From contig NC_043003.1 in assembly GCF_006345805.1 (NCBI RefSeq), forward strand, positions 103,974,001 through 104,038,000: a DNA stretch of 64,000 nucleotides, given 5' to 3'. Each line of letters starts with the position of its first letter. Position 1 is the stretch's first letter. The notes beneath the pieces were generated by a model. The model did not search any database. It was given only the letters and a program-made list of their open reading frames with translations, and was not told the origin of the DNA. Source of the DNA: Octopus sinensis (lineage: Eukaryota). The translations under genes were made by a program, and so were the position numbers. Shown here piece by piece: positions 1 to 64,000 of this stretch.

Positions 1-1232
1 TGTTGTGGCTAACTTATCAAATTTCTTGAAGACACCACCTGAGTCACTGATGGCAGCTCATAAGTGGATGTTATCTAACTTGAATTTGCTAAAGTCTTCA
101 ATTCAGTACCATACTTATGGTAAAATTCTCTGCAACGGGTGTGAAAGATGATCTTTATAACTGGTTGAAGTCCTTCATTCTTGGTCAAGAAGAGGTAGTC
201 ATAGTTTTATGACAACATTCTTCACCCTATGAGATGGCATCTGGTGTACCATAGATATTCGTTCTTAGACCCTTGTTGCTTGTTACATATATTAATGACA
301 CAGATGCCAGCTTGAAGAATGTTACAGAGCTGAAATATGTAAATGACACCAAGCTGTAACTTGAGATAAAAAGAACAGATCCTATCTACTATAGATCTTT
401 CCTACAATTGGATCTGGATACAGTGCAGCAATAGATTAGTGACTGGCAACTCAAGTTAGCTGTGGGACAAGTGTACCACCCTGCATTTTGGGAGGAAAAT
501 CCCAGCTTTTACATACTCCCTGTACAACACCAATCTTAAGAAATCTGCTACTGAATGTTATCTGGGCATTATTGTTAACGACAATTTGTGTTGGACAAAC
601 TGCATCTCTAAAATTGTCAAGAAGGCCAAGGGTGTTTTAGCATCTCTCAGTAAGACTTTTGTCAGCTATTCTTATGGCTATGGTATGTCCATACTTAGAG
701 TTTGCATCACCAGTCTGGAACCCCTGTCTTGCTTAGTATATCAATCTCCTGAAAACCATTCAGAAACTTGCAACCAGATGAACACCTATCATCAGACACC
801 TACCATGTCTTGGTTCCCTTGGCATGGACACACCAAAGCTCCAACATGTGGTAACTGATGTGGTAGACACCCACAAGCTTATCTACTATCTTTCCAACAA
901 CAACCTTTGGACACCTTTTTGAATTCCATTTATCTTAACACTCATGGACATGCTTACAAAATCCAAAAGCAACACAGACCCATAACTTTCAGAAACATCA
1001 GGATTGCTGAAGCATGGAATAAACTACCTGCATCAGTAGTTGGCTGTCAGGACACTGCGTCCTTCAAAACTTCACCAATAGTATGCCTGATGCCCCCCAC
1101 TTTTTTTTTAATTAACAGCTTGTTTACTTTTTACTTCCTGTGCACTATTCTATGTACTGCTCATATACTTTTGACTACTTTTTCTGATGAGTTGTAGTGC
1201 ACCTGAGCACTGTATACAATAACTTCATTCAT
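1..1232 (+). mobile_element. Degraded CR1-group LINE: reverse transcriptase fragment plus 3' tail
   Basis: Manual translation across stops and frameshifts gives CR1 RT motifs: VDVI*LEFAKVFNSVP, SGVP*IFVLRPLLLVTYIND, YVNDTKL, AEAWNKLPASVV. It ends in gatgagttgtagtgcacctgagcactgtatacaata, a tail shared with the copy near 10150-10210. Confidence 0.85.
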
Positions 1233-1741
1233 CCATAACAGTTCTTCAGTTCCTTAATCAGCACAATATTACCTTCATTCTCATTCAGTTTATTTGGATC
1301 TTCCAATTGGTCCTTCCAATTGGTACAGATTTAGACAACTGTGAAGTTCACACTCTTCACAGGGTTATGCGCTTCTTAATGAAGATTTCTAACATATGAC
1401 ATGCCTATTCTCTGGGCAAGTCTTTTCCTTTATTTCTATCTTTCCGTAGTCTCCATCTCTTCCTCATTACCACAAAATGACGGCAAAGTCAACCTTGGCA
1501 GGAACTCAGAATGCAATGATAATGATTTATTTTATTACCACACGGGAGATGGAGGACATTACAAATTACAAAATGATGTGGGTGGGAGTTAGACTGAATG
1601 TGAAAAGCAACAACAAATAGAAATAAATAAATATGTGTCCTAAAAATGAGGAAAAAATTACCAAAAGCCACCCAGGAAATTCTGCAGATTAAAGATTTAG
1701 TTCACTCTCCAAGTTGTAGTCCCCAGTCTACACCTGAATGT

Positions 1742-1960
1742 TTAAACCTCTGGCATCCAGACTACTCTATTAAATGTAAGACATATTTATTCCCATTGTT
1801 TTGAATTGACCATGCATTATCTCACATCTTTGAGATTTTGGTGATGTGATTATTTATTTTTAGAATCACATTGTAGAAGAGGTGGGATATGGCCAGTCTG
1901 AACACAAAATAGGTGGAATATTTGGGCCAATTATGGCCAGTTTAAATGCTAAAGGATTAA
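1742..1960. mobile_element. Degraded piggyBac-like MITE
   Basis: Ends ttaaacctctggcat...atgctaaaggattaa resemble TTAA-CCC...GGG-TTAA termini; ~220 bp, non-coding. Confidence 0.45.
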
Positions 1961-3370
1961 AGTAAGCCCACTCAACCATACTCACTACTCCCATCCATGT
2001 AATTTACTAGAGAGAGCCACTTCTTCCTTCACAACCTTTTTTACAAGTGATACTTGAAAAGATTAATAAGGGCTTAGCCAAAAAGGAAAAGCCCAGTCCT
2101 TAGCCTTTTCATCCAAGATTCTTCTTTTTCTTCTTCTCATAGACAAGACAACGGAAAACTGTGCTTCTCTGCCAAAGGAAAGTGTTAAGACAATAATAGC
2201 AATGGACTCAGCAAAGAGTGTGGCATGCTACAACAGCTGTTTGATGTAAATCCACAAATCAGCAACATGTCTGTGGAGAAGTTTTACAGCTTCTTGCATA
2301 CCACAGATAAGCTTTGCTAATTGCAGTACATGAGAAGTTTATCCCAAATTGATAATGCTACTAATCCACCATAGCCAAGGGTTATTGAAAGTTAATCCTT
2401 AATCTTAAGTTATCTGAACAATTTTCATCTACATTTCACAGAGAGAGTATTAGTCAACCTGAAGCTGCGGTGGAAAATACTTGCCCAATAAATTATTCAG
2501 TAAACTGAACTCAGAACCACAAAGTCCCAGAGGGAACTTTTTAACCATGTAGCCATACCCATCTGACTTTTCAAGGATAGCTTCTTCTCAGTTCATTTTT
2601 GGCCAATACTGGCCACTGTCTTTGACCTTGTCCCAGTGAGTGTTCCTTTATAGAGTACAGCAACAACATGCTGGATGACATGGACTTACATTTCCAGGTA
2701 TCAAGTTCCAAACCTACCTCTAGTTGATGTAGTCCCTTGTTAACTAACCCCTCAAATTGTTTCAGTAAAATGCTGACTCCCATCAGTTTTCAAGATGTTT
2801 GAATGCATAATAATGGTATAGGTTATGTGAACAGACATGGCCCTCCCATATTTCAGTTTGGATGCCACTTAAGGTCAAATACTGACATCAGTGGTATCAG
2901 CTACCTGCCTCCTTCAAAACTGCTGTTTTGTGCCTAAATTAGAAACCTTCATTATTAGCGCTGGTGTGTCAAAAATTAAACCCTCAATTTATTTTTCAAT
3001 TTAAGTTTTTTTTTATTAAAGACAATCAACTAAGAAATTAGATTTCCTTTTATTACAGTTCTGATAATCTCAGTAAAAGAGTAAAAGAGTAAGAGTATGC
3101 CAGGCAAAATGTTAAGCAGCATTTTGTCTGTCTTTATGTTCTGAGTTCAAATTCTGCAAAGGTCGACTTTGCTTTTCATATTCTCAGAGCTGATAAAATA
3201 AGAACCAACTGAGCATCGAGGTCAGTGTACTTGACTTGAACCTCCCCTGAAATTGCTGGCCTTGTGCTAAAAATTTGAAACCAATAATTCTGCTAAATCT
3301 TTAGCTTGGCATTCTTTTCTCTGTTGCTGGAGCCATAGTTAAAATTTTATTTTATTGTATTTTTATGTAG

Positions 3371-3467
3371 GTTTTATGCAAGGACATTGCAAATGGGAGG
3401 TGCCGACTGTCTCCATTAGGAAATAGTTGGATTAAAGGAAGTAGTTTAGTAGAACAGTAGCAAGCAG
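3371..3467 (+). other. Candidate exon (97 nt) with an in-frame TAG near its 3' end; UTR, non-coding or edited
   Basis: Acceptor ttttattgtatttttatgtag and donor CAG|gtaagg. Frame 0 reads VLCKDIANGRCRLSPLGNSWIKGSSLVEQ*QA; the other two frames are also closed. Confidence 0.35.
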
Positions 3468-3546
3468 GTAAGGTACTGGAGGACTTCACTGAAAGCAGCA
3501 GTGTAGCTGTGAATTATAATTATGTATGTTGTACAAGTGTATGGGA

Positions 3547-3598
3547 TGTGTGTGTGTCTGCGTGCATGTGTGTGTGCTTCTATGAGTGGCTTGTACTT

Positions 3599-3640
<42 letters not shown>

Positions 3641-3802
3641 TGTTTGATTAATTGGATGGGAGAGTTTGTCAAGGAGAGCGAGAGAGAGAGAGAGAGAGAA
3701 AGAGAGTATGTAGAGAGAAGACAACTGAAAGGTTATAGAGAAAAAAAAGCATGCAAACAATGGAAGGTGGAGGAAGAATAAAGAGAAGTTAGTGGTAAAC
3801 AG

Positions 3803-3863
<61 letters not shown>

Positions 3864-4130
3864 AAGATTGCCAAGTGAGATATTAAGAAAAATAGATAGA
3901 TAGATAGATAGCTCAACTGATAGATAGACAGAGAAAAGTAGGTGGAGAAAGATAGGGAGAAAAATGGAGAGAGGGAGAGAAAAAAGATTGCATATGAGAG
4001 ACAGAGAAAACAGATAGATACAAAGATAGATAGAGAGAGAGAGAGAGGGAGGGAGGGAAAGTACAGACATATGGTAGCTAAGTGATAGATAGGGAAAAAA
4101 TAAAAGCAAAAACAGAATTTGTATAAGTGA
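3547..4130. repeat. Compound microsatellite (TG)n, (AG)n, (ATAG)n
   Basis: Directly visible; explains ORFs 3446..3916 and 3789..4238. Confidence 0.95.
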
Positions 4131-4342
4131 GAAAGACAGAAGGGAAGAGAAGAACAGACGGAGGGTGAGGAAAACTAATGAGTGATGGGGGTGGGGGTGG
4201 GGATGGAATAATGAGTGATAGAGGCAGAGACAATACAATAGTTCATATTATTTCATAGATCGAGTGAGTGTTTATTTAGTTTACACTTATCACACCATCT
4301 GGACTCTCTCGCATTTATTCTGAGTTGGTTGCTCTCTTTCAG

Positions 4343-4416
4343 TTCACAGAGGAAGTTTTTTGTCAACCTTCAACAAGTTTTACTTTTCATACTGGATGGT
4401 TAAATTCATAAGAAAG
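4343..4416 (+). CDS. Candidate exon (74 nt), HRGSFLSTFNKFYFSYWMVKFIRK; possible start ATG at 4396
   Basis: Acceptor gctctctttcag and donor AAG|gtatgt; one open frame (phase 1 to 0). No homology recognised. Confidence 0.35.
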
Positions 4417-4437
4417 GTATGTGAATCATTATTATTA

Positions 4438-4474
<37 letters not shown>

Positions 4475-4482
4475 CATCATCA

Positions 4483-5174
4483 TGGTGAGCAGGCAGAATC
4501 ATTAGGGCAAAATGCTTAGCAGCATTTCGTCCATTTTTTATGTTCTGAATTCAAATTCTGCTGGAGTCAACTTTGCTTTTCATCCTTTCAGGGTCGATAA
4601 ATTAAGTACCTCTCAAGTACTAGGGTCATTGTGATCAACTTACCCTGTCCCCACAAATTTCAGGCCTTGTGCCTATAGTAGAAAGGATTATTATTATTAT
4701 TATGGCAAGCTGGCAGAAACATTACTGTGCCTGGCCAAATGCTTAGCAGCATTTCAGCGATCTCTATGTTCTGAGTTCAAATTCTGCCAAGGTCAACTTT
4801 ATCTTTCACCCTTGAGCATTGGGGTCGATGTAATCTACTTCTCCCCTTCCCTGAAATTGCTAGTCTTGAAATTTGAAATCATCATCATCATCATTATTAT
4901 TATCATTATGGTGACAAGCTGTCAGAGTCACTTCTGTGCTGAGCAAAATGCTTAGAAGCATTTCTTCCTACTTTTTACATTCTGAGTTCAAATTCTGCTG
5001 AGGTTGACTTTGTCTTTCATCCTTTCGGGGTTGATAAAAACAAGTACCAGCTGAGGACTGGGGCCAATATAATCAACTTATTCCAGCTTTGACCAGTAAC
5101 TAACTCTATATAGATCTCAAATGTAGTCTTCAATGAATACTAAAATTGCTGGCCTTTTGTCAAAATTTGAAATT

Positions 5175-5209
<35 letters not shown>

Positions 5210-5870
5210 TATTATTATTATCATTATTATTATTATATTATTATTATTATTATTATTATATGGTCTTCATGTTCTGAGTTCAAGTTCTGCTGAGGTTGAC
5301 TTTGTCTTCCATCCTTTCAGGGCAATATAATATATATCAGTTGAACACTGGAGTCAATGTAACCAACTACCCTCCTCTCCCCAAAATTTCAGGCTTTGTG
5401 CATATAGTAGAAAGGATTGTTGTTGTTGTTATTAAGGTGGTGAGCTGACAGAATTGTTAGCATGCCAGACAAAATGCTTCGTGGCACTTCATCCATCTTT
5501 ATATTCTGCATTTCTGAGTTCAAATTCTGCTGAGGTTGACTTCATGCTTTTGGATTCAATAAAATAAGTACCAGTTGAGCACTGGGGTTGATGAAATCAA
5601 CCAGTGCCTACCCACAAAATTTCAAGCCTCATGCTTATAGTAGAAAGGACTATTATTATTATCATTATGCAAGGCAGTGATCCGGCAGAATCATTTGTGA
5701 ATCTGACAAAATGCTGCTAAGCATTTCTTCTGGCTCTTTACATTCTGAGTTCAAATTCCACTGAGGCTGACTTTGCCTTTCACCCTTTCAGTGTCAATAA
5801 AATAACAGTTAAGTACTATGATTCATGTAATCAACAAACTCCTTCAAAATTGCAGGCCTTGTACCAAAAT
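4483..5870 (+). mobile_element. Head-to-tail cluster of about 6 tRNA-headed SINEs (here family A) separated by (ATT/ATC)n
   Basis: Repeated ggtgagctggcagaa...gttctgagttcaaattctgc...gactttgcctttcatcc...ataagtaccag units with pol III A/B-box-like motifs, starting near 4483, 4703, 4909, 5205 (partial), 5437 and 5672. Confidence 0.85.
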
Positions 5871-6884
5871 AGTGTTCTGACACACTATTTTTATTTGTAT
5901 TCATATGAAATTGTATGTATGATTGCATATGTGTGTGTGACTTGTATTTGCATGTCTCTGCAATATGAACTTCATCCGACAGTAGAAACACCTAAGTCAA
6001 CATAATTACATTGCTGCCAACACCCACACTTAGTTACTTTTATCAACATAATTACAATTAACAACAGTATACAGAGAACCAGCAGAACCAGTGAATCTAC
6101 ATTAAAGGCTTTAGGTTTTGTTATTGTAGCTTGTATTATATAGTCAATAAAGGTTTAGTTTTGGTCCAAGCATAACCAAAAGAAATAAGAAAAACAATTG
6201 TCACATATATAGGGGATAATGAGATCTTGTGATGTTCATGCTTTTCTCATTGGGATTAATGATTTAAGAAAACTGGCTGTATGAAAGATATCTGATCACA
6301 AGGAAATAAAGGTCTCTTACTTTAGCAAACTACTCCAAAATTACAGGGGAGGTTGATAAGGGTTTATGTCATTCATGTCTTTTCCATTTGGGTTAACAAC
6401 GTACAGGAATTGACTAATGAAACTTCATGTGACACTAAGATTATTTAGTTTGATTTGTAAAGACACTGTGATCAGATCCCACTGGAGTTGACTTAGCTTT
6501 CAGTACTTCTAGAGTGGGGAAATATTGATAAAATATATAGACTAATAAAATATATAGACTGCGGCTGATATAACATGACCAAATCTGTTTTCAAAAAATT
6601 AAGCTTCTTCAAATTCAGAAGATATTCCAGCTTTGATCAGTAACTAACTCTATATAGATCTCAAATGTAGTCTTCACTGAATACTTCCCATATATCTGGG
6701 ATGCTATGACTGTTAAACACATTAACATCCTAGACAGCATCCAGAAGAAGACTGTTTGGCTGACTGGAAGATTCATTCAAAACAGACTACATCCCTTGAT
6801 ACAGAAACATACAGGGTTTTTTTCTCTCCTTGCTCCTTTTATTGTTAACACAATGGCTTTCTTCCTTCCTCTAAACTAACAATA

Positions 6885-7570
6885 CAAGGTAGTATCAAAA
6901 AGTTCCTGGACTAGTTATGTTTGATAAAAAATAACTTATTTACCTAAGTTTTAATATCATCTCCCTCGAAATACTCACCTTGCACAGCAATACACTGGTC
7001 TTAGAGTTCCTGCCACTTTTGGAATCTGGCATGGAAGTTGTTTTCCATAAGCGAGTCTCGGACTTTTTGCAATTTGCTCTGGATCTCAATAATGGTGTTA
7101 AAACAGCGACCTTTGAGCCGCATTATCATCTTGGGGAAGAGATGGAAGCCTCTAGATACAAAATCTGGTGAATAAGATAGGTGCAGAAGCAATACCACGT
7201 TGTTTTTGGTGAGAAGCTCACAAGCAAGGATAGTTTGTCGATAGGGTACATTGTCATCATGAAGAATCCACAGATCCAGTCTCTTTCACCAAATGTCCTA
7301 CCTCAAGCACTTCAAAATGTCACAGTAGAACTCGGAATTGACAATCTGGCCCTGGGGGATGAATTCTTGATGCACAATACCACATTTCCGGGGGTGACAC
7401 TTGTAGCAGGTCTTCCAGATTGCTCATCATCTTCCAAGGATGTTCTTCCACTTTTGAAGCATCGGAGCCACTCAAAACATTGCATATGGCCCATTGCCTC
7501 ATCACTGTAAGATTGCCAAAGCATGCACAATGTCTCTGTAGCAGTCCAGGAACTTTTTGATGCCACCTTG
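6885..7570 (-). mobile_element. Internally deleted mariner element with intact TIRs
   Basis: 28-bp TIRs caaggtagtatcaaaaagttcctggact / agtccaggaactttttgatgccaccttg (2 mismatches), flanked by TA at 6883-84 and 7571-72. Minus-strand transposase remnants include FEWLRCFKSGRTSLEDDEQSGRP and YSPDF...FHLFPKM...LKGRCF; the central part is missing. Confidence 0.92.
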
Positions 7571-7610
7571 TACTAGCCAAATACTGAAGTCAATGGTATT
7601 TTAGGGAGTT

Positions 7611-7846
7611 TTAAGGTGGCGAGCTGGCAGAAACATTAGCACACCAGGCGAAATGCTTAGTGGTATTTCGTCTGCCGCTACGTTCTGAGTTCAAATTCTG
7701 CCGAGGTCGACTTTGCCTTTCATCTTTTCGGGGTCGATAAATTAAGTACCAGTTATGCACTGGGGGTCGATATAATCGACTTAATCCTTTTGTCTGTCCT
7801 TGTTTGTCCTCTCTGTGTTTAGCCCCTTGTGGGTAGTAAAAAAATA
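7611..7846 (+). mobile_element. Young full-length family A SINE with TSD
   Basis: CpG-rich copy. 16-bp TSD ggtattttag(g/t)gagtt at 7595-7610 and 7847-7862. Confidence 0.9.
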
Positions 7847-8234
7847 GGTATTTTAGTGAGTTGGGTTGTTGTATGAATGTGGTTGATAATATAATGTCTT
7901 TTGATTAAAATAAGTCAAGGTGAATACCAATAAGAAAATACAAAGACAAGTTAAAATTTACTACACTGCAACATATATTTCTATTGCTAAAATGAATACA
8001 TCAACTGACACAACAAATGGAACTCTATCAAAAACTTTACATGGTTTCACAATGTTTCTCAAAATTGAAGTTAAATGTTAGAGGAAACACAAAACATAGT
8101 GTCAAAGGTTCCGGTTACAAATCTCTCCTTGCTGAAAACTCCAAATTGGTAAAAACTGATCTCATATCAAAGATCAAAGTTCACTCATAACAAATTCACC
8201 TGCCTCCTTCATTAGGTGGAAAATCATCCCTTAA

Positions 8235-8456
8235 CCCTTTCATTACTGTATTTATCTGTTGAGATGCTCTCTGTTTCTTTCAATTACTTTAAATATAACA
8301 AAGAATTTAGTAAAATAACTTAGTCATCATTCAACCAGTGTTAAGAACATAAATTGTAACTAAGGTTTGGTGGAAGATTTTAATTCAAAACTTATGAAAA
8401 CAAGACATTTATACTCAGAGCGAGAGCTGGTTTCAACCGAGTTGGTAACGAAAGGG
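8235..8456. mobile_element. piggyBac-like MITE
   Basis: TTAA TSDs at 8231-34 and 8457-60; 12-bp TIR ccctttcattac / gtaacgaaaggg. Related degraded copies lie near 17090-17310, 33740-33960, 45050-45265 and 63600-63820. Confidence 0.8.
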
Positions 8457-8837
8457 TTAAGTAACTGATGTAGAAATACTAGACTAGTCTATCATGTCAA
8501 AGGGTGGACCATCTGCATAAAACTAAATGGACTTGACCATCACATAATGAACCAAAAATAGGTAGCTAAAAGTAAAAATCTACAATGTGGGTAGCTAAAA
8601 GTAAAGAATAACCATGCTTCTGCTACAGTATCAACAAACTCTCTATTGAAAGGATTGTCAAAATTCAAGTCAGATTGAGTTTTGGAATTACTGTCTTCCT
8701 TGACAGGTCAGAATCAATGTTTGCATGTATATTAACGATACACCACACAGTGGGATTGAACTTAAAACTCCATGGTTGCAAAGCAAACTTCTTAACCTCA
8801 CAACCATGCCTGCATCCTAAACAACAACACTAACAGC

Positions 8838-8869
<32 letters not shown>

Positions 8870-8940
8870 AACCAATTGCTGCAACAATGAAAGCAACAGT
8901 TACAACAACAACAACAACAATGAAAGTAGTAGCAGTAGCA

Positions 8941-9300
8941 GTGGAGGCGCAATGGCCCAATGGTTAGGGCAGCGGACTCGCGGTCGGAGGATATTGGTTT
9001 CGATTCCCAGACTGGCCGTTGTGTGTGTTTATTGAGCGGAAACACCTAAAGCTCCACCAGGCTCCGGCAGGGGGTAGTGGCGACCCCTGTTGTACTCTTT
9101 TGCCCCAACTTTCTCTCACTCTTTCTTCCTGTTTCTTGTCCCCGACTTCCTACGCAACCGCTGAGCCTGGATGCGCATTCATCCATCCATCGATGCTCTC
9201 GGTGTTGGGCGTTGACCTGTTTTCTCTTCTGCGGGTCTTACAAATAGCAAAGGACCACGTTTTGGACTTCTCCTACTACTGGGATGAAGACCGCTTCGCT
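8941..9300 (+). mobile_element. tRNA-headed SINE (here family C) inserted in a (CAA)n tract
   Basis: Head gtggaggcgcaatggcccaatggttagggcagcggactcg...gtttcgattccc; (CAA)n on both sides; the same head recurs at 19195 (-) and about 44500 (-). Confidence 0.85.
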
Positions 9301-9564
9301 CAGCAACAACAACAACAACAACAGAAGCAGCAACAAACATAATTAATGATGGTAATGACTGTGGGTATTGTTGCTATCAAGTAGTACAAACAAAGTGTTT
9401 CCTTGCTTGCTTCAGGCTAAAGGTAGATGAAAAGACATCATCATCATCATCATCACCTCCACCATCTTTATTATTTTTGCAGTTTTTTTATTCCTAGTAT
9501 AAATTGTGGTAGAGGACAAACTCCAGACAACATGTCTTCCAGTATTAAATTCTTTTATATTCAT

Positions 9565-10040
9565 CATCATCATTTAACGTCCGTTTTCCATGCTAGCATG
9601 GGTTGGACGATTTGACCGGGGTCTGGGAAGCCAGGAGGCTGCACCAGGCACTAGTCTGATCTGGCAGTGTTTCTACAGCTGGATGCCCTTCCTAACGTCA
9701 ACCACTCTGTGAGTGTAGTGGGAGCTTTTTACGTGCCCCCGGCACATGTGCCAGGGGAGACTGGCAATGGCCACGATCGGTTGGCGCTATTTACATGCCA
9801 CCGGAACTGGCATCGGCCACGTTCGGATGGTGCCTTTTATGTGCCACCGGCACAAGTATCACAACTACAATTTCCATTTGATTTTTTGATGTTGATGTAC
9901 TTGGATTCAATAGGTCTCCTCAAGTACAGCAGGTTGCCCTACGATCCAAGGTAAGTACAGCAGGCCGTCCTGCGATCCAAGGCACTTTGGATGGGCTGGG
10001 GCTTCTATGTGAAGCTGGTGCAGGAAACAGCCATGATTCC
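9565..10040 (-). mobile_element. Repeat with RTE-like (GAT)n tail (here family D)
   Basis: catcatcatttaacgtccgttttccatgctagcatgggttggac...ctggatgcccttcctaac; near-identical copies at 15255, 17325, 20182 and 22923. Confidence 0.85.
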
Positions 10041-10046
10041 CATGAC

Positions 10047-10206
10047 TTTCGGAAACATTTTTTCACGCTCAGAGTTGCTGCATCAGTTGTTGACTGCCAT
10101 GACACTGCATCTTTTAAGGCCCTCATGCTTTCCGAAATCCGCCGAAACTACACCTGATTATATATACACTTTAGATGAGTTGTAGTGCACCTGAGCACTG
10201 TACACA

Positions 10207-10257
<51 letters not shown>
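10047..10257 (+). mobile_element. 5'-truncated CR1 3' end with (ATT)n tail
   Basis: Matches the 960-1232 end of the first CR1 copy (gcatcagt..ttg..tg.ca.gacactgc..tc.tt.aa; gatgagttgtagtgcacctgagcactgta). Confidence 0.8.
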
Positions 10258-10258
<1 letters not shown>

Positions 10259-10519
10259 TGAGTTCAAATTATACTTGGGATTAACTTTTATGTTTTTGTT
10301 TCTCTTTTTCTTTTTATGCTCAATAACACAAATCTCAGATGGTAGTAGCAGTGGTGATAGTGGTGGTGGTGGTTGATTTGACTGTTTTCCTCCTGAATTT
10401 TATGGCCTTGGGCCAAATTTAGAAATTAATATTGACAGGTGAATGCCACCAAATGGCGAAATGCCAATCTAAATGCATTGCAGTGTTTAGCTACATTTTT
10501 CACCATTCAAAATTCAAAC

Positions 10520-10577
10520 CTTGCTGGTGCTGACTTTGCTTCCAGAGTTGAAGGTGCTTATCTTTGTGATTAATATC
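10520..10577 (-). CDS. Candidate exon, DINHKDKHLQLWKQSQHQQ (58 nt; alternative acceptor gives 10520-10584)
   Basis: Acceptor ttttatgctcattagccattag and donor AAG|gtttga; open frame; no homology recognised. Confidence 0.3.
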
Positions 10578-11149
10578 CTAATGGCTAATGAGCATAAAAT
10601 TAAAACTTCCATAAAGCATAATGTAAGCATGCACACACACACACACACACACACACACCACACACACACACACACACACACCACACACACACACACACAC
10701 ACAGAGGTTTCTTTAATTTTCTGTCTACCAAATTCACTCACAAGCCTTTGGTCAGTCTGGGACAAGAGTAAAACACACTAGCCTAAAGTGGCATGCAATG
10801 GGACTGAACTTGAAACCATGTGGTTTGGAAGCAAATATCTTATCAACACAGTCATATGAGGCACAGAATGTGCCTCATATGTATGAAATCAGTGTTTTTT
10901 TTTTCCTTTTGTTTATCTCTAACATTGGTAAATAGTGAAATCAGCAGAGCTGCAGACAAAAGAACCTTACTGTATTTAGTGATATAACCATAGGCTCCAA
11001 GTTCAAACCCATTTTGAGACTTGCTATCCACTCATATGAATTCTTGCTTTTAGTATGTTTTAGAAATGAATCATGTTATAAATTGAGGGTGCATAGCTCA
11101 AAGATAAGGGTTGTCTCTCTGGGTTGAACTACTTTTTTCTCTGCATTGA

Positions 11150-11300
11150 GAAGTCACGGCTCTGGTACGACAGACATTTGATTAGAATATTGCAGGAAAT
11201 AATTGCAAAATAGATTCTTCAAGCTGTGCCAACAAGAAGGCGGACTGTGATGGTTGGATAATATCCATCGTCTCAGCTGGTCATGCTTGGGAATCCAGCC
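11150..11300 (+). mobile_element. RTE LINE 3' fragment
   Basis: Degenerate LWYDRHLIRI...AK*ILQAVPTRRR...WLDNI, resembling the RTE post-RT segment. Confidence 0.55.
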
Positions 11301-11334
11301 GGAAAGTGTAATGATGGTGGCTTCTGATAGGAAT

Positions 11335-11529
11335 TTGAGAAAGAGGGAAAAACCTACTCGTTGAAACAAAACTCCAGAAGAAAACAAAAATTTTCAGACA
11401 GTGACCGTTGGTCACTTACACAAATTGTTAGAAAGGATCACAAAAGTACAGCTCCCAAAATTACTGCAGAGCTTAATGACCACCCTGAGAACCCAGTTTC
11501 CACAAAAACTGTTCGCTGGGAGCTACAAC
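11335..11529 (+). mobile_element. Tc1 transposase N-terminal fragment
   Basis: Open frame FEKEGKTYSLKQNSRRKQKFSDSDRWSLTQIVRKDHKSTAPKITAELNDHPENPVSTKTVRWELQ, typical of the Tc1 HTH region. Confidence 0.8.
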
Positions 11530-11736
11530 AGCTACAATAACAACAACAGCAATGAAAGTAGCAGCAATTTGGTTTCTCAGGATTAGAGTGGGTGGTATGG
11601 ATGGATGGATGGATGGATATGCTGAGGTTAAACTCAATTCCCTAAAATCTAAAACTGTCTTTCCTGCGCAAAAAAATAAACTTGATTAAAAATGATCATT
11701 AACTGTTTTTCTGTTTTTGCTTCAGAGAATAATTAG

Positions 11737-12005
11737 GCGTAGGAGTGGCTGTGTGGTAAGTAGCTAGCTTACGAACCACCTGGTCCTGGGTTCAGTCCCA
11801 CTGCGTGGCACCTTGGGCAAGTGTCTTCTACTATAGCCTTGGGCCGACCAAAGCCTTGTGAGTGAATTTGGTAGATGGAAACTGAAAGAAGCCTGTCACA
11901 TATATGTATATATATATGTATGTATGTGTATGTGTATGTTTGTATGTATATATAGATATTAAATGCTGCTGCTGCTGATATATATATATATTTGATAGGC
12001 TTCTT
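11737..12005 (+). mobile_element. tRNA-headed SINE (here family B) with internal (TA/TG)n
   Basis: ggcgtaggagtggctgtgtggtaag...gggttcagtcccactgcgtggcaccttgggcaagtgtcttctactatagcc. Other copies near 10703-10855(-), 12815-13170(-), 25460-25935(-), 42290-42655(-), 45655-45960(-), 46630-46915(-), 50720-51170(-) and 51810-52110(+). Confidence 0.85.
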
Positions 12006-12214
12006 TCAGTTTCCATCTTATACATTCTTTCACAGAGTATTGGTTGACTTAGGGTTTTAGTACAAGGCACTTGCTGAAGGTGGCACACAACCATATGTAT
12101 CAGGTAAAAACCATGCAGCTGTCAACAGCCCAGTCCATCATTAGAGACTAATGAGATGTATACAGTTCAGAAGTACTTGAAGCTGATGTCATTGTATACT
12201 GAGTATTTTATTAG

Positions 12215-12392
12215 TTGGCAGTGCTGGTTTGAGGCCCAACCTGAGTTCTTTTACAGGACTTAGAAAAACTGAAGGAAAGCTGCAATAAGTGTGTGAATCT
12301 GAGAAGGGAATATGTTGAATAAAATCACAATTAACTGATACTCTGGTATTTTCTTTCATTCAAAGCCAGGAACTTTTGAGTACCCTCTTGTA
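12215..12392 (+). mobile_element. Mariner 3' end fragment
   Basis: WFEAQPEFF...LEKLKESCNKCVNLRREYVE* followed by TIR-like aggaacttttgagtaccctcttgta. Confidence 0.7.
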
Positions 12393-13224
12393 TATGTTCT
12401 ACATAGCAGCAAAGCTTTCAGTGGCTCCAAAAATTATAGATCTATTATTCACTCTGTAGTGTTTAAACCAGGTTAAACATTCCATGTGTTCCATGTGAAT
12501 TAATCATGTAAAATGTCCTATTTGATAGACAGGCAGCTGTTGCATAAATTCCATTGATATGAATTAGCTCCATGTAAGGGTTAGGGTTAGGTTGTGGGTT
12601 GAGACAGTTGAAAAATTGCATTCTAAATATTACAGAAAAAAACAGAGGAAAAAATTCCTTCTCCCATAAAAGAGTAATTTTTCTTCATATAATCTACAGA
12701 AGTCGTTTAAAACAATGCCTGGAAAGTATTAACAGGTGTTATTTGCCAGCATTGGGACATAAATCCTTGAAGAACAGCCTTTAGTGTCATGACAATGTTA
12801 ATAAATATTCTTTTATTTGTTTCAGTCATTTGATTGCAGCCATGCAGTCGAACAAATCATCTCTAGGGGTTCTTTCTTAAGCCTAGTACTTATTCTATTG
12901 ATATCTTTTGCTGAACTGCTAAGTTACAGGGGTGTAAACACACCAACACCAGTTGTCAAATGGTGAAGGGGGGACAAATACAGGCACAAAGACATACACA
13001 CACACACACACATCGGGTTTCTTTCACTTTCTGTCTACCAAATCCAGTCACAAGGCTTTGGTCAGCCCAAGGCTATAGTAGAAGCTGCTTGTCCAAAGTG
13101 CCACACAATGGGATTGAACCTGGAACCATGTGGTTAGGAAGCAAGCTTCTTACCACACAGCCACACCTGCAACTATACAAATCATATTCTTTTTAAATGT
13201 GTGATGCAGGCTCAGGCATGGTTA

Positions 13225-13928
13225 TAAGTAGGTATGGCTGTGCGGTTGAGATGTTCATGCCCCAAACACATTATTTTTGGTTCAGTCCCACCTTGGGAAC
13301 CCTGGGCACATGCATTCTACTATAGCCCCAGGTTGATGAAAGCCTTGTGAGTAGATTTGGTACATGGAAACTGAAAAAAAGCCCAATGGAGAGTTTACGA
13401 AAAAAGCAAAAGACGAAGACAGGTGGTGTACAAAACAAACAGATGTATTAGTATAACGCTCAGGAATAGGAAAAGTCTTTTACGTTTCGAGCCTACGCTC
13501 TTCTACAGAAAGGGACATAGAAAAAACAAGGAGAGAAAAAAATGTGTGTAGTGGCTAATGATCTATCATGGCGTATATATGTGTATATACATATGTGTAT
13601 ACGTGTGTGTGTGGGTGTGTAGGTGGGGTGGTTTTGGGTTTGTGAATGTGGGCTGGGTGCATGAGGGAGTGAATGCTCATGTGTATGAGGGTGATTGTAT
13701 GTTTATGTCTCCTTGTCTTGATATTGTGTGATGGTTGTGAATAAATATCATTGTCATATAAGCAGTGTCATTTTCCAATATTCTGGGAAAATATGGCTGG
13801 CCATGGATAAATATAACTTTGATTGCAAACAGGTGAAGGTTGGCAACAGAAATATCATCTGGTTATACAAAAATTTGTCCATGGAAAAGTGGAGATTAAA
13901 ATGATGATGATGATGATGATGATGATGG
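13225..13928 (+). mobile_element. Family B SINE with RTE-like tail, interrupted by a Penelope-like fragment
   Basis: Family B head; tail ...aaacaggtgaaggttggcaacag...catggaaaagtggagattaaaatgatgatg; nested insert at 13388-13575. Confidence 0.75.
13388..13575 (-). mobile_element. Penelope-like element terminus
   Basis: Near-identical to 23405-23572 in opposite orientation; contains ctgtagaagagcgtaggctcgaaacgt, similar to PLE hammerhead-bearing ends. Confidence 0.6.
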
Positions 13929-14104
13929 AAGTTTTTGATAAGGGAGATTCAAGAAGAATAATAGAATAATTGATATATATGTAAAGATTTATGTTGATAA
14001 ACATAAAAAATTTTAAATACTTATATAACTAGGAAACTAAAATTCATTTGTAAAATTTGGCAATTTTGTGGCTACATTCTGGTCCTTAGCAATATCCTTC
14101 ATAA

Positions 14105-14425
14105 GGCTCACTGTCTTGAGATCAGCCTTCAATACTTCTTCCCATGTCTTTCTGAGTCACCCTCTTCAACAAATTCCATCCACTCTAAGTAATGGCAACT
14201 TCTGCATGTGACTGTCTACATCCATGCACATCTCATGACCAGACCAGTGCAGTCATCTTCTCTCTTGCACACTGCATCGAATTCCTCTTTTGCCCAACTT
14301 TTCCCTCAATGCACTCTGTCACACATGTACACTGAAATTGCACATCCTGTGGAGCATACTAGCTTCAGTCCTCTCTAGCCTTCACATGTCTTCTGCATTC
14401 AGGATCCATGTCTCACTACCATGTA
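14105..14425 (-). mobile_element. RTE LINE 3' fragment
   Basis: Minus translation HGSETW...RRLERTEASMLHRMC...RRLHWSGHEM...KTWEEVLKADLK. Confidence 0.8.
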
Positions 14426-15034
14426 AAAATGATGGTGATACTGATGTTGTCAATTAATCTCATCATCATAATGATCTTCATCATTTTACAACCATTTCTC
14501 CATGTTAGCATGAGCAGGGAGAGTCTAACTACTCATCATAACCCGTCTGTGTTATTGTGGATACTATGTCTTTTTTGCTGCATGGTTTTGTGGCTGGATT
14601 CTTTTCCAATCAGCAAACACTTTACAGTATGGACTAAGGGCATTTATTGTGCTATCAACACTAGAGATGTTGCATACAGCAAAACCATTGAGCCTTCTCT
14701 TACTATAACAGTATTTCTTCTTGAACACGTTGACTGGTCTATGGTGCCACCATTTTTGTGACAAACCCCCACCCCCACCTGATATTAATACATTTGTTTG
14801 TTTACTAAGATTCAACTATGTTTTTTATTATAGACTTTATTGTTTTTATATCTCAATACATTGGTTTTCTTCCGTGTAAAATGGTTAATAAACACGATTT
14901 AAATTTTATTACATACAGAAAATAGGACAAATTTAAGGAGGCTTGTATGCTTCAAAGAAAGCCCTTTGCAGGAGAGGGAGAAGCATTTTTAAAATTCTCT
15001 ATGTACTTTTTTTAATTACTGTATTCGTACATAC

Positions 15035-15112
15035 CTAATTTTATGTCAGCATAAAAATGACTTGAAATAAATTTCCTTAAGCTTGTAAGTAACTCTATAT
15101 CAATTTTATTAC
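15035..15112 (-). CDS. Candidate exon, (G)NKIDIELLTSLRKFISSHFYADIKL(G)
   Basis: Strong donor TAG|gtatgt; weak acceptor ctgtatgtag; 78 nt open, phase 1-1. Confidence 0.22.
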
Positions 15113-15254
15113 CTACATACAGATACTTCCTTTCCTTGAGTCAACACAAGACATTTAAAACAGACACATCCATTTGATAAATTTTCTGAGTTCCTTCCAT
15201 ATTTAAGCCTTTCTTTACTCTATTTCTGTTCAAATACATTGCTTTTGAATTCAT

Positions 15255-15775
15255 CATCATCATCGTCATCATCATTTAACATCCGTTTTCCATGCTGGCA
15301 TGGGTTGGATGGATTGACTGAGGTCTGAAAAGCCAGCAGGCTGCACCAGGCTCCAATCTGATCTACAGCTGGATGCCCTTCCTGACACCAACCACTCCAA
15401 GAGTGTAGTGGGTGCTTTTTACATGCCACTAGCAAGGGAGCCAGTCAGGCGGCCCTGGCATTGATCACATTTGGATGGTGCTTTTTACATGGCTCCAGCA
15501 TGGGAGCCAATCAGGGGGCACTGGCAGTGACCACGTTAGGATAGTGCTTTTCATGTGCCACCAGTATGGGAGCCAGTCGGGTGGACCTGGCATCGGTCAT
15601 GTTGGGATAGTGCTTTTTACGTGCCACCAGAATGTGAGCCAGTCAGGGAGCACTGGCACTGACCACGTTCAGATGGTGCATTTTACGAGCCACCAGCACA
15701 GGAGCCAGCCAGGTGGCACTAGCTATGGCTATGATTTTGGTTTTACTTGACTCAACAGGGCTTCTCAAGCATATC
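15255..15775 (-). mobile_element. Family D element with ~5 internal 66-bp tandem repeats (15411-15725)
   Basis: Units of approximately ggtgctttttacgtgccaccagcacgggagccagtcagggggcactggcatcgaccacgttcggat; ORF 15475..15750 shows a 22-aa periodicity. Confidence 0.85.
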
Positions 15776-16651
15776 ATATCAACTTTGTCCTGATTAATCA
15801 AGTGTTTGGAATGTAAATTAACAGGAAATTAAACATGTTTTTTTGCTCCATTTAACCACATGTCTACTAGTGTCTCAGTGTGATTAACACCTGATGTTAC
15901 AGAGAGAGAAAGCGAAAATCTGCTTCTTGATTTGGTACTGTTTATGATTAACCATTAGCTTTGAAAAACCAAGACTTTTAAAAAAAGTATGCTCAAAACT
16001 TGTTAAAAACCTGACTGACCAAACAATTCTATGTCAATTTAAAATTAAGAATTTAAACTGAACTCCTCAGTTTTCATGTAAACTACCTTTGACATGGATC
16101 AGATGGTTTGACAGGATCCAATGAATCAAGGACTGCATTATGCTCCAGTGTCTGCTTTGACATGGTTCCTTTGACTGGATGCCCTTTCTAACATCAATAC
16201 TTTGCATCATGTGCTGAGTGCGGTCACAATGCAGCTTTGAGACTTTGAACCTCAAGAGGTGAATTGGGTGGCAACTTTATGCTAGAAGACAATCTATGAC
16301 AGAAGAGGCCAGACTAGAACAGGTTTCTTGCTGTAAATGAGCTGTGTAACTATAGACATTTTAGAAAAGAGGTTGGGAGTGATGTGGTCGAGTTGGAAAG
16401 CAATAAAAACAGTGGTGATGATGAGTAGACGTGGGAATGCCCGTTTGACAAAGTTATCACAGAAATAGTTTTTACATTTGTGTGAATTTTTTTCGCTCAA
16501 TTCTTTTCTTGTCTTGAGCTGTTATATCTAAGCAGTTTTCCATTCCAACAGACAAATTTCAAAGTTATGGGGGAAATGATCAAATGCAATTATTTTCATT
16601 CCTTTTTAATTGAACAATTATTATTTTTTTATTATTTGCTTTGGTCATTAG

Positions 16652-16741
16652 ACAGTGGGCAAAGGAAGCTATTTTAAGGCATTCTTTCATTTGAAGCAGC
16701 AAAGTTGTCAACTCGATCATATGAGATCATATGACTGTTCG
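16652..16741 (+). CDS. Candidate exon, TVGKGSYFKAFFHLKQQSCQLDHMRSYDCS
   Basis: Acceptor ttatttgctttggtcattag and donor TCG|gtaatt; 90 nt open, phase 0-0. Confidence 0.22.
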
Positions 16742-16913
16742 GTAATTTCCATAAAATTTTTTTTTCCTTTATGCTTTGAAGAGAGCAGAAATTGAAAGTG
16801 AGGAGAAAGTGAAAAGGTGATAATTGCTTTGAAGTGAGAGCAGAAAGTGAAAGATGTATGTATGCATATATGAAATGGGACATGTGTGTGTGTGTGTGAG
16901 AGGGAGAGAGAGA

Positions 16914-16951
<38 letters not shown>

Positions 16952-18554
16952 GTGTTGTTATGTATTTTTTTGCACTTGCTCTCTCACACACACACAAACA
17001 TTCTCTTTCATATACACATGCATACATCCTTTTGGCATGTATGTGTGCATATGCATGTGAGAGTGAGTGATTGTATTTCCTCATAACATATAGAGAAATG
17101 GATATCTTTCAATGAAATTCTTTTAGTTGTGGCTTATCTTAGTGTTTTAAAGTGGTCTAAATTGTAATCTCTCATCAAAATTCTGTGCTAATTTGTTCCA
17201 GCCACCAGCTTAATAATGAGAAAGTTATTATACTAAATTCTTTATTATTTTAAAATTTAATTGAAACAATGGCAGCATATAGAAATATAGTAACAAAAGG
17301 GCTAATGGCCCTGTTAATTTACCATCATCAGCATCCTTTAACATCTGCTTTCCATGCTGGCATGGATTAGACAGTTTGACCGGAACTGGTAAGCCAGTGA
17401 GCTGCACCATGTTCCAGTCTCATTTGGCATGGTTTCTATAGCTGGATACCCTTCCTAATGCCAATCACTTTACAGAGTGGCCTCCATGAGGCCTAACATT
17501 CAAAGGTTACGCTACTGGCAACAGCCACAACTATGGTTTCATTAGGAGCCATTTACATGACACCATCAATGGCTACAACTGCAATTTCACTTGGCTTGAC
17601 GAGTCTTCTCATCCTTAATAACAATAGTTTTTAATTTAGGTACAAAGCCAGCATTTTTTAGGGGAGAGAGCAAGTCAATGCCACAGGCCCCAGTACATCA
17701 CTGATACTTTCTTTTATCAATTCCAAAGGGATGAAAAGCAGAGTTGATCTTAACAGAATCTAAACTCAGAACGTAAGAAAATGGAAAAAATACTGCAAAG
17801 CATCAAAAAAATTCAATACTTTAACCATCTTTTGGGTTTTATACCAGCAGTTCTGAGAGGAAGAGATTAGTTGGTATGATCAATTCCAGTATTTGACTGG
17901 TCCTTAATTTTATTTGCCTTGAAAGGATGAAAGGCAAAGTTGAATTTGGCAGGATTTGATCTGTACTAGAACAATTACTGCAATGCATTTTCCCAATGTT
18001 CTTATTCTGCTAATTAACTGCTCTTAGTTTCTGATTTTCTGGGAAGGAGGAATAGTCAATTACATTGAGACCAGCATTTTTGTGGAATGAAGAATTGTCA
18101 ATTACATTGACTCCAGTACTAAATGTTAAGGTCATCTTACAGAAAATGGCTTTGCCAGTCATTGTTCCTGAAAACAGGGTTGAGCCATTGAAATAAAGCA
18201 TATCCTGGGGCATTTCAGTTAAACTACACCCTTGCTCTATAATTTGTAGTCATTTAAGGCAGTGAGCTGACAGTAATGTTAGCAAAACCAGGCAAAATGC
18301 ATCCACCTTTATGTTCTAAGTTCAAATTTCACTGAGGTCGACTTTGCCTTTCACCTTTTTGGGGTCAATAAAAAGGGTACTAGTTGAACACTAGGGTCAA
18401 TGTAATTGACTAGCTTTCTCCCCTGAAACTGCTGGCCTTGTGCCAAAATATGAAACCAATTTGTAGTCATGTGCTGAAGTAAGAAATTAAGTATCATTCT
18501 TACCCTTCAACTTGTCGATGAATGTTCATTTTCCAACACCATGAATAGGCACAG

Positions 18555-19275
18555 GCATAGCTGTGTGGCTTAAGAAGTTTGCTTCTCAATCACAGGATTT
18601 TGGGTTCAGTTCCACTCTATGGTACATTGAATGTCTTCTAGCCCCAGGTCAACCAAATCTTGTGAGTAGATTTGGTGGACAGAAACTGAAAGTCATCCAT
18701 TCTGCATACACATACAGATGTATGCGTGTGTGTTTGTGTTTCCTTGTCTTGACATCACATGGGTGTTGTAAGTGTACCATCATACAAACAGTGTCCTGTT
18801 TCTAATCCTTCATGAAAAACATGACTGGCCATGGGCAAATATTACCTTACTTGGAAACAGGTGAGGGTTGGTGACAGGAAAGGCATCTTTCTTCTATTTT
18901 TTCTTTGCCCTTTTCAAGCCTAGCCAGGCTCATGGGCCCGGTTTCCGTGGTATATGTGTTCCTCCCAGCTGGACGGGATGCCAGTCCATCGCAGCGTTAC
19001 TCAAGAAACAGGAAGAAAGAGAGAGAAAGTTGGGGCAAAAGAGTACAACAGGGGTCGCCACCACCCCCTGCCAGAGCCTCATGGAGCTTTAGGTGTCTTC
19101 GCTCAATAAACACACACAACGCCCGGTCTGGGAATTGAAACTACGATCCTCCAACTGTGAGTCTGCTGCCCTAACCACTGGGCCATTGTGCCTCCACAGG
19201 AAAGGCATCTAGCTATAGAAAATCTGTTTGACCCATCCAGGCATGGAAAAGTGGACATGAAAACGATGATGATAC
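18555..19275 (+). mobile_element. Family B/RTE-tail SINE containing a nested family C SINE (18889-19195, minus)
   Basis: TSD acaggaaaggcatct at 18874-18888 and 19196-19210 flanks the nested insert. Confidence 0.85.
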
Positions 19276-19599
19276 TTGATTTGTTATAGTAAAACTTTGC
19301 ATATATATTTATTTTGCATGCATCTGTGTTTCTGCCTACGTACATGCATATTTTCTAGGCACTTGGATATGGCATTTGTGAAAATATGTAGTTTTTTTTA
19401 TCATTAGTAATTATTAAATGCTACTGACCTTGTTCTCTGCATTCTAATGATTTAGGAAAAAAAACAAAAAAACAAGGAATAAGGATGTCCTTGAATTTCT
19501 CTAGGACTTTATAAATAGTGAATGAAGTGAGCTGTTATCTAGTCATGATTCAAGAAAATATCACAGATTTGGTAAACTGTCTAAAGTTACACATGTATA

Positions 19600-19850
19600 T
19601 ACTTGTAGAGAACATAAATGTAGAATGTCTGCAAGGGGAGAACACAGCTATAAGATGGGTGCATGTGTAGAGTACACTGCTGTTGGATGTCTACATGTTT
19701 AGAGAGCATGGCTGTGGGATGTTTACATGTTTAGCGAGTATTGATGTGGAATGTCGAAATGTATATGTGCTTATAGAGCACACAGCTGTAGGATGTCTGT
19801 ATGTGTACATTCATGTAGAGAACACAGCTATGGAATGTCTACATGTGAAT
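19600..19850. repeat. Degenerate ~30-36-bp minisatellite
   Basis: Recurrent gtagagaacacagctatggaatgtctacatgt-like units, about 6-7 copies. Confidence 0.7.
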
Positions 19851-20722
19851 GTGTGAATGAAAATAGAATAAGATTTCTTTTTTTTTTTTATGTTATTTAC
19901 CTTGATTCTCTGCAAAAATAAATTTATAGACAACCAACACCCATATTTGAACTCAGAATGTAAAACAATGTAACTAAACATCGTAAGTCCCTTTATCTGC
20001 TGTTCTACTGATTTTACCATCTACCATCATCTAATAATAATGGCTTCAAATTTAGGCACAAGGCCAGCAATTTGGGGAGGGGGGCAAGTCAATTCCATTG
20101 ACCCCAGTGCTCAACTGGTACTAATTTTTATCAACCCTGAAAGGATGAAAGGCAAAGTCAACCATAGCAGTATTTGAACTCATCATCATCATCATCATTT
20201 AACGTCTGCTTTCCATGCTAGCATGGGTTGGACGGTTCGACTGGGGTCTGGGAAGCCAGGAGGCTGCACCAGGCCCAGTCTGATCTGGCAGTGTTTCTAC
20301 AGCTGGATGCCTTTCCTAATGCCAACCACTTTGTGAGTGCAGTGGGTGCTTTTTATGTGCCACCGGCACAGGTGCCAGGCGAGGCTTGCAATAATTCTAC
20401 CAGCTTGTCCCATTTTTCAGATTTTAGTATAAGGCCAGTCATTTCAGTGGGAGGAGGTTAGTTGATTACATCTGTAGTGAGACCAATTTCTATTATGGCA
20501 CATTGAAGACAATTAGCCTTTTATAGGCACAACATGTCAATCTGTAATAATTAGCCGTTTTACCTATCATGTGAGTTTTGAACATTGGTTAAGTTCTGTG
20601 CTGTGACTGGCTGAGTATTGTGCAGGATTTGGATCGAAGTTCCAATCATGTTGCATTTAACACATTTTCAAACTAATCAGTATGTGCTCTGGAGCCTGCC
20701 TTTCCCCCATAAACTTGTTTAG

Positions 20723-20761
20723 CAATTATTGAAACCAGAGGTGTGAGTGATTTTCATGAAG
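20723..20761 (+). CDS. Candidate exon, (A)IIETRGVSDFHE(G)
   Basis: Acceptor cctttcccccataaacttgtttag and donor AAG|gtgagt; 39 nt open, phase 1-1. Confidence 0.25.
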
Positions 20762-20984
20762 GTGAGTTATGTTGATTTCCTGCTGTTATTAACCAAAGCA
20801 AAATTAATAAAACAGAACACATGTAACCAACGACAACCCAAGCTGAATTGTCCAAATGATGGATCAACTACAACCACCAGAATTTCTTGTTTCTTTCTTG
20901 ATCCACTGCACTACTTTATGGAGGAATAGTCTTGCAGTCATTTTTAAAGTTTGTTTCTTATATTACTTTCGTGAGTGAACAGGT

Positions 20985-21298
20985 TATATAATGGTATACA
21001 GAATTCAGTAGTAAAACCAAGGGATACTTTAGTTAGACCATACTTGTGAAAGGTAAGAGAGTCCAGTTTGCTGGACATTGTTGTAGAGCTGAAAAAGAGG
21101 TAATTTCTACTCTTCTCCTCTGGAAGCCATCTACTCGCAATACCAGAGGGCGCACACTCTCCTACCCTGATGTAATCTCCAGGGATACAGGCATCCAGCA
21201 ACAGGACCTCCGTAATGCCATGATGGACCGTGAAGTCTGGTATAGCATGGTAAATTCCATTGTCTCGACCACGGTCGAACAATGATGATGATGAAACA
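20985..21298 (+). mobile_element. RTE-clade LINE 3' end (second copy at 40200-40352)
   Basis: ORF RVQFAGHCCRAEKEVISTLLLWKP...DREVW followed by a (GAT)n tail; near-identical shorter copy at 40200. Confidence 0.85.
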
Positions 21299-22810
21299 TC
21301 AACCCTAGTACTCAAATGGTGTTTTATGTTATCAACCATGAAAGGATGAGAGACAAAGTTGATTTAGGCAACATTTGAATGCAGAACATAAAGTGATGGA
21401 AGAAATGCTGCTAAGCATTTTGTCAGATACACTAATGGTTCAGTCAGCTTACCATTTAATAACAACATAATTTTAATTTTGAATTTAGGCAAAAGATTAC
21501 AAATATTTCTAGGTCTAGTAGACTCCAGTATTTTTATGATAGTCATTGGATCAAATCCTGAAGAATGAAAAGACAAAATCACTATCAGTGAAATTCCAAC
21601 ACACAAGACATTTTCTTTGTCGCTCTAATAACCATGCTATCCACATTTTCTAAAATAATGATTTCTTTAAAATAATACCATTTTTGTTTTAAAACACAAG
21701 TTAACACAAAAACAATAAATTTTCATTATTTTATTTCTAAGATGTAAAAAAGAAAAATTAATATTGAAAAAGACAAACATATAACATTGTATTTTCAACA
21801 GTAAAATCCAAACAGTTTTTAAAAAGTTATGATTAAAAAAACTGATCCTTTCCAAAATGGAGGAATTGCTAGCCTGGATCAGAAATCCTACACCAAAAAT
21901 ATTAAAAAAAAAAATTTTTAATCACTGCGAAATAAAAAGATTTTAAGGTTAAAATAACTGTAATAATAATAAAATTGTAGTAAAAGGTGAAAAACACATC
22001 AAATGATATTTACTGTATTTGGTTTATGTACTTATTATTGATCCCAGAATGCATTGCATGTAAAACTACAATTTGTGTGTGCATGTATACATATATGTAT
22101 ATATCATAAACATACATGTATAGATTTATACGCATATACATATATGTATACTTGCTTATATACAGAGATGAATATATGTACATATTAAACATACACACAT
22201 ATTTGCATATTTATATATATTGAACACATGTATGTGTGGATATATACATACTAAGATTCACACACACACACATGTGCGTGCAAGCTTATATACACACGTA
22301 TGCTACAAACACACACACACCTAATTATTGGTTTCGTTGATGAGGTTTCACTCAACATCTCAGTTGCAGTGTCAACCAATGTTCTTAAGTTGATATTGAA
22401 AAAGCAGAGCCATGGCTGTTGTGTACTCTATGCTGTCACAGAATGCACTAGCATCTTTTCAACCCCAACATCACCTCTTGACACTGATGCTAATTGTGAC
22501 TATTTCCAAATCAAATCACATTCACTTAAAGAAATCAATGAAGCAGCAGCTACATGGTTGTTTCACTCGCCAGAAATAACAGCCAAATATCCCAACTTCT
22601 AGACTTAAAAAACACAGGAATGGGATGATCACTACTGGAAGGCTTTTAATTGTAGGTTTGTTGAGCAGGGCTGACACCTAAGCCAAACAACAACACTTCA
22701 TTTTAAAATGTTTTAGCAAAAGACAAACATTTCAAGGAAGAGGTGGCGCTTAATGTTGGAGAAGATAAATGATGTGGTGGTGTTCAAGGAATAACTGAAG
22801 TGGTTCATAC

Positions 22811-22898
22811 CTGCATCTGAAACAATCCTGCATCAGTAATGCACAGCAGGGTGTGTAAACCACAGTTTCTGAGTCTGCTCATACATATAATTGGCTGA
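22811..22898 (-). CDS. Candidate exon, QPIICMSRLRNCGLHTLLCITDAGLFQMQ
   Basis: Donor CAG|gtatga; acceptor ttatgttcag (or the next cag, 4 nt downstream); open frame. It could join in phase 0 to a weaker candidate at 22321-22415 (PWLCFFNINLRTLVDTATEMLSETSSTKPII). Confidence 0.28.
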
Positions 22899-22922
22899 CT
22901 GAACATAATTGTGCCCCAGAAA

Positions 22923-23345
22923 TCATCATCATTTAACGGCCGTTTTCCATGCTAGCATGGGTTGGACGGTTCGACTGGGGTCTGGTAAGCCATGGAGGCT
23001 GCACCAGGCTCTAGTCTGATCTGGCAGTGTTTCTACAGCTGGATGCCTTCCTAACACCAACCATTCCGTGAGTGTAGTGGGTGTTTTTTACGTGCCGCCG
23101 GCACAGGGGCCAGAGCAGGCTGGCAAACGGCCACGATTGGTTGGTACTTTTACGTGTCACTGACATGGACGCCAGTCAGGTGACGCTAGTAACTGCCACG
23201 CTCGAATGGTGCTTTTTACGTGTCACCGTCACGGGTGTCTTCACTACAATTTCCATTTGAATTTTTGATGTTGACGAACTTGACTCAACAGGTCTCGTCA
23301 AGAACAGCAGGTCACTCTATGATCCAAGGTCAGCACAGCAGGCTG
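22923..23345 (-). mobile_element. Family D element
   Basis: High similarity to 9565-10040. Confidence 0.85.
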
Positions 23346-23404
23346 TCCTGCGAGCATGAACTCACTTCATTTGTCGGGTCTCCCACTCATTTCACATATC
23401 TCTC

Positions 23405-23570
23405 TCTCTTCTTTTTCTCTCTCCTTGTTTTTTCTGTGTCCCTTTCTGTAGAAGAGCGTAGGCTCGAAACGTAAGACTTTTTCTATTTCTGAGCATTATA
23501 TACTAATACATCTGTTTGTTTTGTACACCACCTGTCTTCGTCTTTTGTGTTTTTTTCGTAAACTCTCCCT

Positions 23571-23572
<2 letters not shown>
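23405..23572 (+). mobile_element. Penelope-like element terminus
   Basis: Reverse-orientation near-copy of 13388-13575. Confidence 0.6.
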
Positions 23573-23630
<58 letters not shown>

Positions 23631-23655
23631 GTGAAATGAGTTGGGTGTCTAGGAA

Positions 23656-23794
23656 ATGTCTCCCTCAGCTCTCCAGCCTCTGCAGAGCATCAAGGATGTA
23701 AGAGATTTAGAGAAAGAGTTAAGCAGCTTAACTCTTTCTCTAAAGCTCTTACATCCTTGATGCTCTGCAGAGGCTGGAGAGCTGAGGGAGACAT
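23656..23794. repeat. 139-bp near-perfect palindrome (69-bp arms, 1-nt loop, 1 mismatch)
   Basis: atgtctccctcagctc...gagttaagc-a-gcttaactc...gagctgagggagacat, read directly from the sequence. Confidence 0.97.
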
Positions 23795-25426
23795 AAGTCT
23801 GCTTGTGACTAATATAGGCACCTAAAATAAGTAGTGAAAGTATGGTTTTTAAACTATTAGGACATACTCACCAGTGATTGGCAACTAACCTATATATACA
23901 TGTGTTTGAGTTTATTCATTGTACGAATGTTCACAATACACACATTACATATATTGCTGTTTAGCCCTAGTCATCATTTAATCAAACCTAAGTATGATTA
24001 AAGACATTCCAGTTGTGATCATCCAACCTCTCGGTTTCAGACAATATAACCAGATCACATTATCTGATGTGTCCTAGAATGTTGAGTGGCAACCATAGAT
24101 GCTGGCTTGATAGCCCGCATTATATGTCTTATTTTTTTTAATGCTGTCACAGTGTAGCTGTCACTTCATGAGAATACATACACACACATAGATACAGATA
24201 GAACCATGAAGATTTATAAAGACATTTCTAAGATTTTCGATTTGATTTTATAGTAGGAATACATATACACCTCTTACATATTTGCAAACTTTAGTTACTT
24301 AGTCAAACAAATGAATCTTGTTATTTTACTTGCAACCGCCTGCTTCTTTTGTTAAGAACTTAACATGCATATATTACAAGCAGATTTGTTTTAAATAGTA
24401 CAGACATTTTCTTAAGACATTGAATTAATAATTGACAGCACCCATTTAATTATAGCTGCATAATTAACTACACAAAAATGACATAACATTAAAATGTAAA
24501 GTGCAACAAAAATATCTCATATTTATTCTTCTCGCTAAAAGTTTCAACAGCATACACACACTGTACACTAATCTAAACCATGATGGTCACTGAAGAAAAT
24601 TATAAAACGTTAGCTACTTGAAGACAGCATCACCACCTGCCTAACTTCACTAGAACCACATCAATGGCCATATAAATATGGAAGGGCTTATTGTATTAAA
24701 AAAAAAGCTTTTAGATAACCAAATATGTAGTATGGAAACTTTCAAATACTACATATTTTGTATTTTTTTTTTTTTTAAATAGAGATAAACAATATACCAG
24801 ATAGATGAAACCAATGCTGCATGTTTGCTAACAGTTAAAAAAAAGTCTTTTGAAGTCACATTTACTATAGTTTAAAATATTATGTAGGATTACATAGTAA
24901 ATCTATACTCAAAATGTTAACATTATCTAATTGCCATGATTCCATGTTTATCAAATATACATGTGAACATGGATTGCTGCACATGTACATAATGACTGTT
25001 TAATGTTTCATGCATACATGTAACACAGATAAGTGTGAAAGTGAATACACATGAATTTGTCAATGTGTATTTATGAATATACATACTAACATACACAAAG
25101 GCAATGTGGTAAAAGTTTGTGTAAATATGCATATACACAACTGCTAAAAGTAATACTAACAGTGTGAAAATATACACAGATTTATAATCAAAGTAATGTT
25201 TAACATTCAAACTCAATTAGTAATCACAAATTTGTAACATTTGATTATTTTTCCATTTCATTCTAAGTAATAATGATAAGGTGAAATACAATTAGTCCAT
25301 GAAAAATATATTTTAGAGTTAAATCACTCACAGACAGTGATGTCTTACCTGTAAGGTAGAATTATAACTGGTTTTATTTTCAAACATGTGACATCTTATA
25401 ACATGTGAATGCTTATGCACACACAC

Positions 25427-25461
<35 letters not shown>

Positions 25462-26289
25462 TTTTGTTTCAGTCATTTGACTGTAGCCATGCTGGAGCAC
25501 TGCCTTTAGTTGAATAAATCGACCCCAGGACTTATTCTTTGTAAGCCTAGTACTTATTCTGTCTCATTTGCCGAACCACTAAGTTACAGGGATGTAAACA
25601 CACCAACATCAGTTGTCAAGTGATGGTGGGGGGACAAACACAGACATACACACACACACACACATATATACATATATATATACATATATATATATACACA
25701 CATATACATATATATACATATACATAATGATGATATATATATATACATATACATATATATACATATATATATATGACGGGCTTCTTTCAGTTTCCATCTA
25801 CCAAATTCACTCACAAGGCTTTGGTCAACCCGAGACTATAGTAGAAGACACTTGCCCAAGGTGCCATGCAGTGATTCTGATCCCAGAACCATGTGGTTGG
25901 TAAGCAAGCTGCTTACCACACAGCCACTCCTGCACCTATATATATATGCATTCATGTTTTATTCATTTTCAAATTTCATTAATAATATAGACATTGACTG
26001 CAATTTTATTTTCAATGCTTTACATTCATCTCAAATTTATTATCAATGTACATATATGTATAAATTGTCAACATTTAATTTTTATTAAGAATATATTGTA
26101 ATCATATTAAGAATATATAAATTTTAATTATATTATAAATAAATAAATAATTTATAATATGAATATATAAGTTTTGAATTATATAAATATAATGATATAT
26201 TTGATAATTAGAATAATCAGTCATACCATTGACTGTATGTAGGTGTATTTCATCAATATAAATAATATTGAATAATTAATACTAATAAA

Positions 26290-27990
26290 GATTTCTTCTA
26301 TTGACACAACGCCAGAAATTTACAGAGGATGGGGGACCAGTTGATTAAATAAACTTTCAGCAAATTACTGGTACTTATTTTATCAACCATATAAGATAGA
26401 AAGACAAAGTTTACCTTGGTGCAATTTCACCTTAGAATCCAAGGGAGCAGGATTTTTTAATTATGCACAAAGCTATAAATTAGGGAGAAAATTTTAGTAT
26501 CTGTCAGGTAATTTGTCTATTGAAACTAGATCAATGAAAGGCAAAGTCAACCTTGGTGAGATTTGAACTCAGAAAATAAAAAGGACAATTACTTTAAGGC
26601 ATTATAATTCTGATATTTATCATACTATTATTAATAATAATTCTTTCTAATTTTGGCACAAGGCCAGCACTTCTGAGGGGACAGGGCAAGTCACTTACAT
26701 AAACTCCATTACTTGAGTGGTACTTAATCAAACCTGAAAAGATGAACAGTAAAGTTGAACTCTGAACATAAAGAGTTGGACGAAATTCTACTAAGCATTT
26801 TGCTTGACATGCTAACAATTCTGCCAACTTATTGTAAGAAATTTTAGCGGGAGGGCTGAGTTGATTACACCAATCCCAGTACCTGACTGGTATTTTATTT
26901 TATCAATCCCAGAAAGATGAGTTGACCTTGGCAGGATTTGAACTTGGAATATAAAGAGTCAGAATATATTTACAAGGCGTACTGATTTTTTTAATTTGCC
27001 ACAAGGGCAATAAATGAAGTGATATTAAAAAGATAAATTTAAAAAAAAAAAAACAGCAGGGATTTGCACAACATCAGTGATGGAGGAGGTATATTTCTCA
27101 CTTAGGTAAAAAACTACTTGGGGTGAATATGTAGTTAACCTTAATATTTGATGGTCACCTACTTAGCAACTTTGGATACAATAATTGTATCTATTACAAA
27201 CGAAAGGTCATGTATTTTGGGGCAGAACGTAATCAATTCAATGACCTCCCTCCTCAACAGCTGACAAGTACTTTGGGCACAAGGCCAGCAATTTTAAGGG
27301 GAGGAGGAAGTCAATTACATCAACTCCAGTGCTCAAATAATAACTAACCTTATCAGCCCTGAAAAGATGGAAAGGCAAAGTGGAAGAGCTAGAAGAAATG
27401 TCACTAAGTTTTTTGCCTAACATGCTAACAATTGCTTTTTAAATTAGGCACACAGCCAAAATTTCAGTGAGGGTGGGGGTACAGTTGAATATATTATTTT
27501 CAGTATTGGACAGGTACTCTATTTTATTGACTCTGGAGGGATGTAAGGTTTGAAACTAGAACAGACAATTTCAGAACAAATACTGCAAGTTGTCTTGCCC
27601 CTATGCTTTAACAATTCTACTAATCCATTACCTTTTAATAATTATAATAATAATGGTTTCAAATTCTTTAGCACAAGGCCAGTAACTTCAGGGAAGAGCT
27701 AAGTTGATTACATCAACCCTTGTACTCAACTGGTACTTAGTTTATCGACCCCAAAAGGATGAAAAGCAAAGCTGATCTCAGCAGAGTTTGAACTCAGAAT
27801 ATGAAGGTGGATGAAATACCACAAAGCATTTTTCCCAGTATGCTAAAGTACTGCCAGCTTGCTATAACAATAATAATAATAATGGTTTTAATTCAGGAAC
27901 AAAAGGTAGCTGTTTTTAGGGAAGGGATTTGTTGATTATGTCACTTCCAGTGCTTAACAGAATATGACCTCAGAACAAAAAGAGCAGGAT
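26290..27990 (-). mobile_element. Cluster of about 8 family A SINEs
   Basis: Repeated ggcacaaggccagca...tcgaccccaaaaggatgaaaggcaaagt...gaactcagaa units; similar minus-strand clusters at 34050-34680, 38960-39520, 53720-55010 and 60900-61620. Confidence 0.8.
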
Positions 27991-30608
27991 AAAATACCAC
28001 CATGCTATAATGATTCCTTTTGACTCAATACAAAGTGAATTTTCACAGATGCAATTATTGTAAGAATTTTTTATTCATCCTAAAAAATTTTGAGAAGATA
28101 GATTTTGAACTCAGATTACAAGATGGACAATACCAGAGTTAAGACTTGCATTCTCTTCTCAACTAATATTACAATTGGTTTCACTGGGTTTAGCAATCTG
28201 ACCTCTGCTGACCTGGTGGGTTAAGGTTTGAATATGATATCAAAGGAACCTTTAATGTTGGTGATAGTGAGGGTACAATTATATAGTAATCAGCAGTATG
28301 AATATATATAGCTATCTGAATGTTTCTGCATGCAAATATATCATCAACATTTTTTTATTAGGGTAATGGAATTACTTTCATCTTTTTGCATCTTGTTGTG
28401 GGCAGACTACCTTTTATTTTTCCAACATCAGCAGCATATATAGCATATGTCATAAATTGGGGGGTATTTGATTTGAACGGACTCCACCTACCCCACCATA
28501 ATTTGTGACCTTGTGTCAATGTTGAAAATTATTATTTTTATAAGTTTTGCATAGTAAACCATTCTCAACTTTTAGGGCTTATAAGTGGGTCCAGATCAGT
28601 CAATTCACTTCAATATCACTAGTATTTTGCTGATGATAGAAATCGAATAGGTAAAGCCAATTAACTCCCAACAACAAGTACCAAACTAAATACAATAAAC
28701 CATTTGAGACCCCTATCCCCACCAAACTCCCTCAGTTTCAACCAAATTCATTTTCTTCATATCAATACATCACCATATTGCTAGCTGTGCCAGTCTTTCA
28801 TTATGTCTTCAGTGAAGTCCAGGATCGTTAGATCTACTCTCACCTCTACTTCCTCTTCTATGGTCATCTGTTCATCTCACAACCCATGGCATTGCTGTCT
28901 CTTAACTGAAGTAATTATTTTTACAGTTAAATGCCTCTTTTTACCACTAACAGCTGAACTGTGAAGTAAGATTGGAGTTCATGTTTTTTTTTTCTTCTTT
29001 GCTTAAGCAATAAGAGAATAGTTGTAGTGAAATCTGAACTCGAGTCTATGTGGTCTTTAGACAAACAGGCTATTCTCACAACCACTGTGCCTCTCATGAG
29101 CTGGCATACATACACAAATCAAGCTTCCAATGAACAGTTAATAAGGTGTAAAGGGCTTGTTCTAGGAACAGGGAGCATACAACTAAAATTACTAAACAAT
29201 TGCAGCTAGTAGTAGAAGCAACAACATTACTTAATGTTTTCTGTCAAGCAATGTATCAGCCCTGATACAGCAGTGAAAGTGTTTTGACCATTCAATTTGA
29301 GGACATGATCTGAGTTCAAATCTCATGGGAACTGGCTATGCATTTTATTCTGCCAAATCACAGTAAAATAAGTATTAGTCATATACTAAGGTTCATTCAA
29401 TTATCTATATTTCTCCTCTACAAACCTGTCACTTTGCAGCAATGAAAAGAAAGCATTCACATAATTGAATCTAATTTTAATTCCTTCTATTTTACATTAT
29501 TAATTTACTTCTCTAATTAACACAATTTCAAGTTTTTTCACGTAAGTCCACATCACTTAACACCACCAACCTTTAGATTTTATTACTTTTTATAGTTTTA
29601 AATTTGAAAATAACAAAAACACAACAAAACAATTTAAATGAGAAAACCTGAAAGAAATGTGGAAAAAAAAATTTTTTTTTTTTTTTACAAAAAATATTAA
29701 TTATTTTTCATGTTTAGAAAATTTATTTTAAAATACCATCTTGAATGTGTTAATTGTAGTCTGAGAGAAAAATGGTAAAATTGATTTAGGATATTTAATG
29801 AAAAGAAGTAAAAATAAAATTTTCACCTTTTACTGCCTTGAAGAAAATAGTTTTGCACCAAATTCTTTGGTTAACCAATTATTTGAAGTCACTTTTGTTG
29901 AACAATATATATATTGAGGTGTTGCATATGTATATAGCCTGATGTTTCTGTTTGCTTCATTAAAGAGGGGAGGAGCACAACCCATAACTTTTGCAGGATC
30001 TCAGATGTTGATGAATGAAAGGAAGTAGAAACCACAACTTATGAATTGTGGTTGGTCACTTCTTTAATAACTCTAAGGAAACCAGCTGGAAATCAGTAAC
30101 CACAGACAGACATCTTGAAGGTCTATGACTGCTAGGTCACCAGTCATAACCTAATATAGCAGAGAGTACACGTTTAGCAAACAGGGTAGCTGCACCAGGT
30201 ATTATTCACAGGGGCCAGGTTTAGCCACATCTAGCTGTAGTCCTCTGGTGGAGAACTCCCTTATGTTTGTACCCACTTACTAACAACACTACACAAAGGA
30301 TGGTAAAGTAAGAAGAGGTGTATCAAGAGAATGAGTTGCCTTCATATTGGAGAGGTGGTCAAGCTACTTGCAACAGACTAGAAACTACTAAAGGCACCAA
30401 GGGACCAGATGATAGGGTCAAACCAGCAACAAATTAAGTGTTGATGAATGGATTAGGTATGGAGTAGGGGATGTGTATGTTGTTAGACTGGGTGTGATGT
30501 GTAGGCCAGGTGTTGATTTGTAGTTTGTATATTGGAGGTTGATATGTAGTCTTGTGTAATGTAACAGGATATTATTTTTTCTTCTATTTTCCACTTCTGT
30601 AAACTTAC

Positions 30609-30657
30609 CATAAAACCAACTGGGTTTAGAACAGCTTTATTTGAACATTCGTTTCTA
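30609..30657 (-). CDS. Candidate exon, RNECSNKAVLNPVGFM, with a TAGTAG tandem acceptor
   Basis: Consensus donor ATG|gtaagt; acceptor ttaatatttctag(tag); one open frame, 49 or 46 nt, phase 2 to 0; unique sequence. Confidence 0.4.
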
Positions 30658-32334
30658 CTAGAAATATTAATTTGGTCATTTCAAATATTATGGAAAATGT
30701 ATTTTCCTATTTTTTTTACAATTATATGTGAATGTATTTATGTGTATTTAAATATGTCTACTTAAGTGTGTAGGTGTGTGTGTATGTATATATATATATA
30801 ACCTACATGCTCATATATATATATATATACACACACATAAATATATATTTATATATGCAAACACATAGGCGCATAGATATTTTTTACACTTAGACAACCT
30901 TCAGCAGTGTTGTAAAACATATGTCCTTCACAAAAAATAAAAGGTTAAAAAAAAGACACCACACCTCTTATGCTACAGCAGAAAGGTTACAGGGCCACTA
31001 AATGTATACAAAAGGAAAAGTTCTTAGGTGTTCCGTTCCAAGAACACTCTTTCTACACCAACCAATCATTGTCCTAATTGACACACTTTTGTTTTTACAT
31101 CAATTATATATTTATAATATTTATTTTCCTAGAGTAGACATTTCAATCTGTATGCTTCACATTTTATTTTCACCAGTGACATTTAACTCACATTCAGGTG
31201 AACAAGTTCTTATCTTAAAGTTATATACAATTTAAAAGTCATTTTAGTACAAATACACTTACAGACACCTACAACACATGCATCTATGTGTGTTAGTGTG
31301 TGCGCTCTTGCTTGCACACATGTATATATGTATACATGCATATTACATGTGTTACATGTGTGTGTACATACACACACACATAGACATATACATGCAAGTA
31401 TATACTTAACTACATAAATATATGTATACACAGGCAGAACCTCTACAAGGTTATAACCTGCATCAGTTGAGGTCATACTTAATTGCAACACCTAGTAGCA
31501 CATATACATCTATATTCACACACACACACATACATGAAACACACAGGTACAATAGGACTTCAGTTATAGAAAATGTGTTAAAATGTTTGCCTGCTTACTG
31601 TGTTATTTTGCTATGGTAAGAAATTGCCACAGATGTTATTACTAATTATATTATTTTTAGACATAGTCACCAATAGATTAGTGTTTGTTGCAGTAGAAGA
31701 CCTATATTCTCACTGTCGCGCCCATTCTTATCACAGATGCTGTCATCACAACCGTTCTATAGAGTAGTTGTCATCTCTAGTCTTTGTAAAAACAATTCCC
31801 CTTTCTCTCTGTTGACATTTTTTTTTTGTTTCTGTTATTGAAGAAAAATTCTTTCCTATCTTTTTATTCATTTTTTAATTCCTGGTTTTGCAAAAAGGCG
31901 CAATTCATAGCACTCAACATATGCAGAGCCATAGCAGAAGTGGTAGTCATTATCATAAGTGGTAGTCATTATCATAAGTGGTAGTCATCATCATCATCAT
32001 ACGTCTGCTTTCCATACTAAAAAGACAAACAGATAATGAGGAAGAGGAGAAAGAAAGATAGGTAGAAATGACTAGAAATCAGTCCAAGCTTTATAGAATT
32101 TACTCCAATTCATTTCCTCTCTGTTCACTTCCTCTCACTTTGTGTGTCACTGTTACTCTGTCCGCTTCTTTCAATTAGAAAAAAAAGAAAGAAAAAAAAC
32201 GGAAAAAAAACTCCCCACAAAATCCTCTTCTGAACTGCTTCCTTCCCAAGGAAGGAAAAAAAAAATTGCAATCATAAAGATCTAAATAAGTGCTGTATAA
32301 GAGATAGAGGAGCAGGAAAAGGTGAAAGAATATA

Positions 32335-32376
<42 letters not shown>

Positions 32377-32950
32377 AGACCAAGAAAGTAAATATGAGAG
32401 GAATAGTGAAAAACAGAAGGAAAGATTACTTAGACACAAAGTGATAATCTCTAGTGATAATCTCTAGTGATCAAATGAAAAATTAACTGGTTCACTGTTA
32501 AGACCATTAGAATATTAAAGAGTGAGAGTAAGGGTGACAGTTGGTAGAGGGTGATAGCTGTTGTTTTGACAGGGCATCGGCAGTAGTAGTAGTAGTGGTG
32601 GTGGTAGTAGGAGTAGCAGCAGTAGTAATAGTGTTGGTTGTAGAATAAGTGGTGGTGGTGGTGGTGAAGGTGGTACTGGTAATAGTAGTAGTGGTTGGTG
32701 GTGGTGGTGGTGGCAGCAGACGGTGAGTAAAATTTCCATGGAAAAGTCTGGGGAGCACACAGACCAAGGATGTATCGATACTAGCTGGGAAATGAAATCC
32801 CTATGTCTTCGAGTATGCCTTTTGGTGTTTCTGACTCCTAAGTAAGGAACAGAGATAAGTTTTAATGATAATAATAACAATAATAATAATAATAAAAGGT
32901 AATTATAATCATAAACAAAAGCTCAAATTCCAATAAAAAGCATGGAGAAA

Positions 32951-33011
<61 letters not shown>

Positions 33012-33402
33012 CATCTAGCAATGTGTGGTTGTTCAGTTAAAAAGCATCTTCAACCTTGAAATATTTACCTTCATTTAGGGTACCTTACTCCCCAACCTCT
33101 TCTGTATACATCTATCTTTACACTGGGCACCAAGACTAAGTTTGGCAGAATCCATAACGCCATCCAACTGCATGGGGTTTGAATTTAGAACTGTGAGCTA
33201 ATCCTATCGGTGACTACTAAATACTTCTTTGGTGAATGATATTTCATAGTGGTTTTGTAATAATTATTATATAAGCATTTTTAGCTTATAGGTTTGTGTA
33301 CAGAACTTGTTCAGTCGTACACTAAAGCGAGGTACACAAGTCACAGAACATTTCTTTTCTCACATTGTCATTATTTTGTTCTATTCAGTATATTGCAGAA
33401 TT

Positions 33403-33669
33403 ATTTCTTTATTAGATTTCGTTTTTGGATTTGGTTTGCAAGATTCTTTATATGAGTTTGTGTGTTGAAGCATATTCTGTTGTGTCTGGGGAGAGTCATT
33501 TTCTTTTTGTGCCTTATTATTTAACTATTGAAAAGGTTGTAAGACGCAAGGAAAATTTTAGGACAATAAAAATAAGAAAAAAGTGTAAATTTTACCGGTG
33601 AGTGTTAAATAATAAGGCACAAAAATAACATGACTCTCCCCAGGCACAACAGAATTTCTTTATTAGATT
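33403..33669. mobile_element. Retro-insertion with an internal inversion and 16-bp flanking direct repeats
   Basis: atttctttattagatt at 33403-33418 and 33654-33669; 52-bp inverted arms at 33474-33525 and 33604-33655 (3 mismatches). Confidence 0.7.
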
Positions 33670-35189
33670 ATTGGTTAGGAAGGGCAAAATCCATAATTTT
33701 TTCTAACGCCTTCCTAGATTATATTCTACACAGATATTATTTAACCTTCTTATGAAATACACAAGCCTCTGTTTCACTTAATTTTCAAAGTAATGCAAAA
33801 TTTAGTAAAAAAGCAAAATGCTGTTATTAAGCTGGTGTTTGGAACCTAGATTGATATGACATTTTGGTAGAAAGTTTTAATACAGAGTACTTTAAAGCTG
33901 GAAGTTTCTACCAAAGAACCAGGGATCAGTCTCAAGCAGGTTGGCACAAAAAGGGCTAATTTATTGAAAAAGTTGTTTAAGGATTTTTTAAATATTATTA
34001 TATTAACAATAATTTTATGATTCTCTTATCCGTGGCCTTTATGATGATAAGACAATATGGCCAGCAAGTTTGAGAGCAGAGGATCCTAGTACTTGAACTT
34101 TATTTTATCAACCCTGAAAAATGAGAGAACATAAAGAGCCAGAATAAAATGCCACCAAGCATTTTGTCTGATGCTTTAATAACTCTGCCAGCAATTTTGA
34201 GGGGAGAAGTCAGTCAATACAACTGACCCTAGTACATGACTGGTACTTTATTTTATTGACCTCAGTGGGACGAAAGGCAAAGTTGATTAATTTTACCAAT
34301 CCTCTGCTTATAATAATAATCTGTGGATCATTCCCACTTTATATTCACTGTAGTAGTAGTAATGAGTTGAAAGGAATGGTGCTAATCACCATTCCTTGGG
34401 AAGGAAGCCTGACACTAACGATTTTGCCTGCTCACTGCCTTAGTAATGATAATTCTTTCCACTACAAGCACAAAGCCTAAAATTTTGGGAGAAGGGAAAA
34501 GTCAATTAGATTGATCTCAGTGTTCAACTGGTACTTATTTTATCAACTGTGAAAGGATGGAAGGCAAAGATGATCTTGGCAGAATTTGAACTCAGAATGT
34601 AAAGCCCGAAGAAATGCTGCTAAGCACTTTGTCTGGCATGGTAACAATTCTGCCAGCTCACTGCCTTAGCAATAATAATGGCATAAAAACAGAGCATCTG
34701 CAAAAGTGAATGCAACAGTAAAAAGAAAGAAGATTGTTGCAGCCCTCCATGAGAAGGTTACAAATATAATTAGAAGTATTAATTAATAGAAAAAAAACAA
34801 ACATGCATGAAATTTACAGATGTGAGCATTTAATGACTGAGAAATGACAAGCAAATAGATAAAGTAAAAAAATATAAGAAAAACAACATACATTGAATAA
34901 AACATGCAGATAAAACACTATATTTTCAGGTTTTCAATTTCATGCTAAGGACTAAATATTGTCCAAAGTAGCAACAGCAACATGAAACATTTTGATTAAA
35001 TTAAATCTTGCAAAGAAATGTAACAGAAAAAAAAACAGGTAATTATTTTTGACTTTTTGAAGTGGGATATCTGTAATTTCACTCTTTTTCATCTGGTTGC
35101 ATTTTTGTTGATTCTGGATTATTTTTTATTACATATTTCAAAATACCAAAGTTTCAAAACATTATCACTCTTCTAGAAACTAATCAACC

Positions 35190-35830
35190 ACCTGAACACT
35201 TACCAATCAGGCAAGACACACAAGCCAGGTAAGATGCATTCTCATCAGGAAATGATATAAGCATAATGTTGGAAATATTAAAACTTCCTGGTGAAGAATG
35301 CAGCACAATATATAGCTTAGTTATTACTGAATCCAGAGGAAGAGCTGGGTTCATTCTGAGATAAAAGCAATCTGGAGGAAGATGTGGAAGGTAAAAGAGC
35401 ACTTTGTTGGTTGTAGGTTCAAAGAACTTCTAACTAACACTTCTGACAGGAGAGAGGAGGATATAGAGACTCATAGTATGCAGAACAATTGAGAGTTCTT
35501 AGGAGATGAGCTACGGAAGGTAACACATCAGATTTGCAGTTGGTACAAAACCCCAACTGAAGGAGACATGGTGGTAGAATGACATGGACAAGAAAGACAT
35601 AAAAGCTAAGAGACACGCTTGGATAGACTAGAAGAAAAGTGAAAGCAGCAGCTAGATAAGAAATAGAAAAGATTTTCAGATTTTGCAGTGAGAGGGTATG
35701 AGATGTGCTGGGTTGCAAAATGGTGTGCCAGAGAAAATGGAGATGTCATTGGGGAGAAGTGTATCTGGAATGATGGAGGCACATGTGCTCTTACTGCTAA
35801 TGAAAAGAGGCAGGTAAATACTATTATGAG
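35190..35830 (+). mobile_element. RTE LINE endonuclease/linker fragment
   Basis: Degenerate RHTSQVRCILIRK...LPGEECS...RENGDVIGEKCIWNDGG; further RTE pieces at 36115-36380 (LLDQVLKVMERIISQLIR). Confidence 0.75.
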
Positions 35831-36511
35831 AGGTTGTTCAACAAGAAGAATTTATAGGAAAAAGAGGGTCTATCTTATGTTGACCCTAGACAAGGACTAG
35901 CAATTCGCAATGACCAGTATGGTAGATAGAATGACTAAGTGCAGTCCCTTAGACCCTTAACATTTCTAACAAAGTAGGGTCCTTACTAGTCACTTGAATA
36001 GTTAGTTACATTATACAGGAAGGAAAGGGTCAAACCCAGTGATTAGTAAACTCTTATAAGGCCAAATGAAATACATTGGGGGGGGGGGAGAGAGAGAGAG
36101 AGAATTACTGAATCACCAAATTGTTGGATCAAGTTTTGAAGGTTATGGAAAGAATCATATCACAATTGATTAGGAACTGAAATGGATGTAAATGTTCTGA
36201 AAGTAGAATAGCCAGATCAAGAAGAAGTTGAAGATAAGGGAGCTATTATCTCTTCTGGCAACAAAGGTTTTCTCCCTCCATATGAAGAACAGACCTTGTG
36301 TTTGAGCTGTGATGCTGCATGGTAGGGAGACATGGTCCATGATTGTAAAGGACCTGCAAAGACTACAGGAGATGAAACCAGGATTCTCTCAGCCACTTCT
36401 TACTGTCATTCATCCCTTACGCTAACCATTGTCTATCATTACTCATTACTCTCCCTTGCTCTCTTTATCCCAATCATTCTATCATCTCTAGTTACCATTT
36501 CTTGTTCCCTT

Positions 36512-38218
36512 CAAGGAATGAGGGAACTCTTCTTAACCTTTCTAGAAGCATGCTTCTAAAAAGAGGAACTACCGGTGGTATAATTGGGCAGGTGGTATGA
36601 ACCCAATAGCCAAACTGGGAGAAAAACAATTCTCTCCTTGACAACTTGTGAAGAGGCAAACACTAAGGGAGTCTATCCTGATAGTAAACTGGGTTAGAAG
36701 AGAACTAGGGAACCATTAATTCTAATCATCCCTTGGAAAGTCTGAAGACACAATGAATAAGCTGTAGTTGGGAACAGTGGGGGGAGGAGGGAACTGACTT
36801 TCAATCATGAAGATTGAACTATTCATTCACTCATAGGCACACACAAACACATTCACATCTACATCATTGCCATTATATGTTCTTACGTCTGCTTTTTTAC
36901 ACATTGGCATGAATTGGATAAGAGTTGAGGCACTATACTGTGGATGGATACATTTCCTGTCACTATCCCTTAGTTGCTGTCCCAAAACTTCAAAGTCACT
37001 ATCAACTTTTCCCTGTGAAAACAAAATAATTATGACACTCAACAGAAAGTTGAGTGATCTTTCTATTTAATGTTTGACTGAACTTTCATATATTGAGAAT
37101 ATATGAACAACAGAAATGGAGGTATCCCTCTTCAGCCATGTGAAGCCAGATTCATCATGATTTCAGCGCTCAAAACATGGCATCATTCATCTAGCTAGTG
37201 CTACTGGTTACAGATATCACTAGGGTGGAAGATGAAACATTTTATGATGTCATGCAACTTAACACATGAAGGATAGTTATTACAACTAGAACAAAACTAA
37301 AGGACAGTCAGAATCTTACTACATACATAAAACCTGAACGATGATCATTATTCACAATCAAGTATAATATGGTATTAACATGTGCCATACTTTTATGAAT
37401 GGTTTTTGGTACTCATGTAATCACAAGTAGACTGTTAAACTTATTGGTCCCGTTAAACTTCTCTCCGTGAAACATGCAGACTGTGACAGCTAAAGGTAAT
37501 GCAGACTGCACCAGCACTGGGTTTGTACTACATTGACACTCCAGAAGAATTGAAGATGGGGTTGATCTCTGTGTCACCAACACTAGACAAGTTACTGTGT
37601 TTTCAATGAGACACAATGTAAAGGCAATCTCAGCCCTTCACTTTCCTTGCTCACTTGCCAACTACAGAATATACAGGGTATATTCAGTGCACTGACAGAA
37701 GAGGGGTTGCCTTGCAAGCTGTAAGAGTGAAAAGTACTCACGATGTACATTCATTCAAGGTAACATGACCAAGGAGAGGAAGAGGAAGGAGACAGCTGTA
37801 ACAGAAGGAGAGCAAGAATGCCAATGCGTAAAAAAGCAGACGTAAGAACATATAATGGCAATGATGTAGATGTGAATGTGTTTGTGTGTGCCTATGAGTG
37901 AATGAATAGTTCAATCTTCATGATTGAAAGTCAGTTCCCTCCCCCACCCACTGTTCCCAACCACAGCTTATTCATTGTGTCTTCAGACTTTCCAAGGGAT
38001 GATTAGAATTAATGGTTCCCGAGTCCTCTTCTAACCCAGTTTACTATCAGGATAGACTCCCTTAGTGTTTGCCTCTTCACAAGTTGTCATAAGGAGAGAA
38101 TTGTTTTTCTCCCAGTTTGGCTATTGGGTTCATACCACCTGCCCAATTATACCACTGGTAGTTCCTCTTTTTAGAAGCATGCTTCTAGAAAGGTTAAGAA
38201 GAGTTCCTTCATTCCTTG
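36512..38218. repeat. Long inverted duplication: arms 36512-36910 and 37818-38218, 907-bp spacer
   Basis: Manual alignment shows ~8 substitutions and one 2-bp indel over ~400 bp. Confidence 0.97.
36887..37012 (-). CDS. Candidate exon, GKVDSDFEVLGQQLRDSDRKCIHPQYSASTLIQFMPMCKKAD
   Basis: Acceptor ttattttgttttcacag and donor GAC|gtaaga; 126 nt, phase 0-0, only one frame open; no homology recognised. Confidence 0.45.
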
Positions 38219-41200
38219 TGATCTTGCCACACATCAGACACCAACAAAATTTCTGAACCCAAGCCTTCCTATAGCTAGTTAGTCACTCACTGTTTGCTTC
38301 ATCCACCTTTTTAACAGCAATTATTTTTGTTCACAAGCATATATCTATGCCTGTGTGTATATGTATACATGTATATTTGCTCCTCTGTATATAACTGGTT
38401 CTATAAAGTCTTTCCTGTATATCATGCATAATAGCAAGGTTTAGTAAATGTGTGATGTGGTACCACTCCACATTATTCAACTATGAATAAATTTATACAG
38501 CTCTTATGTAATTAATAACACATTATAATCTATACATAATGTGCTCCAAAGTGAAATGATATTGAAACAATTGTAACCAGTATTAAACCAATGCTGTATT
38601 GATATCTTCATCCTTGTCTTATATGTACACATAAAAATGAATCATAAAATCTATTCAGATTTCAGTTTGCCAAACAAAATCAAATAACTTTAGTTACCTG
38701 TTAAAAAAAAAATTCTCTCTACAAATTAACAATCAGGTTTGTTTCTTTTACCAATGTAATATCACATGTATTTGATTGAAAGTTGAAAACCTGGTTGGTA
38801 GTATATAGTGTTTGAAGGAGAAAAGAGCAGGCTGGGTGGGATGGTGAAGAGAGAGAGAGAGCAAAGGTTGCAGTTCAACAGAAATGAGTCTAACAAAGAA
38901 AAAAAACATGCAAAAACTGCACTAAATAATAATAAAAAGGAGTAATAATAATAAAGACATAAATTTTGGGGAAGGAACAGTCAATTATATCAACTCTGGT
39001 ACTTCCTTGATACTTATTTTATCAGCTTCAGAAGAATGAAAGGAAAAATCAATCCTGGCAAAAATTCAGCTCAAAATGTAAAGTGACCCAATATTTTGAC
39101 TGCCACTCTACTGAATTATTCATTCTAGTTTTGGCACAAAACCAGCTATTTTGAGAAGGAGAGGTAAGTAAATTGTGACTCCAGTACTTGGCTGGTACTT
39201 TATCGACCTTGAAAGATTGAAAGTAAAGTTGACCTCAGCAAGATGATAATAATAATAATAATAATGGTTCCAAATTTGACACGAGGCTAGCATTTCTGAG
39301 GGGAAGGTTGTTAGTCAATACCATTGCTCCCATACATGACTGGTATTTTATCTAATAATGAATAATGATTTCTTACATAGACATATGATGAACAAATTTT
39401 AAGAGAAGAGGAATGTTTGAATATATTGATTCTAATAACTGACTGGTATTTTATTTTTATCAACCTCAAAAGAATGAAAGGAAAGTTGACTTTGGCAAGA
39501 ATGACTGACATAAAACAAGGTTAGAAATGTTAATAATAATAACAACAATAATAAAAAAGAAAGCATGATGCATCTAGTTGCTGAAGACAGCATGCAACAG
39601 TGAAAAAGATAAAGTGCAATAAGAAAATATTTTTAAAACAACTGTAATGCAAACAGATTTCAAATGAGATGATATTCTTCAATTTTCATGTTCTAACTCT
39701 GGAATAGAATAACAATGATTTGAGACTTGACAAACATCCATGCGTGTGTGTGTGTGTGTCTGCACACACACACACACACACACCTGCACGTATATATTCA
39801 AAGCTGAGGATTCACTCCAGGAAAACATTAATTAGCTTCAAATAACTAAAAGGCTATAAACACAATGGAAACTTTCTCTCCCACTCGTGCACCCCAACAC
39901 ATGAGTTTGATAGAAAGTGTAAGTATTGCTAAAAGCGCAACCGTATTCCAAATTTCATAATAAATATTGATTTTTTGCAAAGTAAGCTGCCCCCTATCAC
40001 ACAGATACACAATATATAGACAGACCAATAGATAGACAGATACAATGACAACGATGATCTTTCATAGTCTGAGAAAGATGGTTCAGCAATTTCTTGCTGA
40101 ACAACCTGTGCAAAGGATTTTATAGTAATCAAATGTTGCAGTAGCTCTCTCCCTTCATCAAATCAACATTGTCTGAACAGGTGCATAGTGTGCTACAGGC
40201 TACCAGAGGGCGCACACTCTCCTACCCTGATGTAATCTCCAGGGACACAGGCATCCAGCAATAGGACCTCCGTAATGCTATGATGAACCATGAAGTCTGG
40301 CGTAACATAGTAAATTCCATCGTCTCAACCACGATCGAACAATGATGATGATGCTACATGTTAGGTGTTGAGATTGCAGAGCAACATGAGCTGAAGTCTT
40401 TTGCTAGAGACCATAAGGCACCACCTGGTCCAGGAATTGAAACCATGATCTCAAGATCACGAGTGCAACACCCTAACTACTAGGCTATGCGCCCCCATAT
40501 TTATATTTTCTAATTAATCAGAGAAGCTGCACATATGACATCACATGGTCATCCCACTTTCAGAATAAGATTAAGATTGACATTTTTTGCATGTTCGTGT
40601 GTATGCATCAATAAATATGTGCTCATGTATAAACCTAAGTTTACATACGCATGCACATCATGAACAATATTTGTGCTTACCAATTAACCACCACTTATGC
40701 AAACACACATAAATGCTTATTATTGCCAACCCCTATACACATGCACATACATCACAACACATCACTGTTAAATTTGAAATATAATTTCAAATTTAAAATA
40801 CCATTATTCACACACACAGAAAAATGCTTTCAGTTCATCCTATGATTTCACTGATTATGTCAAAGGAGGAAGATATGACCTTTAGCAGACCCAGAAATGC
40901 CTCTGTGTGTGTGTGTGTGTGTGTGTGAATTATTTATATACTGAGCATTCTGCAGCAAATATTTAAAACAATAATGCCAGCTGCTGAAGTAGGAGAATAA
41001 GGAAGGCTGGATGAAGAAACAGCAACAAATTACTGAGATTTATTTTCTTCCCATCACAACATCAACAAGACACCCAATTTTCCTGTCAATCTGTCAGAAA
41101 TTCAACACTGTTGATGTGAACTCCTGCTTCTTACTGGCCAAAGGGTTTTAGACAATAAATAGTTTTATTTGAAGTTACAGCATCATTTCATCATTACTCT

Positions 41201-41601
41201 ATATTTTTTATTACACTTATAACAGCAATGACTGATTGTGGTGGTAACAACATACCTTGACTATTGCACTTTCAGCTTACCATAAATATGAATAAACTCT
41301 GTCACATATATGGGGGTACAGTTTCCTCAGATTAGGACACAAACTTATACATCTATGTATGAATTTATATATGTGTGTGTGTGTGTGGTTTTATGTCAAA
41401 TTATGTATAAGAGTTTAATATTAAACTGAAAGATTACTCTATACTTTTCAGTGGAGTATTAATTTATTAATTTTACAAGTAAACAGTTGACAATGGCTTC
41501 AAAGTTTCAGCTTGTTCATCATTGTCAGATGACATATATGTATGAATATAGATTTTTTTTTTGAGACTGACAGTTTGTCTTGCAACTTGAGTTACATGCA
41601 C

Positions 41602-41721
41602 CCGCGATTGTCAGGCAAGAGTAGCAGCATGAAACTCAAATCATGAGATACATTTTCAGCTTTAGTTTCAATAAAAATCATTTCCTCTACAACACGTTTT
41701 GAGCACTCCTCTTTCATTTGT
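41602..41721 (-). CDS. Candidate exon, (R)QMKEECSKRVVEEMIFIETKAENVSHDLSFMLLLLPDNR(G)
   Basis: Acceptor gttgatttatttcag; donor GG|gtgcat (or AT|gtaact 6 nt further); 120 nt open, phase 2-2; protein-like composition. Confidence 0.42.
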
Positions 41722-41919
41722 CTGAAATAAATCAACATACAGACACATATATGTGTAGAGAGAGTTGGGAGGGAAAATGAAAAGATGGGCCGATGGTCAA
41801 AAACAAGAATCATGGGCTTCACAAGTAAGTTGGTACATGGCCAAGAAGTGAAATCAATCCAATTTATGCCAGTATTGAATAAAGAAGTGAAGCACACGTA
41901 TAACTTGGCTTTGCAAGTG

Positions 41920-42270
41920 AAGACTTATGAGAGGGATGTCCATGTCTGTTGCAAGCTTGCTGATGCCTGATGTGTCCAATTTGGGACAAACAAGCATGAC
42001 TGTAGAGGCTGTATGGGAAATTAGACTGTTCAGCACTAGTTATAGTATCTTTGAGTTTACTCTGTTTTCTCTTGCCTGCAAGGATGACCCTGCAGATAGC
42101 TTCACAGGAGGATGTTACCTGGTGGACAGTGAGATGCTAGGCTTCATGGTCAGTGACAAGAGCAGACCACTGGTGGTGATCAATGTGGCAGGCACCAATG
42201 GAATTTCTTTAGAGAGTGCTTGTACCTCTTCTCTGATGTTCTTGTATCACAGTGTGATCTCAGGAAGTCG
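41920..42270 (-). mobile_element. RTE (BovB-like) LINE C-terminal fragment
   Basis: Minus translation IDHHQWSALVTDHEA...SNFPYSLYSHACLSQIGHIRHQQAC, matching the RTE C-terminal Cys/His motif. Confidence 0.7.
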
Positions 42271-42988
42271 ATCTTATACACACACATTCTTTCATTCTTT
42301 TACTTGTTTCATTCATTTGACTGCAGCCATGCTGGAGCTGGAGCATGGTCTTAGAGGGTTTTAGTTGACTTATTCTTTGTAAACCTAGTACTTATTCTAT
42401 CAAACTCTTTTGCTAAACTGCTAAGTTATGGGGACATAAACACATCAACATCGGTTGTCAAACAATAGCAGGGGGACAAACACAGTCACACACACACATA
42501 CATGATGGACTTCTTTCTACCTACCAAATCCACTCACAAGGCTTTGGTCAGCCTGAGGCTATAGTAGAAGACACTTGCCCAAGGTGCAATGCAGTGGGAC
42601 TGAACCCAGAACTATGTCATTGGGAAGCAAACTTCTTACCACACGGCCATGCTTACACACACACACACACACACACATAGTAGAAGGTTCAACAAAGAAG
42701 ACCAGCGTTTTGTATCCTGTTGTTGACACCCAATTGTAACAATTGTCAGGACACTTGATTCTAAAATGACTCAGTCTACCTAGCTGATAACAAATACTAG
42801 AGCATATAAACAACTTCTTTTTCTAAGCATTGGCATAAAATGTTAACTTGACAAGAGACTAATTCTCTTGCAGTGCAAAGAACAACTCTTCCAGTGGCTC
42901 TGAGGAAGGCATTCAGCACTCAAACACAGAACATTGTCCACCTATCATATTGTTTAGCCATTAAATCCTGATACTGGTATGGATTATA

Positions 42989-43148
42989 TATTTCTTTACT
43001 ACCCACAAGGGGCTAAACACAGAGGGGACAAACAAGGACAGACAATGGGATTAAGTCGATTACATCGACCCAAGTGCATAACTGGTACTTAATTTATTGA
43101 CCCTGAAAGGATGAAAGGCAAAGTCAACCTCGGCGGAATTTGAACTCG
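42989..43148 (-). mobile_element. 5'-truncated family A SINE with a 19-bp TSD
   Basis: gatactggtatggattata at 42970-42988 and 43149-43167. Confidence 0.9.
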
Positions 43149-46100
43149 GATACTGGTATGGATTATAGCCTCTATGTAATGTTTGGAGTGTCCAACATTT
43201 TATTTTGTGTTAATCTCCACCACCACCATCTAGTTACCATTATCTCCACTCTGAAAGTATTTTTACTCACTACATAGAGTGAATATGTCTGGTCATGGGG
43301 GAAATATTACCTTGCTTGGAAACAGGTGGGGATCAGCACCAGGCAGGACATCCAGCTGTAGAAAATCTCCCTTGATTAAGTCCATCTGTTGTAGGCAAGC
43401 ATGGTTAAGTTGACATTAAAACAAAATGTAAACTATGATAAGTATTAAAACTATCATGCAAGCCATATTTACAGTAGATTTATTTTTCAGATGATGATGA
43501 TGATGCTTGAACATGGTCGCAGTCAACTAAATTGGAACCCCTAACGTGAGTATCTTAACATAACATTTCTTGGGCTTTGAAGGAATGCAAGGAACTGTAG
43601 ATACGACAGCCTTACATGACATATAAAATGGGATAAGATTAGAATTTCACTTTTTTTTTTTAGTGACTGTAAAACTGACCTTTTCCCTCTGATTTCATAA
43701 TAATGTGAACAACAAATACATAATTTAAATTTATACTGATTGGCCAAGTAAATTAATCTTACGCTGCTGTAAGATTAGTAATAATAATAATTTTTTCTAA
43801 TTTTTGGTACCAGACCAGAACCTGAAAGGATGGAAGGCAGAGTTGACCTCAGCAAGATTTGAACTTGGAATGGGAAGAGCTAGAAGAAATGCTGCTAAGC
43901 ATTTCGTCCAATGCACTAACAAATCTGTCAGCTTGCTGCCAGTTTCAAATTTTGGCAGAAGGCCAGCAATTTTGAGGAGGGGAGGAGTCAATTATATTGA
44001 CCCCCCAGTGTTCAACTGGTACAATTTTATCGACCCTTTATGTGTATCATTCTAGATAGTGTGATTTAAGGATAATTTCAAGTAGGTCAAGTAGCTATGT
44101 AAAGGCTCTTTCAACTTTATTGGAAACACTTCCATATCTTCAGCAGTTAACTCAAGGTCACAAGTGTTTTGCTCTTTAGACTCTTCACAACCACAACAAC
44201 CTTGAACCTTGTATATATATATGTATATATATCACGTGACTGACCAGACCATCAGATGTTGCTACACATCGCTAGTCACAATGCGTCCACATTGTTTTAG
44301 CCTTCGAATGACGCCACCCCGCTGGCTAAGCAAGCAGGCCAACAGAAGAAAGAATGGTGAAAGAGTACAGCAGGGATCACCACCCCATGCTGGAGCCTCA
44401 TGGAGCTTTTAGGTGTTTTCACTCAATAAACACTCACAACGCCCGGTCTGAGAATCGAAATCGCAAGTTCGCTGCCCTAACCACTGGGCCATTGAGCTTC
44501 CACATATATATATATATATCATCAACATTATCAACGTTGGAATGAGCTGGGCAGTTTGACAAGATCTAAAATGTCAGAGGACTGTGTTGAGCTCCAATGT
44601 CTGTTTTGGCATGATATCTATGAGTGGATGCCCTACCTCGTGCCGACCACTTTACAGTGTGTGTGTATATATACAGATACACGCAAATAATCATGACTAT
44701 TGTTTTAATGTCTATTTTTCTATTCTTGCATGGTTCACACAATTTGTTGAGGCAGATTTTCTATGGTTGCCACTCATTTTGGATTATTTTAATGGAAAAA
44801 TTGCAAACAAATAACAGTTTGAATGACAGGAAAAGAAGGGCATCTGGTTGTAAAACAATGTCTCATTTCATCTAACTCATGCTAGCAACAACCGCACACA
44901 CACATCAAAAATCAACAAGAGAGCCTCTACAGGTTCTGTCAGATCAAGAGAAATAGCAGCCAAATTTCCTTTAAATCAAACACATCCATCATAAAGAAAG
45001 AATAATATTCAAGACTACGTAAAACTCCAGCAGAGACAGTCTTGTAGCCTAACCATACTTCTGTTGAAATATGTCACCTTTATTTTAATCAATTTTGAAA
45101 ATAATGAAAAGCTTAGTAAAATAACTTTACCATTATTAAGTCGGCGTTTTGAATATAAATGAACACAAACTATTGATGGAAGATTTTAATTAAATTGCTT
45201 TAAAGCAGGAAGTCTGTAGAACCAAGGGTGGTCTCACACAGGCTGGTATTTAAGAAAAGGGTGAAATATACTTTAAAATGAACTTAATTTATCTATAATC
45301 TATAGCTTCGGTATCTTAATTAATAGACACTGCAAGTGAATGCACAGATATGCAAATGAGAATAATTAGTGCCTGTTAATCATTGCAATCTTTGTAAGCA
45401 AGCTGTATTTTGCTTGCTCTGAATAGGATGAACATGCGAAGACACTTCATAAACAGTTGAAAGTAGGAGCTGTTCTCTAGTTTGTTCTACAGAAACAGCA
45501 CTAAGGCTTCACCACAGGGTCACTTAAACACAGAGGTTGAATATATTCCTCAATCATTGGACAGTGTAGTTTTATATACAGAATGTATCTAATGATAACA
45601 GAACACTCAAACACAAAAATTGCTTGTTCAAGGCCAGAACACTGATTAGAGATCTGCTCAATCAAGGAATTTGTCGTCATCATCATCATCATTGCTTTAA
45701 TGTCCACTTTTCCATGCTTGTATGGGTCAGAAAGAATTTACTGAGGTACATTTTCTACAGCTGGATGTCCTTTTTGTCACCAATCCTCACACACACACAC
45801 ATACAATGGGCTTCTTTCAGTTTAATCTACCAAATTCACTCACATGGCTCAGCGCTAGTGTAGGAAGCACTTGTCCAAGGTGCCATGCAGTGAAACTGAA
45901 TCCAAAACAAGGTGGTTGGGGAGCAAATTTCTTAACTGCATATCCGTACCTGCATACATATTTGTATGTGTCTGTATGCGTGTGTGTGTGTGTGCATATT
46001 TTACACACACATACTGCACTGTAACACATCATGGTTTTGGCACCTTTTGATAGTGTCACTTACGCTAATAGTTCCGAGCATCACTGATGCTGGGTGTTTA

Positions 46101-46264
46101 CATCTTGAATTCTTTTGGCTTACATTATTATAAATTTTTAATCTCTTCTTGTTATCTTTGCAGCCACCACACTAACCCAGAGGAAGCTGCAACAACCCCA
46201 ACAATGAAATTATACCTTGAGGATATATACAAATATATGCATAAATATATTAACACCTTTACAT

Positions 46265-46620
46265 CTATTTTCCCAGGCTTGCATAGGAAAAAGGGTCTTC
46301 CTCAGAACAGTTTTTCATTACTTGTTGGATCCTCAGTGAAACTCCAACTTTTGAGATTAGCTTTCAACATGTTTTCCTATATCTTCTTCAATTTTTTTCT
46401 TCCACAGGTTCCTTTCAATTGGATAACTCGGTATTTATTTACTATCATTCTCCAAATGCATGACATGTCCATATCAACACAATATTTGCTCTTGTACACC
46501 GATTCCTCAATTGACTTAGTTGATTTCTGTGCCCTCATTCAGAGATACTAAACTTACACATCCAGTCGAGTGTACTCATTTTTTTCCCAGCTATCACTTA
46601 TTTTATACATTTTTGTTACC
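46265..46620 (-). mobile_element. RTE LINE 3' fragment
   Basis: Minus strand YGHVMHLEND...KKIEED, similar to 14105-14425; accounts for much of ORF 46087..46551 as antisense. Confidence 0.65.
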
Positions 46621-46703
46621 ATTCAAACCACTAAGTGACAGGGACGTAAACACACCAGCATCGGTTGTCAAGCAATGCTAGGGGGACAAACACAGACATA
46701 GAA

Positions 46704-46750
<47 letters not shown>

Positions 46751-48202
46751 TACGACAGGCTTCTTTCAGTTTCCGTCTACCAAATCCACTCACAAGGCAT
46801 TGGTTGGCCCGGGGCTATAGCAGAAGACACTTGCCCAAGATGCCACGCAGTGGAACTGAACCCGGAACCATGTGGTTGGTTAGCAAGCTACTTTCCACAC
46901 AGCCACTCCTACGCCTATATATATACACATAAAAAAAACATATATGTATGTACAGAGCTGTGCCTCCCCCATTTCCTCTGGAAGATATCCTTACCACTCA
47001 TCATATCTGTCAGCAGTATTCTACTGCTCTAAGTAAATGTGTGGTGAACTGCATATTTCAACAGCTTTCCCCCAATACCACTTATCCTTCATACTATAAC
47101 TATTTTACTCCTAATCCATCCTTCATTCTCAAAACTGTCCTCTCCACCCACTTTTACGCTGATCACTCAACCACACAGTTTCTCTCATCCTCCCTTATTC
47201 CTCACCTGTCTAGTGTATCATTATAACTATTCTGTTGCTCTTCATCTATCCTTTCATGGTCAGTCATTTCCTACTCTCCACTCCATATATATCATTGAAT
47301 ACCTCCACCATTCATTACATCCACTCCCAATGCTATCAAATTTTAACAGTTGTCACCTACTCTCCCCTACCTTCTCTAGTTATCATCCCTCAATACCTGT
47401 TCTTCATTATATTCACCCCTATTCCATTCCTATCTCTAACCGTCTTTTGTACTTCTATACATTCTTACAACCTCTACCCACTGACATTCTCTGTTCCCAT
47501 TCACTTCTAACCACCTCGTTCTTTAAAGGTATACCCTGACACCCCATCACCACTATTTTATCTCTTTAGTTACATAACTCTCTTCTGCGACAAGAAGTCT
47601 ATTCTCTTCTGGCAATTTTCTCATACTTTACTCCCTCATCTCTAAGCAGAAAGCCACCTACTTCGACAGAAGCCCCACTCAGATGACTCAGTTGAAGGGG
47701 ATCTTAGTCTTGTGGCTGAATGATAACTTCACTAGTGCTGTTATCACACATATAAACATACACATCTATACACATGCACACAAAGTCATATACACATACA
47801 CTTGAAGTTTTTCAGTATTGAACTGCATGTTTTTTGCAGTTCACTTGTTTATTGCGTTCATGTTTTTCTATAGTTTTGAGTTATCATCAGTGTCCTTGGC
47901 TGGCTGTGGTACGTTTGTATCATCATCATACCTGGTAAAAATGGCTGACTGTATGACTGAAGGCATGCTTGAGAGAGCCACTGTGAACAATAATGGTTTT
48001 AATACTACTTATTATTTTATATTTATCATTCTTTTTATACTTTTTGGAAAAAATTTTTTTATATATATGTATATATATTATTTATATATATATCTATATA
48101 TATATATATATATATTAATTATATTTATATTATTTGTTATTTATGTATTGGTTTATGTCTATCACTGTTTGAGTTGCCTAATAGTGGTTTTATCTCTAAT
48201 TC

Positions 48203-48240
<38 letters not shown>

Positions 48241-48259
48241 AAACACACACACGTTTTTA

Positions 48260-50180
48260 GTTGCTGAATCTGGAGGAAAGAACAGTGTGTAAGCCCAATT
48301 AGGCCTACCTTGACTCATGAGCTTGATTCTGTTAATGTGCCATTTTAACCATAGTGAGTCCACACCTGCAGGAAAGACATAGGCAAGGAAGATATTCCAG
48401 AAGGATGATGTTCTGAGGAAAAAAGAATTGGTATAATGATTAGCACAGAGTCTGGATGCTGACCCCATCATGGACGACAAGATGTAGAGAAACATGAGTC
48501 AAGCTTTCTTTGTGGAGGAAGTACAAACCCATTTAACTCCAAAAAACAGGGATTGGGCCACAGGCTAGAGTATGTGTTGAGTGATTTAATGCTTATCAGT
48601 TGAGTGGTTCTTCTCTATTTGCAGTACCCTATTGTACCCAGGACATAATGTTTGGGGGTATGACTAATTTGCATCTGGTAGTGGGAACCTGGTTTAGGTA
48701 TTCCAGAGTTTTAAGGATTCTGAAACCATCCACTGGCCCCTACTGTTCCAAGGTGTACTCTGATCTAGAGTAGTAGCACCTTTCAGGGCCCCAGCAATAG
48801 GTGAATTAGCATATTAGGACTTGCCTGCCTATGCATGTGAAGACTGGGTGTGGTAGAAGCCTTCATGGTTCAGTGGAAAAGCAGATTCTGCAGCAATGAA
48901 TTGTGGAGTGCAGAGAGCAACAGGAGACAAATAAGACATATTGGTCATCCATTGCTTCCCTCACCATTCCTGGTCAATTTGACTTAGACCTGTGAGGTTG
49001 ATGGTGTGCAACTCTTGACTTTGTTTTAAAGTCACAGTCTAAGTCATCCAGAAGAATGACTAGATGGTCCTCATTTCTCTAATGAATAAACATTATTGTG
49101 GGCCATACTTGAGTGGTAGTAGTTGCTGGAAGCTAAATTTTTTTCTGGCACTGAGAAGAGCCATTTTGAGGAATGCAGTGTTAGTTATATTATGGATGCT
49201 TTTCTTGAGAGCTTTCCTCAGTGTTAGTAAGGCCCAGCATTTGGAACAACTGTGAGGTTTCCCATTAAAAGCTGCTCTTTATATAGGCGGGGATGTATGG
49301 TATGATAGTAATTTTTGTATGAACAATGCTTGAGTTTTTTACTGTTAAAAGAGACAAAACAAGTAGGCCTCCATTTGAGGATGCACTAAAGGTCTTTGTA
49401 CACAGAATCAGTGCAGGTTTGGCATGCATTATCTACAGGTCCTTGACATAGAGAAGGGAGTGGGACAGAAAGCTCTGGAGCAATGATGCAATTAAATAGG
49501 AAGCTAGCAATCTAAGATATGAGAGATGGGTGAAGTAGTAAGTTTTAGTAGATTTGCATGCCAGACAGTCAAATGCATTGCTGATGTCTCAAGCAACAAC
49601 ATTGCTTTCACTAAACTTCTCTAAAATGAGACCCTACTACTGAATGACACAAGAGAGTAGATCTCCAGGATCTGGTTCTGTTGAAGTTGTACAAGTGGTC
49701 ACCGAGGAAAGAGAATATTTTAAGATGTTGGAGAACATCTTTGTCATTGCCTGTCTTCATTATTTTAGAAATGTCAGCAGTGAGAGCAATAGGATGATAT
49801 CTGCCTGAGTCAAAGAAGTTGCCTTTCTTTGAAATAATATACACTGCAATCTGCTTCCAAATGTCAGGTTATAACATTGTAGAGAGCAAGAGTTTGATGA
49901 GTAAAGGAGCAAGTTCTGGAGTGCAATGAAAGGGATAATGGAACTATTATTAAACTTGGTATGTGAATATGTGAGTTGGGGAGCCTGATGGAGACAAGGG
50001 AGAAGACCTGGAGGGGATTGGCCAAAAGTGTGTAGTGTGGAGCTGGATGCAAAGTGGGCAATGAAGGTAGAGGTTTGCTACCTGGGGATATTGCTCAAGG
50101 TGGTGAAGAGGGTTCTGTAGAGTTTGTGAAGATTTGGCAAGGAACCAGAAGGACTGGCTGAAGTTTGGGAGTCAAGAATG
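48260..50180 (-). mobile_element. Degraded CR1/L2-group LINE ORF2 (endonuclease end plus RT)
   Basis: Minus translation KKGNFFDSGRYHPIALTADISKIM...DHLYNF and ESNVVA*DISNAFD-VWHANLL; many stops. Confidence 0.85.
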
Positions 50181-52607
50181 TCTGAGGGCTGTGCAATATA
50201 TGAAAACTAGACAGTGATCTCACAAGGGTTGCACTGCTGGATAAATGCAACCCAGTTTTCAGTAGTGGATGAGATTCTCCATGCTTTGCAGCCTTGTTTT
50301 TACTTGAACTGTTGCAGAGAGACTATGAGTGAACCATTTGAGATGTTGAGTTGTTCTTGTTCATTATCATCATCAGTTAACATCCATTTTCCATGTTGGC
50401 ATGGGTTAGGTAGTCCAACAGAAGCTGGTAAGCCAGAGGACTGCATCAGGCTCTCCAATGTCTGCTTTGGCATTTCAGCAGCTGCATGCCCTTCCTAACA
50501 CTGGTGTGTATACTTGTTTGTCTGTTTTTATGTTCATTCTTCCAATGATAGCATGGGTAAGATGACTATATAATAGAGGCATTGTTTTACAGCTGGATGC
50601 CCCTTCTGTTACCTTACCTGTTTTTCAATTGAGGCATCTCTTATTCCACACATCTTTGAAAGCACAAAGACAGTGGACGATTTGTTGACAGAGGAAATGG
50701 CAACAATGTTACCATTTGCCGCTCAGAAATTTTTTGAGAAGCGTAAATGTAAACTTAGACAGACGCATTCACACACCATTTTAATGTTTACTTTTCAGGC
50801 TTGCGCGCATCAGATTAAATTTGTCAGGGCAGATTCCATATGGCCTGATGTCCTTTCTGTCACTAATCCTCATCTATTCCAAAGTCAAGTAATGTTTCCT
50901 TAAGGCAGAATACGCTTTTTGGCAAAATTGCAAATGAACGTCACCATTTGGATGACAATGATGCTCCTTTACAACCATCATACTATATCAAAACAAGGGC
51001 ACACACACACAAGATGCGCTTCTTTCAGTTTTCATCGTCCAGATCCACCTACAAGTTTTGGTTGGCTCAGCGCTATAGCAGAATGCACTTACCCAAGATG
51101 GTGTGCAATAGGACTGAAGTCAAAACCATACAGTTGGGAAGTGAGCCTCTGAACTACACAGCTATGCCTAATCCTAAAAATATGGCTATGGTTTTTCTTC
51201 CTTGCTAAGTTATACACACATATACACTGTTTTTCAGTGTACCTTAGGTATGAAGGTGTCTTCAACCTACATGTTTGCATAGAATTCTTGCAACAAGTGG
51301 ACTCCAGTGATGGTACCCAAAGACCAGCTGGTGGTGTAAAACTAGTTGATAGTCTATCACCTAACAGACTATGGTGGTATCCCAGAATGTAAAGAACTGG
51401 ATCAAATATCACAAGGCATTTTGTCTGATATTCCAGTAATTCTGCAGGGCATTTTTGTCAGATGCTATAACAACTCTGGCAATTTGCAGGTATATGTATG
51501 TGAATGCTGTTTCTAGCAAGACATCTTCTGAACATAATATAGAAAAAGAAATAAAAAGAAAAGGCTGTGTTTACATTCCTGGTGAGAATTATGTCCTGTA
51601 GCTCTGTGCTCTTGAAGTAATGGAATTAAAAAAAAAAAAGACTTCCTTGCAAAACAGAAAAGGCTTGGTAACAAGAAGAGCATTCAGCAGGAAAAAACAT
51701 CTGCCTCAAATAAGTACTCATCCAACCTATGCCAGCATAGAAAAATGGATGTAAAATGAACCAACAGATTTATACACACACACACACACACACACATACA
51801 AACACAAGTGCAGGCAAAGCTTGCTTCCTAATCATGTGATTTCAGGTTCAGATCTAGTGCTTGGGTGTCTTCAACTTTAGCCACAGGTCAACCAAAGCCT
51901 TGTGAATGAATTTGGTTGATTGAAACTGAAAGAAGCCTGTTACATGCATGTGTATGTGTGAGAGCTTGTATTGTTGTCTTCTGGTGGTCATAAATGGACA
52001 TCACCATCACAAAAACAGCAGCATGCATTTCCAATCTTCTGTGAAAAACAGGTGAGAATTAGCAGCAGGAAGGGCATCTGAATGTAGAAAATTTGACTAA
52101 ATACCACGATGCATTATTGTTCCATGCATCTCAGTCTTGCTTCAGGTAACAACTGAGCAGTAAAGTTCAATTTCCTCAGATCCTAACTCTAATATTTCCT
52201 TCCAAGTTCTCTTTCAACAAGTTTTCATATTTTTTCCTCTCTGCTAATTATCAATATAATAAGTTTTGTAATCACACATATAGGCATACCACTAGAACCA
52301 TAAAAACAGACCAAGATGTTACAGTCTTGTATACAATTATACTGCAAGGGGCACTCGGACAAGACAAAAGTTTTTGTTTTTTTTGGTTACACATTTCTGG
52401 AAGATTCTTGTGGACCATTTCCTTATCTCAGTGACTGGAATTTAAATAAGGTAGAAAATACTTAACAAAGGAACAAAAGACCCATCTTGGATATACAGTT
52501 TTATTTCATAAAACACAGAATTAGGACTTTTTATTTGATTTATTTTTTTCATTTTGATTTTTTTATTCTTAAGTTATCAGCCCTGACATTTAAAGCAATC
52601 ATCAAAT

Positions 52608-52638
<31 letters not shown>

Positions 52639-52732
52639 CCTTTCCTTTCCCTTAAAGTCTCTTCTGATAATAAAAAAAACAAACACAAGAAACAAAAACA
52701 AAACAAAGCAACATATGTGTAAAATATATGTA

Positions 52733-52767
<35 letters not shown>

Positions 52768-53539
52768 CACAATAAGAAATATCAGCAGAAACTTGTATAT
52801 GTTAAGATATGGAAAAACTTAATTGCAAAGAGAAAATTTTTATTGAGCAGACTGATAATTATCAATGCACAAACACGCGCACATATACTTCACATACACC
52901 TATACATGCACATACGCAGACATACATGTGTTTAAGATATTAAAAGCACTTTTAAGAGAGTAGGTAACAAATAGAGCAGGCATTATGATATTATTATTAT
53001 CATTATTACTATTATTATTGTTAAATATCACTTGGAATTTTATTAAATCTAATAAGTGTGAATAGCAAAGAATAGGAAAAAAATGTTACAAACGAATTTG
53101 AAGAATATCTTGTCAAACTGATGTAGGTCACATTTGCAAATGAATCATTCCTTTGCTTACACAGACATACAACGCACAAATGGATTTCAAACTATTTTCA
53201 CTTTTTAAGGGGCATAAAAAAGGCTTATTTGTAGAGAAGTTTTAATAGTTTTACTTCAGATAAATAAAATCCTTGATAATGGCACAATTAACTACATGTC
53301 AAATCTTGCTACTTGATTGGTAAATATTTTATCAACCTGGGGAAAAGATGAAAAAGATGTCATCTTTGGCAGGATTCAAACTCAGGACCACAATACAATT
53401 ATATGCTGAATATACCAAAGTATAGGGCAAGACAGAAAAACCTCCCAAATTTCACATAGTCAATGGTGTGGTGCTTGTGAAGTCAGGCAGGTGGTAATGG
53501 TGTCTTCATGTAGCTAATGCTTAACCATTTTTTTTTCAG

Positions 53540-53610
53540 TTACCATCATGATTTGGGCTGATGCACATCATGTGTTTGCTGCTGAAACATTTATCAAGAA
53601 CGGTGAATTT
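53540..53610 (+). mobile_element. Possible Tc1/mariner-family transposase start fragment
   Basis: MIWADAHHVFAAETFIKNG resembles the MxWxxEHRAFxVExFxxNG N-terminus, from recall. Confidence 0.35.
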
Positions 53611-55706
53611 GGAAGCTTTATTTTTCTTTTTTTTTTTTTTGCAGCATCCTGTATTCCATTGCCCTACCAGTTTTGCTCTCTCTATTTCTTGTCCCCTCTC
53701 TATATAATACTTTTTATATAGGCACAAAGCCACAATTCTGAAGGAAGAGTACAGGCAATTAATTACTTCAGCACTTGATAAGTATTTTATTTCACTGATA
53801 CTGAAAGAACAGAAATTAATGTTGACCTCAAAATGCAAAAAGACATGATTTTAAACACAAGGAATTTAATCCTTTGCAGTACCGATTCTGCCATCAATCA
53901 CTCTCAATGATAATTTTCTAATTTAGACACAAGGCCAGCAATATTCTGGGGTGCTAGTTGACTACAGAGACCCCAGTACTTAAACCAGTACTTTATTTTA
54001 TTGAGCCCTAAAGGGATGAAAGGCAAAGTTAACCGTAGTGGAGTTTGAATGCATAACAGAGAACCAGCATTTTTGTCCCACAACCTAATGATTCTGTCAG
54101 CCCACTGCCCTTTAATAATAATTCTAATTTAGGCACAAGGCCTGCAGTTTTTAGTAGGTGGAGGGGCTAGTTAAACTTCAGTAATTGGTTGGTACTTTAT
54201 CAACCCTGGAGGAATGAAAGGCAGAGCTGACCTTGGTGGGGTTTGAATTCAGAACATATGCAGGGAGTATAGTCAGTATGGTACAGATTGATACTTACTT
54301 ACATTGTACTAATTAATATTTGATCTTAGAACATACAGGCATAGCTAAATATTGGTAGGTATTGACTGTGATCAGTAGTCATGCAATTTGACCACACTAA
54401 TAGTATCAATGGTTTTAAATTTTGGCACAAGGCCAAAAATTTTGTTACTTGATACCATTAATCCCAGTTCTTGACTAGAACTTTATTTTATCAACCCTGG
54501 ACTGATGGAAGGCAAAGTTGACCTTGGCAGTATTTGAACTTAGAATGTATTGAGACAGAAGAAATGCCATAAAGCATTTCTGTTGCTAAAATCATTCTAT
54601 CAGCTTCACACCTTCACCCTAATAGTAATAACATTTGTTTCTAAGTTTGGCAGGTGGTCACCAATTTAGGGAGCTGGTGTAGTAAATTTAACCAACCTCA
54701 GTACATGACTGGTACTCAGTTTTTAAACTCTGCAGAGATGGAAACAAAGAGAATCCTATTGGGAATTGAACATGGTTTGCAGAGAGCGAGAACTAATTAC
54801 TAGCAGTCCTTTAACCCAATATAATACACCTGCCATAATAATAATGATTTCAAACATCAGCACAAGGCTTACAAATGCTTAGAGAGGGAACAGTCAAATA
54901 GATTTCTCCCATCCAACTTGGCTTATTTATCACCCACCCATCACAAAGATGAAAAACAAAGTTGACCTTGAGATTTGAACAAAAGTGCAAGTAACAAAAC
55001 ACTGCAAGGTAATTTGATGTTCTCTTGATTTTGCTGTAAAAGCAATAATGAAAATATTTTAATGCCATATTTCTGCTCGTAGTAACAGCGAGTATGTATC
55101 ATATCTTCCCAATTATAAACTGCATCATCCACCCCTAAAATAATGGACAGTAATGCAAATTATAATTAAGTTACTCAAAACTTGTAGAAAAAAATTTTCT
55201 ACTAATTAATATTCACTTCATTCAATACCATAGTGTGGATTGTTGTTGGTCTTAAGGTTTATTTGATCGTTTATGTATGCATGTGCATTTGTGACTTTAT
55301 TGAAAATTTACATTTAAATGTGGAAGTGTTATTTTAGATTTTATGCTTTGTATGTTTCATTCTAGGTGTTTTTAATATATAAAACAATGAATGAAAAAGT
55401 ACATGTATGTATCTGTAAGAATGAAACAGTGAATGCAAGTACATATGAGTTGCACAGTTCAAACATACATTTCATGTGACATTAAAACGAACTCATATGG
55501 ACACGTGCAATCATCAGTAGAGGTCTTTCAGAATTTGTGAGAGAAGTTAGGAAAACAGAGACCCATATAAAATACAAAGTAAAATGGAAGAAACCTTTAA
55601 GTTGTGAGCAAAGGTAAATTCAAGTGTAGTTGTGTTGTGGAAGACACAGTATTTTTGATCAGGAATAAAACTGTCAAAAACAGAGGGGAAAAAAAAGATC
55701 ATTAAA

Positions 55707-56035
55707 CCCTTTCACTGACATATGCAACTTTACATTTCTTAGCAGAGTGCGATAAAAGACTTTCATCAGTTTATCAGCTAGAGCTCAATAGAAATATCCA
55801 CATATAATTCTTTTTGTGAATAGTGGATCTTGAAGTACACATAAAGCTATAAATAATAGCAGAAAAACCCTACTAGATAGAAAAAGTCAAAGGCTGCCTG
55901 TGGGACAAAGGCCCACATCTCCAAATACTTACATGCTATTATTTATAGCTTTGTGTGCTTTGAGATCTTATGTTATGAAATATTCATATTTATTTCATTT
56001 AACTCAGATTGTAGCTTACACGGTATACTAAAGGG
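55707..56035. mobile_element. piggyBac-like MITE with an internal inverted repeat
   Basis: ttaaaccctt...aagggttaa ends; internal arms at 55826-55860 and 55935-55967. Confidence 0.7.
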
Positions 56036-59000
56036 TTAAATATACAAACACTCCACCCCCAAGACTTCTTAATGAGACTGAGTTCATTGATCATGGAAGT
56101 GAGGGGTCACTTTCTTTTATATCCTCCCATATTCATTTTATTTATATCTATACATCACTTTAAAACACGACAATACATTATAACTAAAAACATGGCAACA
56201 CATTCACTGATCAACTTTAACTTATTACTGAAAGGAAATCTGGTCTAAAAAGACATTTTATTAAATAAATGCCACTGTACATATCTTTAAAAGAGGAAGA
56301 TATGTGTATATGTAGAGGCAATGGCTTGGCATGACCACAGTCCAGAACTGGTAAACAAGTATGTGTGTGTGTGTGTGTGTATACAAACACAGACTCTCTC
56401 TCACTCTCTGGAAATGCTACTAACACCTTTCTACACTATATCCATTTAAGTTTTCTACACAGCACACACACTTTTGTTTGTGAGATTATGGATAATCAAG
56501 TCAATTGAACACTAGGCAAGTAACCATTGAAGTCAGTGATGCAGAGCATTGATTTGGAAATAGTGGGGTGCACCTGCACCTCTTAGATTTGGTGGGGGGG
56601 ACAATGGAAATTGAATATCTTCCTGAAAAACTGGGTTTGCACCCCACAAGCAAATTTCATTCCCATATTTATGATGCAGAATTGTATCCATGGTCGAGAT
56701 GTAGCACTCAACAGCCAAATCCACCAGCCCCTAAAACGGGTCCTGCTGTTGGCTTCACACATCACTGTCATGATTAGTAGCTCTCTGAACATAACTGATT
56801 CGTTGGCTCGTTGCTGAGTAAAGTTATTCGTGATCACCTAGGATCCTATCTAGAAGCATATTCGTTTCTTATATGCTTAAAAACAAAATATAAAAAAAAA
56901 CACTACAGTTACTGGAGATAAGCACTAGTCCTATGGATTCTTATAATTTATACTACCTTTTAAACATACTGCATTTATTTTATCCAAATATATATACATT
57001 ATATAGAAATATATTACAAGTTTATGTTACTATAATGTTCAGCACATCTTGTTTCAATAATCCCAAAATGTAAAATCAATTTCACACAATCATTTTACCT
57101 ACTATTTATTCATTCAGTAATCTAATAAACATAGAAAAAAAAAGCTGTATATGTCTACTGGAAAAGAAGCAAACCTAGCCAAAACCTACTCAATGATTAA
57201 CTTGAAGGAAAAGCACAATTTATTGTATGAAAGACAGGCTAGCTACAACTTTACACAAGTTTCTACAGAAGATTCTCACAGGGGCTAAGTATTTAATTAC
57301 AGATGTAAATATATTCATTCACTTGGATGCTAATATGGCCAAATGGCTAAGTAGTTTGTCCCCCCGCCCCCTATTCACATTCTGTAGTATGTTGGGCTAG
57401 TGTCTTTTACTATAACCTCAAGTAAACTTGAGCCTTGTGAATGAAATTAGGGAGACAAACTATGTGAAAGCCCATCAAATGAACTATAACTCAAAGGCTG
57501 AGCCTTGATTCATACTGTCATGCTGATTCTGCCTGAATATTATATTAAAGTTACTCATTTCTATGGAATACTCAGTCACATGTTAATCCAATGAAAGTAG
57601 TTAAATTAAGTTAACAACTGAGTACTTGTCTCCAAAACTGACAGAAAATCTATTAATTTGTTCATTAATTCAAAGCTTCTGTTGATTGCTACTCTGTGCC
57701 TCACATTTCCATAACAACTGGAATTAACTTCAAATTCCAGTTATTGTGAAAAGAGGAGTTTCAGATTTGAATATACAAATAAACTCTACTTTATGAATTG
57801 AGTGCGTTTTACCCATGTTTGTAAATTCAAATTTGTAAGTATGTATTGCAAGTTTTGAAAAAAAATTATAGTAATTATAAGTTTGTTACAAAAGTATACT
57901 CAATAGATGGGTAGAGTAATGTATATAACAGCAGATACTGTTTTTCATAGATATTCAAATCAAAACCTTTTTAAAAACATTTTTCCAAGCCATCTGAAGA
58001 CCACTAGCCAGCATGATATCTTTAATGGCTATAATGGAGTGACAACAATTCTAACATTATATATAAGTCACAGCTTTCAAAAAATGTTCAATGACAAATT
58101 GAGATTTGTGAAATTTATACGTTTCTGAAGGGTTTTTGCAAGTGAAATAGAAGCAAAGCAATTTTTTCCTCCTTTTTTTATTTTAATTTTTTGTTTTACA
58201 TGCATTTTACCATGCAAGCTAGCATGGCTAGAATGGTTTCTGTAGGTGCAATTGCTTGTACAGCTTCTGGGCACCCTTCCTACTACTAACAATTCCATTG
58301 TCAAGTATGGAGTGAAACCCATTTTTGTCACTCAGGCAGACTGAGACAAACAGTATTATGTGTCTTGCCCAAATGAAAAGAAGCTTTCAAGGCAGGTTCA
58401 CCATCAAAGTAAAGTGTTCATCTAAGCTGACTATATAAGTAAAAAAATTACCTGTGAAATAAAAGGCAGTTGGTAGACATAAAAGAAGCTCTGTGACACA
58501 GAAGCTGTCAAGAAGGCTCCATATTTTTAATGCTTTTTAAAGTGCAGGTAATCCACCAGGATTTAGTGTAGTGAGTTGATGAGAAAACTGCTGTGAATGC
58601 AGACTGCAAAGTGAATTAATTAACAAAGAACTTCTGAAATCAAGGATATAAGCCTTGTTTATACACAAGCAGTGTTAAGAGATTTGTCCTGTAGCAGGAT
58701 GTGAACATGTGTTATTTGAGACAGGTACCCAGTGCTTCAGTTACCCAGCTAGTGTACCTCTCAGTAACAAAAGTAGTAGTGATTGCAATATTAATGATTT
58801 CTGGCAATGGCACAAGGCCACAAATAGGTATGGAAAAGTAACAGCCAACTGAACCCCCAAAGCAGGATTACCATTGATTTTCCTTTCTTTTTTTTTTGTT
58901 GTTAGTTCAAATCCCCTCAAGTTCATTTCTGCCTTTAATCTCATTAGAGTCAACAACATAAATGCAAGGCAAGTACTAAGTTAAATTTGACCTGGGGTTA

Positions 59001-60416
59001 ATATGAGAAGACAGGTCCTGTCATCCTCACCTCTGTTAATAATAATCCTTTCTACTATAGGCACAAGACCTGAAATTTTTGTGGGTGGAGGAGGTTAGTT
59101 GATTACATTGAAGCCATCCACCCTCCAACCCCAATACTCAACTGATACTTATTTTAGCAACTTTAAAAGGATATAAAGCAAAGTCAGCCTCACTAGAATT
59201 TGAACATGAAGAGCAGGAAGAAATGCTGCTAAGCATTTTGTCTTATGTGCTAACAATTCTGCTAGCTTGCTGTCTGAAATTAAAACTTTGTTAGCAATGT
59301 CTGAATGCCACATCTACTGTAAGGTATAGTCATTCCAACTACTATACCAAAGCAATATCACAATAATGGGCTCATTGTATACAGTGTTCAGGTGTACTGC
59401 AGTTATTTTCTCATGCACAACATCATGGAGAAGATGCATATAAATGATTGCTACTATGAGTATATTTTCAATGACTATCAGTAACACGACATATCAGTAC
59501 CATGGAACTGTACCAATGTACAAATGAAAAATGAAATACATATACTACAATGATTTTTAGTGTTGAAAGTGACCTAAGCAACTGAGACAGCAACTAATTG
59601 ACAAAAAGTCAATAGCCATTTCTATCTTGTCACAGTAATGTATGTACTCTGAGTTCCAAGCACAAATGGTCAACTCGCAATAGCTTACTTTCTTTAGCTA
59701 CAGATATGAAGTGGTAGAATTCACTACTAAGTAAAATTAACGACTGCTTCATTAGCTTGCTGTTAGTAAAAGCTTGTTCTGGGAGGAGTTCCACAGGGAG
59801 CTAACACAACATAATGTGACCAACTAAAACTCAAAGACATTACAATATCTATTTTAGAAACGTTATTATTCATAATAATAATAATAATAATAAATTATGT
59901 CATATATTAGCCATTTCTCAGCTCAAAGGGATTTTATTCCTGGTTAACCTTAAGGCTGAAGACAAAAACAGGTGATTTGAGTATCAATATATTCTATGTT
60001 AGCTTTACTTTGTCTTTACATTTCTAACACTTCTCAAAAGGTGAATAACTGAGGATCATCCAATTTACATTTAGAATCTTTGTTCTTTCTTAATTCATTC
60101 ATTGTATGAATCAGAAAATATTGCTCTATGAAGAGTAAACTCATTTTCTAAATCAATTGACTCTTAAGATTTTTTTTTTATAGGCATCGATCAGGAGAAC
60201 TTCAAGCTGAATAGTAACTTATTGACTAAAAATAAGTTTTAAAAAAAGTCTTGAAGCTTTACAAAAATTTTGGTAAGTACAGTTTAACCCAAAATAGGAA
60301 AAACTGAAAACAAAATTTTAGTTCTTCCTAACAAAGTAAATTTTGAGAGGCATTCTACAGATTATTAATCATATCTTACTGTTTCACTTACTGGAGACAA
60401 TTCTGAGAGATTTTAC

Positions 60417-60590
60417 TTTTCCTTATATATGTAATGTGATGTTAACTTGTTGATAGGATCAAGAAAAAATATACTCATTCTAGTGAAATAAATATAATAC
60501 TTATATGCTAGTGCTCTCATGCTTGACATCCTGAGACAATTATAACTATCAATACTGCTGTAATTATTAAAAAGAGCAGTGGATATGTAA
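60417..60590 (-). CDS. Candidate exon, YISTALFNNYSSIDSYNCLRMSSMRALAYK... (alternative donor at 60501)
   Basis: Acceptor gttcatttcag; long open frame in AT-rich DNA; donors moderate. Confidence 0.2.
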
Positions 60591-62462
60591 CTGAAATGAA
60601 CTCTCATCTTTTAGGAAGTGTGTTGTTTTCATCTCAATGCCCTATACTGTCTTGTGACAAAGCTGAGGTGCTTAAACTATTTTACATGAAGCTTGTTGTT
60701 GTTATTATATTTCAATCTTGCCTGGCAGCAGATTTCATCTCATCATAATTGTATGTAGTATTACTAAAAGTTTAATTAAAAAAGAAAAGGCAGGATGGAG
60801 GAAAAGAAAAGTATGAGTTTAATTGAGAAACTAGAAAAAAAAAAGTTGGCATTTAGCCAAATATAGGGGCAGATACAACAAAGGGATATAGTTGATTGAA
60901 ATGCATCCCCACCTTTCCAAAATAAATTTAAACACTCTTGTATTTTATTTTATTGACCCTCCAGGGATGAAAGGCAAACTTTACTTGATGGGATTTGAAC
61001 TCCAATACAAACAATTCTGCCAACCCAATACCCTAATAATAGTAACACTTTCTGATTTAGGCACAAGGCTAGTACTTTTGAGGGAAGGGGTTTACTTGAT
61101 TCCATCAACCCCAAGACATGACTCATACTTTATTATATTCACTCTGAAAAGATGAAAGGCAAACAGGATTTGAACTGAAAGCATAAAGAGCCAGAATATA
61201 ATGCTATAAAGCATTTTGACTGGTTCTCTAAATCCACCACTCAAGTAATAATAATAATTGTTTCAAATCTTGGTACAAGGCCTGCAGTTTTAGGTGAAGG
61301 GGTTTGTTGATTTCATTGACCCCAGTACTTGACTGCTACTTTATTGATCTCGAAAGGATGAAAGGTAAAGTTTACCCCAGCAGGATTTCAACTCAGATCA
61401 TAAAGAGCAGAACATAATACTGCAAAGCATTCTGTTCAATTATCTAATGATCCTGCAAATCCAACAACAATAATTTATAAAAGCAAAATGGCTCAAATTT
61501 AGAATAAGGGGTAGAATAGATTATAACAATACTAGTACGTTTCTTGTTTTATTGAACTCTGGGAGGATGCAAGACAAAGCTGACTTTGGCAGGATTTGAA
61601 CATTTGAACTTAGAACATAAAACCGTGCACCTAAATAGCATAGAGCAATGTGTTTGACACTAATTAGATTTTCCAACACTATCCTCCTAATAATGATAAT
61701 TATAGCATTATCAACAGTTTACTCTGCGTCACTTACATATGTAGCACACAAATATTCAGAACACAAGCATGCAAAAATTTATAACACATATCTAAACAGT
61801 GTTACACACACACACACACACGCATTAATAGTCACATATACACATGGCTGCACACATACACACTTGTGCATGCAAGTGTTCTTTACAAAAAAAAAAAGAA
61901 AAAATTTTTTACCTAAGGTTAGATATATTCAGAAATTTCTCACTCAATAACTAGATATTTTTGACTCAGTTTTAATTAAAGAAATTATATCAATTTCTCT
62001 CATTATTAGTACTATATATAACAGGTATATAGAATAGATCAAACAGCTATTAAGCACATATATTTATATACTTAATTTTAAAAAAGATCTTCAAATATAA
62101 TTTATGAAATCACACACACAGAGAAAAGAAAAATGAAAAATATTTTTCAAAAAAGCAAATGGATTTTTGATTTTTTTGAAATGAGAAAATAAAATGTTTC
62201 ATTGCACCTTACATAGATTGGGATGTTTCAAATTTGAACAGCAATTGTCCTAAATGACACTAAAACTCTAAGAGTTTGAACCCTAGACTCCCACCACAGC
62301 AATGTCCATTGGTTAAAGAGCTTAACTTTTACTGACTCAGCTTTCCAGGTTTATAAGCTCTCATTGTATCTAGTTATAACTAGCCATTGCTAGCACTTTC
62401 TAATTGTTGGTTCACTTTACATCAGTGAAGAAGCCATTTTCACGGTCAAGCTATTCATTCAC

Positions 62463-62525
62463 CTTTTCTGGACTAAGATTCTGGTATTTAAAAAAAATGA
62501 TACTCAGCTTGTTTAACAACAGCTT
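62463..62525 (-). CDS. Candidate exon, KLLLNKLSIIFFKYQNLSPEK
   Basis: Donor AAG|gtgaat; acceptor ambiguous. The stronger upstream ttttgtag gives an exon closed in all frames. Confidence 0.2.
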
Positions 62526-62707
62526 CTGCTCTAGTGTTGCATGTAATCAGAATGAACACTCATCTACAAAACTGGTCATATATAGATAACATTCTATTCC
62601 CTCACACCTTTTATCATGATTAACTGTAGAGTATTTATTTATATATCAACCTTAGTATGTGTTTATTTATAATTAAATTTGTGTGTTTATATGTATAATT
62701 AACTGTG

Positions 62708-62749
<42 letters not shown>

Positions 62750-63414
62750 AAAATATATAGATGAAAAAACAAATATGTCACAAATGCAAAAAAATTAAAA
62801 GTGAAAAACATTACAAGTGTAAAAAATTGGCCAACACAGATTATAAACTATTTTATTCAAACAAAGATATAATTTAATGTTTCAGGAGGGGAGTTATTGC
62901 TACAGCAGTTAAATGGATGAGAAAACAAGGGTAGAAATATTACAAATCTAAAGTGGAGCTAGAAATATTGTGAAAGGAAAAAAATTAGTTGGAGAGAATT
63001 TTTCTTCAACCACCCCACTTCGTTTTGCAGGTGTCAGCAAGTAAGGGAAATAACTCCTATTACAGTTTGTCCGTGAAAATTTAGCAATTATTGTAATTTA
63101 CTGAGGTATTTGTGATTAAATAATTGAATAAAATAGAGACAATTGCAATTGTAATACTACACAACAAGTGGAAACATTTATTTCTATTGCAGTAGTATCT
63201 TAACTTCTAAGCCAGTAGGAAATGTAGAAATAGGTGAACATGAAGATGAAAACAGAAATGAACTGCTTCAAATACGGTGCAGATATTTATCATTATTCCT
63301 GTATTATAACTGAATCCTGGGCCTTTGCATTCATGTGTGCAATATTCCTGCTTATAATGTCTAATACATCTCAAAAATTTTCATTTGATAGGTTTCTTTT
63401 TTTAATTTTGCTAG

Positions 63415-63463
63415 GATATGAAGACATTGCTAATGAGATTTCAACTGCCTTGATTAACAAGAG
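63415..63463 (+). CDS. Candidate exon, (G)YEDIANEISTALINK(R)
   Basis: Strong acceptor tttctttttttaattttgctag; donor GAG|gttatt. Confidence 0.2.
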
Positions 63464-64000
63464 GTTATTTAGTTGTCCACAGCTATAAGATCTAACACAT
63501 AAACCAGGGCAAACAACAAAATTACAGCTATTAACACTAAACACACACACAAAAAAAAAAACAGTAGTACTTTAAAACTCAGTTATAATTAGGTATGATT
63601 AAGCCTTTTTATATCAACCTGCCCAAAACTGCCCATGGTTCTATGATGCAAACATTTCAAAGTGGTCTAAATTAAAACCTTTTCTCAAAATTCCATGATA
63701 ATTTATATTTCAAACAGCAGCTTAATAATAACAAAGTTATGTTATCAAATTCATTATTTTCAAAATTAATTGAAACAAAAGCAGTATTTTTCAACAGAAA
63801 TACAGTAACAAAAGGGTTAAAAGAATGAAACACAAGAAACAAATACACAAAGTGAGTTCTAGCAGAATAAAACAGGCAACAGTATTAAAATATTTCCTAC
63901 AGTTAAAGCTCTAGTTACAATTTCTGATTTCCTGATCAATAATGTCACAATGTTGTGTAGACATTTTTGGAGACCCTGTATTCATTCATTTACAAGTCTC

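What the first reader, a model, noticed from the sequence alone, without database searches (positions are those of the whole stretch)
36512..38218. ~400-bp inverted duplication that loops out a candidate exon and base-pairs over its 5' splice site
Seen: arms 36512-36910 and 37818-38218 are ~97-98% reverse-complementary (about 8 substitutions plus a 2-bp indel), so this is a diverged copy rather than an identical assembly echo. No TSD is evident and I saw no other copy in the window. The left arm includes the last 24 nt of candidate exon 36887-37012(-), its GAC|gtaaga donor and ~375 nt of downstream intron; the antisense copy lies ~800 nt upstream of the acceptor. Inference: a transcript on either strand folds into a ~400-bp dsRNA. 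On the minus strand the acceptor would be in the loop and the donor in the stem, a locus-specific switch for exon skipping or back-splicing and a strong ADAR substrate. Established: coleoid cephalopods edit RNA extensively through intramolecular dsRNA, and flanking inverted repeats promote skipping and circRNA formation.
Basis: partly seen in the sequence, partly recalled or inferred. Interest (0 to 1): 0.75.

Follow-up and report, generated by a model that had tools for sequence, protein, structure and literature searches.

The report
Young 400-bp inverted duplication, non-coding DNA
The 400-bp inverted duplication is real, but the "exon" it is said to regulate is no better supported than chance, so it is most likely one of the many neutral hairpin-forming repeats in a repeat-rich animal genome.

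Summary
Observation confirmed. Arms 36512-36910 and 37818-38218 (399/401 nt) are 97.5% reverse-complementary: 6 transitions, 2 transversions and one 2-bp indel. A unique 907-nt spacer separates them. The window holds no third copy of arm or spacer. There is no target-site duplication, no junction microhomology and no tandem substructure. Either strand is predicted to fold into a ~400-bp stem. On the minus strand the candidate donor GAC|GUAAGA is fully paired.

The exon is not supported. The 42-codon peptide has no relative among 5.8 billion proteins. The only hit in an exhaustive search of 1.84 billion representatives is a repeat-summing artefact. No Pfam domain occurs in any ORF of at least 50 aa from 31.5 to 47 kb. 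Exons with the same signal quality occur 7 times in the window, against 4.7 (range 1-10) in simulated sequence.

Near-perfect local inverted repeats are common in Octopus bimaculoides (0.44% of sampled sites, PMC5625713). This window holds another, a 139-nt palindrome.

Best reading: a young local inverted duplication in non-coding DNA, with the right arm probably the copy. If transcribed, it would be an ordinary ADAR hyper-editing or Dicer substrate. A low-copy long-TIR transposon is not excluded. Transcription, genome copy number and the source organism could not be tested.

The parts
36512..36910 (.). Left arm of the inverted duplication (399 nt); probably the parental copy
   Evidence: AT skew +0.122 matches the flanks (+0.146, +0.106) and the spacer (+0.095).
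36911..37817 (.). Unique 907-nt spacer (the loop of the predicted hairpin)
   Evidence: only a self-hit in the window; no protein-family or protein match; no Rfam match. About 66% of loop bases pair within the loop in the minimum-free-energy fold.
37818..38218 (.). Right arm (401 nt), reverse complement of the left arm; probably the inserted copy
   Evidence: AT skew -0.105, opposite to the local background (mean +0.056, SD 0.10 for 400-nt tiles); a weak polarity hint only.
36887..37012 (-). Unsupported as an exon.
   Evidence: One search gives the translation. Searches find no true homologue. One search puts its signal quality at chance level. It lies inside a 79-codon stop-to-stop frame, 36830-37066.
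36881..36889 (-). Candidate 5' splice site GAC|GUAAGA, buried in the predicted stem
   Evidence: all nine bases pair with 37839-37847 in the minus-strand fold.
37818..37849 (+). Copy, on the + strand, of the candidate exon's last 24 nt plus the donor motif (atgccaatgCgtaaaaaagcagac|gtaagaac)
   Evidence: It differs from the left-arm version at one CpG site (37827 G against 36901 A).
36538..36563 (.). 26-nt imperfect palindrome near the outer end of each arm, with a perfect 16-nt core tagaagcatgcttcta at 36543-36558. The mirror copy is at 38167-38192.
   Evidence: (26 nt, 92%) and reading. Meaning unknown.

Best explanation
This is a young, local inverted duplication of about 400 bp in non-coding, repeat-rich animal DNA, and it has no dedicated function. 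Inferred: a copy of 36512-36910 was inserted in reverse orientation about 0.9 kb away during break repair or replication template switching. The junctions are blunt and no target-site duplication was made. Since then the two copies have drifted apart by about 2%, partly through CpG decay. Also inferred: the open 126-nt frame with splice-like ends that straddles the inner edge of the left arm is a chance feature. Shown by prediction only: if the locus lies in a transcript, of either strand, the arms form a ~400-bp near-perfect RNA duplex. Inferred from established knowledge: such a duplex is promiscuously hyper-edited by ADAR or diced, like thousands of other local inverted repeats in such genomes.
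For: - The arms are 97.5% identical with a unique 907-nt spacer.
- No further copy of arm, spacer or left flank exists in 64 kb, even at word size 7. Two independent insertions of a dispersed repeat 0.9 kb apart are therefore very unlikely.
- There is no TSD around the 1707-bp unit or around either arm, and no microhomology at any of the four junctions (read).
- The arms have no tandem subrepeats.
- No transposase or other protein signal was found: Pfam on all ORFs of at least 50 aa from 31.5 to 47 kb gave none, and a six-frame query of 36100-38650 against 5.8 billion proteins gave none.
- Divergence looks neutral. Transitions outnumber transversions 6:2, and two of the transitions sit at CpG sites, one decayed in each arm. 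One of these is a non-synonymous CGT to TGT change in the 'exon' copy. CpG o/e is 0.12-0.20.
- The left arm and spacer share the A>T skew of the flanks, while the right arm has the opposite skew.
- The exon is at chance level.
- Base rate: 0.44% of random 50-nt sites in Octopus bimaculoides have a >95% inverted match within 2 kb (PMC5625713). A similar (not identical) criterion gives 1.47% for this window, including a second case at 23656-23794.
- The predicted duplex is very stable.
Against: - Genome-wide copy number could not be measured, so a low-copy long-TIR element remains possible.
- The outer termini CAAGG...CCTTG fit the hAT-type YARNG motif, at roughly 1-in-64 chance before allowing for the several superfamily motifs checked by eye.
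- The candidate exon's peptide is polar and looks more protein-like than the other chance candidates in the window. It is exactly 126 nt (phase 0-0).
- All seven signal-defined candidates lie on the minus strand, which may hint at a minus-strand transcription unit.
- The polarity argument from skew is weak (about 1.6 SD).
- Gene conversion between the arms could make the duplication older than 2% divergence suggests.
Confidence: 0.55

Rival explanations
1. One reading: 36887-37012(-) is a real cassette exon of a minus-strand gene. The inverted duplication acts as a locus-specific switch: the stem hides the 5' splice site and loops out the acceptor, promoting exon skipping or back-splicing and attracting ADAR.
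For: The geometry is exactly as described, and the donor is fully paired in the predicted fold. The exon is 126 nt (phase 0-0) with a reasonable acceptor and a gtaaga donor. Complementary flanking sequences do promote both skipping and circularisation in vivo (PMC8330042). All signal-defined exon candidates lie on the minus strand.
Against: No homologue of the peptide was found in 5.8 billion proteins. The only hit in 1.84 billion representatives is one 9/27 match summed over seven tandem repeats. No Pfam domain or homologue was found for any neighbouring ORF. Candidates of the same quality are as frequent in simulated sequence. Within its 24 nt inside the arm, the 'exon' copy carries what is probably the derived, non-synonymous CpG transition. 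A duplication only ~2% diverged is too young to argue for a selected role.
Confidence: 0.07
2. The whole 1707-bp unit (36512-38218) is one non-autonomous class II transposon with ~400-bp terminal inverted repeats (foldback, Tc3/Tc7-like or MULE-like), present at low copy number.
For: Long, near-identical terminal inverted repeats enclose a short non-coding core. The termini CAAGG/CCTTG fit the hAT YARNG motif (sequence; motif from my own knowledge). Each terminus carries a 26-nt palindrome that could be a binding site. The window holds other DNA-transposon remnants: sub-threshold Mos1 and Tc3 HTH matches.
Against: No TSD of any length from 2 to 10 bp is present although the arms are only 2% diverged. 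No other copy or fragment exists in 64 kb. The arms have no subrepeats. No transposase remnant was found. None of the ORFs of the unit appears in any called protein, whereas an abundant LINE tail from the same window finds 13; this test has power only against very abundant families.
Confidence: 0.2
3. The structure is a 907-bp micro-inversion made by staggered breaks. The spacer was flipped and the 400-nt single-stranded overhang was filled in on both sides, leaving inverted duplications at the two ends of the inverted segment.
For: The layout arm / segment / inverted arm is what the staggered-break model produces (PMC1885836). The junctions are blunt and lack TSDs.
Against: The spacer has the same A>T skew as both flanks (+0.095 against +0.146 and +0.106), so it does not look recently inverted; this is weak evidence. 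Known cases involve far larger inverted segments.
Confidence: 0.08
4. The locus is a hairpin-RNA (hpRNA) gene whose ~400-bp stem is diced into endogenous siRNAs that silence a target in trans.
For: The architecture (hundreds of bp of near-perfect stem, ~1-kb loop, recent origin by inverted duplication) is that of Drosophila hpRNA loci (PMC10317233). The predicted duplex is very stable.
Against: The arms match no other sequence in the window. They encode nothing related to any known protein, so no target is visible. There is no evidence of a promoter or of transcription.
Confidence: 0.05
5. Assembly artefact: only one arm exists in the real genome, and the second arm is a misjoined haplotype or a chimeric read.
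For: 2.5% divergence is within the range of allelic divergence in some marine invertebrates (my own knowledge). Inverted chimeras occur in long-read data.
Against: A fold-back chimera gives a palindrome with no spacer, or one that continues into the reverse complement of the flank. Here there is a 907-nt unique spacer, and the right flank is unrelated to the left flank.
Confidence: 0.05

Closest known systems
Local inverted repeats that form long, near-perfect intramolecular dsRNA and are hyper-edited by ADAR (inverted Alu pairs in primates; local inverted repeats in Octopus bimaculoides, PMC5625713)
   Same: A reverse-oriented copy more than 95% identical lies within 2 kb. The predicted duplex of ~400 bp has only 8 mismatches or wobbles and a 2-nt bulge. 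This is exactly the substrate class described.
   Different: The arms are not copies of a dispersed repeat family, the usual source. They form a single-locus duplication, as far as a 64-kb sample can show. Transcription and editing are untested.
Reverse-complementary matches in introns flanking circularised or skipped exons (PMC8330042; Alu-pair-driven circRNAs)
   Same: Complementary sequences lie on both sides of a candidate exon that is a multiple of 3 in length.
   Different: The downstream arm is not purely intronic. It covers the last 24 nt of the candidate exon and its donor, which would block the donor rather than merely bring the splice sites together. The exon itself is unsupported.
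Drosophila hpRNA loci (endo-siRNA hairpins born by inverted duplication; PMC10317233)
   Same: Long near-perfect stem, ~1-kb loop, evolutionarily young, made by inverted duplication.
   Different: hpRNA arms derive from exons of a target gene. Here no target or coding homology is detectable.
Long-TIR or foldback DNA transposons (FB, Tc3/Tc7, MULEs)
   Same: Terminal inverted repeats of ~400 bp around a short non-coding core.
   Different: No TSD, no subrepeats, no transposase remnant and no second copy in the window.
Inverted duplications at inversion breakpoints (staggered-break model, PMC1885836)
   Same: Inverted duplicate copies abut both ends of a segment, with blunt junctions and no TSD.
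   Different: The segment is only 907 bp, and its strand composition does not look inverted.

Membership tests
Local inverted-repeat dsRNA / ADAR hyper-editing substrate | Reverse-oriented match >95% identical over at least 40 nt within +/-2 kb (criterion of PMC5625713) | tested here: met
   399/401 nt at 97.5%, 907 nt apart.
Local inverted-repeat dsRNA / ADAR hyper-editing substrate | Both arms lie on one RNA molecule (the locus is transcribed) | not testable with these tools
   No expression data are available. The fold is only predicted.
Local inverted-repeat dsRNA / ADAR hyper-editing substrate | Clustered A-to-G mismatches in RNA reads from both arms | not testable with these tools
   No reads are available.
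Complementary-intron-driven exon skipping / circRNA | A genuine spliced exon between the complementary sequences | tested here: inconclusive
   Splice-like signals and an open frame exist but at chance frequency. No homologue was found.
Complementary-intron-driven exon skipping / circRNA | Complementary sequences located in the upstream and downstream introns | tested here: inconclusive
   The upstream arm is 805 nt 5' of the acceptor. The downstream arm overlaps the exon's last 24 nt and the donor, so it is not purely intronic.
Complementary-intron-driven exon skipping / circRNA | Back-splice or skipping junction reads | not testable with these tools
   No RNA data are available.
Foldback / long-TIR class II transposon | Terminal inverted repeats | tested here: met
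Foldback / long-TIR class II transposon | Target-site duplication flanking the element | tested here: not met
   The flanks are ...gttccctt | tgatcttg...: 2 of 8 positions match and no direct repeat of 2 bp or more abuts the arms. There is also none around either arm taken alone.
Foldback / long-TIR class II transposon | Multiple copies in the genome | tested here: inconclusive
   None in the 64-kb window, none among called proteins, none in JGI metagenome contigs. The last test is uninformative: an abundant SINE of the window gives only 3 hits there. The genome itself is not available.
Foldback / long-TIR class II transposon | Transposase ORF or remnant; or tandem subrepeats in the arms (FB type) | tested here: not met
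   no protein signal; no tandem repeats in 36512-38218.
hpRNA (endo-siRNA hairpin) locus | Long near-perfect hairpin made by inverted duplication | tested here: met
hpRNA (endo-siRNA hairpin) locus | Arms homologous to a target gene | tested here: inconclusive
   No match in the window or to any protein. The rest of the genome was not searchable.
hpRNA (endo-siRNA hairpin) locus | Dicer-dependent ~21-nt small RNAs from both arms | not testable with these tools
   No small-RNA data are available.
Inversion with staggered-break duplications | Ancestral state with one copy and the inner segment in the opposite orientation | not testable with these tools
   This needs an outgroup. The strand-skew hint points the other way.

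The most novel reading that the evidence does not exclude
The 126-nt frame is a real, lineage-restricted, unannotated exon of a minus-strand gene. The recent inverted duplication has then created a species-specific RNA switch: a 400-bp stem that sequesters the 5' splice site, drives skipping or circularisation, and is tuned by ADAR editing, which would unwind the stem.
Probability: 0.06. Interest if true: 0.5.

Novelty: new member of a known kind. Interest (0 to 1): 0.15.

Why it matters
As it stands, it matters little. It is one more local inverted repeat able to form long dsRNA, a class already shown to be unusually abundant in octopus and to account for most hyper-editing. It would be a clean single-locus test substrate because the arms are unique in this window, so reads should map unambiguously if that holds genome-wide. 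That suits the study of ADAR hyper-editing, dsRNA sensing or dicing in vivo. Only if the exon proved real would it become a natural experiment on how a newborn inverted duplication rewires splicing.

Tried and rejected
1. Homology of the exon peptide. The word-indexed search found nothing. The exhaustive phmmer search gave one hit, P0001, at E = 6.5e-11. I rejected it: it is a tandem-repeat protein in which a single 9/27 match is counted seven times.

2. Pfam on DNA references failed because of stop codons. It was redone with X-joined ORFs of at least 50 aa from 31.5 to 47 kb and found nothing.

3. Six-frame query of 36100-38650 (all open segments of at least 28 aa; a few right-arm segments that duplicate left-arm ones were dropped) against 5.8 billion proteins, hoping to reach an orthologous or paralogous locus. 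There were 7965 word candidates and none was significant.

4. Organism identification through a LINE-tail ORF. The 13 relatives are 57-74% identical. They occur only in ENA metagenome assemblies and one NCBI draft assembly (GCA_054228945.1), with no names. A literature search for those accessions and for a SINE motif found nothing. The organism remains unidentified.

5. Scan of JGI metagenome contigs for a 25-mer of the arm: 0 hits. The positive control, an abundant SINE 25-mer, gave only 3 hits, so the negative result carries no weight.

6. Rfam at gathering threshold (whole window) and at E <= 1 (36000-38800), and tRNA search: nothing relevant.

7. Helitron ends and the terminal motifs and TSDs of hAT, Tc1/mariner, piggyBac and PIF were checked by eye. 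Only the loose YARNG match was seen, without a TSD.

8. A 50-nt tiling replica of the Porath criterion timed out. It was replaced by one self-BLAST.

9. Fetched loci L001-L005 were compared with the repeat region: no match.

Full report
**Observation.** The repeat finder reports arms 36639-36910/37818-38089 and 36512-36639/38091-38218. Each is 98% complementary, and they are split only by a 2-bp indel. BLAST joins them into 399 vs 401 nt at 97.5% identity, E = 0. A global alignment lists 6 transitions, 2 transversions and one TA indel, giving K2P = 0.020. The spacer is 907 nt. The repeat ends sharply at both outer ends, and the sequences beyond are unrelated to each other.

**Copy number and transposon hallmarks.**
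- At word size 7 and E <= 0.01, the arm, the spacer and the 1-kb left flank have no other match in the 64-kb window. The only exception is a 26-nt internal palindrome within each arm.
- The right flank from about 38950 onward, in contrast, belongs to a multi-copy SINE-like family.
- A dispersed family common enough to land twice within 1.7 kb by independent insertion should leave other copies in 64 kb. It does not, so two independent insertions are rejected.
- There is no target-site duplication around the 1707-bp unit. The flanks gttccctt and tgatcttg agree at 2 of 8 positions. Neither arm taken alone has one, and none of the four junctions shows microhomology.
- The arms have no tandem subrepeats.
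- The termini CAAGG...CCTTG loosely fit the hAT YARNG motif. That motif is from my own knowledge. The chance of such a fit is about 1 in 64 before allowing for the several superfamily motifs I checked by eye.

**Coding evidence.** The candidate exon 36887-37012(-) translates to GKVDSDFEVLGQQLRDSDRKCIHPQYSASTLIQFMPMCKKAD.
- No protein among 5.8 billion shares even three 5-residue words with it.
- An exhaustive phmmer search of 1.84 billion representatives returns one protein, P0001. It has seven matched stretches because it is a tandem-repeat protein. BLASTP shows the same 9/27 alignment seven times over. This is score summation, not homology.
- All ORFs of at least 50 aa in six frames from 31.5 to 47 kb give no Pfam match at E <= 0.1.
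- A query joining nearly all open segments of at least 28 aa in all six frames of 36100-38650 finds nothing significant among 5.8 billion proteins.
- I counted segments of 100-300 nt that are open in some frame and bounded by Y-AG, with at least 12 of 17 upstream pyrimidines, and by GTAAG. The window has 7, including this one. Second-order Markov simulations of the window give 4.7 on average (range 1-10).
- The 79-codon stop-to-stop frame around the candidate is also unremarkable: the window holds 232 frames of at least 60 codons.

The exon is therefore not distinguishable from chance. In fairness, its peptide looks more protein-like than the other six candidates. Its length is a multiple of three. 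All seven candidates lie on the minus strand, in keeping with the A>T skew of the + strand.

**Predicted RNA structure.**
- ViennaRNA folds of 36462-38268 give -974.5 kcal/mol (+ strand) and -989.4 (- strand), against about -426 for shuffles.
- The arms alone give -741 and -745 kcal/mol.
- Working through the six transitions by hand, they become 2 G.U plus 4 A.C on the + strand transcript, and 4 G.U plus 2 A.C on the - strand transcript.
- In the minus-strand fold the nine bases GAC|GUAAGA pair with 37839-37847. The last 24 nt of the candidate exon pair with 37818-37841. The acceptor lies in the loop.

**Origin.**
- Divergence looks neutral. Two of the six transitions are at CpG sites, one decayed in each arm. 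These are 36574 CG against CA in the right arm, and 37827 CG against CA at 36901 in the left arm. The second one turns CGT into TGT in the 'exon' copy.
- The window is strongly CpG-depleted: observed/expected is 0.20 for the window and 0.12 for the arm.
- Strand composition gives a weak polarity. The flanks (+0.146, +0.106), the left arm (+0.122) and the spacer (+0.095) share A>T. The right arm has -0.105, about 1.6 SD below the local mean for 400-nt tiles.
- This favours the reading that the left arm and spacer are native and the right arm is an inserted reverse copy. It disfavours a micro-inversion of the spacer by staggered breaks, the model of PMC1885836. The evidence is weak.
- With about 1% change per arm, the event is recent, on the order of millions of years under usual animal mutation rates. 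That is my inference. No rate was measured, and gene conversion could hide a greater age.

**Base rate.**
- Porath et al. (PMC5625713) sampled 10 million 50-nt sites per genome. In Octopus bimaculoides, 0.44% have a >95% identical inverted match of at least 40 nt within 2 kb. This was among the highest values of 19 animals.
- The same paper reports that most hyper-editing lies in such structures, and that even in cephalopods most editing is non-coding.
- By a similar criterion (one self-BLAST, matches whose midpoints lie within 2.5 kb), 1.47% of this window qualifies. That comprises the present repeat plus a 139-nt palindrome at 23656-23794. A third hairpin at 33474-33655 reaches 94%.
- If the window is from an octopus, a structure like this is expected roughly once per few hundred kb, so it cannot be called locus-specific on structure alone.
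- The organism could not be confirmed. A LINE-tail ORF finds only unnamed relatives of 57-74% identity in metagenome assemblies and one draft genome. Those accessions are not in the paper library.

**Mechanism.** I commit to a neutral, recent, local inverted duplication in non-coding DNA (confidence 0.55). Shown by prediction: any transcript through it forms a ~400-bp duplex. Inferred from the literature: that duplex would be hyper-edited, and so partly unwound, by ADAR and/or diced. The rivals are:
- a low-copy long-TIR transposon (0.20), weakened by the missing TSD;
- a micro-inversion (0.08);
- an hpRNA gene (0.05);
- an assembly artefact (0.05), weakened by the unique spacer and the unrelated flanks.

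Origin and function are separate questions, so these figures are not strictly exclusive.

**Comparison with known systems.** The locus works like, and by the one testable criterion belongs to, the class of local inverted-repeat dsRNA substrates. It resembles the complementary-intron arrangement that promotes circularisation and skipping (PMC8330042). However, the defining feature of that system, a genuine exon, is unproven, and the downstream arm covers the donor instead of lying wholly in the intron. It resembles hpRNA loci (PMC10317233) in architecture, but it has no visible target.

**Verdict.** The structure is real and the explanation is ordinary. The interesting part of the interpretation rests on an exon for which there is no evidence beyond chance. 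Interest 0.15.

Noticed in passing
window 23656-23794: A 139-nt near-perfect palindrome: 69-nt arms, 1-nt centre, 98-99% complementary. It starts about 25 nt 3' of a (GA)n run and has no other copy among the >95% local inverted matches. It could be a miniature foldback element or a hairpin-RNA source.
   Followed up: partly
window 33474-33525 / 33604-33655: A hairpin-like inverted repeat: 52-nt arms, 94% complementary, 78-nt loop.
   Followed up: no
window 3139, 4769, 4980, 5512, 7683, 34580 (18-mer start positions); also 9585, 20210, 22944: Two SINE-like dispersed families. One carries GGCAGAATTTGAACTCAGAA (at least 6 copies). The other carries TTTCCATGCTAGCATGGGTTGGACG preceded by (CAT)n (3 copies). 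From memory they resemble abundant octopus SINEs, but this was not tested. The second motif occurs in only 3 JGI metagenome contigs.
   Followed up: partly
whole window: Strong CpG depletion: observed/expected is 0.20 for the window, 0.12 in the arm and 0.15 in the spacer. This is vertebrate-like and low for an invertebrate. It implies heavy historical germline methylation or another CpG-specific mutational process.
   Followed up: no
window 7315-7572(-) and 11331-11537(+); 460-1194(+), 21037-21282(+): Decayed transposon remnants. Two ORFs give sub-threshold Pfam matches to the Mos1-transposase HTH (E = 4e-4) and the Tc3-transposase HTH (E = 6e-4). Two others read by eye as LINE reverse-transcriptase tail fragments. 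The second of these has 57-74% identical relatives only in metagenome assemblies and one draft genome.
   Followed up: partly
window 21453-55033, minus strand: All seven splice-signal-plus-open-frame candidates found by a simple scan lie on the minus strand and none on the plus strand. The + strand has A>T over most of 24-46 kb and 52-64 kb. This may mark a minus-strand transcription unit or may only reflect the skew.
   Followed up: no
P0001 (576 aa, from the representative library): A protein built of about 38-residue tandem units (ADFDRLCVHREVKCGELTDLQPYCKVIRHNITVKRVHI) followed by a Lys/Glu-rich tail. It gave a misleading E = 6.5e-11 to a 42-aa query through repeat summation. This is a caution for short-peptide searches.
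   Followed up: yes
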